Assembly (NCBI GenBank): GCA_964016885.1
Contig: OZ024740.1
Location: 286,254,001-286,318,000 of the forward strand
Source: Eledone cirrhosa
Taxonomy: Eukaryota
Length of the DNA: 64,000 nucleotides
Direction: 5' to 3'
A program made the position numbers and the translations under genes. Positions 1 to 64,000 of this stretch are shown one piece after another; position 1 is the first letter of the stretch, and every line of letters begins with the position of its first letter. The notes under the pieces are model-generated. The model was not told where the DNA came from. It ran no database searches and saw only the letters and a program-made list of their open reading frames with translations.

Positions 1-984
1 AGTTGTAACAAATAGGTACCAGATCACTTGGTGAATGGCAATCTATCCAGAGCAAGATTTATTTCTTGTAAAGTGCTTACAAAAGTCATTTGTAATGTAA
101 GAGACATTACTGCAGCTTACAGCAGTTGGTTGAATTTTCTGGTTGTATCTTTTGATATCTAGTTCAGTATTTTAGCCAGAGGCACAGTGCACTATTGATG
201 ACAAGACATGAACTACCAACCTTTTTCTGTTAATAACATAACATCTTATCAATATAGCTCTCAAATACATATCAAAAGAAACTGGAAACAACAAAGAACA
301 GGAGAAACATTTATTCAAACATTTATGAAGGATTTATGAAGTAATAATTGGAATAAGATAGATGGAGATGAGAGTGGGGAAATAATGTCTTGGTTAGAAA
401 AAGAGAAGCAAATAGTGGAAAAGTGAGTGTGTGGCATCCTTGCCTTTCTCAAGGGTGTCAGCAATTACAAGTTTTCTGGGTGTTTCAACTGGGAATCAAA
501 ACTTAACAACGATCTAGAAAATTTAAATATTAGGTTTTCTTTTCTTCAACTAGGCAAAAAAGCCTTATGGTTTTAGGCCAAGGAAAGAAGTGGGAAACTG
601 TGATGGTCATGCTCTAGGACAGTAGTGATAAAAGTAAAGTAAAATGGTTTTATCTAAGTATTGAAACCATGTCATGGTGTTGACTTGTTGGGAGCTTACC
701 ACTTGCTCTGTTATGTTTGCCACACGGAATTTATATACATTGGTTTATCTTTTGTTGACACACAAAAGCCTTTTATTTTAGGGAAGAAAGAAATGCACAT
801 TGTGGCATATATACCTTTCCCAGGAGTAACATAAGAGGAAAACATTCAATGTGCCAGAATTCTTGTAGAAAGACCAGTATTTATGCCTTTCAAGGGTATT
901 ATTGACATCAATAAAATAATTCAGAACCAGGTTACACAAACACATCCATAGTTTGTTGGGAGTTTATAACAATATTAATTACAA

Positions 985-1790
985 TAGACTGGCTACCCAA
1001 AGGAACTCCTGTATGCAGGTGATGTAACCCTCAGAGCTGAATCCATGGCAGAATTAGAAAATAAATTCCAAACCCGGAAGCATGGTCTAGAATCAAAAGG
1101 TCTTAAAGTTAACTTGACAAAGACTGAAGTCCTAGTATGTAGAAAGGAAAGCAGGACCCAAATTCCCTCAGAGAAATGGCCTTGCTCAGTGTGCATGTAA
1201 GGAGTAGGTAGAAATTCCATCCACTGTCCCAAATGCAAACCATGGGTACATAAAAGATACTAGCTCATTCATATGCGCAGAGGGCTCTGTAGAAATAGTT
1301 GACAGTTTCCATTACCTAGGTGACCATATTAGTAGTGGAGGAGGGGCGGAGAAAGTTATGAGAGCTACTAGCTACAAAAAATGTTTCCCTTAAAATGAAG
1401 GGCAGATTGTATGATGCATATATATGAACTGCAATGTTTCATAGTAGTGAGACCTGGGTACTGTATGCAGAGGACCTACAATGAGTGGAAATAAATGAAG
1501 CATGCATGCTCTGATGGATCTTCAATACATGAATGGCAAAGCGCAAATGAACCGAGAGAAAAACTGAGTATAAGAGGAATCAGATGCAGTGTGCAGGAGA
1601 GGAGATTGCATTGGTGTGGACATGTAATGCGTATGAAGGATGACAGCTGTATAAAAAGATGCAGAGTGCCCAAAGTTGATAGAAGCTATGAAGTGGACAA
1701 ACCTAGGAAGACTTGGGGTGAGGTGATAAAAGCTGACTTTGCAAAATTGCATCTCTCAAAGACAATGACACATGATTGGTGATCTCCCCA
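985..1790 (+). mobile_element. RTE-type LINE, decayed RT/C-terminal fragment
   Basis: Translates to ELLYAGDVTL, GLESKGLKVNLTKT, KWPCSVC and RRLHWCGHVMRM, with stops and frameshifts; same family as 22608-24312. Confidence 0.85.
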
Positions 1791-1805
1791 GTCTCAGCAC
1801 CATAG

Positions 1806-1846
<41 letters not shown>

Positions 1847-2889
1847 CACACACACACTTCATCATCATCATCATCGTGGTTTAATGTTTTCTTTTATATC
1901 TATCTGCATCTATATATATCATCATATATACACATACATATATATTTATCACTTTTCCATTACTGGAAGTTTAGGACCAGAGAAACTTTCATCAGATGGC
2001 ATATAACATAACGATGATGATGATCATCATCATTTAATTGCTATTTTTTCATACTTGCATGGGTTTATCTGTTAGGCTAGTCAGGTGACCATGTTTTCAT
2101 CATCTATTCCAGTTTGGTTTTCTATAACTGGATGGCTTTCCTAATCCCAAACACTTTACAGCATAAATATGGTAACAATTAAACAATGTCTCTACTGAAG
2201 TAATAGAAAATAAATAACTGTAAATGCTGAAAATAATGAGTCTGTAATGAGTTTTTGCTTCTTACTAAAATACTTTATGCCTCTAAGAAAGATATAAATG
2301 TCAATTTCCCATAAATCATTATTCTTTCTTCCTTATTTAAATAGGAAAGAAACAACTATATTTTAAGTTTCCTGCCAGAAATATAAACAACAAGTTAGTT
2401 CTCAGATGGTGTGAACTATTTGGAATACTTATTTAATGAGGTACCATCTGATGATTACATTTTTGGCATAAAAATACAAATAATGAAAGAAGTTTATTTT
2501 AACTATTATATTGTAATGCATTTGCTCTACAATACATATTGACTACTCTTTACTAGTTTGTCTCTAATTCTACTTGCCAATATAGTATATATATATATAC
2601 ACACTATAAAAAAATGACAATGGCATGTGTGTGTACGTGTAAATATACACACATATACATGATGACTATACACATAGGCATAAATATTTGGATGTGGGTG
2701 TTCTAATCTATTCTGAAAGGGTGGTTCTAAATCACTGAACCATGTTGTTCTGCACATTAACTGGTACAGTAAAACAGGTCTCAGCTCGTACACCTTCCTT
2801 TCAGCGAGACTCTCAAATGTACCATGTAACTGAATCATGTTCATTCTCACTAATGCCGAACAGGCAACAAAACATTAGGCGATCCTACA

Positions 2890-3112
2890 TAATGGTTTCT
2901 GATTTAGGCACAAGGCTAACAATTTTAGAGGAGGGAAAAGTTGATTAAATCAACTCCAGTGCGTTAACTGATACTTTATTTTATCAACCCTGTAGGAATG
3001 AAAAGCAAAGCTAACCTCCACACGATTTGTATTCAGAACATAAATGGACATAATTATATGTCACAAAGCACGTTGTCTGACATTCTACTGATATTGCCAA
3101 TCCTCTGCCCTA
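2890..3112 (-). mobile_element. tRNA-derived SINE family A, diverged copy
   Basis: Reverse complement matches the copy at 44905-45098 (core resembling gcctttcatcc..ggggtcgataaaataaagtacc, tail agaaac). Confidence 0.75.
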
Positions 3113-3221
3113 GTGGATACTATATAACAATTCAACCTTTTTTGTACTGAATCAAGTCACTGATTATATATAATTTTTGCCAAGAAGCAGTTTAGATCAG
3201 TGGATGCCAACTTGCAGCCTT

Positions 3222-3452
3222 TTAATCCTTTAGCATTTACATTACTCTATATTTACTATTGTATTTTCATGGTAAAGGCTTTTTACTTCACATAATTATC
3301 TCACATAATATCGAATCTATGAGATTTTGATATTATTCATTTTGAGAACAATACCTTAACATAAGTATGAGTGGCTGGTTACAGCCAGTTTGAACAGAAA
3401 GAAGTGGGAGAATTCTGGCTGAATATGGCTGGTTTACATGCTAAAGAGTTAA
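3222..3452. mobile_element. piggyBac-like MITE
   Basis: TTAA-tcctttagcat...atgctaaagag-TTAA terminal inverted repeats; same family as 24393-24831. Confidence 0.7.
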
Positions 3453-3829
3453 AGAAAGAAATATGGGCCTTATGTAAAGTTTTCAAAATTGAAATTAGTG
3501 AAATCCTGGCTTACTGATGAACATTTCAATTATTAAAAGTTAACATTACTAAGTCTTTGAGAAAACTCAGTCTCAAAGAACTTCATTAAAATTTCTATCA
3601 TATTTTTTTTTCAAAATGAAACTTATTATATCTATTCTAGTCTTTAAAATGTTTCATCAAACTAAAATCCTATATTTCCATTGGTAACAAAACATGCACT
3701 ATTTACATCTTTTGGTAACTACAAAATGAGTTCTGCCTTCAAAATGAGTTCTGCCCTTTCATGTTATGAGGTGTAGATCATATGGTGGTCTACCTCCCTA
3801 ATCCCTAAGTACCTCCCCCACCCAAGTCC

Positions 3830-4117
3830 CTGCCCACTCTGTAAAGTAGTAGTTTTGGTGTTACAACTAAAATCGCCCAATTCACACTGTAAAGTGGTCA
3901 AGTAGGTGTCACTACCAAAAGCACCCAGTACATACTGTAATGTGGTTGGCATTAGGAAGACCATCCAACAATAGAAACCAAGCCCAAATCAGTTCTGTAT
4001 GAGCAAAACATGGTCATCTGACCTGGCTTGTTTCACAACAGGACACCTTGTCTAACCAATGCTAGCATGAAAAAATAGACGTTAAACGGTAATTATGATG
4101 ATGATGATGATGATGAT
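3830..4117 (+). repeat. RTE 3' tail-derived repeat ending in (GAT)n
   Basis: cacactgtaaagtgg units, ggttggcattaggaag and an (atg)n tail; matches the 3' end of the RTE copies. Confidence 0.7.
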
Positions 4118-4166
4118 AGGACCTATATTGAAGGAAGTTTTTGCACATGCTGGTGAATTGCTTAAG

Positions 4167-4330
4167 TACAAGGGTCAGCTGAAAAGTCCATAGGCTATGA
4201 AAGAGTGATGCTACCACTGTGATAACTGCATTGTTTCTTTCTAGCGACTATGTTGAAAAATAAACTTCATTTGGTCATTCCATGAGAGTATCTTGGTCAG
4301 CCTATGAACTTTTCAGCTTATGAACGTTTC
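4167..4330. mobile_element. Tc1/mariner-type MITE, diverged
   Basis: gctgaaaagtccataggct...agcctatgaacttttcagc inverted ends; same family as 14842-15043. Confidence 0.65.
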
Positions 4331-4524
4331 ATCTGAACTAAGTAATTCCATAGAATAAATTTCACTGCCATATTCTAAGCAGATTTTAATATGCCAGGTG
4401 AAGTTAGTGAATACTAGTATTAATAGAATAACAGACAAAACAGCATGTTGCTATTTAGTCTGATTTTGAATAAATTTTATAAAAATAAGCAGCTGACTGT
4501 AATGAATATGGCATCTATTGAAAA

Positions 4525-4790
4525 AATGAGAGATAGTTCACTGATGTGGACTTTGCTAATGATATTGCATTGTTGGCAGAATCTAGAGATAGTGTACAAG
4601 AGCTGAGTCATCATCTGAGTAAAATGTTTAAAAAAATTTGATTAAGAATTATAGCGAGTCAAATGGTTGTGTTGTGGTGTTGATTCTGTTGCTGTGTGTA
4701 GTCACGGAGTGGTCACTGTTGTGACAAGAGAAGTTTGAGGTACCTGATACAGTGTGCAAGTAAGTCGGTAACAGTATTCATTATGATGAC
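4525..4790 (+). mobile_element. LINE reverse transcriptase fragment, decayed
   Basis: FTDVDFANDIALLAES (FADD-type motif), followed by GLRI- and FxYL-like remnants. Confidence 0.65.
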
Positions 4791-4857
4791 GATAGTAGGA
4801 TGGTTCCTTGATCATGTAGGAAATGAAATATATAAAAAAACGACGATAACAAAAAGC

Positions 4858-5304
4858 TGTTATGTTACTAATTTATTAAATATAACTTTCGCCGAAGTTA
4901 TATGACAATATATGAAGAACAAATTAACACAGATTAATTATGTGTTTGGATGATGTGTTTATGTGTTTGTTTGCAAAGGTATAATTAAAATATATTTACA
5001 AAACTTCTGTGAATGTAATGAATTTTTCTGGCTTGGCCGAGAGAGACAGTAAGAGTAAAGAGAGATCCAGAGGGTCTGTCTAAAGCAATGGACTGCATGT
5101 TCAGTCTTAGAATTAAATGCTCCAACTGACTTGGCTGTACTGAGAGCCAGCTATTTTATGAATATCATTTCCTTTGTCTCTGAGACCTGAGAAGAAGCAG
5201 ATGGCTCTCAGACATATTGGTGACTTGAAAAGCCACTCAGAATGTGAACTTATCTATGAGGTGACAGAGGTCAACTTCTTGGTGGTTGATTTGATAGTGT
5301 AACA
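4858..5304 (-). mobile_element. Probable solo LTR (~447 bp)
   Basis: TGTTA...TAACA ends and a minus-strand AATAAA near 4872; no TSD found. Confidence 0.35.
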
Positions 5305-5319
5305 TAATGCAAAAGGAAC

Positions 5320-5872
5320 TTTAGCAGTGTAGCAGTATGAAGTCGATAGTTGACAGTGTGGTAAAATGATTGTATCCTCATTGGATTGTCTTGTCGACAT
5401 AGACGTGAGAGAAGGTCCCTCGATCTATTTACCATCTTTGTATTTACAATATTCCTTTCGTCAGGTCGCCAATTCCAGCAGCATGGATTATAGATGTTAT
5501 TGAGACACGAGTAACATAATAATGATTTCAACAGCAGAAATTAGAGATGAAATGTATGTTTATTTTTGATGTAGCACAAACAATGTTTGTTAACTTATAT
5601 GGTTGAAGTTACATATAAAATGTGGTTACAAAAGGGAATGTGCCATTGCGGCGGAAAGCCGGCGAGGCTAGGGTGCAAAATCTCACCGTTACATTATGCA
5701 TGTTGTTGGTTCGAAGTTCCTGGTACAAGAGAGAGATTCTTCAAATCTTCGCGGGGAATTTCTTCCTCAGGGCGCGTAGGGATACATCCTCTTCTACTGG
5801 CGCTGATTGGCTGAACTGAGCCAAATCACGCACAGAGAATGTATGTGAGCCCGCGGAATGTAGGTCACTACC
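5320..5872 (-). repeat. 3' LTR (~553 bp)
   Basis: Near-identical to 7556-8108. Confidence 0.9.
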
Positions 5873-5982
5873 ATACCTCCGAGCAGATTTTTAGGCGAAA
5901 ATCGTAAACGAAGAAGCTAAGGACCCACAAGGAAGTCGATACAGATTATTGAATCAGCAAGAACAAATGCTGAAAGAGCACA

Positions 5983-6204
5983 TCAGTTTAAAAAAATAAT
6001 TGGGCAGAAGGCTGCATGCAAGAAAAAAAATGAGGCGCTACGGGCCGTGTTGAGCCGCTGTGTCAAATGACCAGTTGTTTTGTTGTTTACACGTGACCAC
6101 CAAAGGTCTAACAAAAACGGATAAAGTCTGACATGGGCAAAGTCGCTGTTCTTGCATTTAAAGTTAATGGTAAGTTCTGTACCAGTAGCTGTGGACGAAG
6201 CCAT
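5983..6204 (-). CDS. Hypothetical small protein in LTR element (ORF-C)
   Basis: accataATGG start overlaps the TAA of an upstream frame; 73 aa. No family recognised. Confidence 0.3.
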   Translation of the reverse strand: MASSTATGTELTINFKCKNSDFAHVRLYPFLLDLWWSRVNNKTTGHLTQRLNTARSASFFFLHAAFCPIIFLN

Positions 6205-6889
6205 TATGGTAGTTTACCAGTGCTGGCAAGAAGATGATGGGTAGGCGAGAAAATGTTGGCCTCCCAGATGTATTGCTGAATGTGCTAAGGAGCCAGGAAA
6301 AAATGGCTGGTTGCTTTGAAAAGAAAAAAAGCAAGTTTAATCTGTAGGTGGGTTGCAGTGTAAATTCCATAATTCGGGCGAATCCACAGAAGTGGCCGAA
6401 ATGCTGACAAGTCCAGTTCTATTTGCTGCTTTCCCAGCGAGTCGGGCAAAAACAGCAAGACGAAGGCCGTCATGGACGATCAGTGTGCACCGAGATACAA
6501 AACTGTTTGAGCTCAGCTGCAATTAGTATTCTCGTGTTGCGGTGCCTGTTTGAATCCAGTGGATTAAGCTCAATGAGCTGCTAGCATGTGACAGCACCTC
6601 AACCAGGTGAAAAGGGACTCGCAGAATATTACGTTTGAAGAACATATACCAAGAACAACATGTTGGTGTGTGACAAAAAAAATGTGTGCATATGCAGGCA
6701 TGTAAAACAGCAAAGTATGTGAATGAACAAAAACCATGAGCAAGCAAATAGCAAAAGAGCACAAAACAAGCAAATGCATTCTACAAAGAAATATGTGAAT
6801 GTAACAAACTGATAATTCAAAGTCGATCTAAGGGAGCAGAGAAATTGCTCAATAAGTTCAAAGTTTTTCAAAGTCAAATAGTTCACACA

Positions 6890-7135
6890 TCACCAGTGTA
6901 CAGACTTTCTGACACTAGCTCTATCTGAAAACTGAAAAAGAAGTTTGTTAATGCCGTTAGGGGTTAGATGTATGGTGTTTTTGAGAGTTTTCGTGGCCAT
7001 TTTACCGTCCTGCCACCTTGTGTGACATAAGGTTGTGTTGCTTGTTGTTAAAGCAAAGTCAATGAATCTTCCGTAGAGTAGCAGTCGAGCGCTGAAGAAC
7101 CCAGAGTCCAATATGGCAGCCACGTCTGACGCCAT
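6890..7135 (-). CDS. Hypothetical small protein in LTR element (ORF-A)
   Basis: ATG in good context (accattATGG), 81 aa; the frame reopens after the TGA and runs to 6629. No family recognised. Confidence 0.35.
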   Translation of the reverse strand: MASDVAAILDSGFFSARLLLYGRFIDFALTTSNTTLCHTRWQDGKMATKTLKNTIHLTPNGINKLLFQFSDRASVRKSVHW

Positions 7136-7541
7136 AATGGTGAGAAAACTACCGTCTCAATTTCTCGAGTCCCTGTGGTAACGAGACAGAAGGTATGGTG
7201 GTTACGTCGGTAAAGTTACAAGCCGTTTTGAAATTTCCGATGTGTGGTGGTTTACGTTGGTAAGGCTATGAAGCTGCCATCTCACTATTCCCTGTCGTTG
7301 GCCAGTGGCCAAACAATGCTGTCGCTGCTGCTGCTGCTGCTGCTGTCGTTGTTGTTGTCGAGTGTAGCCAGGACTTGTCGGTAGCCATCTTGAAATTTCC
7401 TCGTGGCGAAAAGTTTTTGAAATACTGCTAATTTTTCAAAAAATTTTGAAAGGAACATATTGTATTTTCGCAAGTTGCAAAAAGGCCGGCAACGTGGCAA
7501 TAAAAGTTCAACTGTATAAAAAAGGGCTGCGTTAAATTCTT

Positions 7542-7554
7542 ACGTTGGTCACCA
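7542..7554 (-). promoter_or_regulatory. Primer-binding site (tRNA-Trp-type resemblance)
   Basis: TGGTGACCAACGT on the minus strand, 1 nt inside the 5' LTR; resembles the TGGTGACCCCGACG PBS of Gypsy elements. Confidence 0.6.
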
Positions 7555-7555
7555 C

Positions 7556-8108
7556 TTTAGCAGTGTAGCAGTATGAAGTCGATAGTTGACAGTGTGGTAA
7601 AATGATTGTATCCTCGTTGGATTGTCTTGTCGACATAGACGTGAGGGAAGGTCCCTCGATCTATTTACCATCTTTGTATTTACAATATTCCTTTCGTCAG
7701 GTCGCCAATTCCAGCAGCATGGATTATAGATGTTATTGAGACACGAGTAACATAATAATGATTTCAACAGCAGAAATTAGAGATGAAATGTATGTTTATT
7801 TTTGATGTAGCACAAACAATGTTTGTAAACTTATATGGTTGAAGTTACATATAAAATGAGGTTACAAAAGGGAATGTGCCATTGTGCCGGAAAGCCGGCA
7901 AGTCTAGGGTGCAAAATCTCACCGTTACATTATGCGTGCTGTTGGTTCGAAGTTCCTGGTACAAGAGAGAGATTCTTCAAATCTTCGCAGGGAATTTCTT
8001 CCTCAGGGCGCGTAGGGATACATCCTCTTCTACTGGCGCTGATTGGCTGAACTGAGCCAAATCACGCACAGAGAATGTATGTGAGCCTGCGGAATGTAGG
8101 TCACTACA
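7556..8108 (-). repeat. 5' LTR (553 bp)
   Basis: Minus strand starts TGTAGTG and contains CCAAT and AATAAA; near-identical to 5320-5872. Confidence 0.9.
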
Positions 8109-8750
8109 GAACTCTATCAAAAAGAGTATCAAATTACTGCTACAGAATGACCACAGAGAAGATGAAGACTATGGAGATTGGGCAAACAACAGAGGACACC
8201 ACCTTGATGGTTGAAGAGGTGAGCCAATTTGCATACTTTTGCAGAGTTTTGTGCAATGATGGAGATGCTGAAACTGATGTTAAAGACAGAATCAGAAAGG
8301 TAGCTGCAGTATTTTAGTAAATCTACAAAATCTGCTCCATGAACACAGGTCACCAACACCAAAATCTGTCAGTACAATACCACTGTACTACCAAAGGCAT
8401 TATATATAAGTAAAATGTGGAATGTAACTGTGAAAATCACCAAAGAGTCAGATATCTTTCACCAAAAGTCCCTAAGAATTTCATACCAAGAACAACAGAA
8501 ATGAAGAAATCTTAAGAGCAATGTCCCCAATGACACAAGTAATGTTGTACAACCAAATTATTGGTGTGCAAAAAATAGTATTGAGACATACACCACCAGG
8601 TGGATATCACCTGTAGAAGATGAAGAAGCCCACAGGCTTAAATAGAATGAAATCTTTCATGGAGTTCTGAATGCTGCAAAAACCATGCAATTGATGAAAA
8701 CACTAGAAGAAAACTGTTGCCTGATGTGCAAATGTGTGAGGTGAACTAAC
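8109..8750 (+). mobile_element. LINE (RTE-like) C-terminal fragment, target of the LTR insertion
   Basis: EKMKTM...VEEVSQFAYF...DVKDRIRKVAAVF, then decayed sequence. Confidence 0.7.
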
Positions 8751-9359
8751 AAACAAACATCCTTTATATATCCATATTGCTCTGGTGTATTTAAAATTTT
8801 TTTACCTTCTTTGTTGTAGTTAAAGATTTCTACATTATCAATTGAATTTCCAATGATGTGTGTGAGTGTGTATGTGTGTTATACAAAGTATCATGGATAA
8901 AAACTAGCAGAGTGAGTATATCAGTGACAGTGGCAATACCAATGATAGCTATCGGAAAAATCTATTAATACTAAAAACAGTGTTTATTTTGTTTTTACTA
9001 TGTGATGTATGACATGTCACTGTAATATTTTGTTGAATTTACTTGCACTACTTGTATATATGTATATATATCATCATGATCACTTAACATCCATTTTATC
9101 ATGCTAACAAGGATTGGACAGGTTAACAGAGACCAAATCAATACTTAATCAGAGTTACTGGCCTCACTTAAATATGTTCCAGTTTAGGCATAGTTTCTAC
9201 AGCTGGATGACCTTATCACCGACTACTTTACAGAATGCATTAGGTGCATTTTATCATGCACTGGTCCTTGGTAGGTTCTCATTTCCTTGATACATTTGAA
9301 GAGTTTTCTCAACCTTTTGTAAGAAAGTTTTCTACGGCTAGTTGTACATTAGTTGCATA

Positions 9360-9570
9360 ATAATTGTTTCTACTTTAGGTACAAACCAGCAATTTGAAGG
9401 GGAAGGGAAATTCGATTAAATCAACCCCAGTGTTATATTTTATTGACCCCGTAGGGATGAAAGGCAAAGCAAACCTCAGCAGGATTTGAACTCAGACCAT
9501 AAAGGGATGTAACTCTGTGCTGCAAAGCATGGTGTCTGATGTTCTACTGATACTGCAAATTCACCGCTCT
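9360..9570 (-). mobile_element. SINE family A
   Basis: Matches 44905-45098 in reverse complement. Confidence 0.75.
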
Positions 9571-10049
9571 AATAATGATATACTGTTGGGTATCAGTTAG
9601 TTTTATATCCAGTGTAAGTAGTTTTATTGGAAATAATATATCTCTCTAATATATCTCTACAGTAATCATAAAACTTTAATGCTGACAATTAGTTTATTGG
9701 TAAGGGTCATATTGTTATAATATTGCCAGAAATATATAAGAAAAAACACTGTTCGGTTTGGGTTGGTTTTTGCTTCCATATATTTTATATCCCAATAGTT
9801 AATTTAGCTGGCAATCAATGTTTATCATTGACTGACCAATAGTTAAAAATATATATATAAATATACTCAATATATAAACAGAGAAAGCCTTAAGCGATAC
9901 TCCGTCCAACTCCATCTCACTCAACAAACATTAGGATATACCTAAGTATTATCCCAATTTAGTGTTTGGGGTGCTAACTAATCAGTATTTTGTGGATAGC
10001 TGGTTGTATTATTTTATATGAGACATTATTAAATAAATATCTCTTTCCT

Positions 10050-10173
10050 TCCAGACGGCCGTTTTGTTATAAGATTTCTACAATTTGGGATAAATAATTT
10101 CCAGGTTATGTAGAAACTTGTATATAATCCATAGTTTTATACACAAGCGGGCTCTTATAAACTCATCAGTGGA
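10050..10173 (-). ncRNA. Minimal type-I hammerhead ribozyme motif, core-mutated, in Penelope-type repeat
   Basis: Minus strand: UCCA-CUGAUGA-GUUUAUAAGA...UCUUAUAAC-AAAA (for GAAA)-CGGCCG-UC-UGGA. Confidence 0.6.
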
Positions 10174-10489
10174 TGCCCAAATAATATTGATATAAGAATT
10201 ATATCGACATTAATAGAATGGTGATGGTCTCCCTCAGCGCTAAGAAGAGACTGGTAGATTAGAAAATCCAGCAGTCCTCTCAAAGATAAAATACACGCTG
10301 ATATAAATATATATATATTTTATTGGTAAATTGCAAGGAAAAATGAGATGTGTGTTGTGTATACACACACACACACATACACACATTTCACTTTTATATA
10401 TTACCCATTTCAGTTCTACTGAATGAGGTTTAACCTGAGATATTCTTTGTATTGAAAGTTTTCTGTATGTTTTCCTTCTTCTTTGCTCA

Positions 10490-11510
10490 CTTATTCCTGA
10501 GAGGGTCATGGTGGCAAAGTCCTTAAACACTTCTTCCAGCAGATCCTGTCAGAAGCAACCGTCTCCAGCTGGATTCTCAAGCGAAACAAGCCAAGCTCAT
10601 GGGTGTTATCTAACCATCTTGCTCGGAGTCTACCCTTGAGTCTCCTGCTGGTTGGTTTTGCCTGTAAAATCTGTCTAGCAATTCTTTCCTTAGACACTCT
10701 AACTATATGTCTGTAATATCAGAGCTGTGATCTCTCAATTCGGAGAAGTAGTAGCTCTACCTGGAGTGACTCACTAATCTCTGAGCTAAGCACTTTATTG
10801 AGTAACCATACTCCAAAGATTCAGTCGCTTGTATTTGTGATCATATTCTTTCGGTCTTTACCCAAATTTGTGACCATAGGTATGGCTTGGCATGAATACT
10901 GAATTGAAGATAGCCATTTTGGCTTTTACACCTACCTCCCTTTTTCTGATTACCGAATGTAACTACTGCACCAGCTCCAGCAATTCTTGTACTTCATTCA
11001 GCCTCCTGCCTTTCATCATTCATGAACATGGCCCTGAGATACTTGAACTCCATTGCTTCAGTGGAACTACATTCACATGTTCAGTGGACTGTCTAGGCTT
11101 CCTTGAGAGGACAAGTGTCTGTCTTTACAGCACTGATTTTCATTCCAGCCATGCAGCACTCAGCAGCAAACCTATCTAGTGCATGTTGAAGATCACCTTC
11201 TGATGAGTTAAGTAATTCCATGTCGTCTGCAAATTCTAATTGACTGATCTTACACCTGCCAGTCGTGATACCACTTCCAGCCCAACTGCACATGTCAATC
11301 CTGTTCATGAAAATAATTAAGAGGAGAGGTGACAGTATGCAACCTTGACATCCAATTCCCACACTGAATGCCTTCAATTTAGTACCATTTATCTGAACAC
11401 AATATACTTGGGCATCCATATAGAAACATCAGGATAATAAGAAGTTGACCATCGATCCCATACTCTGTAGCACCTTCCACAGCAGGTCCTGTGGAATGCG
11501 GAAATATGTA
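10490..11510 (-). mobile_element. RTE-clade LINE RT fragment (second family)
   Basis: QGCILSPLLL, LEFADDMELL, GMKISAVKT and RIARQILQAKP...GRLRARWLD. Confidence 0.85.
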
Positions 11511-13139
11511 TTTCCCATAAATGAAAATTTGACAATAACATTCAATGAGAAAGGGAATAAAAGAAGAGAGAGATAGGGGAGGGGGAGAGAGAGAGAGAAG
11601 ACTGGTAACTTATCATTTGATGATTATGATAATGAGATTATGCTAACTAAAAAGGCCAGAGTTTTAAAAAAAAATCTTCTTTTCAGCTTGGAAGCATGGA
11701 AAGATATAGAGCTGTAAATTCTACAGGCAAAAGCCATTATAATTCTGAGAAAACAACAAATATACATTTATGAAAACAAGCTTACTAATAATTGTTTCTA
11801 CTTTTGGCACAAGGCCAGCAATTATCCCAGCGTATTACTGGTACTTTATTTTATCGACCCCGTAAGGATGAAAGGCAAACAAGCTTACTAATAATATTCC
11901 ACCACTTAACTCTCTGTTATGTAAAATATAAAGTTTTGACAAATGTATTATCAGAACACTATCAATGTGTAGAAACTATATCACCTACTTTACTTTATAT
12001 AACAATTGCTGTTTGACTTTAATCCATTAGGTACACAGAATAAAGAAGTTCAATAAACGTTTTAGTTTTCTCCATTAGGGCTCAAATAGTTGAAGAGTTT
12101 ATGTGTTCTATAGTAATAGAATCTCAAGTTATTGATGAGAGTTTGTAGGTCACGTAAGATTTCATGGCCACTCAGTCATCTCTTGTGAGTTAATCAATGT
12201 ATGAAGTTAGGAAACATCTGGAGTTAATGATGAGGTAGGTGCAGGTCTAGTATTGTTTGAATATAATTGGAGCAATCTCTTTCACTAGACACATTTCTGT
12301 GTATGTTATTTGTATCTGAGATATAACTTCATTTAGCATAAAACTGAATTGAAAATCTTAGCTTGATAATTTTTAATTTGATCTATATTTTCTGAATCAG
12401 TATTTTTATTATTCATTAAGTTTATTAATCCCTTTGATACCAAGCCATCTCAAACTGGTTTTGTTTTTAAGATATAACACAGTTTATTTTAATGTTTATA
12501 TTCAGCTAAAAACATTCCATCATAAGTTTATATAAGAACCTTTGTGAAGTTATGTTCCAAGTATCAACTTATATTACTAAACATCTCCAAATTCTTGATT
12601 ATTTTCCAAATGATTTGAACATCATTGATAGTCTATTTTGTTAGGAATATGGTAATGAAAGGTTTAAACTTGTGGAATTTTAAATCAATATATTCATATT
12701 TGAACAGTGCAAAGGAATTGAATACATTACCATAAGACAATTAGTTCACCAGCTTGTAGTTCACCAGCTTGTGTTCATTGACCAATGGGATGAGAACTTC
12801 TAAAGTAAAAGAAGAAATGCAAATTCTTGAATTATTATCATGATTAAGTTTTACACAAGGGCATACATTACATAACAATATGGCCACAAAAAGGTTTAAA
12901 AAATATTTACTTTTAACACCTTTGACCATATTTATAATGAAATGTATTGTATGTCAATTAATTAATAAAGAATTTGAGGGATTTACTCAAATTATTTCGT
13001 TACATAACAAATGGTTTTTATATCGTTACATAACAAATGGTTTTTATATCAAATTATGTAGGGAAGTTTTAATTCAAATATATACTCATTAAAATGGGTA
13101 GTTCTGTTTCATAGAACCAGATGTAATTTTCCAACTTAT

Positions 13140-13830
13140 CTATCTATATAATACATATATGTTCTACTTTTGACTTTATATACAGTATATATATTCAATT
13201 TATTTCAATAGAAAGTCTGAATTTTGACACATCAACCATACTCACTGAACCAGAACAATTCTCCCCATCCCTTTTTTCTTGACCATTATCTTTTGTTTGG
13301 CACAAAACTCTCTATGACAAATCATGAGACTGTGAAAACGGCTACAAAGAACCCCCAAATACGAACTGGTGCGAAATTTAATGTACTTATTCATGCGACA
13401 GTCATAAGCAATCAAAATACATTTATAAAAAAACAACATTTTGAGCCCCTTTTTAAGTGAAAATGACAATAAAGAACCCTCAAACGCGAAAGCTGATGTG
13501 CTTATTCACGTGACTGTCATCAACCAATCAAATTTCACTTATATATGAAAAAACAATTTGAGTTCCCTTTTTTTTAAAGGCAAATACAATAAAAACTTTG
13601 TAACAAAATTTATTATACTTATTCATGTGACAGTCATCAACCAACCAAATTACTTTTCTAAAAAACCTAGCATTTCGAGCCACTTTTTTCCACATAAAAC
13701 AGAAGTAACATTTGAACACCAACCAGATGCGAGAGAAACCATAAACCCTCCAGCTCAATTCTACTTTTGAAAAAAGCATAAGAACTGTGAAACTGGTAAA
13801 GGAAACAAATAAATATTCTTAAAAAGACTC
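13140..13830 (+). repeat. Diverged ~115-bp tandem units, possibly inside a non-autonomous Helitron
   Basis: ttattca(t/c)g(c/t)gac(a/t)gtcat..caa(t/c)caaa recurs near 13387, 13502 and 13619; preceded by a tctatataata start. Confidence 0.45.
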
Positions 13831-13984
13831 CAGTTGCATTTCCAATTTCATTTTTTTCTTTATATTTTCACTCGTGTAGGACATCTCTCTTTTTTTCATC
13901 TAAAAAAAACCCCTCATTTTCTTACATGTAGCAGCTGCTCTGGAACAGCAAACAGCAAATGGCCACAGGAAACAAGCATCACCA

Positions 13985-14840
13985 AACTCTGTAGAAACAG
14001 TAGACAGCTTTTGCTACTTAGGTGACCGAATTAACAGTGGAGGTGGGTGTTCGGAAAGTACAGTAACCAGGGTAAGAACGGGATGGAAGAAGTTCAGGGA
14101 GCTACTGCCACTGCTAGATGCAAAAGGCTTTTCCCTCAAAATGAAAGGCAGACTGTATGATGCGTGCATATGAACAGGAATGTTATATGGTAGTGAGACT
14201 TGGGCATTGTGTGTAGAAGACTTGCGTAGATTAGAAAGAAACGAAGCCTGCATGCTCCGATGGATGTGTAATAGTAATATACGCAAACAGCAAAGCATAA
14301 ACGAATTGAGAGAGAGACTGAGCATAAGAGGAACCAAATGCTGTGTGCAGGAGAGGAGGTTGCATTGGTATGGACATGTGATGCATTTGAAGGATGACAG
14401 CTGTATAAAAAGGTGCAGATCACTTGAAGTCGATGGAAGCCGTGGAGTGGGGAGACCTTACCCAATTGCAGCTCTCAAAGGCAGTGACACAAGACTGTGA
14501 CCTCTGGCCTAATGCAGTAATACAGAAGATCCAACTTCCCACGGGTACAAGCCGAAGCTGAAGCATATAGACAATATGCCCCCACTACAAAGTGGTCGTG
14601 GAGGTGCCACGGCAAAAAAGCAGCCAGCCCACACTGTAAAGTGGACATGTAGGCACCATGGAAAAAAAGCACCCAGCACTCACTGTAAATGAAGTTGGTG
14701 TTAGGAAGGGCATCCAGCTGTAGAAATCAAGCCAGAATCAGTTCCCGTATGAGCAAGACAAGGTCAGCCGACCGGACACTGCCTACCACAGGACAATCCG
14801 TCTAGCCCTTGCTAGCGTGGAAGAATGGACGTAAAATGAT
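13985..14840 (+). mobile_element. RTE-type LINE 3' fragment with tail
   Basis: FCYLGD, MLYGSETWALC and RRLHWYGHVMH, then the family 3' tail. Confidence 0.85.
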
Positions 14841-14841
14841 A

Positions 14842-15043
14842 TACGAGGGTTGGCTGAAAAGTTCATAGGCAGACTATGAAGGAGTGATGCTAGAGCTGTG
14901 AAATCTTGTACGCATTAATTTTAACTCTTCTTATTAATAACAGTATTGTTTCTTTCCAGGGACTATGTTGAAAAATAAACCTCATTTGGTCATTCCATGA
15001 GAGTATCTTGGTCAGCCAATGAACTTTTCAGCCGAACCTCGCA
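14842..15043. mobile_element. Tc1/mariner-type MITE
   Basis: TA-cgagggttggctgaaaagttcat...atgaacttttcagccgaacctcg inverted ends. Confidence 0.8.
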
Positions 15044-15054
15044 TATATATATAT

Positions 15055-17250
15055 CATCATCATTGTTTAACATCCATTTTCAATGCTAGTTGTGAGACAA
15101 GCCAGGTTGGAGGACAGTGTTTTACTCACACAGAACTCATTTTGGCTTAGTTTCTAGGCTGGATGCCCTCCCTAATACCAACCACATTTAGAGTGTGTGC
15201 TGGGTGCTTTTTGTCATGTCACTTACATGACCACATTACAGTGTGGACTGGGCACTTTTTGTCGAGGTACCTACACGACCACTTTACAATGTGGACTAGG
15301 CACCTTTGTCATGTCATCGACACAACCACTTTACAGTGGAGCGTAGGCACTTTTGTCTTGGGACGAGGGAGGGAGGAGGAAGCTTGGGGGAAAATGTGGA
15401 CAGGGTAGTAGAGGAGGTATGGTTACTGCTAAGAGAAGTGAATGAGAGGGGATAGAAAGTTGAGGAAGGTGTTGCCTACTAGGTATAAGCCTCATGCAGA
15501 GAATAATAGAGGGCAGGGTCTTCTGTAAAACTGCATAGCACCAGAGGTCGCGGTCCTGTGTCATTGCTTTGAGAGGTGTAATTGTGCAAGGTCAGCTTTA
15601 ATTACCTCGTCCCAAGTCTTCCTAGGCCTGTCCACACCACGGCCATCAATGACTTTGAGAGTGCTCTGCACTTTATTATACAGCTGTCATCCTTCATACT
15701 CATCACATGTCCATACCAATGCAATCTCCTCTCCTGCATGCAACAACTGATCCCGCTTATGCCTAATTTCTCACTCAGTATATTTATACTTTGCCGTTCA
15801 CGTATATTACTATTGCACATCCAGCAAATCATGGAGGCTTCATTTCTTTCCAATCTTCGCAGGTCCTCAGCACACAGTGCCAAGGTTTCGCTGCTGTGCA
15901 ACATTGTTGTTTGTATACATGCATCATAGTCTGCCTTTCATTTTGAGAGAAAAACCTTTTGTAGTTAGTAACGGTAGTAGCTCCCTGAACTTTTTCCAGC
16001 CTGATCTCACTCTGGTTAATGTGCTTTCAGAACCCCCTCCCCCATACTGATTTGGTCACCCAGTTAACGGAAACTATCTACCACTTCAACCGAGCCATCT
16101 GAGCATTTGAAGGTGGTTGTATCTTGAGGGTTCTTGCTACTTACTGCCCGTGTACCTGCCACAAATAAAACCTACATTCTTTGTTAGCCTGCCTGAGATC
16201 CCACTATATTTCTTGTGTACCCATTACTTTCATTTGGTACATAAAATGGAATTTCTACCTACACCTTTTCTGCACACTGAGCAGGGCATTTCCCAGAGGA
16301 GATCTGGGTCCTGTTATCCCTTCTACTTACTAGGACTTTAGTCTTTGCCAGGTTGACTTTAAGACCTTTCGATTCTAAGCCTTGCTTCAAGGTTTGGAAT
16401 TTCATCTCTAATTCAGCTATAGATTTGGCTAAAAGGGTTAGGTCATCAGCATACAGTAGTTCCTATAGGCAGCCGGTCTTAAACTCCTCCGTTACTTCCT
16501 GCAGAATGATAATAAACAGAAGAGTGCTAAGAACAGACCCCTGATAGACACCAACCTGCACGCTAAATTCTTCACTATAGTCATTGTTAATTCTAACCTT
16601 ACTGGCTGTTCTTCTATACATTGCTTGAATTGCCCTCACAAGTCATTTGTCAACTCCTAGTTTCTTAAGAGCCCACCAGATAATGGAATGGGGGACTCTG
16701 TCAAAAGCTTTTTCAAGGTTGACAAAAGCCAGGTAGAGGGGTTTACTCTTAGCTAGGTACTCTCCTGCAGTTGTCTAACAAGGAAGAGGGCATCTGTGAT
16801 ACTCTTACCTGGGACAAATCCAAACTGCATCTCATCTATGTTAACACGTTCTCTAATCAACTGAGCTAAGACTCTTTCAGTGACCTTCATAACCTAGACA
16901 ACCAACTTAATGCCTCTATAGTTTTCTCTATCTAGGGCATCTCCTTTGCCCTTGTAGCAGTTTACAAAGATGCTGCTACACCAGTCATTGGGTATCACAC
17001 CATTTTGTATGACTTGGTTTACAATGTGGGAGACTATGGTGTGGCCCACCATACCTGAAGTTTTCAGCATCTCAGTAACTATTCCTGAGAGAGCAACTGC
17101 TCTGCCTGACTTACTATACTACCAGTAACTTGTACAGCCGGTCCCTCTGTTGGGTCGACATGTGACAGACTATCTTTATCCCATGAATTCTACTCATTCA
17201 GTAATCTTTCATAGTGGCACTTCCATGCTACCTTCTTTTCAGCATCAGTT
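15055..17250 (-). mobile_element. RTE-type LINE, ~2.2 kb, 5'-truncated
   Basis: Minus strand reads through AFVNLEKAFDRVP, GSVLS, ELLYADDL and RRLHWYGH to the tail, with stops and frameshifts. Confidence 0.9.
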
Positions 17251-17302
17251 TTTCATACCTTCAGATTCAATAAAATAGTAGATAGTATATAACACTATAA
17301 GC

Positions 17303-17470
17303 CAGTAGTTCCCAACCCTTTCTCAACCAAGAACCACATAAATCAAAATGGTTTTTCTCAAAAACCACAAGCATTTGAAAAGTCTGTCTGCTCAACAAGC
17401 TCACAGACCTCCAGTACTACCTTAGTGGACTAGCTGGAGCCTGCAGACCACAGGTCGAGAACTTCCACTA
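17303..17470. mobile_element. hAT-type MITE
   Basis: cagtagttcccaacc start; the 8-mer ctataagc is repeated on both sides. Confidence 0.55.
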
Positions 17471-17494
17471 TAAGCTGTAAATGACCAAGTCAAT

Positions 17495-17684
17495 ATAATT
17501 GTTTCTACCTTTGGCACCAGGCCAGCAATTATCCCAGTGCATTACTGGTACTTTATTTTATCCACCCCGTAAGGATGAAAGGCAAAGTTAACCTCGGCGG
17601 GATTTGAACTCAGATCATAAAGGGAAGTGACTCTATGCTTCAAAGGATGGCGCCCGACCCTCTACTGATACTGCCAATCCACCA
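17495..17684 (-). mobile_element. SINE family A
   Basis: Full-length reverse-complement match; caagtcaatataat occurs on both flanks (TSD-like). Confidence 0.85.
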
Positions 17685-18559
17685 AGTCAATATAATGGCA
17701 GGCTACAAGTCACAGAGGGAGTAGATTGAATCTTCTCACTGTTCACTGTATTTGTAAAGTGGTCAGGTAGGTGTCATGACAAAAAACACCCAGTTCACAC
17801 TGTAAATGAGGTTGGTATTAGGACGGGCATCTAGCTGTAGAAATCGAGCCAAAATCAGTCCTGTATGAGCAAGACAAGGTCACTTGACCTGGCATTGCCC
17901 ACAACAGGACAACCCATCTAACCCATGCTAGCGCAGAAGAATCGATGTAAAACGGTGATGATGATACTTAAACAATGGCTTAGTCAACTTGGCTATAATA
18001 ATTCATCGTAGTAAACAATGTTTACAAACTGATATTTTGAGGCCATTATCTCAGCTAAACTTGGAGTAATCCTTGTGAGGCCCCATGAAAGACATCATGG
18101 TTCCCCACCTTTTGAGGCAATGTTTTATGGTCAGATGCTTTCCTGCTATCAACCCTTTTAGTTTCCTCTCATGAGATGCTGGGATATGGTATACCGATTC
18201 TAAAACTGGCAGGGTAACACTGTAAATAGTAGACAGTGTTAGTGTTGTATAATAATTCACAGGCATTTTGTCAACTCATTGTATTGAGTTCAACACCTCC
18301 AGATGGCCTTCACTAAGCTGATTTGTTCTAAGTATAGAGCAGTAAATATAACAACCAGTTTTATGTAATGCCCTATTGATTTATTGGGTAATGAAATCAT
18401 AATTATAGCTATAATCAATTCACTTGTATAAAGCCACACCCTAAACAAAATAATCTTATAACACAAACAAAAATCTTATAACATAAACAAAAAAGAAATA
18501 AAAAGAAAAAATATTCACATATCAACAATTCCCAGATATAATTATTTACATGTAATAAT

Positions 18560-18950
18560 GTTCAAATGTAAAGAATTTTCAGAGACTGCTCCATCTTTTA
18601 ATTTTGGTATTTTCTTCCCAAATATGCATAGTAAGAATTATTCTGGTAGAGATCTCCCACAAGAGGTCTGAAATCATCTCATCTTTTGCACAGAAGCAGT
18701 GACCAGGAAACCTTGTACAATGTTCAATCAGTCGTGTACTTATTTTGGACATTTTTCTGTATATCTAATTAAGCATGGGATGGGTCTATCAAAGAATATT
18801 TTTAGCCTTTCTGAGAAGGGTAGTCTAACATCCATCTAAACAGCTCTGTAGATAGGAGTGCAAAGTCCAAGAACCATAGAGAAGGATAGGTTCTACTGTT
18901 GCTCTGAACAGAAAGCTCAGATACCAGGATATCATAGCAAGAGATACTGG
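18560..18950 (-). mobile_element. LINE C-terminal fragment, decayed
   Basis: FRATVEPILLYGSWTL...CLDGC, followed by FxGHC-like remnants. Confidence 0.55.
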
Positions 18951-20287
18951 AATTGACAAGGATGAGAAACAGAGACTGTTGGCATGAAGTTGTTCTTGCT
19001 GTCTCACCAATGGATAAGATAAGATAAAAATTATTAACAATAAGTGTTATACATCCTTATTTCAGATATGCAGCCATCACTCTCTCTCTTTCTTTGGTAT
19101 CCATATTTCCCAAGAGACAATGGAGTTTGTACCATTGGTCAGTCAGGATTATTTATGTTGTAGTGCCTGCCATGACTGTATTAGACCAATCTTATAGCAG
19201 TAAACTTTGTGACAGTTTTTGCATATAAAAGTTGTGGTGACATTTGCACTCACCTCCTTTTCCATTGTTTTACTCTCCTATCATCACTTCTCAGCATGCC
19301 TGACTTCACAATTTTTACCATAATGCAAGTCATAGTTTACCTGCTTAGCTGAAAGAAAATGTTAACCATTTCACATTTCACATCTGCTGGCAGCATTATG
19401 TAAAAGCTATTACATATAACTATTTTAATTGTAAGCTATGTTACCTATTAATTTACTCATTTTACTGTCTACAACATTTGGCAACCTTTTCTCATTTTTT
19501 AAATATTTGTTTATTTGTTTTTATTCTTTGCCTTGCCAATGCAGTCCAAAGATCAGATTTATTTGGATACTGGATAATTTCTTATATTAGACTATATAAT
19601 ATCTACTACATGTCATTTAATCATTTACCAAGTGTATATACCATGTGTATATTTAGTGGGGTGTAAGAGTGAGTTTGTTGTGGTTAGTTTTTTGCTTAGT
19701 TCATTTGTAGTTGGTGTTGTGTGATGAGTTGATGAAGTAATTGAATGAGTGGTTTGTTTGTCAAGGGAGTGAAGTGTGTCTCAATGAGTTGAGAAAATTG
19801 TTGCTGTGAAGTTTTGCCATGGTTGAGGAAACCAGTAGTTGTAGTCACTTGTTGTGGTGATGTGATATTGCTTCAGGGAAGACACTTTTCCCCAATAACA
19901 TTGATATGAATTCACAAATGAACAAGATACTGCTCATTTTTATATGTTTTTATTAGTTGCATGATTTGCTCCAAAATTAAGTGTAGTAATAATGAACAAT
20001 GGAAAAAGTACACATATAACACTGGTGTGTTAGATTGGTTGGATTGTGTGTGTGAATGTAGAATCTAAAAGTAGTGAATTCTACTAACCTTTTGTTGGTA
20101 TACATGGCCAGAACAGCCGACCACATACGTTGGAACTGCCTGACTAGAGTGAAGATGTAAATTGATATTGGGGGTCAACATTTCTTGTATATATAATGAA
20201 TAGGTCCCCAGAAAACATTAAACAGATAACACTTGATAATTTGCTTTTAATCAAAGATCATAAATCTAAACAATGACAGTGCTAGCT

Positions 20288-21620
20288 CATCATCATCCTC
20301 ATTTTTATGTCTATTTTTCCATGTTTTCATGGGTTGGATGGGTCCTTCTCAACACGTTATCTATACTCAAATGTGAGTCTTGGTGATTTGAGATCAGCTC
20401 TCACAACCTCTACCCAGGTCTTCTAGGTCTGCCTCTACTGTGGCTTCTCTCCACTAGCATTTCCTGGCTATTCTTCAACCAATAATCATTGTCTATACAA
20501 ATTCAGTCTTCTTTCTTGCACACTACCTTGGATTCCTCTTAGACCCAGCTTCGTCTCGTCAAAGCTCTGCCTTTGTATCACACATACATTGCACATCCAA
20601 CTGAGCATGGCTGCTTCATTTCTCTCCAGTCTATGCATGTCCTCTGCAGTCACAGCCCATGTTTCACTACTATGTAGCATCACACTTCGCACAAAGTAGT
20701 CCTTTTGTTCACAGGGAGAAACCATTTGTGGTCAACAATAGTAGCTTTCTAAACCTTTTCCATTCTATTCTTATTCTAGCTATTATGCTCTCAGAGTACC
20801 TTCCTCTGTTGCTAATTACATCGCCTATATAGAAAAAGCTATCAACCACTTCTATGGGTCCTTCCTGTGATTGGAATAGGTTTACATCACTGGCTCTCTC
20901 TTTCTCGTTTACCTCTGTGCATCTACATACAAAGTCTTCCCTTCCTGTTAGTCTACCCATTATCCCATTACATATCTTGTGTACCCAAGATTTACATTGT
21001 GTACACTGTATGGAGTTTATGCCTACCCACTTTCTACATATTAAGCAGAGCCACTTCCCTGGAAAAATCAGGGCCCTATCTTCTTTCCTACTCACTAGCA
21101 CTTCAGTTTTGACTAAGTTTACTCTCAAGCCTTTTGTTTCTAAATTCTGTTTCCATTGTCAGAACTTATTTTCTAGTTCTTTAATGGATTCTGCTATAAG
21201 GACCAGATCACCTGAATAGAAAAGTTCCCATTCGCAGCCATTCTTATACTCCTCTGTTATAGCTTGGAGAACTATAATGAATAGTCATGGGCTAAGAACT
21301 GAACCTTGATGAACTCCTACTTGTACCTTCAATTCCTCACTAAACTCCTAAACTCACTATTCTCATTTTGCTGACAGTTTCTCTGTACATGGCTTGCACT
21401 GCTCTTACCAACCATTCTTCTACACCTAATTTCCTTAAGAACCACCAGATAATAGATCGAGGTATTTTGCCAAACACTTTTACTAGATCAATGAAAGCTA
21501 GGTTTAGTGGCTTATTTTTGGCTCTCTTGTAGAACTTCTCTTGTAGCTGCCTCACTAAAAGAAGGCATCTGTAGTACTTTTCCCAGGCATGAAATCAAAC
21601 TGCATCTCATCTAATTTGAC
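20288..21620 (-). mobile_element. RTE-type LINE, diverged
   Basis: ORFs 21340-21555, 20709-21128 and 20486-20725 are consecutive RT/C-terminal pieces. Confidence 0.85.
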
Positions 21621-22607
21621 AGTCAGCTAAATTTAGATACCAAAGTGTTGGCACCTAAGTTTAGCTGAATGAGGTTAAAGGTCAGTGTGTTCATATCGCT
21701 ACATATATATATATAAAATCACTTTTTAAAATATGTATATTTTATCCCTGTGTGTTGTAAGAGGTTGGTGTCAGAAAAGGCAACAGGTTATAAAATACTG
21801 CCTCAAAAAGTCCACTCCAACACGTCAACATGGAAAATCAGATGTTAAAATGATGATGATGTTAGAAGGATGAAAGGTAAAATAACCTAAGTGGGATTTG
21901 AACTGAAAATGTTAAGTTACATAACTAAATACTGCAAGGCATTTTGTCTGGCACACTACTGATTCTGTTAATCCACTTCTCTAGGTTCCAATAATATACT
22001 GGACTTGATTCACTTGGCTATTATCTTACATTACAAAATTGGCTTTGTGCCTAGACCATAAAATGCAATATACTTACATTGAAGAGAAACACTTTTAAAT
22101 AATAGTCTCTTAATTAACTTAATGGATGTTATAATTTCTGAATCTATGTTAACTGTTTCAATGAGACAAAACATTTCACTCAAAATATCTTCATATTCTG
22201 TTATAAACAGATTTTACCTCTATAAGGCCTAGCAATAGGCTAAGATTGGTCTTTTGCTTTACAAGGTTTAAATATAGTTAAATAAGTGTCTGGAAGAGAA
22301 TTAACACGTTATTGCTAGAAGTTAACTACACATACATCCAGAGCCCAGTTTTCAGTCATACAGCAGTGCTAATATGAAGGGTGGCAGAGAGACAAATACA
22401 ATGTTTTGTCATATTTAATTTTGTACCATTTTTTTCTGATTTGAATTTGACTTTCATCCTTCCAGGGTCGAAACAATAAGATTTAATCGACTATATCCAT
22501 CTTGCAGATTTGAATCTAGTGCCTATGTTAGAAACCAGTAAATAACATAAATATAGCAAAATGGACATTAAATGATGATGATGATGTTACTAATTAATGC
22601 CTCGAAT

Positions 22608-24312
22608 TGATCTAGATAAAATGTAGTTTGGGTTTGTGTCAGGTAAAAGTACCACAGACGTTCTTTTCCTTGTATGACAACTACAAGAGAAGTACCTAGC
22701 TAAAAGTAAACGCCTCTACTTAGCTTTTGTAGACCTGGAGAAAGCTTTTGACAGAGTCCCCTGCTCCATTATCTGGTGGGCTCTTAGAAAACTAGGTGTA
22801 GATGAATGGCTTGTGAGAGCTATACAAGCTATGTATAATGAAACAGTCAGTAAGGTTAGAATTAACAATGAATATTGTGAAGAATTTAGTGTAAAAGTTG
22901 GCGTTCATCAAGGCTCTGTACTTAGCCGCCTCTTATTTATTATTGCCCTTCAGGCTATAACAGAGGAGTTCAAGACCGGCTGCCCATAGGAACTCCTTTA
23001 CGCAGATGATCTAACGCTCATAGCAGAATCAATGGCTGAACTAGAGAAGAAATTCGAAACATGGAAGCATGGACTAGAATCAAAAGGCCTTAAAGTTAAC
23101 TTGTCTAAGACTAAAGTTCTAGTTTTTAGAAAGGAAAATAGGGCACAGGTGCCCTCAGGGAAATGGCCATGCTCAGTGTGTAGGAAAGGAGTAGGCAGAA
23201 ATTCCATTTTATGTCCCAAATTCAAAGTATGGGTACATAAAAGATATAGTGGGATCACAGGTAAACTATCTAAGAACGTAGACTTTATATGTGGCCAATG
23301 CTCATGTGCAATAAGTAGCAAGTGTCCAAAGGATATTAGCTCCTTCTATTGCCCAGATGGTTCTATAGAAATAGTAGACGCTTTCCGTTACCTGGGTGAC
23401 GAAATCAGCAGTGGTGGAGGGTGTTCTGAAAGTACAGTAGCCAGAGTCAGAACGGGATGGAAAAAGTTCAGAGAGCTTATACCGCTGTTGGCCACAAAAG
23501 GTTTCTCTCTAAAAATGAAAGGCAGATTGTATGATGCCTGTATACGAACAGCAATGCTACATGGCAGTGAGACATGGGCATTATGTGCAGAGGACCTGCG
23601 TAGACTGCAAAGGAATGAAGCATGCATGCTCCGTTGGATGTGTAATAGTAATATATGTGAACGGCAAAGCATAAATGAACTAAGTGAGAAATTAGGAATA
23701 AGAGGGATCAGATGCTGTTTACTTGAGAGAAGACTACGTTGGTATGGTCACGTGATGCGCATGAAAGACGACAGCTGCATAAAAAAGTGCAGGGCGATCA
23801 AAATTGATGGTAGTTACGGAGTAGGTAGACCCAGAAAAACCTGGGATGAACTGATAAATTCCGACCTCACACACATCTCTCTAAGACAATGTCTCTGGAC
23901 CGAGATCTTTGGCGCTACGCAGTAATACAGAAGACCCGCCTTGCCTATGTACAAAGCGAAACTTACAGTCAGTCGGCACCTCTTAACCAAATATACACCC
24001 CAATCCACTACCCCTACCCTATCCTCCCACTCCCACCAATAGCACGAGAAAATGAGATCGAGATCGTGTAGGTGTCACGACAAAAAAACACAGTCCATGC
24101 TGTAATGTGACCATGTAGGTAACACGGTAAAAAGTTCCCAGTTCCACATTGTAAATGTGGTTGGTGTTAGGAAGGGCATCCAGCCGTAGAAAACATGCCA
24201 GATAGTCCTATATGAGCGAGACACGGTCACCCGACCAGCCTTGCCTCAAGTGGGACAACTCCCATCTAACCCATGCTAGCGTGGAAAATGGACCTTAAAC
24301 GAAGATGATGAT
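22608..24312 (+). mobile_element. RTE-type LINE, 5'-truncated; best-preserved copy
   Basis: AFVDLEKAFDRVP, HQGSVLS and LLYADDL, then the 297-aa ORF at 23032-23925 and a (GAT)n tail. Confidence 0.92.
23032..23925 (+). pseudogene. RTE ORF C-terminal part with PHD-like finger
   Basis: ORF track; an in-frame TAG near 22987 separates it from the RT core. Confidence 0.85.
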
Positions 24313-24392
24313 GAGATAGTTTTAATACTCTTGAGCAAAGGCTTGAATAACACATAATCTAAAATTAATCAGACTCTTATGATGATATGTCA

Positions 24393-24831
24393 TTAACCCT
24401 TGAGCATCTACATTACCCTATATATGCTATTGTATTTTTGTGGTAAAGGCTTTACCTTACATAATTATCTCATATAATATGGAATCTATGAGATTTTGTA
24501 TTTATTTTGTGAATAATACCTTAACCCTTTAGCATTCACATTACTCTATATATACTATTGTATTTTCCTGATAAAGGGTTTACCTCGCATAATTATCTCA
24601 CATAATATCGAATCTATGAGATTTTGAAAGTATTTATTTTGAGAACAATACCTTAACATCAGTTTGAGCGACCAGTTATAGCCAGTTTCAACAGAAAGAG
24701 GTAGAGAATTTTGGCTGGTTTGAACATTAAAGGGTTAATATCAGTATGAGCAGCCAGTTATGACCAGTTTGAACAGAAAGAGGTGAGAGAATTCTGGCTG
24801 GATACAGCCAATTTAAATGCTAAAGGGTTAA
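24393..24831. mobile_element. Two nested piggyBac-like MITEs
   Basis: Outer TTAA-CCCT (24393) to AGGG-TTAA (24831); inner TTAA-CCCT (24521) to AGGG-TTAA (24738). Confidence 0.8.
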
Positions 24832-25184
24832 TGTAACACTGTAGAGATTGGAATTATATATACTAGTATAAAACCCATTGTTTTACAGGTGGAATAACTA
24901 AACTTTAACAGCGCTATGTTTGTGGATAATATATACACATATACAGAGGAAAAGAGAAAGATACACAGACAAACAACACAGATTGGTTTCTGGTATAAAT
25001 TTAAGCATTTCAAAACATTTAATTCCTCACCTTTGTCTTATATTTCTGTTTCTTGAATTCGAAATTAAGATTTTGTGTGACAAATGGACAAAAAGGCTGT
25101 GTAGCTATTATACTATAGATTAATTATATCGTACACAGGCTAGCTTGGTTATTTGTAAACTAATTTAACTTGATTATATTCTAA

Positions 25185-25375
25185 AGGGTGGTGGGTTGGC
25201 AGTGTCGGTAGAGGGTCGGACGCCATGCTTTCCAGCATAGTTATGTCCCTTTACGATCTGAGTTCAAATCCCGCCGAGGTTGACTTTGCCTTTCATCCTT
25301 ACGGGGTCGATAAAATAAAGTACCAGCAATGAACTGGGTAATTGCTGGCCTTGTGCCTAAAGTAGAAACAATTAT
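25185..25375 (+). mobile_element. SINE family A
   Basis: A-box-like tggcagtgtcgg, B-box gagttcaaatccc and the conserved core. Confidence 0.85.
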
Positions 25376-25814
25376 ATTCTATTACAGTTATATCACTCTA
25401 GTTCTAAATAAGCAATGTTATTAAATAAGTTGTCATGCTTTGAGTTTAAATTATCAGGTAGAAGGGAACCAAATAAAAAGTAATAAACTATGTAAAACTA
25501 TAATCAAATCCTCCCATTTATAATTTGTTATTTACAAATTTTGCACTCCTCATATTTACATTTTGTCATGTGGCTTTTCATTCTTTTATTTCATTTTTTG
25601 GGGTTCGGTCTTTATATATAGTTGTCACATTTTTCGTAATTGGATTTTTATATAGCCATTCATATTCTCAACAACTCTGTGTATGTATATATACATATGT
25701 GAGTGTTTCTTTGTATGTAGGTGCTTATGAGATAAAAAAACTGATAAACCCATGAATGTTAAATTACTCATTTATTTCGAAACCCTGCTACAAATTTCTA
25801 TAATCTTGTACATA

Positions 25815-27350
25815 TATATATATATATATTAATAAAGCTGACGGCCGTATGTATGTAACAAACTTTTCTCCAAATAGCTAGACCAAACAACACCAAATTT
25901 GCACCATAGATGTAACTTTTTCCGAGGAAGAAAGTGGGGGTATTTTTGTCTACTAAATTTTGTTAAAAGATTAAAGATATTTTATTGTTTATTTAAATAT
26001 TCTCTTCTTTAAAATTTTCAAATGCCAACACTTCCGGTTAGCGATCGCTTATACGACATTCCTCTCTCTTTCTTAGTCTGTCTTTTTAGATACATACATA
26101 GCTATAACATTGCGCCCTTATAATGTCTCTGTATGTTTGGATGTCTGCATTATGAAAACCATTCTGTACATTGAATTCGCTATCTGTGTGTGTATATATG
26201 TATATATGTATATATAGTATGTGTGTAGATATATAGTGTGTATATATGTATATAGTGTGTGTGTATATATATATAGTGTGTGTATATATATATATATATA
26301 TAGTGTGTGTGTATATATATATATAGTGTGTATATATATATATAACATATAGTGTTAGTATCATAAATAAGAGAGTTTTATTTGTACATTTTATTAGAGC
26401 ATTCCTTTATACGTATATATACATGTTATTTAGTTGTATAAAAAAGAAGTATAATTATTTTTACTTTTGGCACAAGGCCTGCAATTACCCCAGTATATTA
26501 CTGGTACTTTATTATATATAATACGACATTCCTATCTCTTTCTTACTGTCTTTTTAGATAGATACATAGCTTATAATATCTCTCTGTCTGGTTGCCTGTC
26601 TGCATTGACTTCGCTTCTAACCAACTTTTAATTAATTATATATATATAATTATATATTCGTGTACACACATTTTTGCATACACAAACACATAATACATTG
26701 GAAAACAGAACTACAAAAACAAAATATAAACAAACATTGTATTTATTTTGTTAACTATGCAGCGATTTATATACATTTAGTTCAACTGTACGAAAGCACA
26801 GACGGCTTATCGTCATTGTTACTGCTGATATGCCACCCAAAAAGTCCCGGCCTGGCCGCAAGATCCGATTTTCCAGAAGAAAAAATGTTAAAGCTCTGCA
26901 ATGGCACACGACTTGCAGTCAAGCAGATTCTGTGTCATGTCATTGAAGCCACGATCATGACTGGAGTTGATAGGGGAGAAGATGTATTTATTCCTCGCAT
27001 CCCGTTGCTGCCAGCCAACTTACCCTATGAGTTCAAGTGACTTCAGTTTCCAATAAGACTAAGCTTCGCGATTACCATCAACAAAGCTCAGGGTCAAACT
27101 CTAAAAGTAGCTGGCCTTCATCTGGGAAAACCATGCTTCTCCCATGGTCAATTGTATGTAGGATGCTCTAGGGTGAGCTCGCGAAATAATCTCTTCATCT
27201 TTGCTCCCGAGGGCCGAACAAAAAACATTGTGTACTCTGAGGCTCTAACAATGTAATTTATGTATTTTCTGTTACTTGGAATTTCCATTATGGTTGTACA
27301 AATTATTGTAAAGTTTGTTAAAAAATTTGTTCTCTGTTCAGCCTTTATTG
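25815..27350 (+). mobile_element. Internally deleted Helitron
   Basis: Helitron-like 5' sequence and an internal microsatellite, followed by the helicase C-terminus. Confidence 0.65.
26891..27256 (+). pseudogene. Helitron PIF1-family helicase C-terminus
   Basis: KLCNGTRL...IPRIPL...FK*LQFPIRLSFAITINKAQGQTL...FSHGQLYVGCSRV...TKNIVY, with one in-frame TGA. Confidence 0.92.
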
Positions 27351-27351
27351 T

Positions 27352-28435
27352 TGTAACAATCAATTTTCTTTAATGTACTGGCTGCTGAACTGGGGAATCC
27401 TAAAAACCATTCAAACCTAACATCAGAGCATGTTAATCCCCCACCCCTCGTGCGTAATTGATGGGGTTGTCTATTGTGTGTGTGCGTGCGTGCATGCATG
27501 TGACAGAGGGTTACATAGGGCGGCCAGGTGAATATCAAAGATAATTGGGTTCAAAGGGTCGGGGGAAGGAGTTAGACACGCGCCCAAGGGGTCAGGCAAG
27601 CTGGCGCTAACTTTCGGGGGAGATTGACTACACATGCATGAGGTGGAATCTGCATGCCGCAGTGAACTATAATTATAAACACACTAAGATTGAGTCACCA
27701 CAATAGCTTTCCCCCCTTAGCTCCGTAGTCGGAAGATAGTGCAGGAACGTACCTCTTATTGAAAACCACATACTTGCCACTAGAATTTCATCCAGACTTA
27801 CATAGAAAGAAGAGATGGGCATGTTTACTGGAGGGGGAAATATAGGTCAGTGAGGGTCATGCTGGTAACAACGGGGAGCATGAAGACAATCAAGTAGCGT
27901 GTTGATGCATTCAGCCAAAATCACCACTATATTCCTTGCTACGTTAATTGCATTAAACTAGCAGGCCCAGTTGGATAGCACCTGGCGGTAGGCCTGCATC
28001 AGATCTTTTAGAAAGCCCTCACAACCAGTGCAACAATAGCAGGGTTGTATCAAAACTAATGGTCCAACACCACAGTTGTAACTTTTCCCATGGAATCAAG
28101 TGATTATGGTCGTTGAGCATTCCAGTGGTGGTGGTATTTTTCACGTGTCAGAAATGAGTCACCACAATAGCTCCCTCCCTTGATACGTACTCGGAACGAC
28201 AATGTGACTTGAGAGGGTGTGCGGTATCTTTGCACTGGAGTGGAGGGGCGGGGGCTTCCTGAAAAGATAAAATGTTGGTACACCTAGCCGGGCGCCAGTT
28301 AGTATGTATATATATAAGAGTGGAAGTAAGTAAAATCGAAGTTGCGGTGCTCAGCCAGCATCCACAAAGAGACAATATTCGGAAGCTTTGCGCGAAGCAC
28401 TCAATAAAAAGATATCAATAAATCGATAAGTTACA
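27352..28435 (+). mobile_element. Possible LTR (~1.08 kb)
   Basis: GC-richer block with TGTAAC...GTTACA ends, TATA near 28310 and AATAAA near 28403 and 28417; TGGCG shortly downstream; no TSD. Confidence 0.35.
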
Positions 28436-28543
28436 TCTTAGAGTATTAAACATATATTAAATGGCGTGACAATTGAAAACTGTGGTTAAGGAGACAAAAC
28501 CACAGAAGCCACCACAACAACAAAAAATACAATCAGGTTAAAT

Positions 28544-28586
<43 letters not shown>

Positions 28587-29024
28587 ACATGTAACTCCTG
28601 ATAGAGTCGTAGAGGTGTCATAATGATATACAGCATTTCTATTTCTTGGATATTTTAAAGCTGTTGAAGACTATCTCCTCTCCAGGCCTGAATATACTCA
28701 GTTTCTTCCAGAGAAGAAAAGAAAGGAATAAAAAAGAAGTGAGAAAGAGATATATAGGAAGAATCGCCCCCTGTACTGGACTGCTATTATTTGTTATCGC
28801 TCTTCAAAGGATGAAAGAATTTGAACTCAGAATGTAAAGGACTCCAAGAAAAAAAAAAAATAATAATAATTGTGGCAAAAAACAGCCTTGCTGGGAACAA
28901 CAAGAATTCTAAGAAGGGTGTTGGAAAATTGAAGGAGAAGGAATGATCCAAAGGACCTTTGGCCATTGCTCGCTCTTTTGGTATAGTGTCAGTATAACAT
29001 CTGCCAGAACAAGTGTTACGAATA

Positions 29025-29415
29025 ATAATTGTTTCTACTTTTGGCACAAGGCCAGCAATTACCCTAGTACATTATCTTATCGACCCTGTAAGGATGAAAG
29101 GCAAAGCTAGCCTCAGATCATAAAAGACCGTAACTCTATGCTGCAAAGCATGGCGCCTGACCCTCTATCGATACTGCCAATCCACCGCCCTAGTGTTACG
29201 AATAATAATAATAATGTTTTCTAGTATAGGCACAAGGCCAGCAATTTTGGGGGAGGGGCAAGTCAATTAAATCGCCCCCGGTGCATTACTGCTGCTTTAT
29301 TTTATCGATCCCATAAGGATGAAAGGCAAAGTTAACCTCAGCGGGATTTGAACTCAGAACGTAAAGGGCCGTAACTATATGCTTGCAAAGCATGGTGTCT
29401 GACGCTCTACTGCAA
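29025..29415 (-). mobile_element. Two tandem SINE family A copies
   Basis: Copies at about 29025-29192 and 29210-29415; gtgttacgaataataat flanks the first on both sides. Confidence 0.8.
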
Positions 29416-29744
29416 CAATAATAATAATTTCCGACACTTTAAAGGGTAAAAAAACAACAAACTCTAAAGCTGTGGTGAACTCTAAGGATTCTTTACATTT
29501 CAACTGCATTATTGTGTGCAAGCTATTTTAATATCTGCTAGTTGTTGAAGAATTATTAATATCTGAATAACCTACATACAACTCAACAACAAACGTTTTA
29601 AGGTTATTTTCCACCCTAAAGCAGGGTTTTGTCTTCTGGGTTCAATAACAGACTTCATAACTCACCAACCCTTTCAGTTGCATCTTACCACATGCAGGGA
29701 TACAGTGTCTAAACTGGATACACATAGCTTATTTGAATATATAT

Positions 29745-30420
29745 GTACGGCAAAGCGTAAACAAAGAGGGAAAGAAACTAGGCATAAGAGAAATCAGATG
29801 CAGTGCGCAGGAGAAAAGATTGTGTTGGTATGGACATGTGATGCATATGAAAGATGACAGCTGTATAAAAAAGTAGTGTGCTCAAAGTCAATGTAAGCCT
29901 TAGAGTGCGGAGACCCAGGAAGACTTGGGACGAGGTGATAGAAGCTTACTTTGCCCAATTGCACCTCTCAAGGACAATGACACAGAATGAAGATCTCTGG
30001 CATAATACAGTAATACAGAAGACTCGCCTTCCCATGGGCACAGGCCGAAGTTGAAGTATATATAGAGTATGCACCACCCACTCCCATGAGGACAGGCTGA
30101 GGTATATATCCAGTGAAGCCTCCAGCCCACACTGTAAAGTGGTCGGGATGGTGGCACTACAAAAAACACCTAGCCCACACTGTAAAGTCGTCATGTAGGT
30201 GTTATGGCAAAAAGCATCCAGTCCACATTGTGTCACAACAAAAAGCACCCAGTACTCACTGTAAATGAGGTTGGCATTAGGAAAGGCATCCAGCCAGAAT
30301 CAGTTCTGTGTGAGTAAGACACGGTCACCTGACTTGGCATTGCTCACAACAGGACAACTCGTTTAACGCAGGCTAGTGTAGAAAAATGGACATTAAATGT
30401 TGATGATGCTGCTGATGGTG
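29745..30420 (+). mobile_element. RTE-type LINE 3' end
   Basis: RLCWYGHVMHMK, then the family tail. Confidence 0.8.
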
Positions 30421-30919
30421 ATGATATGTTATTTGAATAACGTATGTGTGCATATGTGTAAGATAATTTATTTTTCTACAGTCAATGAATATTAACTAAA
30501 AAAGACCAATAAATAATTATTATTTATAAGTTTCACCACCTTCCATTTATCATTCAGTAATCCATATTTGAAAAAGTGCCAGCTATTAGAGTTGATTTAA
30601 TTAACTGCTGGCATACAGTGAGTTAGTATGGTGTACTAGAACTAAAAACTTCAGTGACATAGTATTCGATAGGCCCTTTCAATTACAGGTATGTATAGTT
30701 CATCTGACTAGCTTCCAAACAGTTGAAAGTACTACTGGCTACCCAATTTCCCTTACATGGCTTGGATTCATCTAATGACACTGATGATCGATCTAAATGA
30801 CACTTGCTCAAGATGCCACACAATGGGATAACATCTGGGACCTGAGGGTTGTGAAGCAAACTTCTTTACCATTTGACCATACTGCATGCATATATATACA
30901 CACATATATATAAATATAT

Positions 30920-31156
30920 AAATATGCATTAAATGATGATAAGGCTATTTGGGTTTCTGCTTATTGATACAGAACTTTGAATTGTAGTGTCAGTTTCAAC
31001 CCCTTGACATTTTTTGAGTATTTTTGTAGCTCAAATTTATAAGGTTGCCTATTACATGGATATTACTTTCAAGGGGTTGAAACTGACACTACAATTCAAA
31101 GTTCTGTATCAATAAGCAGAAACCCAAATAGCCTTATCATCATTTAATGCATATTT
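30920..31156. repeat. Perfect inverted repeat (88-bp arms, 61-bp spacer)
   Basis: 30920-31007 is the reverse complement of 31069-31156. Confidence 0.9.
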
Positions 31157-32329
31157 TTCTTACTAGTAAGGATTGGACACTAGATGAATAAAAATAAAAC
31201 AATGAATTTCAGTAATAGTATTGATGTTTTGCATACATCAGGACAAATTTTTTTCATTGTAACATATATGTTAAGGTCAATACCTTGATTCACAAATGTT
31301 AATGTGTTGCCCAAAGAGAGCTAGGATCAATTTTTACATGAAATACATGAAAAAACCCAAAATTTTGGAGCAAAAATTAAGGTATCAACTTTTACACAAG
31401 TACATACGGTAAATGCAGAGTAATCCACAGAATAAGAGATGTTTTCAATTCAATGTTCACTAATCAATTTTTGCTATTTGTCCCTATCTGTACATAGTAA
31501 AGTAAGCAGCTTCAATAAATATGTATAATATCAGATATGGTTAGATAAGTCTTTTTCTAAGCTCCTCCAACACAATAAGACTCTGTAGCTTCACTTCTGA
31601 TTGAAAAGAGTGGCAAGTGGTATATTTGGTTTTCTCAAAGCATATCCAATCAAAATTTATACATTTGAACATAAAATGATATTGGTTGAGAAAGTATGTG
31701 CTCTTGTAATTAACCAGTCATTATTTATTCTTTGAGGAATAGATAAAAGTAGTAATGATTTCAATTTGATTTTTATATAGTTTTAAGGGTTTAATGAAGA
31801 GGTAACATAGGAATATAGGAGGGATGTTTTTAATTCAAAGTTCATTCTTCATGAAATCCTGTATATACTGTGTTCTTATCTATGTATATAGATATAATCT
31901 CTCCTTGGTCCTTTCAAAGTGCACAGATAACCATCAACAGAACACTATGTGACTATTTCTAATATACTTTCACTTTTCTATTTCGTACTTCTTCCCTGAA
32001 GCTTATTTTGTTTATGATCTCTCCTGTCCATGACCATAAAGGTTCTATTTTTTTGGCATGTGCTTTTCTTTTACCTGTTTTTCTTCTAAAATCTTGTTTA
32101 TTGTACACTCTCCTGCATACACCTGAACCCACCCATCTACATCATTCACACCACCACCAGCAGTCTCTGACCAATCAAATAAACAGTTTCTCACCAAGAT
32201 AAGGGAAACTGACATAATAGATCAGTTTAGAAAGGGGGCTGAAATATATCACTATGTTCATGAATATGACTGGAAGACCGTGCAAGCTCTCTACATCCCA
32301 GACTCAGGAAACCAAAACTAATATCAATC

Positions 32330-33830
32330 AATTCATTTTCCAGGTCCTTCCCCTTTCATGTATGTAAACTTCAAAACTTCAGGGTCACCACTATCAGTTT
32401 TGGAATGATGAAAGGGAGATCCTATGAGATTGTAGAGCAAAGGCAAGTGGATGTGTATTGTGCAGAAGAGACTAAGTGAAGAGGAGCATCAGCTAGGTTC
32501 GTTATGGCCACGAAACTGTGCTACAAGTTCTTCTGGATAGGAAATGATCTTGAACTGAGAGGCGCAGGTATCCGGCTAGTGGAAAAATGGGTACACAAGG
32601 TAATTGATAAGGCTAAGGTGAATGATAGAATCATTAAGCTTTGACTGGTTTTAAGTAAAATAACTGCGACAATTATCTCTGAGAACATACCACAATGGCC
32701 GACACATGAATTGAAAGATCACTTTTACGAGACCCTTATGAAAACTACCTCTTTAACAAGGCTACTGACAAGGTCTGTGGCCAGTGCAGGCCCCCAGGAT
32801 ATAGAGTGACATGGTGGTGGAATAGAAGGGTGGATGAGGCAATTAAAATTAAGAAACAGGCATGTAAAACTGGCAAAATAAGGGAACAGTGTTAAGATGC
32901 TAGAAAAGGAGCTAGGCATCACGTTTTTTTTAGCTAGGAGGGAAGCAGAAAACAAGTTTGCATATATTCTGCATCATGAGGACCATAGGCATAAGTTAAT
33001 TAAGATTGTAAGGCAATGTGTAAGGGAAAAATGTGTCCAAAATGACAGTGGTACACTTGCCCTCACTGATGCTAAGAAGAAAGAAGCACAGAAGTGCTAT
33101 TATGAGAGACTGCATGGGAGGAAGATGCAAAGTAATTAAGGATATGAAGACAGACAAAGCAGCAGGTCCATCAGAAATAGAAGCTGAGATGCTGAAAGCA
33201 TCTGGTTGGGTGGAGCACTCACTAACTACATGTATAGTAAATCAAGTAATACAGGATGGCATCATACCTAATGACTGGCATAGCAACAGCAGCATTGTCA
33301 ACTGCTTCAAGGAGCAAAGGAGATGTACTAGACAGGAAACTAAAGACATCAAGTTGATGGACCAGGACATGAAAGTTACTGAAAGAGTTATTGCACAACT
33401 AATTTGAGATAGAAATTACATACATGAGATGCAGTTTGATGTTTGGCTTGGTAAAGTTATCTCAGATGCCTGCTTCCTTATGAGACAACTACAGAAGTAC
33501 CTAGCTAAGAGTAAGCTTTTTACCTAATGTTTGTTGATCTAGAAAAAGCTTTTGACAGGGTTCTACATGCCATAATCTGATGAGCTCTTTGCAAACTAGA
33601 AGTAGAAAAAAAACAGCTGGTAAGTAGGATACAAGCCGTGTACAGAGGTGCAGTCAGTAAGGTTAGAGTCAATAATGAATACAGTGACAAATTTAGTGTG
33701 CAGGTAGGGGTCCACAAGGACTATCTTCAGCCTCCTCCTATTTATTATTGTCTTTCAGGCCATAACAGGAGTTTATAACTGGCTGCCCATGGGAACACTT
33801 ATACTCTGATGATCCAGTCCTCATAGCCGA
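32330..33830 (+). mobile_element. RTE-type LINE with APE endonuclease and RT remnants
   Basis: ETK*RG, YKFFWIGN, NDRIIKL, KAAGPSEI and FVDLEKAFDRV. Confidence 0.8.
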
Positions 33831-34096
33831 AACTGGCCAGACCTCCCTCATAATGCAACCACCCAGATCCCAAAATACTGTAGCAGTCCTGACGTGTGAA
33901 AGGTCCAGTGCAGTCATCAGGCCAGACATGACTCATATCAGGACCACTTGATAACACGTCTCCTTTATGAGTAAGGTTTGGTGCGACTAATCTGGCCAGA
34001 CTTGTCTCATGATGTGGACGAGATGTCTAACCCATGCAAGCATGGAAAATGGACATTAAACAATGCTGATGATGATTTATATATATATATATATAC

Positions 34097-35520
34097 ACAG
34101 AGTAGATGAGTGGCTTGTGTAGGCTGTACAAGTCATGTATAGAGGAACAGTCAGCAAACTTAAGATTAACAATGACTATAGTGTTGAATTATAGTGTTTA
34201 TTATTGTCCTACATGCTATAACAGGAGTTTAAGACGGCTGCTCAATGGGAACTCCTGTATGCATAGCTAAATCTATGGCAGAATGAGAGAAGAAATTCCA
34301 AGTCTGGAAGCATGGTCTAGAATCAAGGGTCTTAAAGTCAACCTGACAAAGACTAAGGTCCTAGTAAGTAGTAAGGAAAACAGGGCCCTGATCTCCTTAG
34401 GGAAATGGCCTTGTTCAGTGTGCCGGAAATATATAGGTAGAAATTCCATCCTCTGTCCCAAATGCAAACTATGGGCACACAAGAGATGTGGGATCACAGG
34501 TAGGTTAACTAGAAGCAAACACCCACAGGAAACAAACTCTGTCTAATTCTTGGTGGATGCTAGAGAAGAAGTAGACAGCTTCTGCTACCTGGGTGACCAA
34601 ATCAGCAGTGGAGGTTAGTGTTCCGAAAGTACAGTAGCCAGGGTGAGAACGGATGGTAAAAGTTCAGGGAGTTACTACTAAAGATTTTTTTTATCTCAAA
34701 ACAAAGGACAGATTGTGTAATGTGTGTATACAAACAGCAATGCTGCAAGCTAGTGAGGACTGGGCACTGTATGCAGAGGACCTGTGAATATTGGAAAAAA
34801 ATGAAGCTGACATGCTTCAATTGATGTAATATACATGAACGGCAAAGCATAAACAAACTGAGAGAGAAACTGAGCATAAGAGGAATCAGATGCAGTGTGC
34901 AGGAAGGGGAAATTGCTTTGGTGTGGACATGTGATGCATATGAAGGATAATAACTGCAGAGTGCTCAAAGTTGATGGAAGCTATGGAATAGGAAGACTTG
35001 GGATGAGGCAATAAAAGCTGACCTTGTGATGACACAGGACTGAGATCTCTGGCGTTATGCAGTTATACAGAAGACCCACCTTCCCTCATGGACGGATTAA
35101 AGCATACATCTAGTATGCACCTTCACCTCCCATGTCCTAATACACCACCTCTTACCCACGTCCTTAGATTTACCTCAACAATCCCCACCAAAGTCCCCAA
35201 CTTACACTGTAAAGTTGTCATTTTGGTGCTACAGCAAAAAGCACCCAGCTCCCATTATAAAGTGGTCATATAGCTGTCATGATAAAAAGCGCCCAGTCTA
35301 CAATGTAAAGTGGTTGTGTTGGTGACAAGACAAAAAGTGCCCAGCCCACACTGCAAAATGGTTCTGTAGATGTCATTAGGAAAGGCATCCAGCCGTAGAT
35401 AACAAGACAGAACCAGTTCTGTATGAGCAAGGCAGTCATCTGATCTGACTTGTCTCACAACGGAACAGCTCATCTAACCCATGCTAGCATAGAAAAATGG
35501 ACATTAAACAGTGATAATGA
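34097..35520 (+). mobile_element. RTE-type LINE 3' half
   Basis: GLKVNLTKTK and GKWPCSVC...CPKC...HKRC, then the family tail. Confidence 0.85.
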
Positions 35521-35538
35521 TATATATATATATATAAA

Positions 35539-35705
35539 TGGAGGCACATGGCTTAGTGGTTAGAGCATTGGGCTTGCAATCGAAAGGTTGTGAGTTCAAT
35601 TCTCAGACCGGGTGATGTGTTGTTTCCTTGAGCAAGACACTTTATTTCACATTGATCCAGTTTACTCAGCTATAGAAATGAGATGATAGGACTAGGGTCC
35701 CTATC
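35539..35705 (+). mobile_element. tRNA-derived SINE family B (CORE-like)
   Basis: tggcttagtgg A box, gagttcaattc B box, then ccttgagcaagacactttatttcac; second copy at 45144-45310. Confidence 0.8.
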
Positions 35706-38124
35706 ATACCACTGCAGAGTGGAGGTGCCACAGCAAAAAAGCACCCAGCCCACACTGTAAAGTGGACGTGGAGGCACCACGGAAAAAAAGCACCCAGCAC
35801 TCACTGTAAATGAGGTTGGTGTTAGGAAGGGCATCCAGCTGTAGAAATCAAGTCAGAATCAGTTCCCGTCCCACCCTTGCAAGCAGGGAAAAGCAGACGT
35901 AAAATGATGATGATCATCATCATCATTTAACGTCCATCTTCCACGCTAGCATGGGTTAGACGGTTTTGTTCCACTTGATGCGGGAATGGTTGGGAGACCG
36001 TGCCTCGCTTGTACGGAAGTGTCTGTGGCCAGTTTTTTACAGCTGGATGTCCTTCCTAACACCAACCACATTTACAGTGTGGACTGTTGTGTCATCGACA
36101 CAGTGGATGGAACGGGAAAGGGAGGATGGGGTAGGGTGTGTGGAGTGGGGTGTACATAAGGTTAAGAGGTGCCTACTGACTGTAGGTTTGTATGCAATAT
36201 ATATATATATATTATGATTTAGTTCAAAGATACAGCCGTTTATGCCATTCTGTGTGGCCTTTTGAAAGAATAAAAATTTCCAACAACTCTTTTATTTTTA
36301 TTAATATGTTTTTGTCCATCTCTTATTATTTTAAATAAAACCATAAGACGAACATTGTTTTTTTCTGTGTTTTAGATAATTAGTACATAATAATTAAATT
36401 TTTAAAATATACTGTAGATTTTAAGAATATACAATTTTGATTTCTTGAATGCTGCCTTATTATATTATGAGTAAATTAATGCGGCCTTTCAACATGAAAA
36501 GATTCCCCACCTCTGGCTTAGTCAGTAAGAAAGGACTATGTCCATGATCTTCACAGGTCTTCTTTGACATTGTTGGAATTAATACTGTTGATACTCAGCT
36601 GGAACAGCTGTAAGATGGTGTTTGTAGGGGGAAAAACATAGGAAGAGAATTCCAATGTTGACATTTTTAGAATGAGAGATTGGGCATAGTTAATGTAAGG
36701 CCTAGGTGGGTAGGCACAGTATGGTTGATTAGAGAAGAGATGAGTGTGTTCAGTAGTTCTGTGAACTAGCAAAGCAACAAAAACAATATTCAAATACCAA
36801 CTGTTATTGCAGCCATCATCTATCATCATGATGTACTGACTATTTCTGACTCTTCTTTAGCCACCATTAAAATCACAGAAAATACCTAAAGTATAGCAGA
36901 AATTATGATATATTCCTAGATTGAGCTCTTTTCATGTCAGGTGGGGAATTAGTGGAGTCATTAGGGCATCAAATGAAATTCCTTGGTATTTTTTCTGGCT
37001 CACTGCTCTGAGTTCAAATTCCACTGTGGGTTAACTTTGCTTTTCATCCTTTCGAAATGGATAAATTAAGTGCCTGTCATATCTTGTCTGGCTCTGTGCA
37101 TTTTGAATTTAAATCCTGACTCCTTCTGCTAGTTGTGACTAGCAAAAAGTATCAGCAATGGAAACATTGTCTCCTTGGCTCAGTCTGACAATCAACTTCT
37201 TCATATTAGAGAAACTAATAAAATAATACACTTGTGCAGTTTGTGTCAAAAGACACTTCTTTGCACGTGATATCACTATACATAAGCTTCAGTACTGACT
37301 TGGTCTATATAGACTCATCCAACCCTTCTAGCGGGGAAAGCAGTCATTAAATGTTGATGTGATAGCAATATTGGTAGAGAAGGCATTTTGTAATGGGAAA
37401 CTATATTTAATAGCAACAAACCATGCATGAAAAGTTTAACATGAATTGATGAAATGCTTGACTGTTTAAAATAATCAAATATTTTTCATTGTTGAAGAAA
37501 CCTGTTCTATTATTTTTTATATTGGGATTAGTCATTGGACTGTTGCGAGAGTAGGACACTGCCCTCTCTGATGTGGCTAGTTACACCTACCCAAGTATTT
37601 ATTTTATCAACTGGTAATTAGGTAGCTGGCTGGCAAAATCAGTAGACTGTTAAATATACATTGTAGTATTTGGTTGAATCTTGCCTAGGTTTACTTTGCC
37701 TTTCATTAAAATAAGTATTAGTTAATACAAATAAACACTGGGAGTCAATATAATCAACTATACCTTACAAGGTGAGTCCCTGGCATGAACACAATCAAAT
37801 AACTGAAACTAATAACAGAAAGAAAGATAGGGTTATTTCTGTTTGAGTAAAGCTATAGCATGAAATTAGCCACCCCATACTTAACCATTAGTTGGAACCC
37901 AATCAAGTCAAAAGCCAATTCAAAAAATATTTATAAAACTTGTATGCTATGTCGAGGAACATTTGATTCCTGTGGTCAATTGATACAATAATGGCTTGGA
38001 ACTATCTGTAACATCCACAATAATCTGCAATTAAATATCGTTTGCTAGATAGTTATTAATAACCAGCAGAAATTCTTCAATTTTCTTTTCAGATAATTTA
38101 TTTGACACCTAATAAAGTCATAAT

Positions 38125-38500
38125 CATCACTGTTTTACGTCCGTTCTTCCATACTAGCATGGGTTAGACGGGTTGTCCTGTTGTGGGCAGTGTCTGGTCG
38201 GCTGACCATGCCTTGCTCATACAGGAACTGATTTTGGCTTGATTTCTACAGCTGGATGCCCTTCCTAACACCAACCTCATTTACAGTAAGTGCTGGGTGC
38301 TTTTTTGCTGTGGCGCCTACATGTCCACTTTACAGTGTGGGCTGGGTGCTTTTTTGTCGTGGCACCACCACGACCACTTTGCAGTGGGAGGGTGTGGGGG
38401 CATATTGTCTATATGCTTCAGCTTGTACCCATGGGAGGTCGGGTACTCTGTATTACTGTGAGATGCCAGAGGTCACAGTCGTGTGTCATTGCCTTTGAGA
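38125..38500 (-). repeat. RTE 3' tail repeat
   Basis: Reverse complement closely matches 14470-14840. Confidence 0.8.
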
Positions 38501-40441
38501 AGTATTAATGAATAATGAATATGAGATATAGGGAATTGTGGTTGATAATTGTTAGATTCAATAATGACTACTCGATAATAGCAATCACTGTCATCATTTT
38601 AATGACCATCTCTCTGTATTCGAAATGGATAAATCACTCTTGTGTTATATCATTAGCTTTTATATAATTTCTTTTCTTTCCTGATCTAACGATCATGGAA
38701 GCATTTCACCAGCAACTCACAGTATATTTTTCCTTAACATACATTATCAATGCATTATACATCTGTGCATGTCATCAAATATGCATATAATACCCAGACA
38801 CTTCACTGACACTCATGCACTCAGTCACCCCTGTGTGTTCAATGGAGCATAAACAATTCACTTTTTTAATCACTTAAAATCTATTGCATTCTTTTTTGTA
38901 TGAGTTATTACCATACTACTATATCACATTTCATACTGACTCCTACACACTTTGTTGCCAACAGAAGCTGTTTTCACTCCCTTTGGACATAATCCACAAT
39001 ATTATAACATCATTTCCAACATTCAATATATGATTCAATAAAAATAAAAATTTACTAAATATTTCTATCAAACTATCTTAGATGCTTTAGTTACACCAGT
39101 GCAGCTGATTAACAGCTACTCCAAAGTTCTTTATAAGATTATCACCTTTTAAGCTAACAAAACATTAAACTTCTCACATCGTTTATATAGTTTTTCTGTC
39201 TTCTACTGCTATTTTACCCTGTAAAGTGGTGGATGAACAAACTGAGACAACATAGGGTAGAAGGGACTCTTTGCTCCTTGTTAGGATTTGACAACCTCTC
39301 AAGTTTTGATGCCATAAAATGCACACAGGGCATCCAGCTACAGAAACCATACCAAAATATAGAAAGAACAAAGATGTGATTGTTCCAATCCATCTAATAT
39401 CTGATGATGGTAAACTGTCCAACTCGTGCCAGCATGGAAAGTAGGTGTTAAATGATGATGATAATGTTTTTAACTAAAATCCACCGTTTCAAATTCAAGT
39501 TGACCTATGCTCAAAAGCATTCCAGCATGGGCATATTATTCATAAGGCTGACTAAGCTGAAGCCTAGGGGCCCATCAACTGTAGTGGGGTGAAAGATTTA
39601 AGTATTAGAGAGAGCCTAAAATACATGAAAACCTAGGAATTGGCCATGGGTTAATATGGTCCAGTATTCCAGCTATTATCACCCTGTCTTTCTTATATCT
39701 GAAACTACATTATTCCTTTTTCAAGACAGTAGGGTGTGATTTCAGGGGGATATGACTACCTCTAGCAGCTCGAATGAGCACGCAAAGTTGGTCTCATTGG
39801 TTCAATTAATTATTTGACAATTTGTTAGTTTGATAAATTTTAATGATTCAAAGCTATTAATTTTTTTTCAGGTATTCAAATTAACAGTTCTATTTGTTTA
39901 TATTTTCCTTTATTTATTTATTTATTTATTACTACTAAGTTTGATTTGAGCCCTGTGGGATTTTGGCAACCAGTTCAAGATGTATGTTTATTAGTTTGAA
40001 ACAAATGTCTTTACATATTCTTGTTTTAAATTTCTAACACCAATTGTAGCTTTAATTGTGAGTTTCTAGATTGCAGGTTGTATATATCTAGGTTTGATAA
40101 TATATAATTTATTATTTCCGTCCAGCTTTTTTTTGTTAAAATAAAAACAAATAAAAAATAAATTTTATTTCGTTTTCGTTGGTTTAGAATATTTCCTTGC
40201 TATTTACGCTAATTTCAGAGAATCATTGTAAGTATCTGTAGGCAAAGCAACATTAGATTAATACAAGGCCGTGTTTTCTTTTTCCTTTATTCATTTTTGT
40301 CTTAATATTTTTATTTAATTTCCGTGTCTATAAAAATTTCAGTCTCGAAATTTTGTTTTCTTTAAAAGATGAGTCATTTATCTAAGATAGCGCTGAGATA
40401 TTCTGTAGTGAGTGGGTAAGATAATATATACATTAGGCGAA

Positions 40442-40554
40442 ACCCACTGATGAAGCCACATGTGCCAATTGTGCATTGTTGCATAATAAATGCAGACAGT
40501 GGATGCTCTGCATTCTCTCTTTGCATTAAGTGTGGCCAAAACTCGAGTACGGGT
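40442..40554 (+). ncRNA. Minimal type-I hammerhead ribozyme motif, core-mutated
   Basis: ACCCA-CUGAUGA-AGCCACA...UGUGGCC-AAAA (for GAAA)-CUCGAG-UA-CGGGU. Confidence 0.6.
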
Positions 40555-40689
40555 ATAGATTTATGGTACATGTGTTGTATTGAAGCGAATAACTTTGTGT
40601 CTACTCTGGGATTTTTACATAACCTTACCTATTGAGTACGCTGAGATGCAACTGGTACTAGCAGTGAAACATGTTAGTACCGTAAACTT

Positions 40690-40726
<37 letters not shown>

Positions 40727-40786
40727 ATATATATATTCCCAACCCCTCTCAGTTGGATGGACTAATCTTGAAGGTGTCTTCATATT

Positions 40787-40968
40787 TACGAGTGTTGGCG
40801 GAAAAGTTCATATGCTGACCAAGATACTCTCATGGAATGACCAAATGAGGTTTATTTTTTAACACAGTCCCCGGAAAGAAACAATGCAGTTATTAATAAG
40901 AATTGAAATTAGCTCTTAGGCGTCACTACTCTAATAGTCGGCCTATGAACTTTTCAGCCAAACTCGTA
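40787..40968. mobile_element. Tc1/mariner-type MITE
   Basis: TA-cgagtgttggcggaaaagttcata...tatgaacttttcagccaaactcg-TA. Confidence 0.8.
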
Positions 40969-41384
40969 TGTCCAATAATCATAGACAACAGAAATTTGAC
41001 CATGTAATTATTGTTAGTTAAAGAATATAGTTTTTCTATAAATAGTCTTAAAAATTCAACAAATTATAACCAGGTCTGCATTGCTAACATTTTTTGTGTA
41101 TTTTTTGTACTGTTGGAGCTGACATAATACTTGCCATTTCATATAACTTCTCACTGTATTATATCACACCTAACTAGCAGTGATAGTTAAAGCATTAACA
41201 AGATTATTTCAGTATATGAGTGATACAATAAAATATAATTCTTTGTGTAATAATATGACAAATTTTTGCACGGTACTAATTATCATAAAATATAATTATC
41301 AAGCAACTAAAGAAAAAGGCAGTAAATGTTTTTTTGTTTGTTTTTTTTTACCAATTTATAAGTAATTACCTACTCATCAAATAA

Positions 41385-42235
41385 CATCCATGAAAAGCAT
41401 CACAATCATTTTTATTTGAGTGTCTAAAGCAACAACTCTTGTCCTTGTGTCATCTGCCGCTCTTTGTTTGTGCAGCCATCATATAACGCAGAAGCAGACT
41501 GGATCTTAAAACTTATCGTTCATTAATGTTATTTATCTAAGAAAATAGAGAAATTGCTTTAAAAAAATAAAGATATAAGATAAAATAAGCATTTTCGTTT
41601 CACCCTTTGGGGAAGTGACTTTGATTTCAGTTTTTCATGTCATTTTTTTTCAGCTGCATTTATTTTCTTTTTTACCCAGTCCAGTGGCACACCGAACATT
41701 GTCCAAATGACCGTATGGCCAGCTCGCTTCTAGCACGTTGCAGGATTCCACTGAACAAGACGTCCGTGTAGTGTAACAAACCTAAAGGTCGATAAATGAT
41801 TTATGAGAATTCCTGAGCATGTTATGTTCATGTAATTGAATGATATATCATACTCAGCAGTACTAATGAGAATAAATTTTGAACACTTCAGTAATGAGCA
41901 TAAATCTTGCGAATGTATGACATTAATGTTCCTTGTAGCATTTATTACATGGAAAAAAAGCTGAAACTTCTTAGACGGATGATATTGGTATTTTTCCATA
42001 ATTAGGCTGGTCAGTAGCATTTACGGACACATTTTAACAGTCTTTTTGTCACTCCTAAATCTTGTTTTATCCTTCACTGCATTTCCAAAATGAAGACAGT
42101 GCTTCATAATTTTGCCACACAGCTGAAACTGTTCAAAATAACCTAGTCACACACATGATGCCTAACACTTTCTATTTTGCAAATTTGTCCTCGTTCTCAG
42201 GCAGATTTAGCAATTTTTTTCTTTTTTCAGAGGTG
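41385..42235 (-). pseudogene. hAT transposase relic (KIAA1586/ZNF862-like)
   Basis: Across frameshifts: TVSAVWQNYEAL, LHFGNAVKDKTR, ISTAEYDISFNYMNI (hATC-like), FVTLHG.LVQWNP and WLHKQRAADDTRTR. Confidence 0.6.
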
Positions 42236-42704
42236 ATCTAATGTTATTAACAGAATACAATTTATTCATAAATCATTGAAAATTATTAATTTATTCATTC
42301 CATGAACTTCTCTCACTAAATCACCTACTGCAAGTTCTAATCATAAATGCAAGTTTTATTGTTCAGTTATATAAATAACTTTACAATTTGTTTATAATTC
42401 TTACAGAATGAAAATATAAATACAATTAATTATTGCTAGGAACTTCACAAATATAATGCACAAGAATATATGATCAAATCGAGAAAAAGAAACGGAAAGT
42501 AGAAACAACAAACAAACTCACCACCAAGTGCGACAATAGGTCATACAGCACAAGGTGTCAACAGAAAATGAGTTCTAATCTGTGATTAAAACAGCGCAAA
42601 ATTATAACATCAGGGTATAACTATAATAAAGTAAGGAGTGCGGAACTGCGTACGGTTTATAATTTTTTTAATCCCATTAGTAAAATAGGTTGGATTACTT
42701 TGAA

Positions 42705-42899
42705 TAAATAATTGTTTCTACTATTGGCACAAGGCCAGCAATTACCCAGTGCATTACTGGTACTTTATTTTATCAACCCCGTAAGGATGAAAGGCAAAGT
42801 TAACCTCGGCGGGATTTTAACTCAGAATGGCAACGGCCGTAACTCAATGCGTCAAAGCATGGCGTCCGACCCTCTACCGATACTGCCAAGTCACCGCCA
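42705..42899 (-). mobile_element. SINE family A
   Basis: Full-length reverse-complement match; tttgaataaata occurs on both flanks. Confidence 0.85.
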
Positions 42900-42929
42900 T
42901 TCAATAATTTGAATAAATATAACATAATT

Positions 42930-43292
42930 TATCTACTAAATTTCGTAGTTGTTGATTAAATATATTTTATAGTTTATTTAAAAATTCACTTCTTTAAAAT
43001 TTTCAAATGTCAACACTTCCGGTTAGCGATCGGTTAAATAAACATTCATATATTTCTGTCACTAATTTTCTCCTAATGCAGTTGAGATATAATATTGTCT
43101 TTTTTTAATGTATCATGGATTACGTTACTGATTACATAAGACAGTGTAACACAGTCTTCGTTCAATTTCTGTGTCAATTCCGATTTTATTTGATGTATCA
43201 TATCTACATGTATATATACTTGCGTATAATATCAATATGCACACTACACATGCTAGCAGAAAACCATCCGAAGGGTGGTTTTTCTGCTAGTG
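42930..43292 (+). mobile_element. Non-autonomous Helitron relic
   Basis: 42930-43050 resembles 25950-26060; ends in a hairpin with CTAGT. Confidence 0.45.
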
Positions 43293-43804
43293 TTCTTTAT
43301 AATTGCTGCAACACCAGGCATTACTCTCACCACGCCATTAGTGCATGCTACAAGGTTCTGTTTCAAGTAAGTGTAATCAAATCCATTGTCGAAGAGACCG
43401 TTCAAATAGATACTTAGCAATATTTGTAGTTTTCTAACCAATTAGTAGAATATACTACCAATGGGTAGAATATATCAGACAAAAAGAATTATTCATACTT
43501 ATTTAAAGATGGTTTTCTTATATTGTGAAGTTGTTTTGAATAATACCAAATTAAATTTATTTCCGTTCACCTAAAAGTTATAAATATAAGCCAGCAAAGA
43601 AAATATATAAAAGACTATTTTAGACATTTTTATGCAAAATATTTTAGACATTAGCTACAAGTCGAAAACAAATGGAGTTTATAAATAGTAAGCGTTAGTA
43701 TTTGTTATCTTAATTGATATTGGAATATATAAAACATTTATATAATGAAGAGTTGTATAAATAACATTGCAAATAATTAAAAGAGAAATGAAAAAAGAAA
43801 GTAA

Positions 43805-44035
43805 TACATACATCTAGTACCACATACAGCGAAATGGGTGAATAAACGAACCGCTGCCAGAACAAAAGATAACAATATCACGAGGAGCACTGGGAAAGTT
43901 CTCTAATAATATTTTGAAGCAAGCCAGCACGTTTGTTACGTTACCTTTGGGTGATGGCGAGGCTGATGCGCTGGAATAGCCAAGCTCCTTCACGAGCATA
44001 ACTAGTTACTTCGGTTAGGCGAGCTGCCAGTGAAG
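43805..44035 (-). mobile_element. CRE-like (RLE) non-LTR retrotransposon 3' end
   Basis: GAWLFQRISLAITQR..NVLACF; the 3' UTR is shared with 60840-61170. Confidence 0.75.
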
Positions 44036-44904
44036 AAGACCAAAACCATAAAATGAGAATCCTCTTCCTGACTACCTTCACATTTCAAATAGAGTATTAG
44101 TAGTCTTAATGCTCTGATTTTAATAATTCATGACAAAAAGAGAAAAAAACTTATTTATCTGCTAGAATATTTTCATTTTCATATTAGTGGTTATGTGCTT
44201 AATTATCTGTGTAACATTAGTGCAGGGGTACAGTCCAATTCTAATATCAACACCGTTTTTCTTTTGAAGTTCCTGTAAGGCAAAATGATCAGAATATGGT
44301 CTGTCATTCGTAGCTAAATAATATGCAGGACGAAGAAATGATCAACTTGCCTTTAGGTGAGAATCGTCAATGGTGTAGTTTTCTAAGAGCATCTTCATTA
44401 AGCTCTTTTTACAGCACTTAAAGGAACAGTGTGGGCTATTTATAGTCGGTGGTAGTTTTTTTTTTAATCTTCAAACGTGTATTTCGATCGGTTCCATAAT
44501 ATGACACTGTGAGGAACGGTCATAATTCTAACAATAGAAGTAATAGTAGTAACAGTAACAACGTGATCTGAGAGAAATTTGTCTACTGTCTAGCTGGTCA
44601 AGTGGAAACAATGGCTCCCTCACATGGCAGGTGCAATGTGTCTGAACACGGAAGAGCCGAACTCCCACCGTCATCGCCCCCATCTCTCTGTATAGTGAGC
44701 AAATGGGGTTCCATGTGCTGGCCGCTCCACAGCTCCGGCTGACAGAATGGAGGCGTTTCCTCGGAGGATGGTAAGCGCTTATGGTGATGAGTAGGGAGGT
44801 AGGCCAAGGGCACGACCGCAAACCTCACAGCCTCGAACCCTTAAAAATCAGAAGTTTCCGACATGTTCACGTTTCCACCCATGTTTATTATTAGGAATAC
44901 GTTT

Positions 44905-45098
44905 AGGCGGTGAATTGGCAGTATCGGTAGAGGGTCGGACGCCATGCTTTGACGCATAGAGTTACGGCCCTTGCCATTCTGAGTTCAGATCCCGCCGAGG
45001 TTAACTTTGCCTTTCATCCTTATGGGGTCGATAAAATAAAGTACCAGTAATACACTGAGTAATTGCTGGCCTTGTGCCAAAAGTAGAAACAATTATTA
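44905..45098 (+). mobile_element. SINE family A, full-length with TSD
   Basis: tRNA-like head and conserved core; ttattaggaatacgttt is duplicated on both sides. Confidence 0.9.
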
Positions 45099-45143
45099 GG
45101 AATACGTTTCTTTCTTATTCTTCCACTTTTCTCCAGTATTAGT

Positions 45144-45310
45144 GAAGGCACATGGCTTAGTGGTTAGAGAATTGGGCTTGCAATCGAAAGGTTGTGAATT
45201 CATTTCTTGGACCGGGTGATGTGTTGTTTCCTTGAGCAAGACACTTTATTTCACGTTGCTCCAGTTTACTCAGCTGTAGAAATGAGATGATAGGACTGGA
45301 GTCCCTATCC
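45144..45310 (+). mobile_element. SINE family B
   Basis: Matches 35539-35705. Confidence 0.8.
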
Positions 45311-46267
45311 TAACGAGATATACCTTGGAGGAGGCCAGCTAAACCTGCATAGGTGTATAGCTGTAAAAGAAGAAGTATCGACACCCGAACAGAGATACAA
45401 ACCTGATTCCAAAACTCTATTACTTTCTGAGCTGCATTTGAACTAGAAACAGGCAAACTACAACTTTGATCACTTTTACTGTTATTAGTTTCGTCTAGAT
45501 TATATATGTAACACTTTCTCAGTTCATTCTCGAACGAAAATACTAATGTTATTTGAAGCCATATACCTATTAGCGGGGTGGATTTATTTTCGTATTAGCG
45601 AGTAATCCTAAGACTAACAAACGCCTACCAAACATGAAGCCTTACTAATGCAACTGAGTATACATAAAATCTGTTAAGAATAAAGTTTTTATTGAATGGA
45701 AGTGGAAAATTCGGAAATAGTGTATTAGACAAATGTAGGATTATCCTTCATTTTAAAATCACAGATAATTTCCAGTTATTTCCGTGAATGAAAATTACTG
45801 GAAGTTGTCTGTGCTATCAAAATGAAGGATTTCCCAAAATGTCTTATTTGCAAACATTCTCGCCTGCCGATACAAGAGCAAACTGATGGAAATGGCTGTC
45901 AAAAGGCAAAGAAGTTTCAAATTTTACATAGTGATTTTATTCGTATTTATAAAATTAAAAATTTCGTATTTCGAAAGTGACATTGTTTACAGATGTCAGG
46001 ACGGCAGTTATTTTACACATGATCGTAACAAGTTATTTTACTCAAGCGAGAAAATTAATATAATTCAGTATGGATTTAATTTTTTTTTTCATAATGCCTG
46101 GTTCATCATTGAAGTAAAACAAAATGTAGGGCAAAACTATGTAGGGCAATATTTTATTCGACACTTATCAGCATTAAGGTCATACACGAGCCAACTCTGG
46201 AGCCTCTAAGCGGTCGTTTAACATTCTAGAATAGCAATCCAATCTCCCTCAAATCACTCCTACTTTA

Positions 46268-46800
46268 GGAAAGCGACCAGACGGTCTTATCCTTTGTCCC
46301 TGGGTGAGAGGTAGATGTCTCATCTGGGACGTCACAGTCAGTGACTCTTTTTCTCCTTAACATCATGGACGCCGCGGTGAATGTGGGGGTCACTGCTTCC
46401 GCTGCCGAACGGAATAAAATTCGGAAATACCAGGAGTTATTAAACAATTATTTTTTCCAGCCTGTGACGTTCGATGGAGTTGGGCCGTTGACAACGAAGT
46501 TCTTGTCTTCACTGGCAATTCGCCTTACTGAAGTGTCAGGTAATGCCCGTGATGGTGCATGGTTATTTCAGCGCCTTAGCCTCACCATCACTCGTGGTAA
46601 TGTTGCGAGCATTTTGGATTGCCTGTACAATTAACCCCCAAGGTGTTGCCGATTGTCGCACTTGATGGTGAATTGCTCCCCTCCCCCTTTTTTTCTTCTT
46701 TCTTTCCTTTAACATTTTTGTTCCTGATTTTATATTCGTTATGTTATTTATGTATATATTTAAAACATATTTGCAACGTTATTCTACTGTAAATTTATAC
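46268..46800 (+). mobile_element. CRE-like non-LTR retrotransposon 3' end
   Basis: [16 protein letters not shown]...AERNKIRKY...WLFQRLSLTITRGN (PD..D/ExK restriction-like endonuclease). Confidence 0.85.
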
Positions 46801-48604
46801 AATCTTAAGAAAGTCTTAAAAGATAACGTAGTCCTAGATTCAACCCTAAAGTGATGTAGTTAACCATGGCTGGAATGACTGATCATAGGTCTTTTCGATA
46901 ATGTTTGACTTGGGGGTCAAACACAACGAAAGAGCATATACTTGGTTGCACGAGATTGCTAGAAATAGCAGTCAACTTTCCCCAAAACCTCATTCTACCT
47001 TAAAAAGAAAGGAGACATTGGATAATGTAATTCTAGATACTTATTAAGACCTTATTGATCACGACTAGAAAACGATCTGTTTAAGCAGTATTGGCCTCGG
47101 ACAAAACAACATGACAATCTATCTGATTTGCTAACAATCTATCTGTTCACGAACATTGGCGGTGGGAGGTCAGCAAATGTCTAAATGAGAAAATGAATTT
47201 AGGATTAAGTGTCTGTTGATAAAAGTCGTTTATTGTAATTACGGATAATGTTTATTATTATGAAACTTGTTGGATTCCAAACAGCTTATCTTTAATTTTA
47301 AATTATTCATTTATTAGTACTAAAGCTCTGGATATTGTTATTCAAATTTTTAAATAAACTGCTGGACTTGCGACTCCGAAGCCCACAGGGTGGAACAAGT
47401 AAAAAAGAAAATGAATAAATAGCTACAATTACTACATAGGTAAAAAAAGAAAGCGTGCTAGCTATGAAGATGTATAGTGATGGCGACACTGGCGTTTATA
47501 GTGTAATTTGAAGGAAACTGCCATTTCTTGCCGAGAGAACAACCGCGAAAAGCCCTACTCGAAACTGATTGTGTTGTTTAGCCCCAGGTCACCCCTGATT
47601 GAGCAGACATGATGAAAGATGTTATTATCGTGATCATTCAATCCTTTGTATGATTTGAGAGGTTTGGCTGCTATTTCCAGCAGTTTGAGCAATCGAAGAG
47701 ACGCCGGCTTGTATGACTAACAATTGCAATGGTCGCATTGTGATTTAATTAGGCTTTGTTTGACATCTTCAGTTTAGAACACAATTAGCTTACGAGAACG
47801 GTTGGACTCTTATAAAAGAAGATTGAACTCTTATAAAAAATGTGGTTGTAGCACACAGTATGTCATAAATATTTTAAAGAGTAGATTTCTTTTTTTGGGG
47901 GGGAGGGGGGGGGGTGAGTAATTAGATTTGAGATTTTTCTGAGAAAACTTTATACATACGCTCTGTACTCTATGGCATCGTGAATTGAGGGCTGTAATAT
48001 TGAAGAAGTCCTCCTTCGGTCATGACTGACCATGGGTTTTCACCTGGACAGGGTGTTTTGTGGGTCAACAGTCACTTATGCATGCAATCTTCCCTCCCCA
48101 CGCCACCGATGTTATCTAAGGGAAAGGTGAAGGGGCATGGTTTAGTGGTTAGGGTATTGGGTCCTTGAGCAATACACCTTACTGGTGGGAAAATGAATTA
48201 GACGACATTGGTGCAAAATTTGATGTAAACAGTAGAAGTCAGGGAAAGTAGTGATTTTCTGCGTTAGCGCAAAGTAGTACAAGCTATGGAATATATTTTA
48301 TGCCACGAGAAATTTCAGATATTTGTAATTTTTTGAAGAGTGAAAATATGTCTTATCAAACCGTAAAAATTGCAATGGAAAAAAAAAATAGTGAAATGAC
48401 ATGGAGGGATAGATGTAGAGAGAGAGAAGCAGAAAAACCTATTTGAGTAATGTGGGTGTAGTACGATGTAGGGGGAGTAAAAAGTCAGGGATTGGTAGTA
48501 AACGTATTGGCAAGCCACTTGAAATGGGCAAAACGGCAAAGGACCTACATTATATGGTCACAAAAAGAATTTTTTTTGATGGAGCGAGAAGGAAGAAAGA
48601 ATGG

Positions 48605-48815
48605 ATTCATGGTTTCTAATTTAGGGACAAGACCAGACATTTTGAGAGGTGGGTAAGTCGATTGAATCAACTCCAGTACTTGACTGGTACTTTATTTTAT
48701 TGCTCACGGAAGGATGTATGGCAAAGTTGACCCGAGTGTGATTTGAACTCAAAACATAGAGAGCCGGAACAAATACCACAAAGTATTTGTCCGATGCTCT
48801 AATGATTCTGCCAAC
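48605..48815 (-). mobile_element. SINE family A, diverged
   Basis: Core and B box visible in reverse complement. Confidence 0.65.
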
Positions 48816-49260
48816 ATAAAAGAAAAATTCGTGGGGGAAAAATAAATTTAAAGAATTCTTAAGCTATAAGGAACCGGAATGTTAGGACTGGTCAGTATAT
48901 GATGAAAAGTCAGAAAGGTGAAAATATAAAAATAGAACAGTATGTTGTGGGTGCGCTGTCCACAAGTATAACCACACTCAGGCACCCATCAACACGTACA
49001 TATATCTGCTTTGAATTTTATATTTGAGATTCCCCAATTTCTGCCCCCACTTTTCACTGACGTAGAAATAACTAAATAAATTTATCTGAATTACTTAGCA
49101 AGCATTTTTGAGATAAGTGACTCATATTTGGTGATATATTATGACGTACATATGTGCCTATTATATATATAAATTATATATATATATATATATATATAAT
49201 TAATTTATATATATATATAATTTATATATATAATTAATTTATATATATATATAATTAATT

Positions 49261-49291
<31 letters not shown>

Positions 49292-49588
49292 ATTTATATA
49301 TATATATTTATTAAAATAACAGATTAAAGTTTAAGCAAAGAATCGCTGCTTTCACCCTTAACGATGACACAACAGTCCACACTGTAAGGTGGTCGTGTAG
49401 GAGACACGGTGAAAAGGCTTCCAGTCCACACTGTAAATGTGGTTGGTGTTAGGAAGGGCATCTAGCTGTAAAAAAAACCCTGCCAGAGACGCTTCCGTGC
49501 GAGCGAGACATGGTCTCCCGACCATTCCTGCATCAAATGGAACAAAAGCGTCTAACCCATGCTGACGTGGAAGATGGACGTTAAACGG

Positions 49589-49624
<36 letters not shown>

Positions 49625-49746
49625 AGGAGGTGAGTTTTATTGTAGCACAATAAAGCAATGCAAATATCGGATAAGTAGTACTCAACAGTTTAAAGGACTG
49701 GAGTATAAATAATATAAAATCAAAAGATGGTTAAAAGAGTTCCGTG

Positions 49747-49817
49747 TATTTTATTATGCGCATTTCAAAAACAAATATCATCATGGGATGATATTTGCGT
49801 TCTCATCAGATAAAATA
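49747..49817 (-). ncRNA. Minimal type-I hammerhead ribozyme, intact core
   Basis: UAUUUUAU-CUGAUGA-stem II (CAAAUAUCAU/AUGAUAUUUG)-GAAA-UGCGCA-UA-AUAAAAUA. Confidence 0.8.
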
Positions 49818-50044
49818 GGGAGACATGATATGAAGCTTAAAAAACACTTGCGAGCAGTGAAGTGTTAAATCAACATATGAAAAATAAAATAAGATGGATA
49901 TATGAGATTGGAAAAACGAAAAGGAAGGGGGGAAGGAAAAGGTAAGGAAGAGGAAGAAAGAATATAGATAGAAGAAAAAAAATATAATAATAAGGAAAGG
50001 ATGACGGAGGAGGAGTATAAGAAGGAAGGATGAGAGAGGAGGAG

Positions 50045-50083
<39 letters not shown>

Positions 50084-50600
50084 ACCTTTAATACTGAGAA
50101 ACACTGTCTCAGAGAAAAATTTAAAAACCGTTGTAAGATAATACATAATTTAAAAAAATTAAGAAATTAAAAGTTAATGAGGTTTATGAATGGTGATGCT
50201 TATGATTAAAGAAAAAGGAATGAAGAATACTATTTATTTAAGGTTTATATATTGAAGGGTTTAATAAGATGTGCGAAAAGGAATTTATTAAAATAAAATA
50301 TATTAAGAATATAAGGTGAATGGTAATATTAGTATATATTAAAAATAAAAATGTGTATGGCCGAGAATATAAGGAAAATGCTATAGTGAGTTATAAGATG
50401 AATTAAGAAGTAATTGAGAAGTAAAAGTTGCAGATTAAAGATTAGAAATTAAAAAAGAAGAAAATTAGGGGACTGCTAACGATATAGTATGAGTAATATT
50501 GTAAAATATACTGAAATAAGGTAGAAAGATGGGTATATTTGTAAAAAATATAAAAGCGTTTGAAAAAAAAAAGATTTAAAACTAATTAGGTAGTAAGATA

Positions 50601-51461
50601 TTAGCTGTATACTTTATGGAAAGTTCTATGGGATTTATACAAGCAAAGCGAAAATAAATCCGTACGTCTATTTATTATAGAATTAAAATTAGAGATAATG
50701 GTAAATTTCTCCGCTAGGCAGAGATTACATGTTCTGGATAGGGAAGAATTAAGGTAAGGAGAGGCGTTGCAAACCTTTCTCCAAGAAATGTTGTAGTTAA
50801 TATGTTTGTCCTTTAAGGACCATATGAGTTCTGAGAGTGCTGTGTTAGTTCTTTTAAGTTGGTATTTAAAAGAAGAATTGTGATTATAAAATCTTGCTTT
50901 AAAGGAAGTGGAAGTGGAACCAAAATAGGTAAAAGAAACCTTACATTCATACACTAAATTTTTATCAAGACATTCGGTACTAAGAGGACATTTAGTTCTA
51001 ATAGGGCAATTGCAATTACGATTAGAGAAATTACCAGAGTTATTAGCAAGTGACCCAGTATTATTTATAGAAGGAATTGGATTGGAGAAGTTCCTTACGA
51101 TAGGTGCTAAAAGTTCCTGATTTAGTTTGGTATTATGAACATTCGACAAAGTTACGTTTGACGTCGTATTTAAATTTACGGAATCTAGCCTAGAGTTAAC
51201 ATTGGCGTCGGGCTTACTATTGTTATTATTATGACTCTCAGTGTTGGATGGATATGATTTATTACTTAATATTTTAGTATTATGTTTTGAGATAATGTTA
51301 GAGATGTTGGAAATGGTGGAATAAGAGAATTTAATTGTATGCTTATTAAAGATCTTACTATAAATATGTGAAGGAGGGAAGCATTTATCTAAGGCCCTAA
51401 AAATTAGTTTAGGAATATTACTAATAATAGATAGAGAAAAAGGAGCGTATCCATCCAACAT
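50601..51461 (-). CDS. Penelope-like RT thumb, linker and GIY-YIG endonuclease (truncated, uninterrupted frame)
   Basis: KIFNKHTIKFSYS, CNCPIRTKCPL..ECL..NLVY...YFGST..FKARFYNH..SF and CNLCLAEK. Confidence 0.85.
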   Translation of the reverse strand: MLDGYAPFSLSIISNIPKLIFRALDKCFPPSHIYSKIFNKHTIKFSYSTISNISNIISKHNTKILSNKSYPSNTESHNNNNSKPDANVNSRLDSVNLNTTSNVTLSNVHNTKLNQELLAPIVRNFSNPIPSINNTGSLANNSGNFSNRNCNCPIRTKCPLSTECLDKNLVYECKVSFTYFGSTSTSFKARFYNHNSSFKYQLKRTNTALSELIWSLKDKHINYNISWRKVCNASPYLNSSLSRTCNLCLAEKFTIISNFNSIINRRTDLFSLCLYKSHRTFHKVYS

Positions 51462-51782
51462 TAATTATGTATTATCTTACAACGGTTTAAAAAATTTTCT
51501 CTGTGAGACAGTGTTTCTCAGTATTAAGATTATCCCTCTCTCTCTCACTCATTTTCTCCTCCTCTCTCACCCTTCCTTCTTATACTTCTCCACCGTCATC
51601 CTTTCCTTATTATTATATTTTTTTCTTCTATCTATATTCTTTCTTCCTCTTCCTTACCTGTTCCTTCCCCCCTTCCTTTCCTTTTTTCCAATCTCATATA
51701 TCCATCTTATTTTATTTTTCATATGTTGATTTAACACTTCACTGCTCGCAAGTGTTTTTTAAAGCTTCATATCATGTCTCCC

Positions 51783-51853
51783 TATTTTATCTGATGAGAA
51801 CGCAAATATCATCCCATGATGATATTTGTTTTTGAAATGCGCATAATAAAATG
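51783..51853 (+). ncRNA. Minimal type-I hammerhead ribozyme, intact core (inverted copy)
   Basis: Same motif as 49747-49817, on the plus strand. Confidence 0.8.
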
Positions 51854-51892
51854 CATGAAACTCTTTTAACCATCTTTCGATTTTATATTATA

Positions 51893-52332
51893 TATATAGG
51901 CATACGTCAAGACGGGCGGTCTCAAAAGTGAAACTAATTTTTGACAGTCTTGTTTGTATTTTTACAACAGGTCTCAATAGTGAAAGTATAATGCAGACAC
52001 ACGCAATTGTATGGATTTCTTAATATATATATATGTGTGTTTGTGTGTATATATATGTGTGTTTGTGTGTATATATATGTGTCTGTATATATATATATAT
52101 GTGTATGTATATATATATATTTATGCACACATACAAATGTGTATGTGTGCATAAATATATATATACATGCATATATATATATATACAGACACATATATAT
52201 ATATATACAGACACATATATATACACACAAACACATATATACACACAAACATATATATACGTCTAAACCCATGCTTGCGTGGAAGATAGACGTTAAACGA
52301 TGATGATGACACAAACACATATATATATACAA

Positions 52333-52363
<31 letters not shown>

Positions 52364-52527
52364 CATACACACACACATATATATACACACCCACACATAT
52401 ATATATATCAAGAAATCCATACAATTGCGTGTCTCTGCATTATACTTTCACTATTGAGACCTGTTGTAAAAAAACAAACAAAACTGTCAAAAATTAGTTT
52501 CACTTTTGAGACCGCCCGTCTTGACGT

Positions 52528-52540
<13 letters not shown>
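51893..52540. repeat. Inverted repeat (~125-bp arms) around mirrored TG/CA microsatellites
   Basis: 51899-52021 is the reverse complement of 52410-52532 with a few mismatches. Confidence 0.85.
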
Positions 52541-52591
<51 letters not shown>

Positions 52592-52675
52592 AAGTTATAT
52601 TTAAAATTGTTGGGTTACAACTAGTAAACATTTATAACTGATATAAAAGCACTCGACAAATATTTGGAGTATATT

Positions 52676-53085
52676 TACAATATTAAATAAATGGAAAACT
52701 ATATTTATAAAACCATATCTATTTCATTATATATATTTCGGGGATATCATATTAACAATATGCTATGCCTTCATCAGACAAAATACAATATAAACAGTTT
52801 TATAGATAAATATATTCGACATACCGTAATAAACATCAACTTCATTTGGAGAGGTTTACGCTAGCAGTAAAATTTATGTTTATGCTAGCGTTTATGCTAG
52901 CGTAAACCTCTCCAAATGAAGTTGATGTTTATTACGGTATGTCGAATATATTTATCTATAAAACTGTTTATATTGTATTTTGTCTGATGAAGGCATAGCA
53001 TATTGTTAATATGATATCCCCGAAATATATATAATGAAATAGATATGGTTTTATAAATATAGTTTTCCATTTATTTAATATTGTA
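52676..53085. repeat. Perfect palindrome (191-bp arms, 28-bp spacer)
   Basis: 52676-52866 is the reverse complement of 52895-53085. Confidence 0.9.
52976..53041 (+). ncRNA. Minimal type-I hammerhead motif in palindrome arm (mirror copy at 52720-52785, minus strand)
   Basis: UAUUUUGU-CUGAUGA-imperfect stem II (CAUAUU/AAUAUG)-GAAA-UAUAUA-UA-AUGAAAUA. Confidence 0.65.
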
Positions 53086-53411
53086 TATATATATATATAT
53101 ATTTCGTTTCTGAATTTGTTTAGCAAGATTCTTTATCTGAAAACGTGTGTTGAAACCGATATTGTTATACTTTGGGAGGGTCATGTTGCCAATAAGAAAC
53201 ACACGTACCATATGTTTCACTTCAATTTATTATAATAAATTTATAAATTTAGGAATTTATAAATTTTCGGTTGGTTGGTTGGTTCCACAACCAGATGGTT
53301 GTTTAGATATTGTCAAAGTTCTTTCGTCACACATTCTGTGACCTCTTCAGAGATTGGGGATTCTTTTCTTTGTTTTTGTGCCTCTCCTTTGTTCTGTCCT
53401 ACGCCATCACC

Positions 53412-53930
<519 letters not shown>

Positions 53931-54436
53931 ATATTTACACGTTGCACACTACAGCCGCCTTAACTCTGGAATACAACCCACACAAAACGGACCTCGTAAC
54001 AGCATCGAGTTCTTCGAACGGCACGTAGACTAACCTAACTATGTCGAGGTGAATGGGCGTTCATTAATGCCTATAAGGGAAGAAGAGCCTAAAGTAAACA
54101 TTATGTATGCTTCCAAGTGAAAGTTGAATTGTAATGCAAGAGAACCACTCATGATTGATGGAATTACGATTTTGAGATTGCTTGCGTTAGATGTCCTGTT
54201 TTACTTACATACAGGAATTGCAAAATTTACATCTGATACAATATACGAGATACAACCAAAAATGTTCACTGACATGGAATTGAGCTTTGATATCAAACCG
54301 CCCCTAGTTCCATGATACAAAACTTAATTTCAAAGTGTTTATATTTATCTAAAAACTTTCCTTCATAATTTTATGAACCTTTATTTCATGCTCCAAACAT
54401 CAACGAGAAAGATAGTTATATGACTAAATCCTTCCA

Positions 54437-54780
54437 GTGTGCTGGCTTGCCTCAAAAGTAATTAGAGAGGTCGCCTAGTACCCCTCGCTGCTGTCTTTTG
54501 CTCTAGTGTTGACTCGGTTGTTCACTCCTTCCTTTACATTTTCTTTATTGTTTTAAACGAGGATTTGTTTGTTTGTTTTTTTTTAGTACTGTTTGGTATT
54601 CCTTCTTAAGTTTCCACAGTTTTCCCCCCTCTCTTCTTTTATTTAAACATTGCCTTTCTCCCTTCCCTTCCCCTAAACCTTTTCCTTACTTTCGTTATTT
54701 AATATTTTTCCCTCTTTCTTTTTGTTATTGCAAACATTATATAACCGAATTGAAATTTGTCGAATAAATTCTAATTATAT
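54437..54780 (+). mobile_element. CRE-like 3' terminal fragment
   Basis: 54437-54505 is a diverged reverse complement of 55722-55790. Confidence 0.55.
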
Positions 54781-55469
54781 ATAATTTTTGATTATTTTCA
54801 AATTAGTAGTAAACCATAGCTAGCGTCTTTCATTAGAAATATGTTAATAAAAAATTCGTTGTACAATTATAGTTGTGTGGATCTTGAAAATGGTTGCACA
54901 GGCCGTTAACATTTTCGAAAGATAGGAGTTCTAAGGTGGGTAAGAGAAAAGGAAATATAAGTTGTGGAGACGAGTAACCAATGTTGGCACAAGACCAGCA
55001 ATGTTGAAGGGTTGGGAAAGTGGATTATATCAACATAGTACTCGACCTCGGAAGGAGGAAAGGCAGATAACGAAAAGGATAGTTACGTTTGGGATTCACT
55101 TTATCGGTAAGTTTTCTTATTCTATAGATTAATAAAACCATTGTCACATAGACAAATTAATAACAAATTTATAGCTGAGAACTGTTTATCGCTTAAAAAT
55201 GTATTACTTCTGAGATGCAATAGATCATAGCATGTGAAAATGCTATATTTAATGCACAGAACATTAAAAATCATGTCTGGGGCTCTACTTTTCCAGAGAA
55301 AAAGTTATGACATGGCAAAAAACTATGAAGGTTAAGATTAGATTATCACTTCTTTTTCGACAAATATAAAAGACAACTCTGCTAGTGTTGAGCATCCACA
55401 GCTTAGACATGTTCTCGCCTTATTTTCGAACGAATTGTGGGTTTTTTTTTTAGGATTATATTATAATAA

Positions 55470-56590
55470 TTTATTTACAGTTGTATAAATAACATTACAA
55501 ATTGTTTATGACTCTTTACAGAATGAAAATATAAATAAATACAATTTATATACAAAGCTTATAAATAAATTTACAGTAGAATAACATAACAAATGTGTTT
55601 TAAATATATATACATGACTAACACTACAAATGCTTAAGTAACATTATAAATTGCTCGCGATTCTTTCAGAAGGATATATTCCTTTAATGTTGCAATATTA
55701 AAGAAAATATAAAGGAAGGGTGAGCAAAAGACAGCAGCGTCGCGAGGAGTACTGGGCAACCTCTAATGATTTTTGAGGCAAGCCAGCACACTCGCAGCGT
55801 TGCCTTGGGTGATGGTGAGGCTGATGCGCTGGAACAACCAAGCGCCCTCACGGGATTCGCCAATTACCTCTATTAGGCGAGCCGCAGTGAAGAGAGGAAA
55901 CTCGCAGTCAGCAGCCCGACTCCCCCAAACGTCTCGAAAGTCACAGGCTGGCCTACAGATCACTGTATTTGAAGGTCTTGCTCCGCTCAGCTGCGGCAGC
56001 TGTGGTTCTCGTTCTAACCGTAGCATCTAGGATGTGGGAAGAAGCAAAGGAATCACCAACAGTGACGTCTCAGACAAGGCACCCGCCTCTCAACCAGGGT
56101 AAGGCCGTCAGGTCTTTTGCCGTCATTTCTGGACAACCCAAATGGTTCCAACATTGAGGGTATGTTCGCCCGGGCCAAAGCTCTCTTGAGGATGAGGTTT
56201 AGTTCCGTGTGACGCGCGAAGCGGCCGGCATTCAAGCGGCAAGAAAGACCGTGGAGTCGAGGAGTTTACCGCATCGATACCTGAAACCCATGCAGACGTC
56301 AGCTCCCACTCTGAGGGCGATGGAGACACGAAGTTCGTCCAGGCTGAGTAGGCCACCAACGTTAGCCACGGGTAGGGCATCAACCCAGTCACCTGAGTAT
56401 TTGGCGCTGGCAGATAGTGTGGGGCTGCTGCGAGATAGAGGGGGGGGGGTCTAGAGCTACCGTGGGAGGGGGATTGCCGGATGTTGGGGGACGCCTGACC
56501 GGAAGCAGGAGGACGGGGGCGACTCGAGGGACCAGGCCCTCGAAGGTGACGGACGCAAGCGGAAAGTACCCCCACGTGGACCAGAGAGAC
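55470..56590 (-). mobile_element. CRE-like non-LTR retrotransposon 3' portion
   Basis: [37 protein letters not shown] and REGAWLFQRISLTITQGNAASVL. Confidence 0.88.
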
Positions 56591-56619
56591 GCAAGGTAAG
56601 TTTGAATGCCTCCGGCTAC

Positions 56620-58860
56620 AAGCTATTTCGGCGTTTAATGAAATTTCCCATCTTTCTGCATTTTTCTCCCGGCACGGCAGCCCTTTAGTTTAGCTTCTTT
56701 TTTTTTTGTTCTCTTTCGTGGGGTATCGTTGTTGATTTTTTTTCCGATCTCGCAGGAGAGACGGCAGCGAAACTGAGATTGAATAGCGAGACGATCAAGG
56801 CTTTTAACGGCGAAGGAGATGTGGCCTGGTTGAGAAAGGTCACATTGGTCGCCTCGCTGCAAGGCATTGACAACGTTACTGGTTTGATCGCTCTATATCT
56901 CGACGGGGATGCCCTAGCACTGTTCCTCGAGATGGATGAGATAGACCAACTGAACGCGGAGAGGATAGGGCAGCGACTTAAGGAAGCGTTCATCGAGGGG
57001 CCGTACGCTGCTTTTGCCAAGCTAGGCTGAGCGAGATGGAAGGGAGAGCACGTGGATGTGTTCGCGACAGAGTTACGGCGTTTGGCTACGTTGGCCGGAT
57101 TCGCGGTAGAACGCGAATGTGCCGTCCGATTGGCTTTTATGAACGGGTTCCCCGACGAAATCTCCGTGAAGCTCCAACAGCTGCCCGGCAACAGGGAGAT
57201 GAGCATGAGCGAGCTCATCGCACAGGCCCGCGTAATAACACAGGACATGAGGTGGAGTATTGCAGCGACGGAAGCCCATGGCAGTCGACAGCGACTGACG
57301 TATGACGAAAGGAGGCCAGCCGCTGTGAATAGTCGTCCGCGAGCGTTCGGAGGCAGGTGCCAGGGCTCGCACATGGCAGAGAGCGGAAGCCAGCTATAGT
57401 CTGGTATCGTTGCAAGCGACCAGTCCACCATCGCAAATAATTGCGACCATGGAAATGATCTAAGGAGGGGCTACTGCGCCGGTAGCGACCCCTGAAGGCG
57501 AGTAGAGGCGCCTTTGCAGTCGCTGCCCGTAGTGAAAGTGTTGGTGGAAGGGAAGCCATCGCGAGCACTCGTGGACACGGGTTGCACGACAACACTAGTG
57601 ACCACGGAGGTGGTTAAAAAGTGGAGCGGGATGAGCAGTATAAGGGCAGTCGACGGCAGGGACATTAGATGCAGAGGTACCAGCGAGGTGTCGATGGTGG
57701 TACGGGGAAGAGCAATTAGGCTTCGGGCGATTGTGATTGACCAGGTGATGGACGGAATCGATGTAGTAATGGGCATGGACACGATTGGCTGCCTTAAAAT
57801 CGGCATATCTGCAGTTACACGTGGATGAGAAGCTGTGAAAATATCAGCTGGTCAGGTATAAGGGCCAGACATACTGCCTGACCGGGCTTGGCTTCAGGTT
57901 GAACTCTGCGCCAAAAGTCATGGCGACGGTCCTCCAGGCCATTCTGGGGGAAAGCGGACAAGAGGAAGAGGGCCACCAACTCCTACATCGACGACATCTT
58001 GGTGGACGAGTCGGTGGTGTCAGCAGCAGAAGTCTCAGGCCACTTGGGAAGGTTCGGGCTGACCGCGAAACCGCCGGAGGCGACGGAAGGAGGAGCCGCG
58101 CTAGGACTCAGGCTGCAAAGGGATAAGACGGGCACACTCGTGTTTCGGAGGGGTAATGAAGTCTCGGAACTGGGACCCGATATGAATAGACGGGAACTCT
58201 TCTCAATGTGTGGTAAATTGTTGGGTCACTATCCGATCGCAGGGTGGCTCCAGATGGCATGCAGCTATGTCAAGAGACGAGCAGACGGAGTGAGCTGGGC
58301 TGACAGGGTTGGAGAGAGGACAGTAGCCATGATGCAGGAAATCGGGGAGAGGGTAAAGGCGAATGACCCAGTGAAAGGACGCTGGTACGTCCCCAAATCG
58401 GCGAGCGGAACCGTATGGTGTGATGCCAGCAGCATAGCGCTAGGGGTCACTCTGGAGATAGGGGGCGTCGAGGTCGAGGACGCAGCCTGACTCAGGAAGA
58501 AGGAGGACTACAGCCACATCAACGTGGCCGAACTGGATGCTGTGCTGAGAGGGGTGAATCTCGCCCTGAGATGGGGGTTGCGCATCATAGAAATCGGCAC
58601 TGACTCGGCCACTGTACTCGGATGGGTGAGATCAGTGCTTACCAGTGAGAGGAGGGTGCAAACGAGAGGGGCAGCAGAAATGTTGATAAAGCGCCGCCTG
58701 GGAACTCTGGGAGAGCTGTCCACTGAGTTCGGCCTGGAGTTGAGTGTGGTTTTTGTGCCCTCAGAGAAAAGCAGGGCAGACGTATTAACCAGAGTGAAGA
58801 AATCCTGGCTGGAAACACCAGGGGACGCAGAGAAGGGGATAGCGGCAGTATGTCGGCTGA
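56620..58860 (+). mobile_element. LTR-retrotransposon internal region: gag, protease, partial RT and RNase H
   Basis: Gag-like ORFs at 56779-57399; ALVDTGC protease; SYIDDILV; WCDASS...HINVAELDAV...TDS...ADVLTR. Several stops and an RT deletion. Confidence 0.85.
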
Positions 58861-60805
58861 GTGATTCGGTGGTCGACAAGGGCAGATATTTGAAGATGCA
58901 AGTCGCAAATTCGGCAGAAAGAGTATCCAACGATTGGAGTGCAGGTTGGTCTGCAGCTAAACGACCTAAGTCGATCTCCTAGGATGACGAGATGGAGCTG
59001 ATTGGCAAACGTGACAATGCGTCTGCAGCTATGTTATACAGGCCAGCAATGTGCTGGATATCATTTGTAAATTGCGAAACGTAATCCAGGTGCCTTGTCT
59101 CTCTGGGCGAATATCTGTCGGCTTTAGCCCTCAACGCGAAGGTCAGAGATTTGTGCTCGGTTAAAACAGTAAAATTTCTCCCCTCAAGAATGTGAGAGAA
59201 ATGTTTCACCGACAGATATATGGCTAATAATTCCCGCCCAAACGTGCTGTAACGCGTTTCTGCTGGTTTCAGCTTCCTCGAGAAAAATGCCAAAGGTTGT
59301 TGGTTTCCAGCGTTGAACTGCTGTAAAACTGCTCCCACAGCGGTATAAGATGCATCAACACAAAGCGAAAGCTTGGCCTCTGATACCGGGTGGGCTAGCA
59401 AAGATGAACTAGCGAGCGCTGTCTTGGCAGCCTGGAAGTCTTGAAGCTGTCCTTGTGTCAAGGAAATATCCTCATTCTTCTTAAGACGATTTTTCAAAAT
59501 GTCAGTAAGGGAAGATAGCAAATTAGCACAATGAGGAACGAAACGCCTATAGAAATTGATTAGGCCTAAGAAGTGACGCAACTGGTGAAGTGTAGTAGGC
59601 GGAGGTAAATCTTGTATGGCTTGAACTCGCTGAGGGAGCGGCCTAATACCTTCGGCGTCGATGAGGTGGCCTAAAAAATTTAGCGAAGTGGAACCGAAAA
59701 CACACTTTGCGGGATTCACACGAACGCGGTAATCCTGAAGTCGCCAAAATAAGAGATGCATGTGGCGCATATGCTCTTCCGGAGAGGAACTAGCGACGAG
59801 AATATCGTCTATGTAAGCATAAACGAAGTCCAGACCACGAGTGACTTCGTCTATGAACCGCTGAAAAGTGGTAGCGGCGTTCCTGAGTCTGATAGGCATG
59901 GTAAAAAATTCGAAGGATCCGAAAGGAGTTGTAATTGCCGTTTTCGGAATATCCCCCTTCCTGACCGGAATTTGGTGGTAGGCTCGCACTAAATCTAGTT
60001 TTGAGAAAATCTTACACCCCCTGCAATGAAGATGCGAAATCCTGGAGATGGGGAATGGGATACCTATCCGGGACGGTCATAGCATTTAACCTTCTATAAT
60101 CCCCAGTGGGTCTCCAGTCGCCGGAAGTCTTGGGCACCATGTGTAACGGTGAAGCCCAAGGGCTCGTAGATGAGCGAATAATGCCCAGCTGCAGCATATG
60201 GTCGAACTCGGACCGTGCTGCCTTTAATTTGTCCGCCGGTAAGCGGCGTGGACGCGAAAACACTGGAGCACCGGTGGTGGAAATGAAATGTTCAGTTGAG
60301 TGTGTTGGCTCAGTGACTCGAAAATTTCCATCGGTGAGCTCCGGGAAAGAACCTAACAACGAATGGTAGGCGTCTCCAGCGGCAGCGATGAAGAATATGG
60401 GGCTGACTGTTGGAGCATTGGCTTTCTGGCCACGAATTGAGAAACCGGTGATGTCATCCACCAGGCGTTGGCCACGGACGTCCACAGTCAAAGAGAAGTT
60501 GTGGAGGAAATCCGCTCCTAAGATAGGGTATGGCAAATCGGCAACCGTAAAAATCCACTTAAAATCCCTACGAAGATTTAGGAATTTGAGAGGAAGTGAG
60601 ATTTGCCCGTACGTCTTTATAGACGAGTGATTAACGGTCTGCAGAGTAACGGATGACTCTACGGGGGTATCTTTCAGGCAATGGACCAGCCGAATACTAC
60701 AGGAGGCTCCTGTATCCACGAGGAAATCTTTTCCCGACCTAAGGTCCTTAATGAAGAAATGGCGGTTTGGTGGCTTTATGTTGAGACAGAATTGCTTCGC
60801 GTTCT
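58860..60805 (-). mobile_element. Gypsy pol fragment (protease, RT, RNase H), CsRN1/Kabuki-like
   Basis: [46 protein letters not shown] and ADALSR; one frameshift in a G run near 60016. Confidence 0.92.
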
Positions 60806-60839
60806 CAAATATATAGTCCCCAGGGTGACGCAACTCCAT

Positions 60840-61170
60840 TTAGTACATAAGAAAAAAACAAAAAAACAAAAATACACACAAGTAGGTAATACACACATCT
60901 AGTACCACATACAACAAAAGGCAGGCGAAAGGGGTGGACAAACGAACCACTGCCAGAGCAAAAGATAACAATGTCACGAGGAGCACTGGGAAACCTCTCT
61001 AATAATTCTTGAGGCAAGCCAGCACGCTCACAGCGTTACCTCGGGTGATGGCGAGGCTGACGCGCTTGAACAGCCATGCGCCTTCACGAACATCACCAGT
61101 TACCTCGGTTAGGCGAGCTGCCAATGATGGCAAGAAATTTGTAGTTAGCAACACAACTCCTCCTATGTTC
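60840..61170 (-). mobile_element. CRE-like 3' end
   Basis: FLPSLAARLTEVTGDVREGAWLFKRVSLAITRGNAVSVLACL. Confidence 0.8.
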
Positions 61171-62149
61171 CAAATACCAACTTAATAGTGAGAAAGTTAG
61201 TTAGCAGTTTATTTCATGGTGACAAAGGAGTTAAATTCACATCTACTCTGATCAAAAGCCCTCTAGCCGCAACCATCCCTTAGTTGTTTTTTTTATAGAT
61301 AATAATCGTAGTTTTTTTTTGTTTTTTTAACTTTTTTGTCAGAGAAAGAAAGATAATGAGCATGGCTGTTTTTAGGGCCTCCGATACTGGTGTAGGGAAC
61401 CAGGAAAGTATCCTCAAACTGGAGACCTGGCCCGAATGCTTGTGACAGAGTCGATGGACTCTGTTAAGTGCACCCAAGGAGCAGTAGGTGGTGTTAGACT
61501 GAGCAATGAATTAAGTCTTAACAATTCAGTCAATCCACTATATTATCGATCCCAAGAGGACGAAAGGCGGAGTTAACCATAACAGGATTTGGACTCAGAA
61601 AGCCGAAACAAATTGCGCTCTAACGACTGCTAATTCACCGTCTGAATATGTTATTCCCTTTCTTTAATGTAGTTTGAGGGAGATCTGGCTACTATTTTTA
61701 ATAGGTCGAACGACCACGTAGGCTCCCCTGTTGGAAGATACCATAAGAGGATAAAGCATCAGGATGAGTACTATATAGCACTTCTGGAAACCTAACAAAA
61801 TTGAGCTTACTCCTTACATATAGCATGAAGAAAGATATACTGACCCATGCAGGATACACCCAGAGCTGGCGCTACCATTAGGACAACTAGGCAGCCACTT
61901 AGGGCACAGACCTCGGTGTGACGCATTACTGAAGCTTAAAGGATCAGTTTCATACAAATGTGTATAATTAACATAATTTCCTGCGATCAATAAACAAATT
62001 ACTAAACATCTTTCCCGCGTAGCAGCTTTGTGGACATATCCAAAGCCGTGGAGATGATCGTATGATCTCTAACATGATTTGGCGTAGAAGAGTGTGGACT
62101 GTATAGTAGAAAATGCACTCTTAGTAATTTTCTTAGTGTGGTCAGAGCA

Positions 62150-62337
62150 GGGCTGGATTAATAATTCAGCAAAATATTCACAAGCTTAGGGTATCAAAGG
62201 AAGAGGGGCATCATTTTATTCAAATTAAATGTATTTGTAATCCCCTCCAAAATTTTTTTGGCAGACTGTATATATGGGGGTAGGGTATCATAGGTTTTGA
62301 ATTGCTTAGGGCATCGTAAAGACTTAATCCAGCTCTG
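62150..62337. mobile_element. hAT-type MITE
   Basis: cagggctggattaa...ttaatccagctctg ends, with near-duplicate 8-bp flanks ggtcagag and gggcagag. Confidence 0.65.
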
Positions 62338-62889
62338 GGGCAGAGCAGACTAAAAAAGTGGTTTGTCAGTAGATGCACTGCACGAAGTCCTGATTAGTTA
62401 ATTATAAGACTTAACATAACAATATGGGTACCAATAAAGATGTCTCAATTTCTAAAGTACGTCTGCATTCATATAGATGACTCATAGGTGTCAATTAGTA
62501 TGTAGTTTTTGATAAGGAGTTATAAAAATCCTGTAAAATGTCTATTTTGAAGTGTAGCTATTATATGAGGAAAATCAGAAAGCTAAAGATACAGTGCATT
62601 AAATAATGAGTGTAGTATCCAATGAAATGGATCAATCAAAGGCAAAACATTATTTACAGAGAGCGTGTTCAATGGAGAAAGTAAATCCATTTCTCTTGTG
62701 TGTCCGAAGGAATGGGGAGTCGATTCTACAGAATTGGCTACGAGGAAAACTATCTAGTAATTAGTTTTTTTTTATCGTTTTATTTCAAAATTTCAGAAAT
62801 AGAATAAATTTTATGCAGGCAATGTCCCATTTCAAATAGAAACATTAAATAATAATTATCTGATGGATAGCGAACTAAGTAGATAGATA

Positions 62890-64000
62890 TCTTTCTTTGT
62901 TTGCCACAGAGGCGTACAAAAATGGGACATTACAAGACGTGACGGCGGGGGTTTTACATAAAACCTTTAACAATAATAAATAACAATAAACTATATAAAA
63001 TAAAACAATTGAAATCACCATTAGGGGGGGGGGGGAGTAACGCTACTGCGGAGTTGTTTTACACCCCGTGGATAGAACAACCCTCAACACCAGGAACACG
63101 TTTTGTAGGTGGTCCCGTCTTCCCTCTGTTTATCTTCCTCAACCTACAGGTTTATATACAGAGAAGGCCCATTCACCCGGGCCATTTTCGTCACATTCAC
63201 CCACTTTTCAGCGAATTTACTGGGGTGTAGCACCTCTCTCTCCACTCTCACCTTCCTTCTGAAGTGGTGCTTAAAGAAGGGGATGAGTTGTTGTCCAGAG
63301 AGAAAGGTGTTTGCCCTCAGTCCTTTTAACCTCGTCCACCATATTACTTCTTTCGCCATAACCACCAGACAGAGGAAGACCGCCTTTCCTTCATTCTTAA
63401 ATGAAGGCGGCGGGGTGATCCTCACGATGGACTCGGCTGACAACTGGATGCGTCCCACACGTGACAGTAGCTGTTCGACATAATTCCACAGGCCGGTCAC
63501 CCCTGGGTACTGAACAATTGCGTGCAGAACGGTTTCGATGTCCTGCTCGCATCTTGGACAGGTCCTTTTGGCAGGATCTCTGCCAGGGCGTCCGTGCCTG
63601 TAGATTTTGTCTCGAACTGGTAGAGCTCCTCGGTAGCACTGCCAAGCCAGAGACCTCTGGAAGTTATCCATAGGCCCTGGACAGAAAGTCCTCCCGAACA
63701 GACTGGTCAGTTCGTCTTTCTCGATGCCTAGAGTTTCCCCGAGAACGTCGTCACTCTTATCCTCCACTAATCCCCTATAGAATGTCGAAGTGGAGTCTCC
63801 GCTGATTGCCGTTTCCACTTGGTAGAGGGCTGTGAGCGCCTGAAGGCACTCGAGGTGCCAGGCGCCCATTTTCGGTCTTCGCTTGACCCAGGACTGCAGC
63901 TCTATTCGTGAGACGAGTTGTGGAAGAGCTCGTCTTACAAACGACAGCCACACCGGTTCGCCAGTCAGGATCACTTGGAGATGGCGTAGCTTCAGCGCAT
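62890..64000 (-). mobile_element. L1/Tx1-clade LINE 3' end; ORF2 C-terminus at 63144-64000 runs off the window
   Basis: SLAWQCYRGALPVRDK and a CPRC...ETVLHAIV zinc-binding motif; the frame is uninterrupted. Confidence 0.85.

What the first reader, a model, noticed from the sequence alone, without database searches (positions are those of the whole stretch)
5320..8108. LTR element with no gag/pol carrying a compact cassette of small unknown ORFs
Seen: two 553-bp LTRs differing at about a dozen sites, a GAAC TSD and a TGG-starting PBS, so this unit integrated as a whole and fairly recently. The 1.7-kb interior has no gag, protease, RT or integrase motif. Instead, sense-strand frames are packed end to end. 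ORF-A runs 7135-6890 and reopens in frame to 6629 past one TGA. ORF-B starts at 6645 and runs through one TAA to 6337, with a shifted frame continuing to 6204. ORF-C runs 6204-5983. A and C both begin MAS after nearly the same acca(t/a)(t/a)ATGGC context. Inference: a non-autonomous retroelement mobilising a virus-like polycistronic cargo of unknown proteins, now partly decayed.
Basis: partly seen in the sequence, partly recalled or inferred. Interest (0 to 1): 0.75.

Follow-up and report, generated by a model that had tools for sequence, protein, structure and literature searches.

The report
Non-coding modular Gypsy hitchhiker element
This is one copy of an ordinary, abundant jumping element that has no genes of its own and likely borrows copying enzymes from related Gypsy elements; its supposed cargo genes are broken at the same places in all copies and show no sign of protein-level selection.

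Summary
The LTR element is real: LTRs of 553/554 bp (12 substitutions, 1 indel), 4-bp TSD, TGT...AAA ends and a tRNA-Trp-type PBS, the published marks of the CsRn1 clade of Gypsy. It belongs to a young, abundant family (36 full-length interiors compared). The cargo reading fails. The stops at 6890 and 6523 stand in 36/36 and 35/36 copies, ORF-C's start codon exists in this copy only (1/36), no ORF-A/B/C frame shows synonymous excess, and 15-22 of 35 copies carry frame-changing indels. The interior is not free of pol: 7038-6964 is the last 24 codons of a CsRn1-type pol (71/75 nt identical) in another frame than ORF-A, followed by that family's 3' UTR to about 6717. Sister lineages swap this segment, the leader, the LTR body and the PPT, and keep an 840-bp core of unknown origin. 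Verdict: a modular non-autonomous CsRn1-type LTR retrotransposon, likely copied in trans and reshuffled by template switching. No gag-pol element with the same LTR was found among 53 examined. The scan had no earlier look-alike by sequence.

The parts
8109..8112 (.). target-site duplication, upstream copy (GAAC on +)
7556..8108 (-). 5' LTR, 553 bp, TGT...AAA termini; first ~140 nt shared by all lineages, body swapped between lineages
7542..7554 (-). primer-binding site of the tRNA-Trp type of the CsRn1 clade (imperfect in this copy)
   Evidence: consensus in PMC2582038 section 6
7228..7541 (-). non-coding leader with a CAA/CAG microsatellite (about 7360-7317) of variable length
6964..7038 (-). 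last 24 codons and stop of a CsRn1-type pol (integrase C-terminal tail), not in the frame of ORF-A, no catalytic domain
   Evidence: 71 of 75 nt identical to three gag-pol loci, 70 of 75 to a fourth; ends frames of up to 868 aa elsewhere; Pfam RT, RNase H, integrase in such a frame
6717..6963 (-). 3' UTR of the same gag-pol family (about 84% identical, 18-24 gap columns)
5874..5882 (-). short polypurine tract; the PPT-proximal 55-60 nt occur in two exchangeable versions in the family
5320..5873 (-). 3' LTR, 554 bp
5316..5319 (.). target-site duplication, downstream copy (GAAC on +)

Best explanation
It is a non-coding, non-autonomous LTR retrotransposon with CsRn1-clade ends that is likely copied in trans by the Gag and Pol of autonomous CsRn1-type elements of the same genome. 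Shown: LTR-PBS-interior-PPT-LTR anatomy, 4-bp TSDs, many young copies, family-wide stops and neutral change in the small frames, a pol-tail plus 3'-UTR segment taken from a gag-pol family, and lineages that differ by swapped blocks. Inferred: the 5' LTR drives a full-length RNA; the RNA is packaged in helper particles; helper RT primes on tRNA-Trp at the PBS and on the PPT; helper integrase recognises the TGT...AAA ends and leaves a 4-bp TSD; template switching between co-packaged RNAs swapped the blocks, so the pol-tail segment is likely a footprint of a past helper (called family X here).
For: Ends, PBS and TSD equal the CsRn1 hallmarks (4-bp TSD, TGT...AAA or ATA, tRNA-Trp PBS); AAA end in 29 of 35 copies parsed, exact 4-bp TSD in 16 of 21 evaluable, LTR-pair identity median 98.3% (95.0-99.8, 33 pairs). 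Stops fixed: 6890 36/36, 6629 36/36, 6523 35/36 (1 gapped), 6337 36/36. No synonymous excess in A1, A2, B1, B2, B3, C (p 0.17-0.91). W versus Y lineages: 40 diagnostic substitutions spread 17/13/10 over codon phase (p=0.40) and 8 of 10 diagnostic indels not multiples of 3. All 10 family-X loci fetched match 7038 to about 6720 and nothing else of note; 6 of these 10 show the CsRn1 Gag CHCC signature, one with a stop in it. The Y lineage diverges at 7032-7042 and rejoins at 6715 in 13 of 13 loci or fragments that cover it, the same limits as the family-X match; both junctions lie in short shared CA-rich or T-rich runs (by eye).
Against: No gag-pol element with the same LTR or core was found (0 of 53 loci), so the present helper is not identified; all 10 family-X loci fetched have broken gag-pol frames. 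The origin of the 840-bp core and of 7555-7039 is unknown. The window copy has a real excess of 75-88 aa stop-free frames. Co-packaging and template switching are inferred; ectopic DNA recombination could give similar mosaics.
Confidence: 0.85

Rival explanations
1. Plain internal-deletion derivative: an autonomous CsRn1 element with this LTR and a long (1.1 kb) 3' UTR lost gag-pol, leaving leader, pol tail and UTR; the Y lineage then lost the pol tail.
For: Order leader / pol tail / UTR / PPT is that of an autonomous element; another CsRn1-type family here has an 820-nt 3' region.
Against: No such parent among 53 gag-pol loci; family X has a different LTR (local scores no higher than about the shuffle maximum) and a 3' UTR of about 340 nt; a 75%-diverged relic (L127) carries the Y-type segment next to the core at Y spacing, which suggests the pol-tail version is the later one.
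Confidence: 0.1
2. Decayed polycistronic protein cargo: the interior was a set of small genes.
For: Excess of 75-88 aa stop-free sense frames in the window copy; ATGs of ORF-A and ORF-B in 32/36 and 33/36 copies.
Against: Fixed stops, private ORF-C start, neutral change, frequent frame-changing indels; half of ORF-A is off-frame pol tail and UTR; no Pfam family over cut-off, no homologue for ORF-A or the 6473 frame, no usable Atlas hit for ORF-C; no spliced copies and no acceptor before the ATGs of A, B, C.
Confidence: 0.04

Closest known systems
CsRn1 clade of Ty3/Gypsy (CsRn1, PwRn1, AgCR elements; PMC2582038, passages and section 6 read; PMC3601003, passages read)
   Same: 4-bp TSD, TGT...AAA termini, tRNA-Trp-type PBS, PPT; pol tail from a family with the CHCC Gag signature.
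   Different: No gag or enzyme domains; only 24 codons of pol remain.
Non-autonomous LTR retrotransposons (TRIM/LARD continuum; 10.64898/2026.03.01.708851, abstract and sections 20, 27, 30 read; PMC10886601, passages read)
   Same: LTR-PBS-non-coding interior-PPT-LTR, young copies with TSDs, modular exchange between families, domain remnants, no LTR-matched autonomous partner, tandem and deleted derivatives.
   Different: 2.8 kb with 550-bp LTRs lies between classical TRIM (<1 kb) and LARD (>4 kb); animal host and CsRn1-type ends; no small-RNA gene or ribozyme in the LTR.

Membership tests
CsRn1 clade (Ty3/Gypsy) | 4-bp TSD | tested here: met
   window; 16 of 21 evaluable copies, 35 examined
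CsRn1 clade (Ty3/Gypsy) | LTR termini TGT...AAA/ATA | tested here: met
   29 of 35 copies end in AAA, 2 in ACA, 1 other, 3 not parsed; definition
CsRn1 clade (Ty3/Gypsy) | PBS complementary to tRNA-Trp | tested here: met
   first 8 nt match the published consensus in the window, longer match in L019, L082, L084; not compared with the host's own tRNA
CsRn1 clade (Ty3/Gypsy) | Gag with CHCC signature and Pol (PR-RT-RH-IN) | tested here: not met
   absent from the element; present in the donor family X. So it is CsRn1-associated, not an autonomous member
CsRn1 clade (Ty3/Gypsy) | RT tree placement of the donor family with CsRn1 references | not tested
   clade assigned from CHCC, PBS, termini and DUF7041 only
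Non-autonomous LTR retrotransposon (broad sense) | two LTRs, PBS, PPT, TSD, no functional transposition proteins | tested here: met
Non-autonomous LTR retrotransposon (broad sense) | amplified as a family in the non-coding state | tested here: met
   36 full-length interiors with the same structure; further lineages
Non-autonomous LTR retrotransposon (broad sense) | mobilisation in trans by a helper | not testable with these tools
   inferred from anatomy
TRIM (classical) | shorter than 1 kb | tested here: not met
   2789 bp; threshold
LARD | longer than 4 kb | tested here: not met
   2789 bp; threshold
TRIMp3 (Cassandra, Helenus, Ajax) or retrozyme | small-RNA gene sequence or hammerhead ribozyme in the LTR | tested here: not met
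   0 Rfam matches at E up to 1; 0 tRNA genes; degenerate tRNA-like promoters could be missed

The most novel reading that the evidence does not exclude
The family is a helper-promiscuous hitchhiker: a fixed cis-acting core (about 6400-5935, almost free of lineage-diagnostic change) plus the first 140 nt of the LTR travel with exchangeable blocks (pol tail and UTR, PPT region, LTR body, leader) picked up from different CsRn1 helpers, so the swapped blocks record which helper packaged each lineage and the core marks an unknown packaging or dimerisation signal.
Probability: 0.25. Interest if true: 0.45.

Novelty: new member of a known kind. Interest (0 to 1): 0.17.

Why it matters
Mostly for repeat annotation: an abundant 2.8-kb non-autonomous LTR superfamily that domain-based tools miss and whose chance frames could be called as genes. 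As a side benefit, the captured pol-tail segment is a natural record of recombination with a gag-pol family, which bears on how non-autonomous LTR elements choose helpers; the packaging signal of CsRn1 elements is, to my knowledge (recalled, not searched), not mapped. It is not a source of new proteins.

Tried and rejected
Antisense coding: longest antisense frame 61 aa, no excess. Splicing of the interior (lead from e1-8598689): the large deletions inspected (L028, L084, L088 and five of 25 nt or more among 36 copies) do not have GT..AG ends. Structured RNA: sliding-window folding z-scores from -2.4 to +3.0, nothing strong; no Rfam or tRNA match. Pfam DUF7011 hit on 6522-6340 is below its cut-off (15.8 vs 27 bits). 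Partner search: the pol family also present in this window (L036-L038) shares only a microsatellite, short terminal motifs and the pol-tail motif; 40 DUF7041 loci (of 150 scored, 1226 candidates) gave four short matches to the element, three in opposite orientation and one at the locus edge. Genome DNA searches list only the 40 best places, so a rare partner can be missed. Expression: no RNA holder listed; three contig sets of one sample hold the family, not independent support. Literature: three searches found no description of this family; Repbase and Dfam were not available, so it may already be catalogued. Supplements were not read (PBS alignment of PMC2582038; those of the preprint are closed). 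One search stopped on a script error and was redone.

Full report
Observation. The element lies on the minus strand, 8108-5320. The LTRs are 553 and 554 bp and differ by 12 substitutions (8 transitions) and one single-base indel; a 4-bp duplication (GAAC on +) flanks it; the LTRs start TG and end AAA; the PBS begins one base behind the 5' LTR. The window copy has 8 sense stop-free frames of 75 aa or more against 2.8 in shuffles, but none of 90 aa or more (1.6 expected), and its longest (88 aa) is below the shuffle mean of 113. Stop triplets are mildly scarce on both strands of the interior and in the LTR alike, and interiors of two sister lineages show no excess at 75 aa.

Family. The interior had 1362 first-look candidates in the genome (40 scored), the LTR 2342 (40 scored); these are not copy numbers. 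I compared all 36 full-length interiors listed. Of 35 with an LTR pair, 33 aligned over more than 350 nt with median identity 98.3% (95.0-99.8); 16 of 21 evaluable have an exact 4-bp TSD; 29 of 35 end in AAA. PMC2582038 (passages and section 6) gives 4-bp TSDs, TGT...AAA or ATA termini, a tRNA-Trp PBS and a CHCC Gag signature as marks of the CsRn1 clade; PMC3601003 (passages) lists a matching 3' integrase motif.

Are the small frames genes? No. The stop at 6890 is in 36 of 36 copies, 6629 in 36, 6523 in 35 (1 gapped), 6337 in 36; so they are not decay of this copy. The ATG of ORF-A is in 32, of ORF-B in 33, of ORF-C in 1 of 36, the window copy. Net length changes that are not multiples of three occur in 21 of 35 other copies across ORF-A, 22 across ORF-B and 15 across ORF-C. 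Synonymous changes are as many as expected from a null that keeps base and CpG context: A1 20 vs 24.5, A2 22 vs 21.9, B1 10 vs 10.2, B2 21 vs 17.2, B3 8 vs 9.8, C 20 vs 25.0. Against my reading: the unnamed frame from ATG 6473 gave 26 vs 18.4 (p=0.026, one of 11 tests), falling to p=0.18 with 60 copies from four lineages. Between the window lineage (38 sequences) and the Y lineage (11), 40 diagnostic substitutions fall 17/13/10 by phase (p=0.40) and 8 of 10 diagnostic indels are not multiples of three (three neighbours at 6686-6673 sum to 12). None of 12 interior frames has a Pfam family over cut-off; ORF-A and the 6473 frame have no homologue of similar length among 5.8 billion proteins; ORF-C has no usable Atlas hit.

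What the interior is. A weak translated match to the end of a pol frame led to a 27-codon frame at 7047-6967, different from ORF-A's. Searched in the genome, it ends or lies in open frames of 200 aa or more in 21 of 150 scored places. Ten such loci were fetched; all ten match the element from 7038 to 6713-6789 (77-87%) and, apart from a 23-nt hit, nowhere else. One of their frames carries RT, RNase H and integrase, and its upstream frame DUF7041; 6 of 10 show the CHCC signature. The pol tail is 70-71 of 75 nt identical, the following UTR about 84%. This gag-pol family (X) has its own LTR, unrelated to ours by local alignment, and all ten loci have interrupted gag-pol frames.

Modularity. Four non-coding lineages share the first 140 nt of the LTR and the core 6715-5935. 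S (8 loci fetched) replaces 7239-7046 and has a different PPT region. Y (13 loci) has another LTR body and leader, keeps 7227-7040 at about 91%, and carries an unrelated 190-nt block in place of the family-X segment, leaving at 7032-7042 and rejoining at 6715. T (3 loci) is a deleted variant. In the core, lineage-diagnostic substitutions cluster in 6706-6436 while 6400-5935 has only 5 of the 40, a mosaic pattern. By eye, the S-type PPT region resembles family X's and the window-type one resembles that of another CsRn1-type family. A 75%-diverged relic has the Y-type block next to the core, so the family-X segment is likely the later arrival. The source of the core was not found.

Helper. None of 53 gag- or pol-bearing loci has this LTR or core as its own part (3, 10, 40). 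A second CsRn1-type family has the same terminal signals and 1051-aa pol frames in 12 of 112 scored places, so compatible enzymes exist in the genome. The sugar-beet preprint (abstract and sections 20, 27, 30) reports the same picture as common: modular exchange, domain remnants, and only 10 of 115 families with an LTR-matched partner.

Mechanism. Shown: anatomy, recent amplification, non-coding evolution, block exchange. Inferred from standard LTR-retrotransposon biology: transcription from the 5' LTR, packaging in helper particles, tRNA-Trp and PPT priming, integration through TGT...AAA ends, and RT template switching between co-packaged RNAs at short shared runs (junctions). The recurring ATGGC that looked like a start context is over-represented with its reverse complement (7 vs 2.9, p=0.025) and resembles the YY1 core site (recalled, motif chosen after seeing the data); it may be a regulatory motif.

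Verdict. A real but ordinary element: new member of a known kind, interest 0.17. Three paper searches found no description of this family; repeat databases were not at hand. PMC6238403 (passages) shows CsRN1 to be common in some invertebrate groups; the host was not identified here. The scan holds no look-alike by sequence; one note from another genome prompted the negative splicing check.

Noticed in passing
window 58979-60839 (-): Frame-shifted CsRn1-type pol fragment (protease, RT, RNase H) of a large family (3546 candidates), next to a different Gypsy-like RT/RNase H fragment at 57903-58982 (+) (by eye).
   Followed up: partly
L036:6859-7682, L037:6872-7684: The 3' region of this gag-pol family is about 820 nt, holds a CAG-rich microsatellite and a 165-195 aa stop-free sense frame; stops are depleted on both strands. 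Not tested for an extra gene.
   Followed up: no
L088 (G000:C28:117474500-117484400): Tandem array of about five 1.8-kb units, 99% identical, each holding an internally deleted piece of this element's interior.
   Followed up: no
window 7393-7000 and 6307 (-): Four YY1-like sites (motif recalled; 4 vs 0.5 expected, p=0.001, defined after the fact); also 3 in a Y-lineage interior.
   Followed up: partly
G000:C1:193856189-193856429 and relatives (L079, L089-L100): Y lineage: a separate young non-autonomous family (398 candidates, 96-100% identity in its private block) whose private block has no known source.
   Followed up: partly
window 22990-23925 (+) and 50601-51464 (-): A LINE-type RT fragment and a fragment resembling a Penelope-type GIY-YIG endonuclease (labels recalled from the translations, not scanned).
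   Followed up: no
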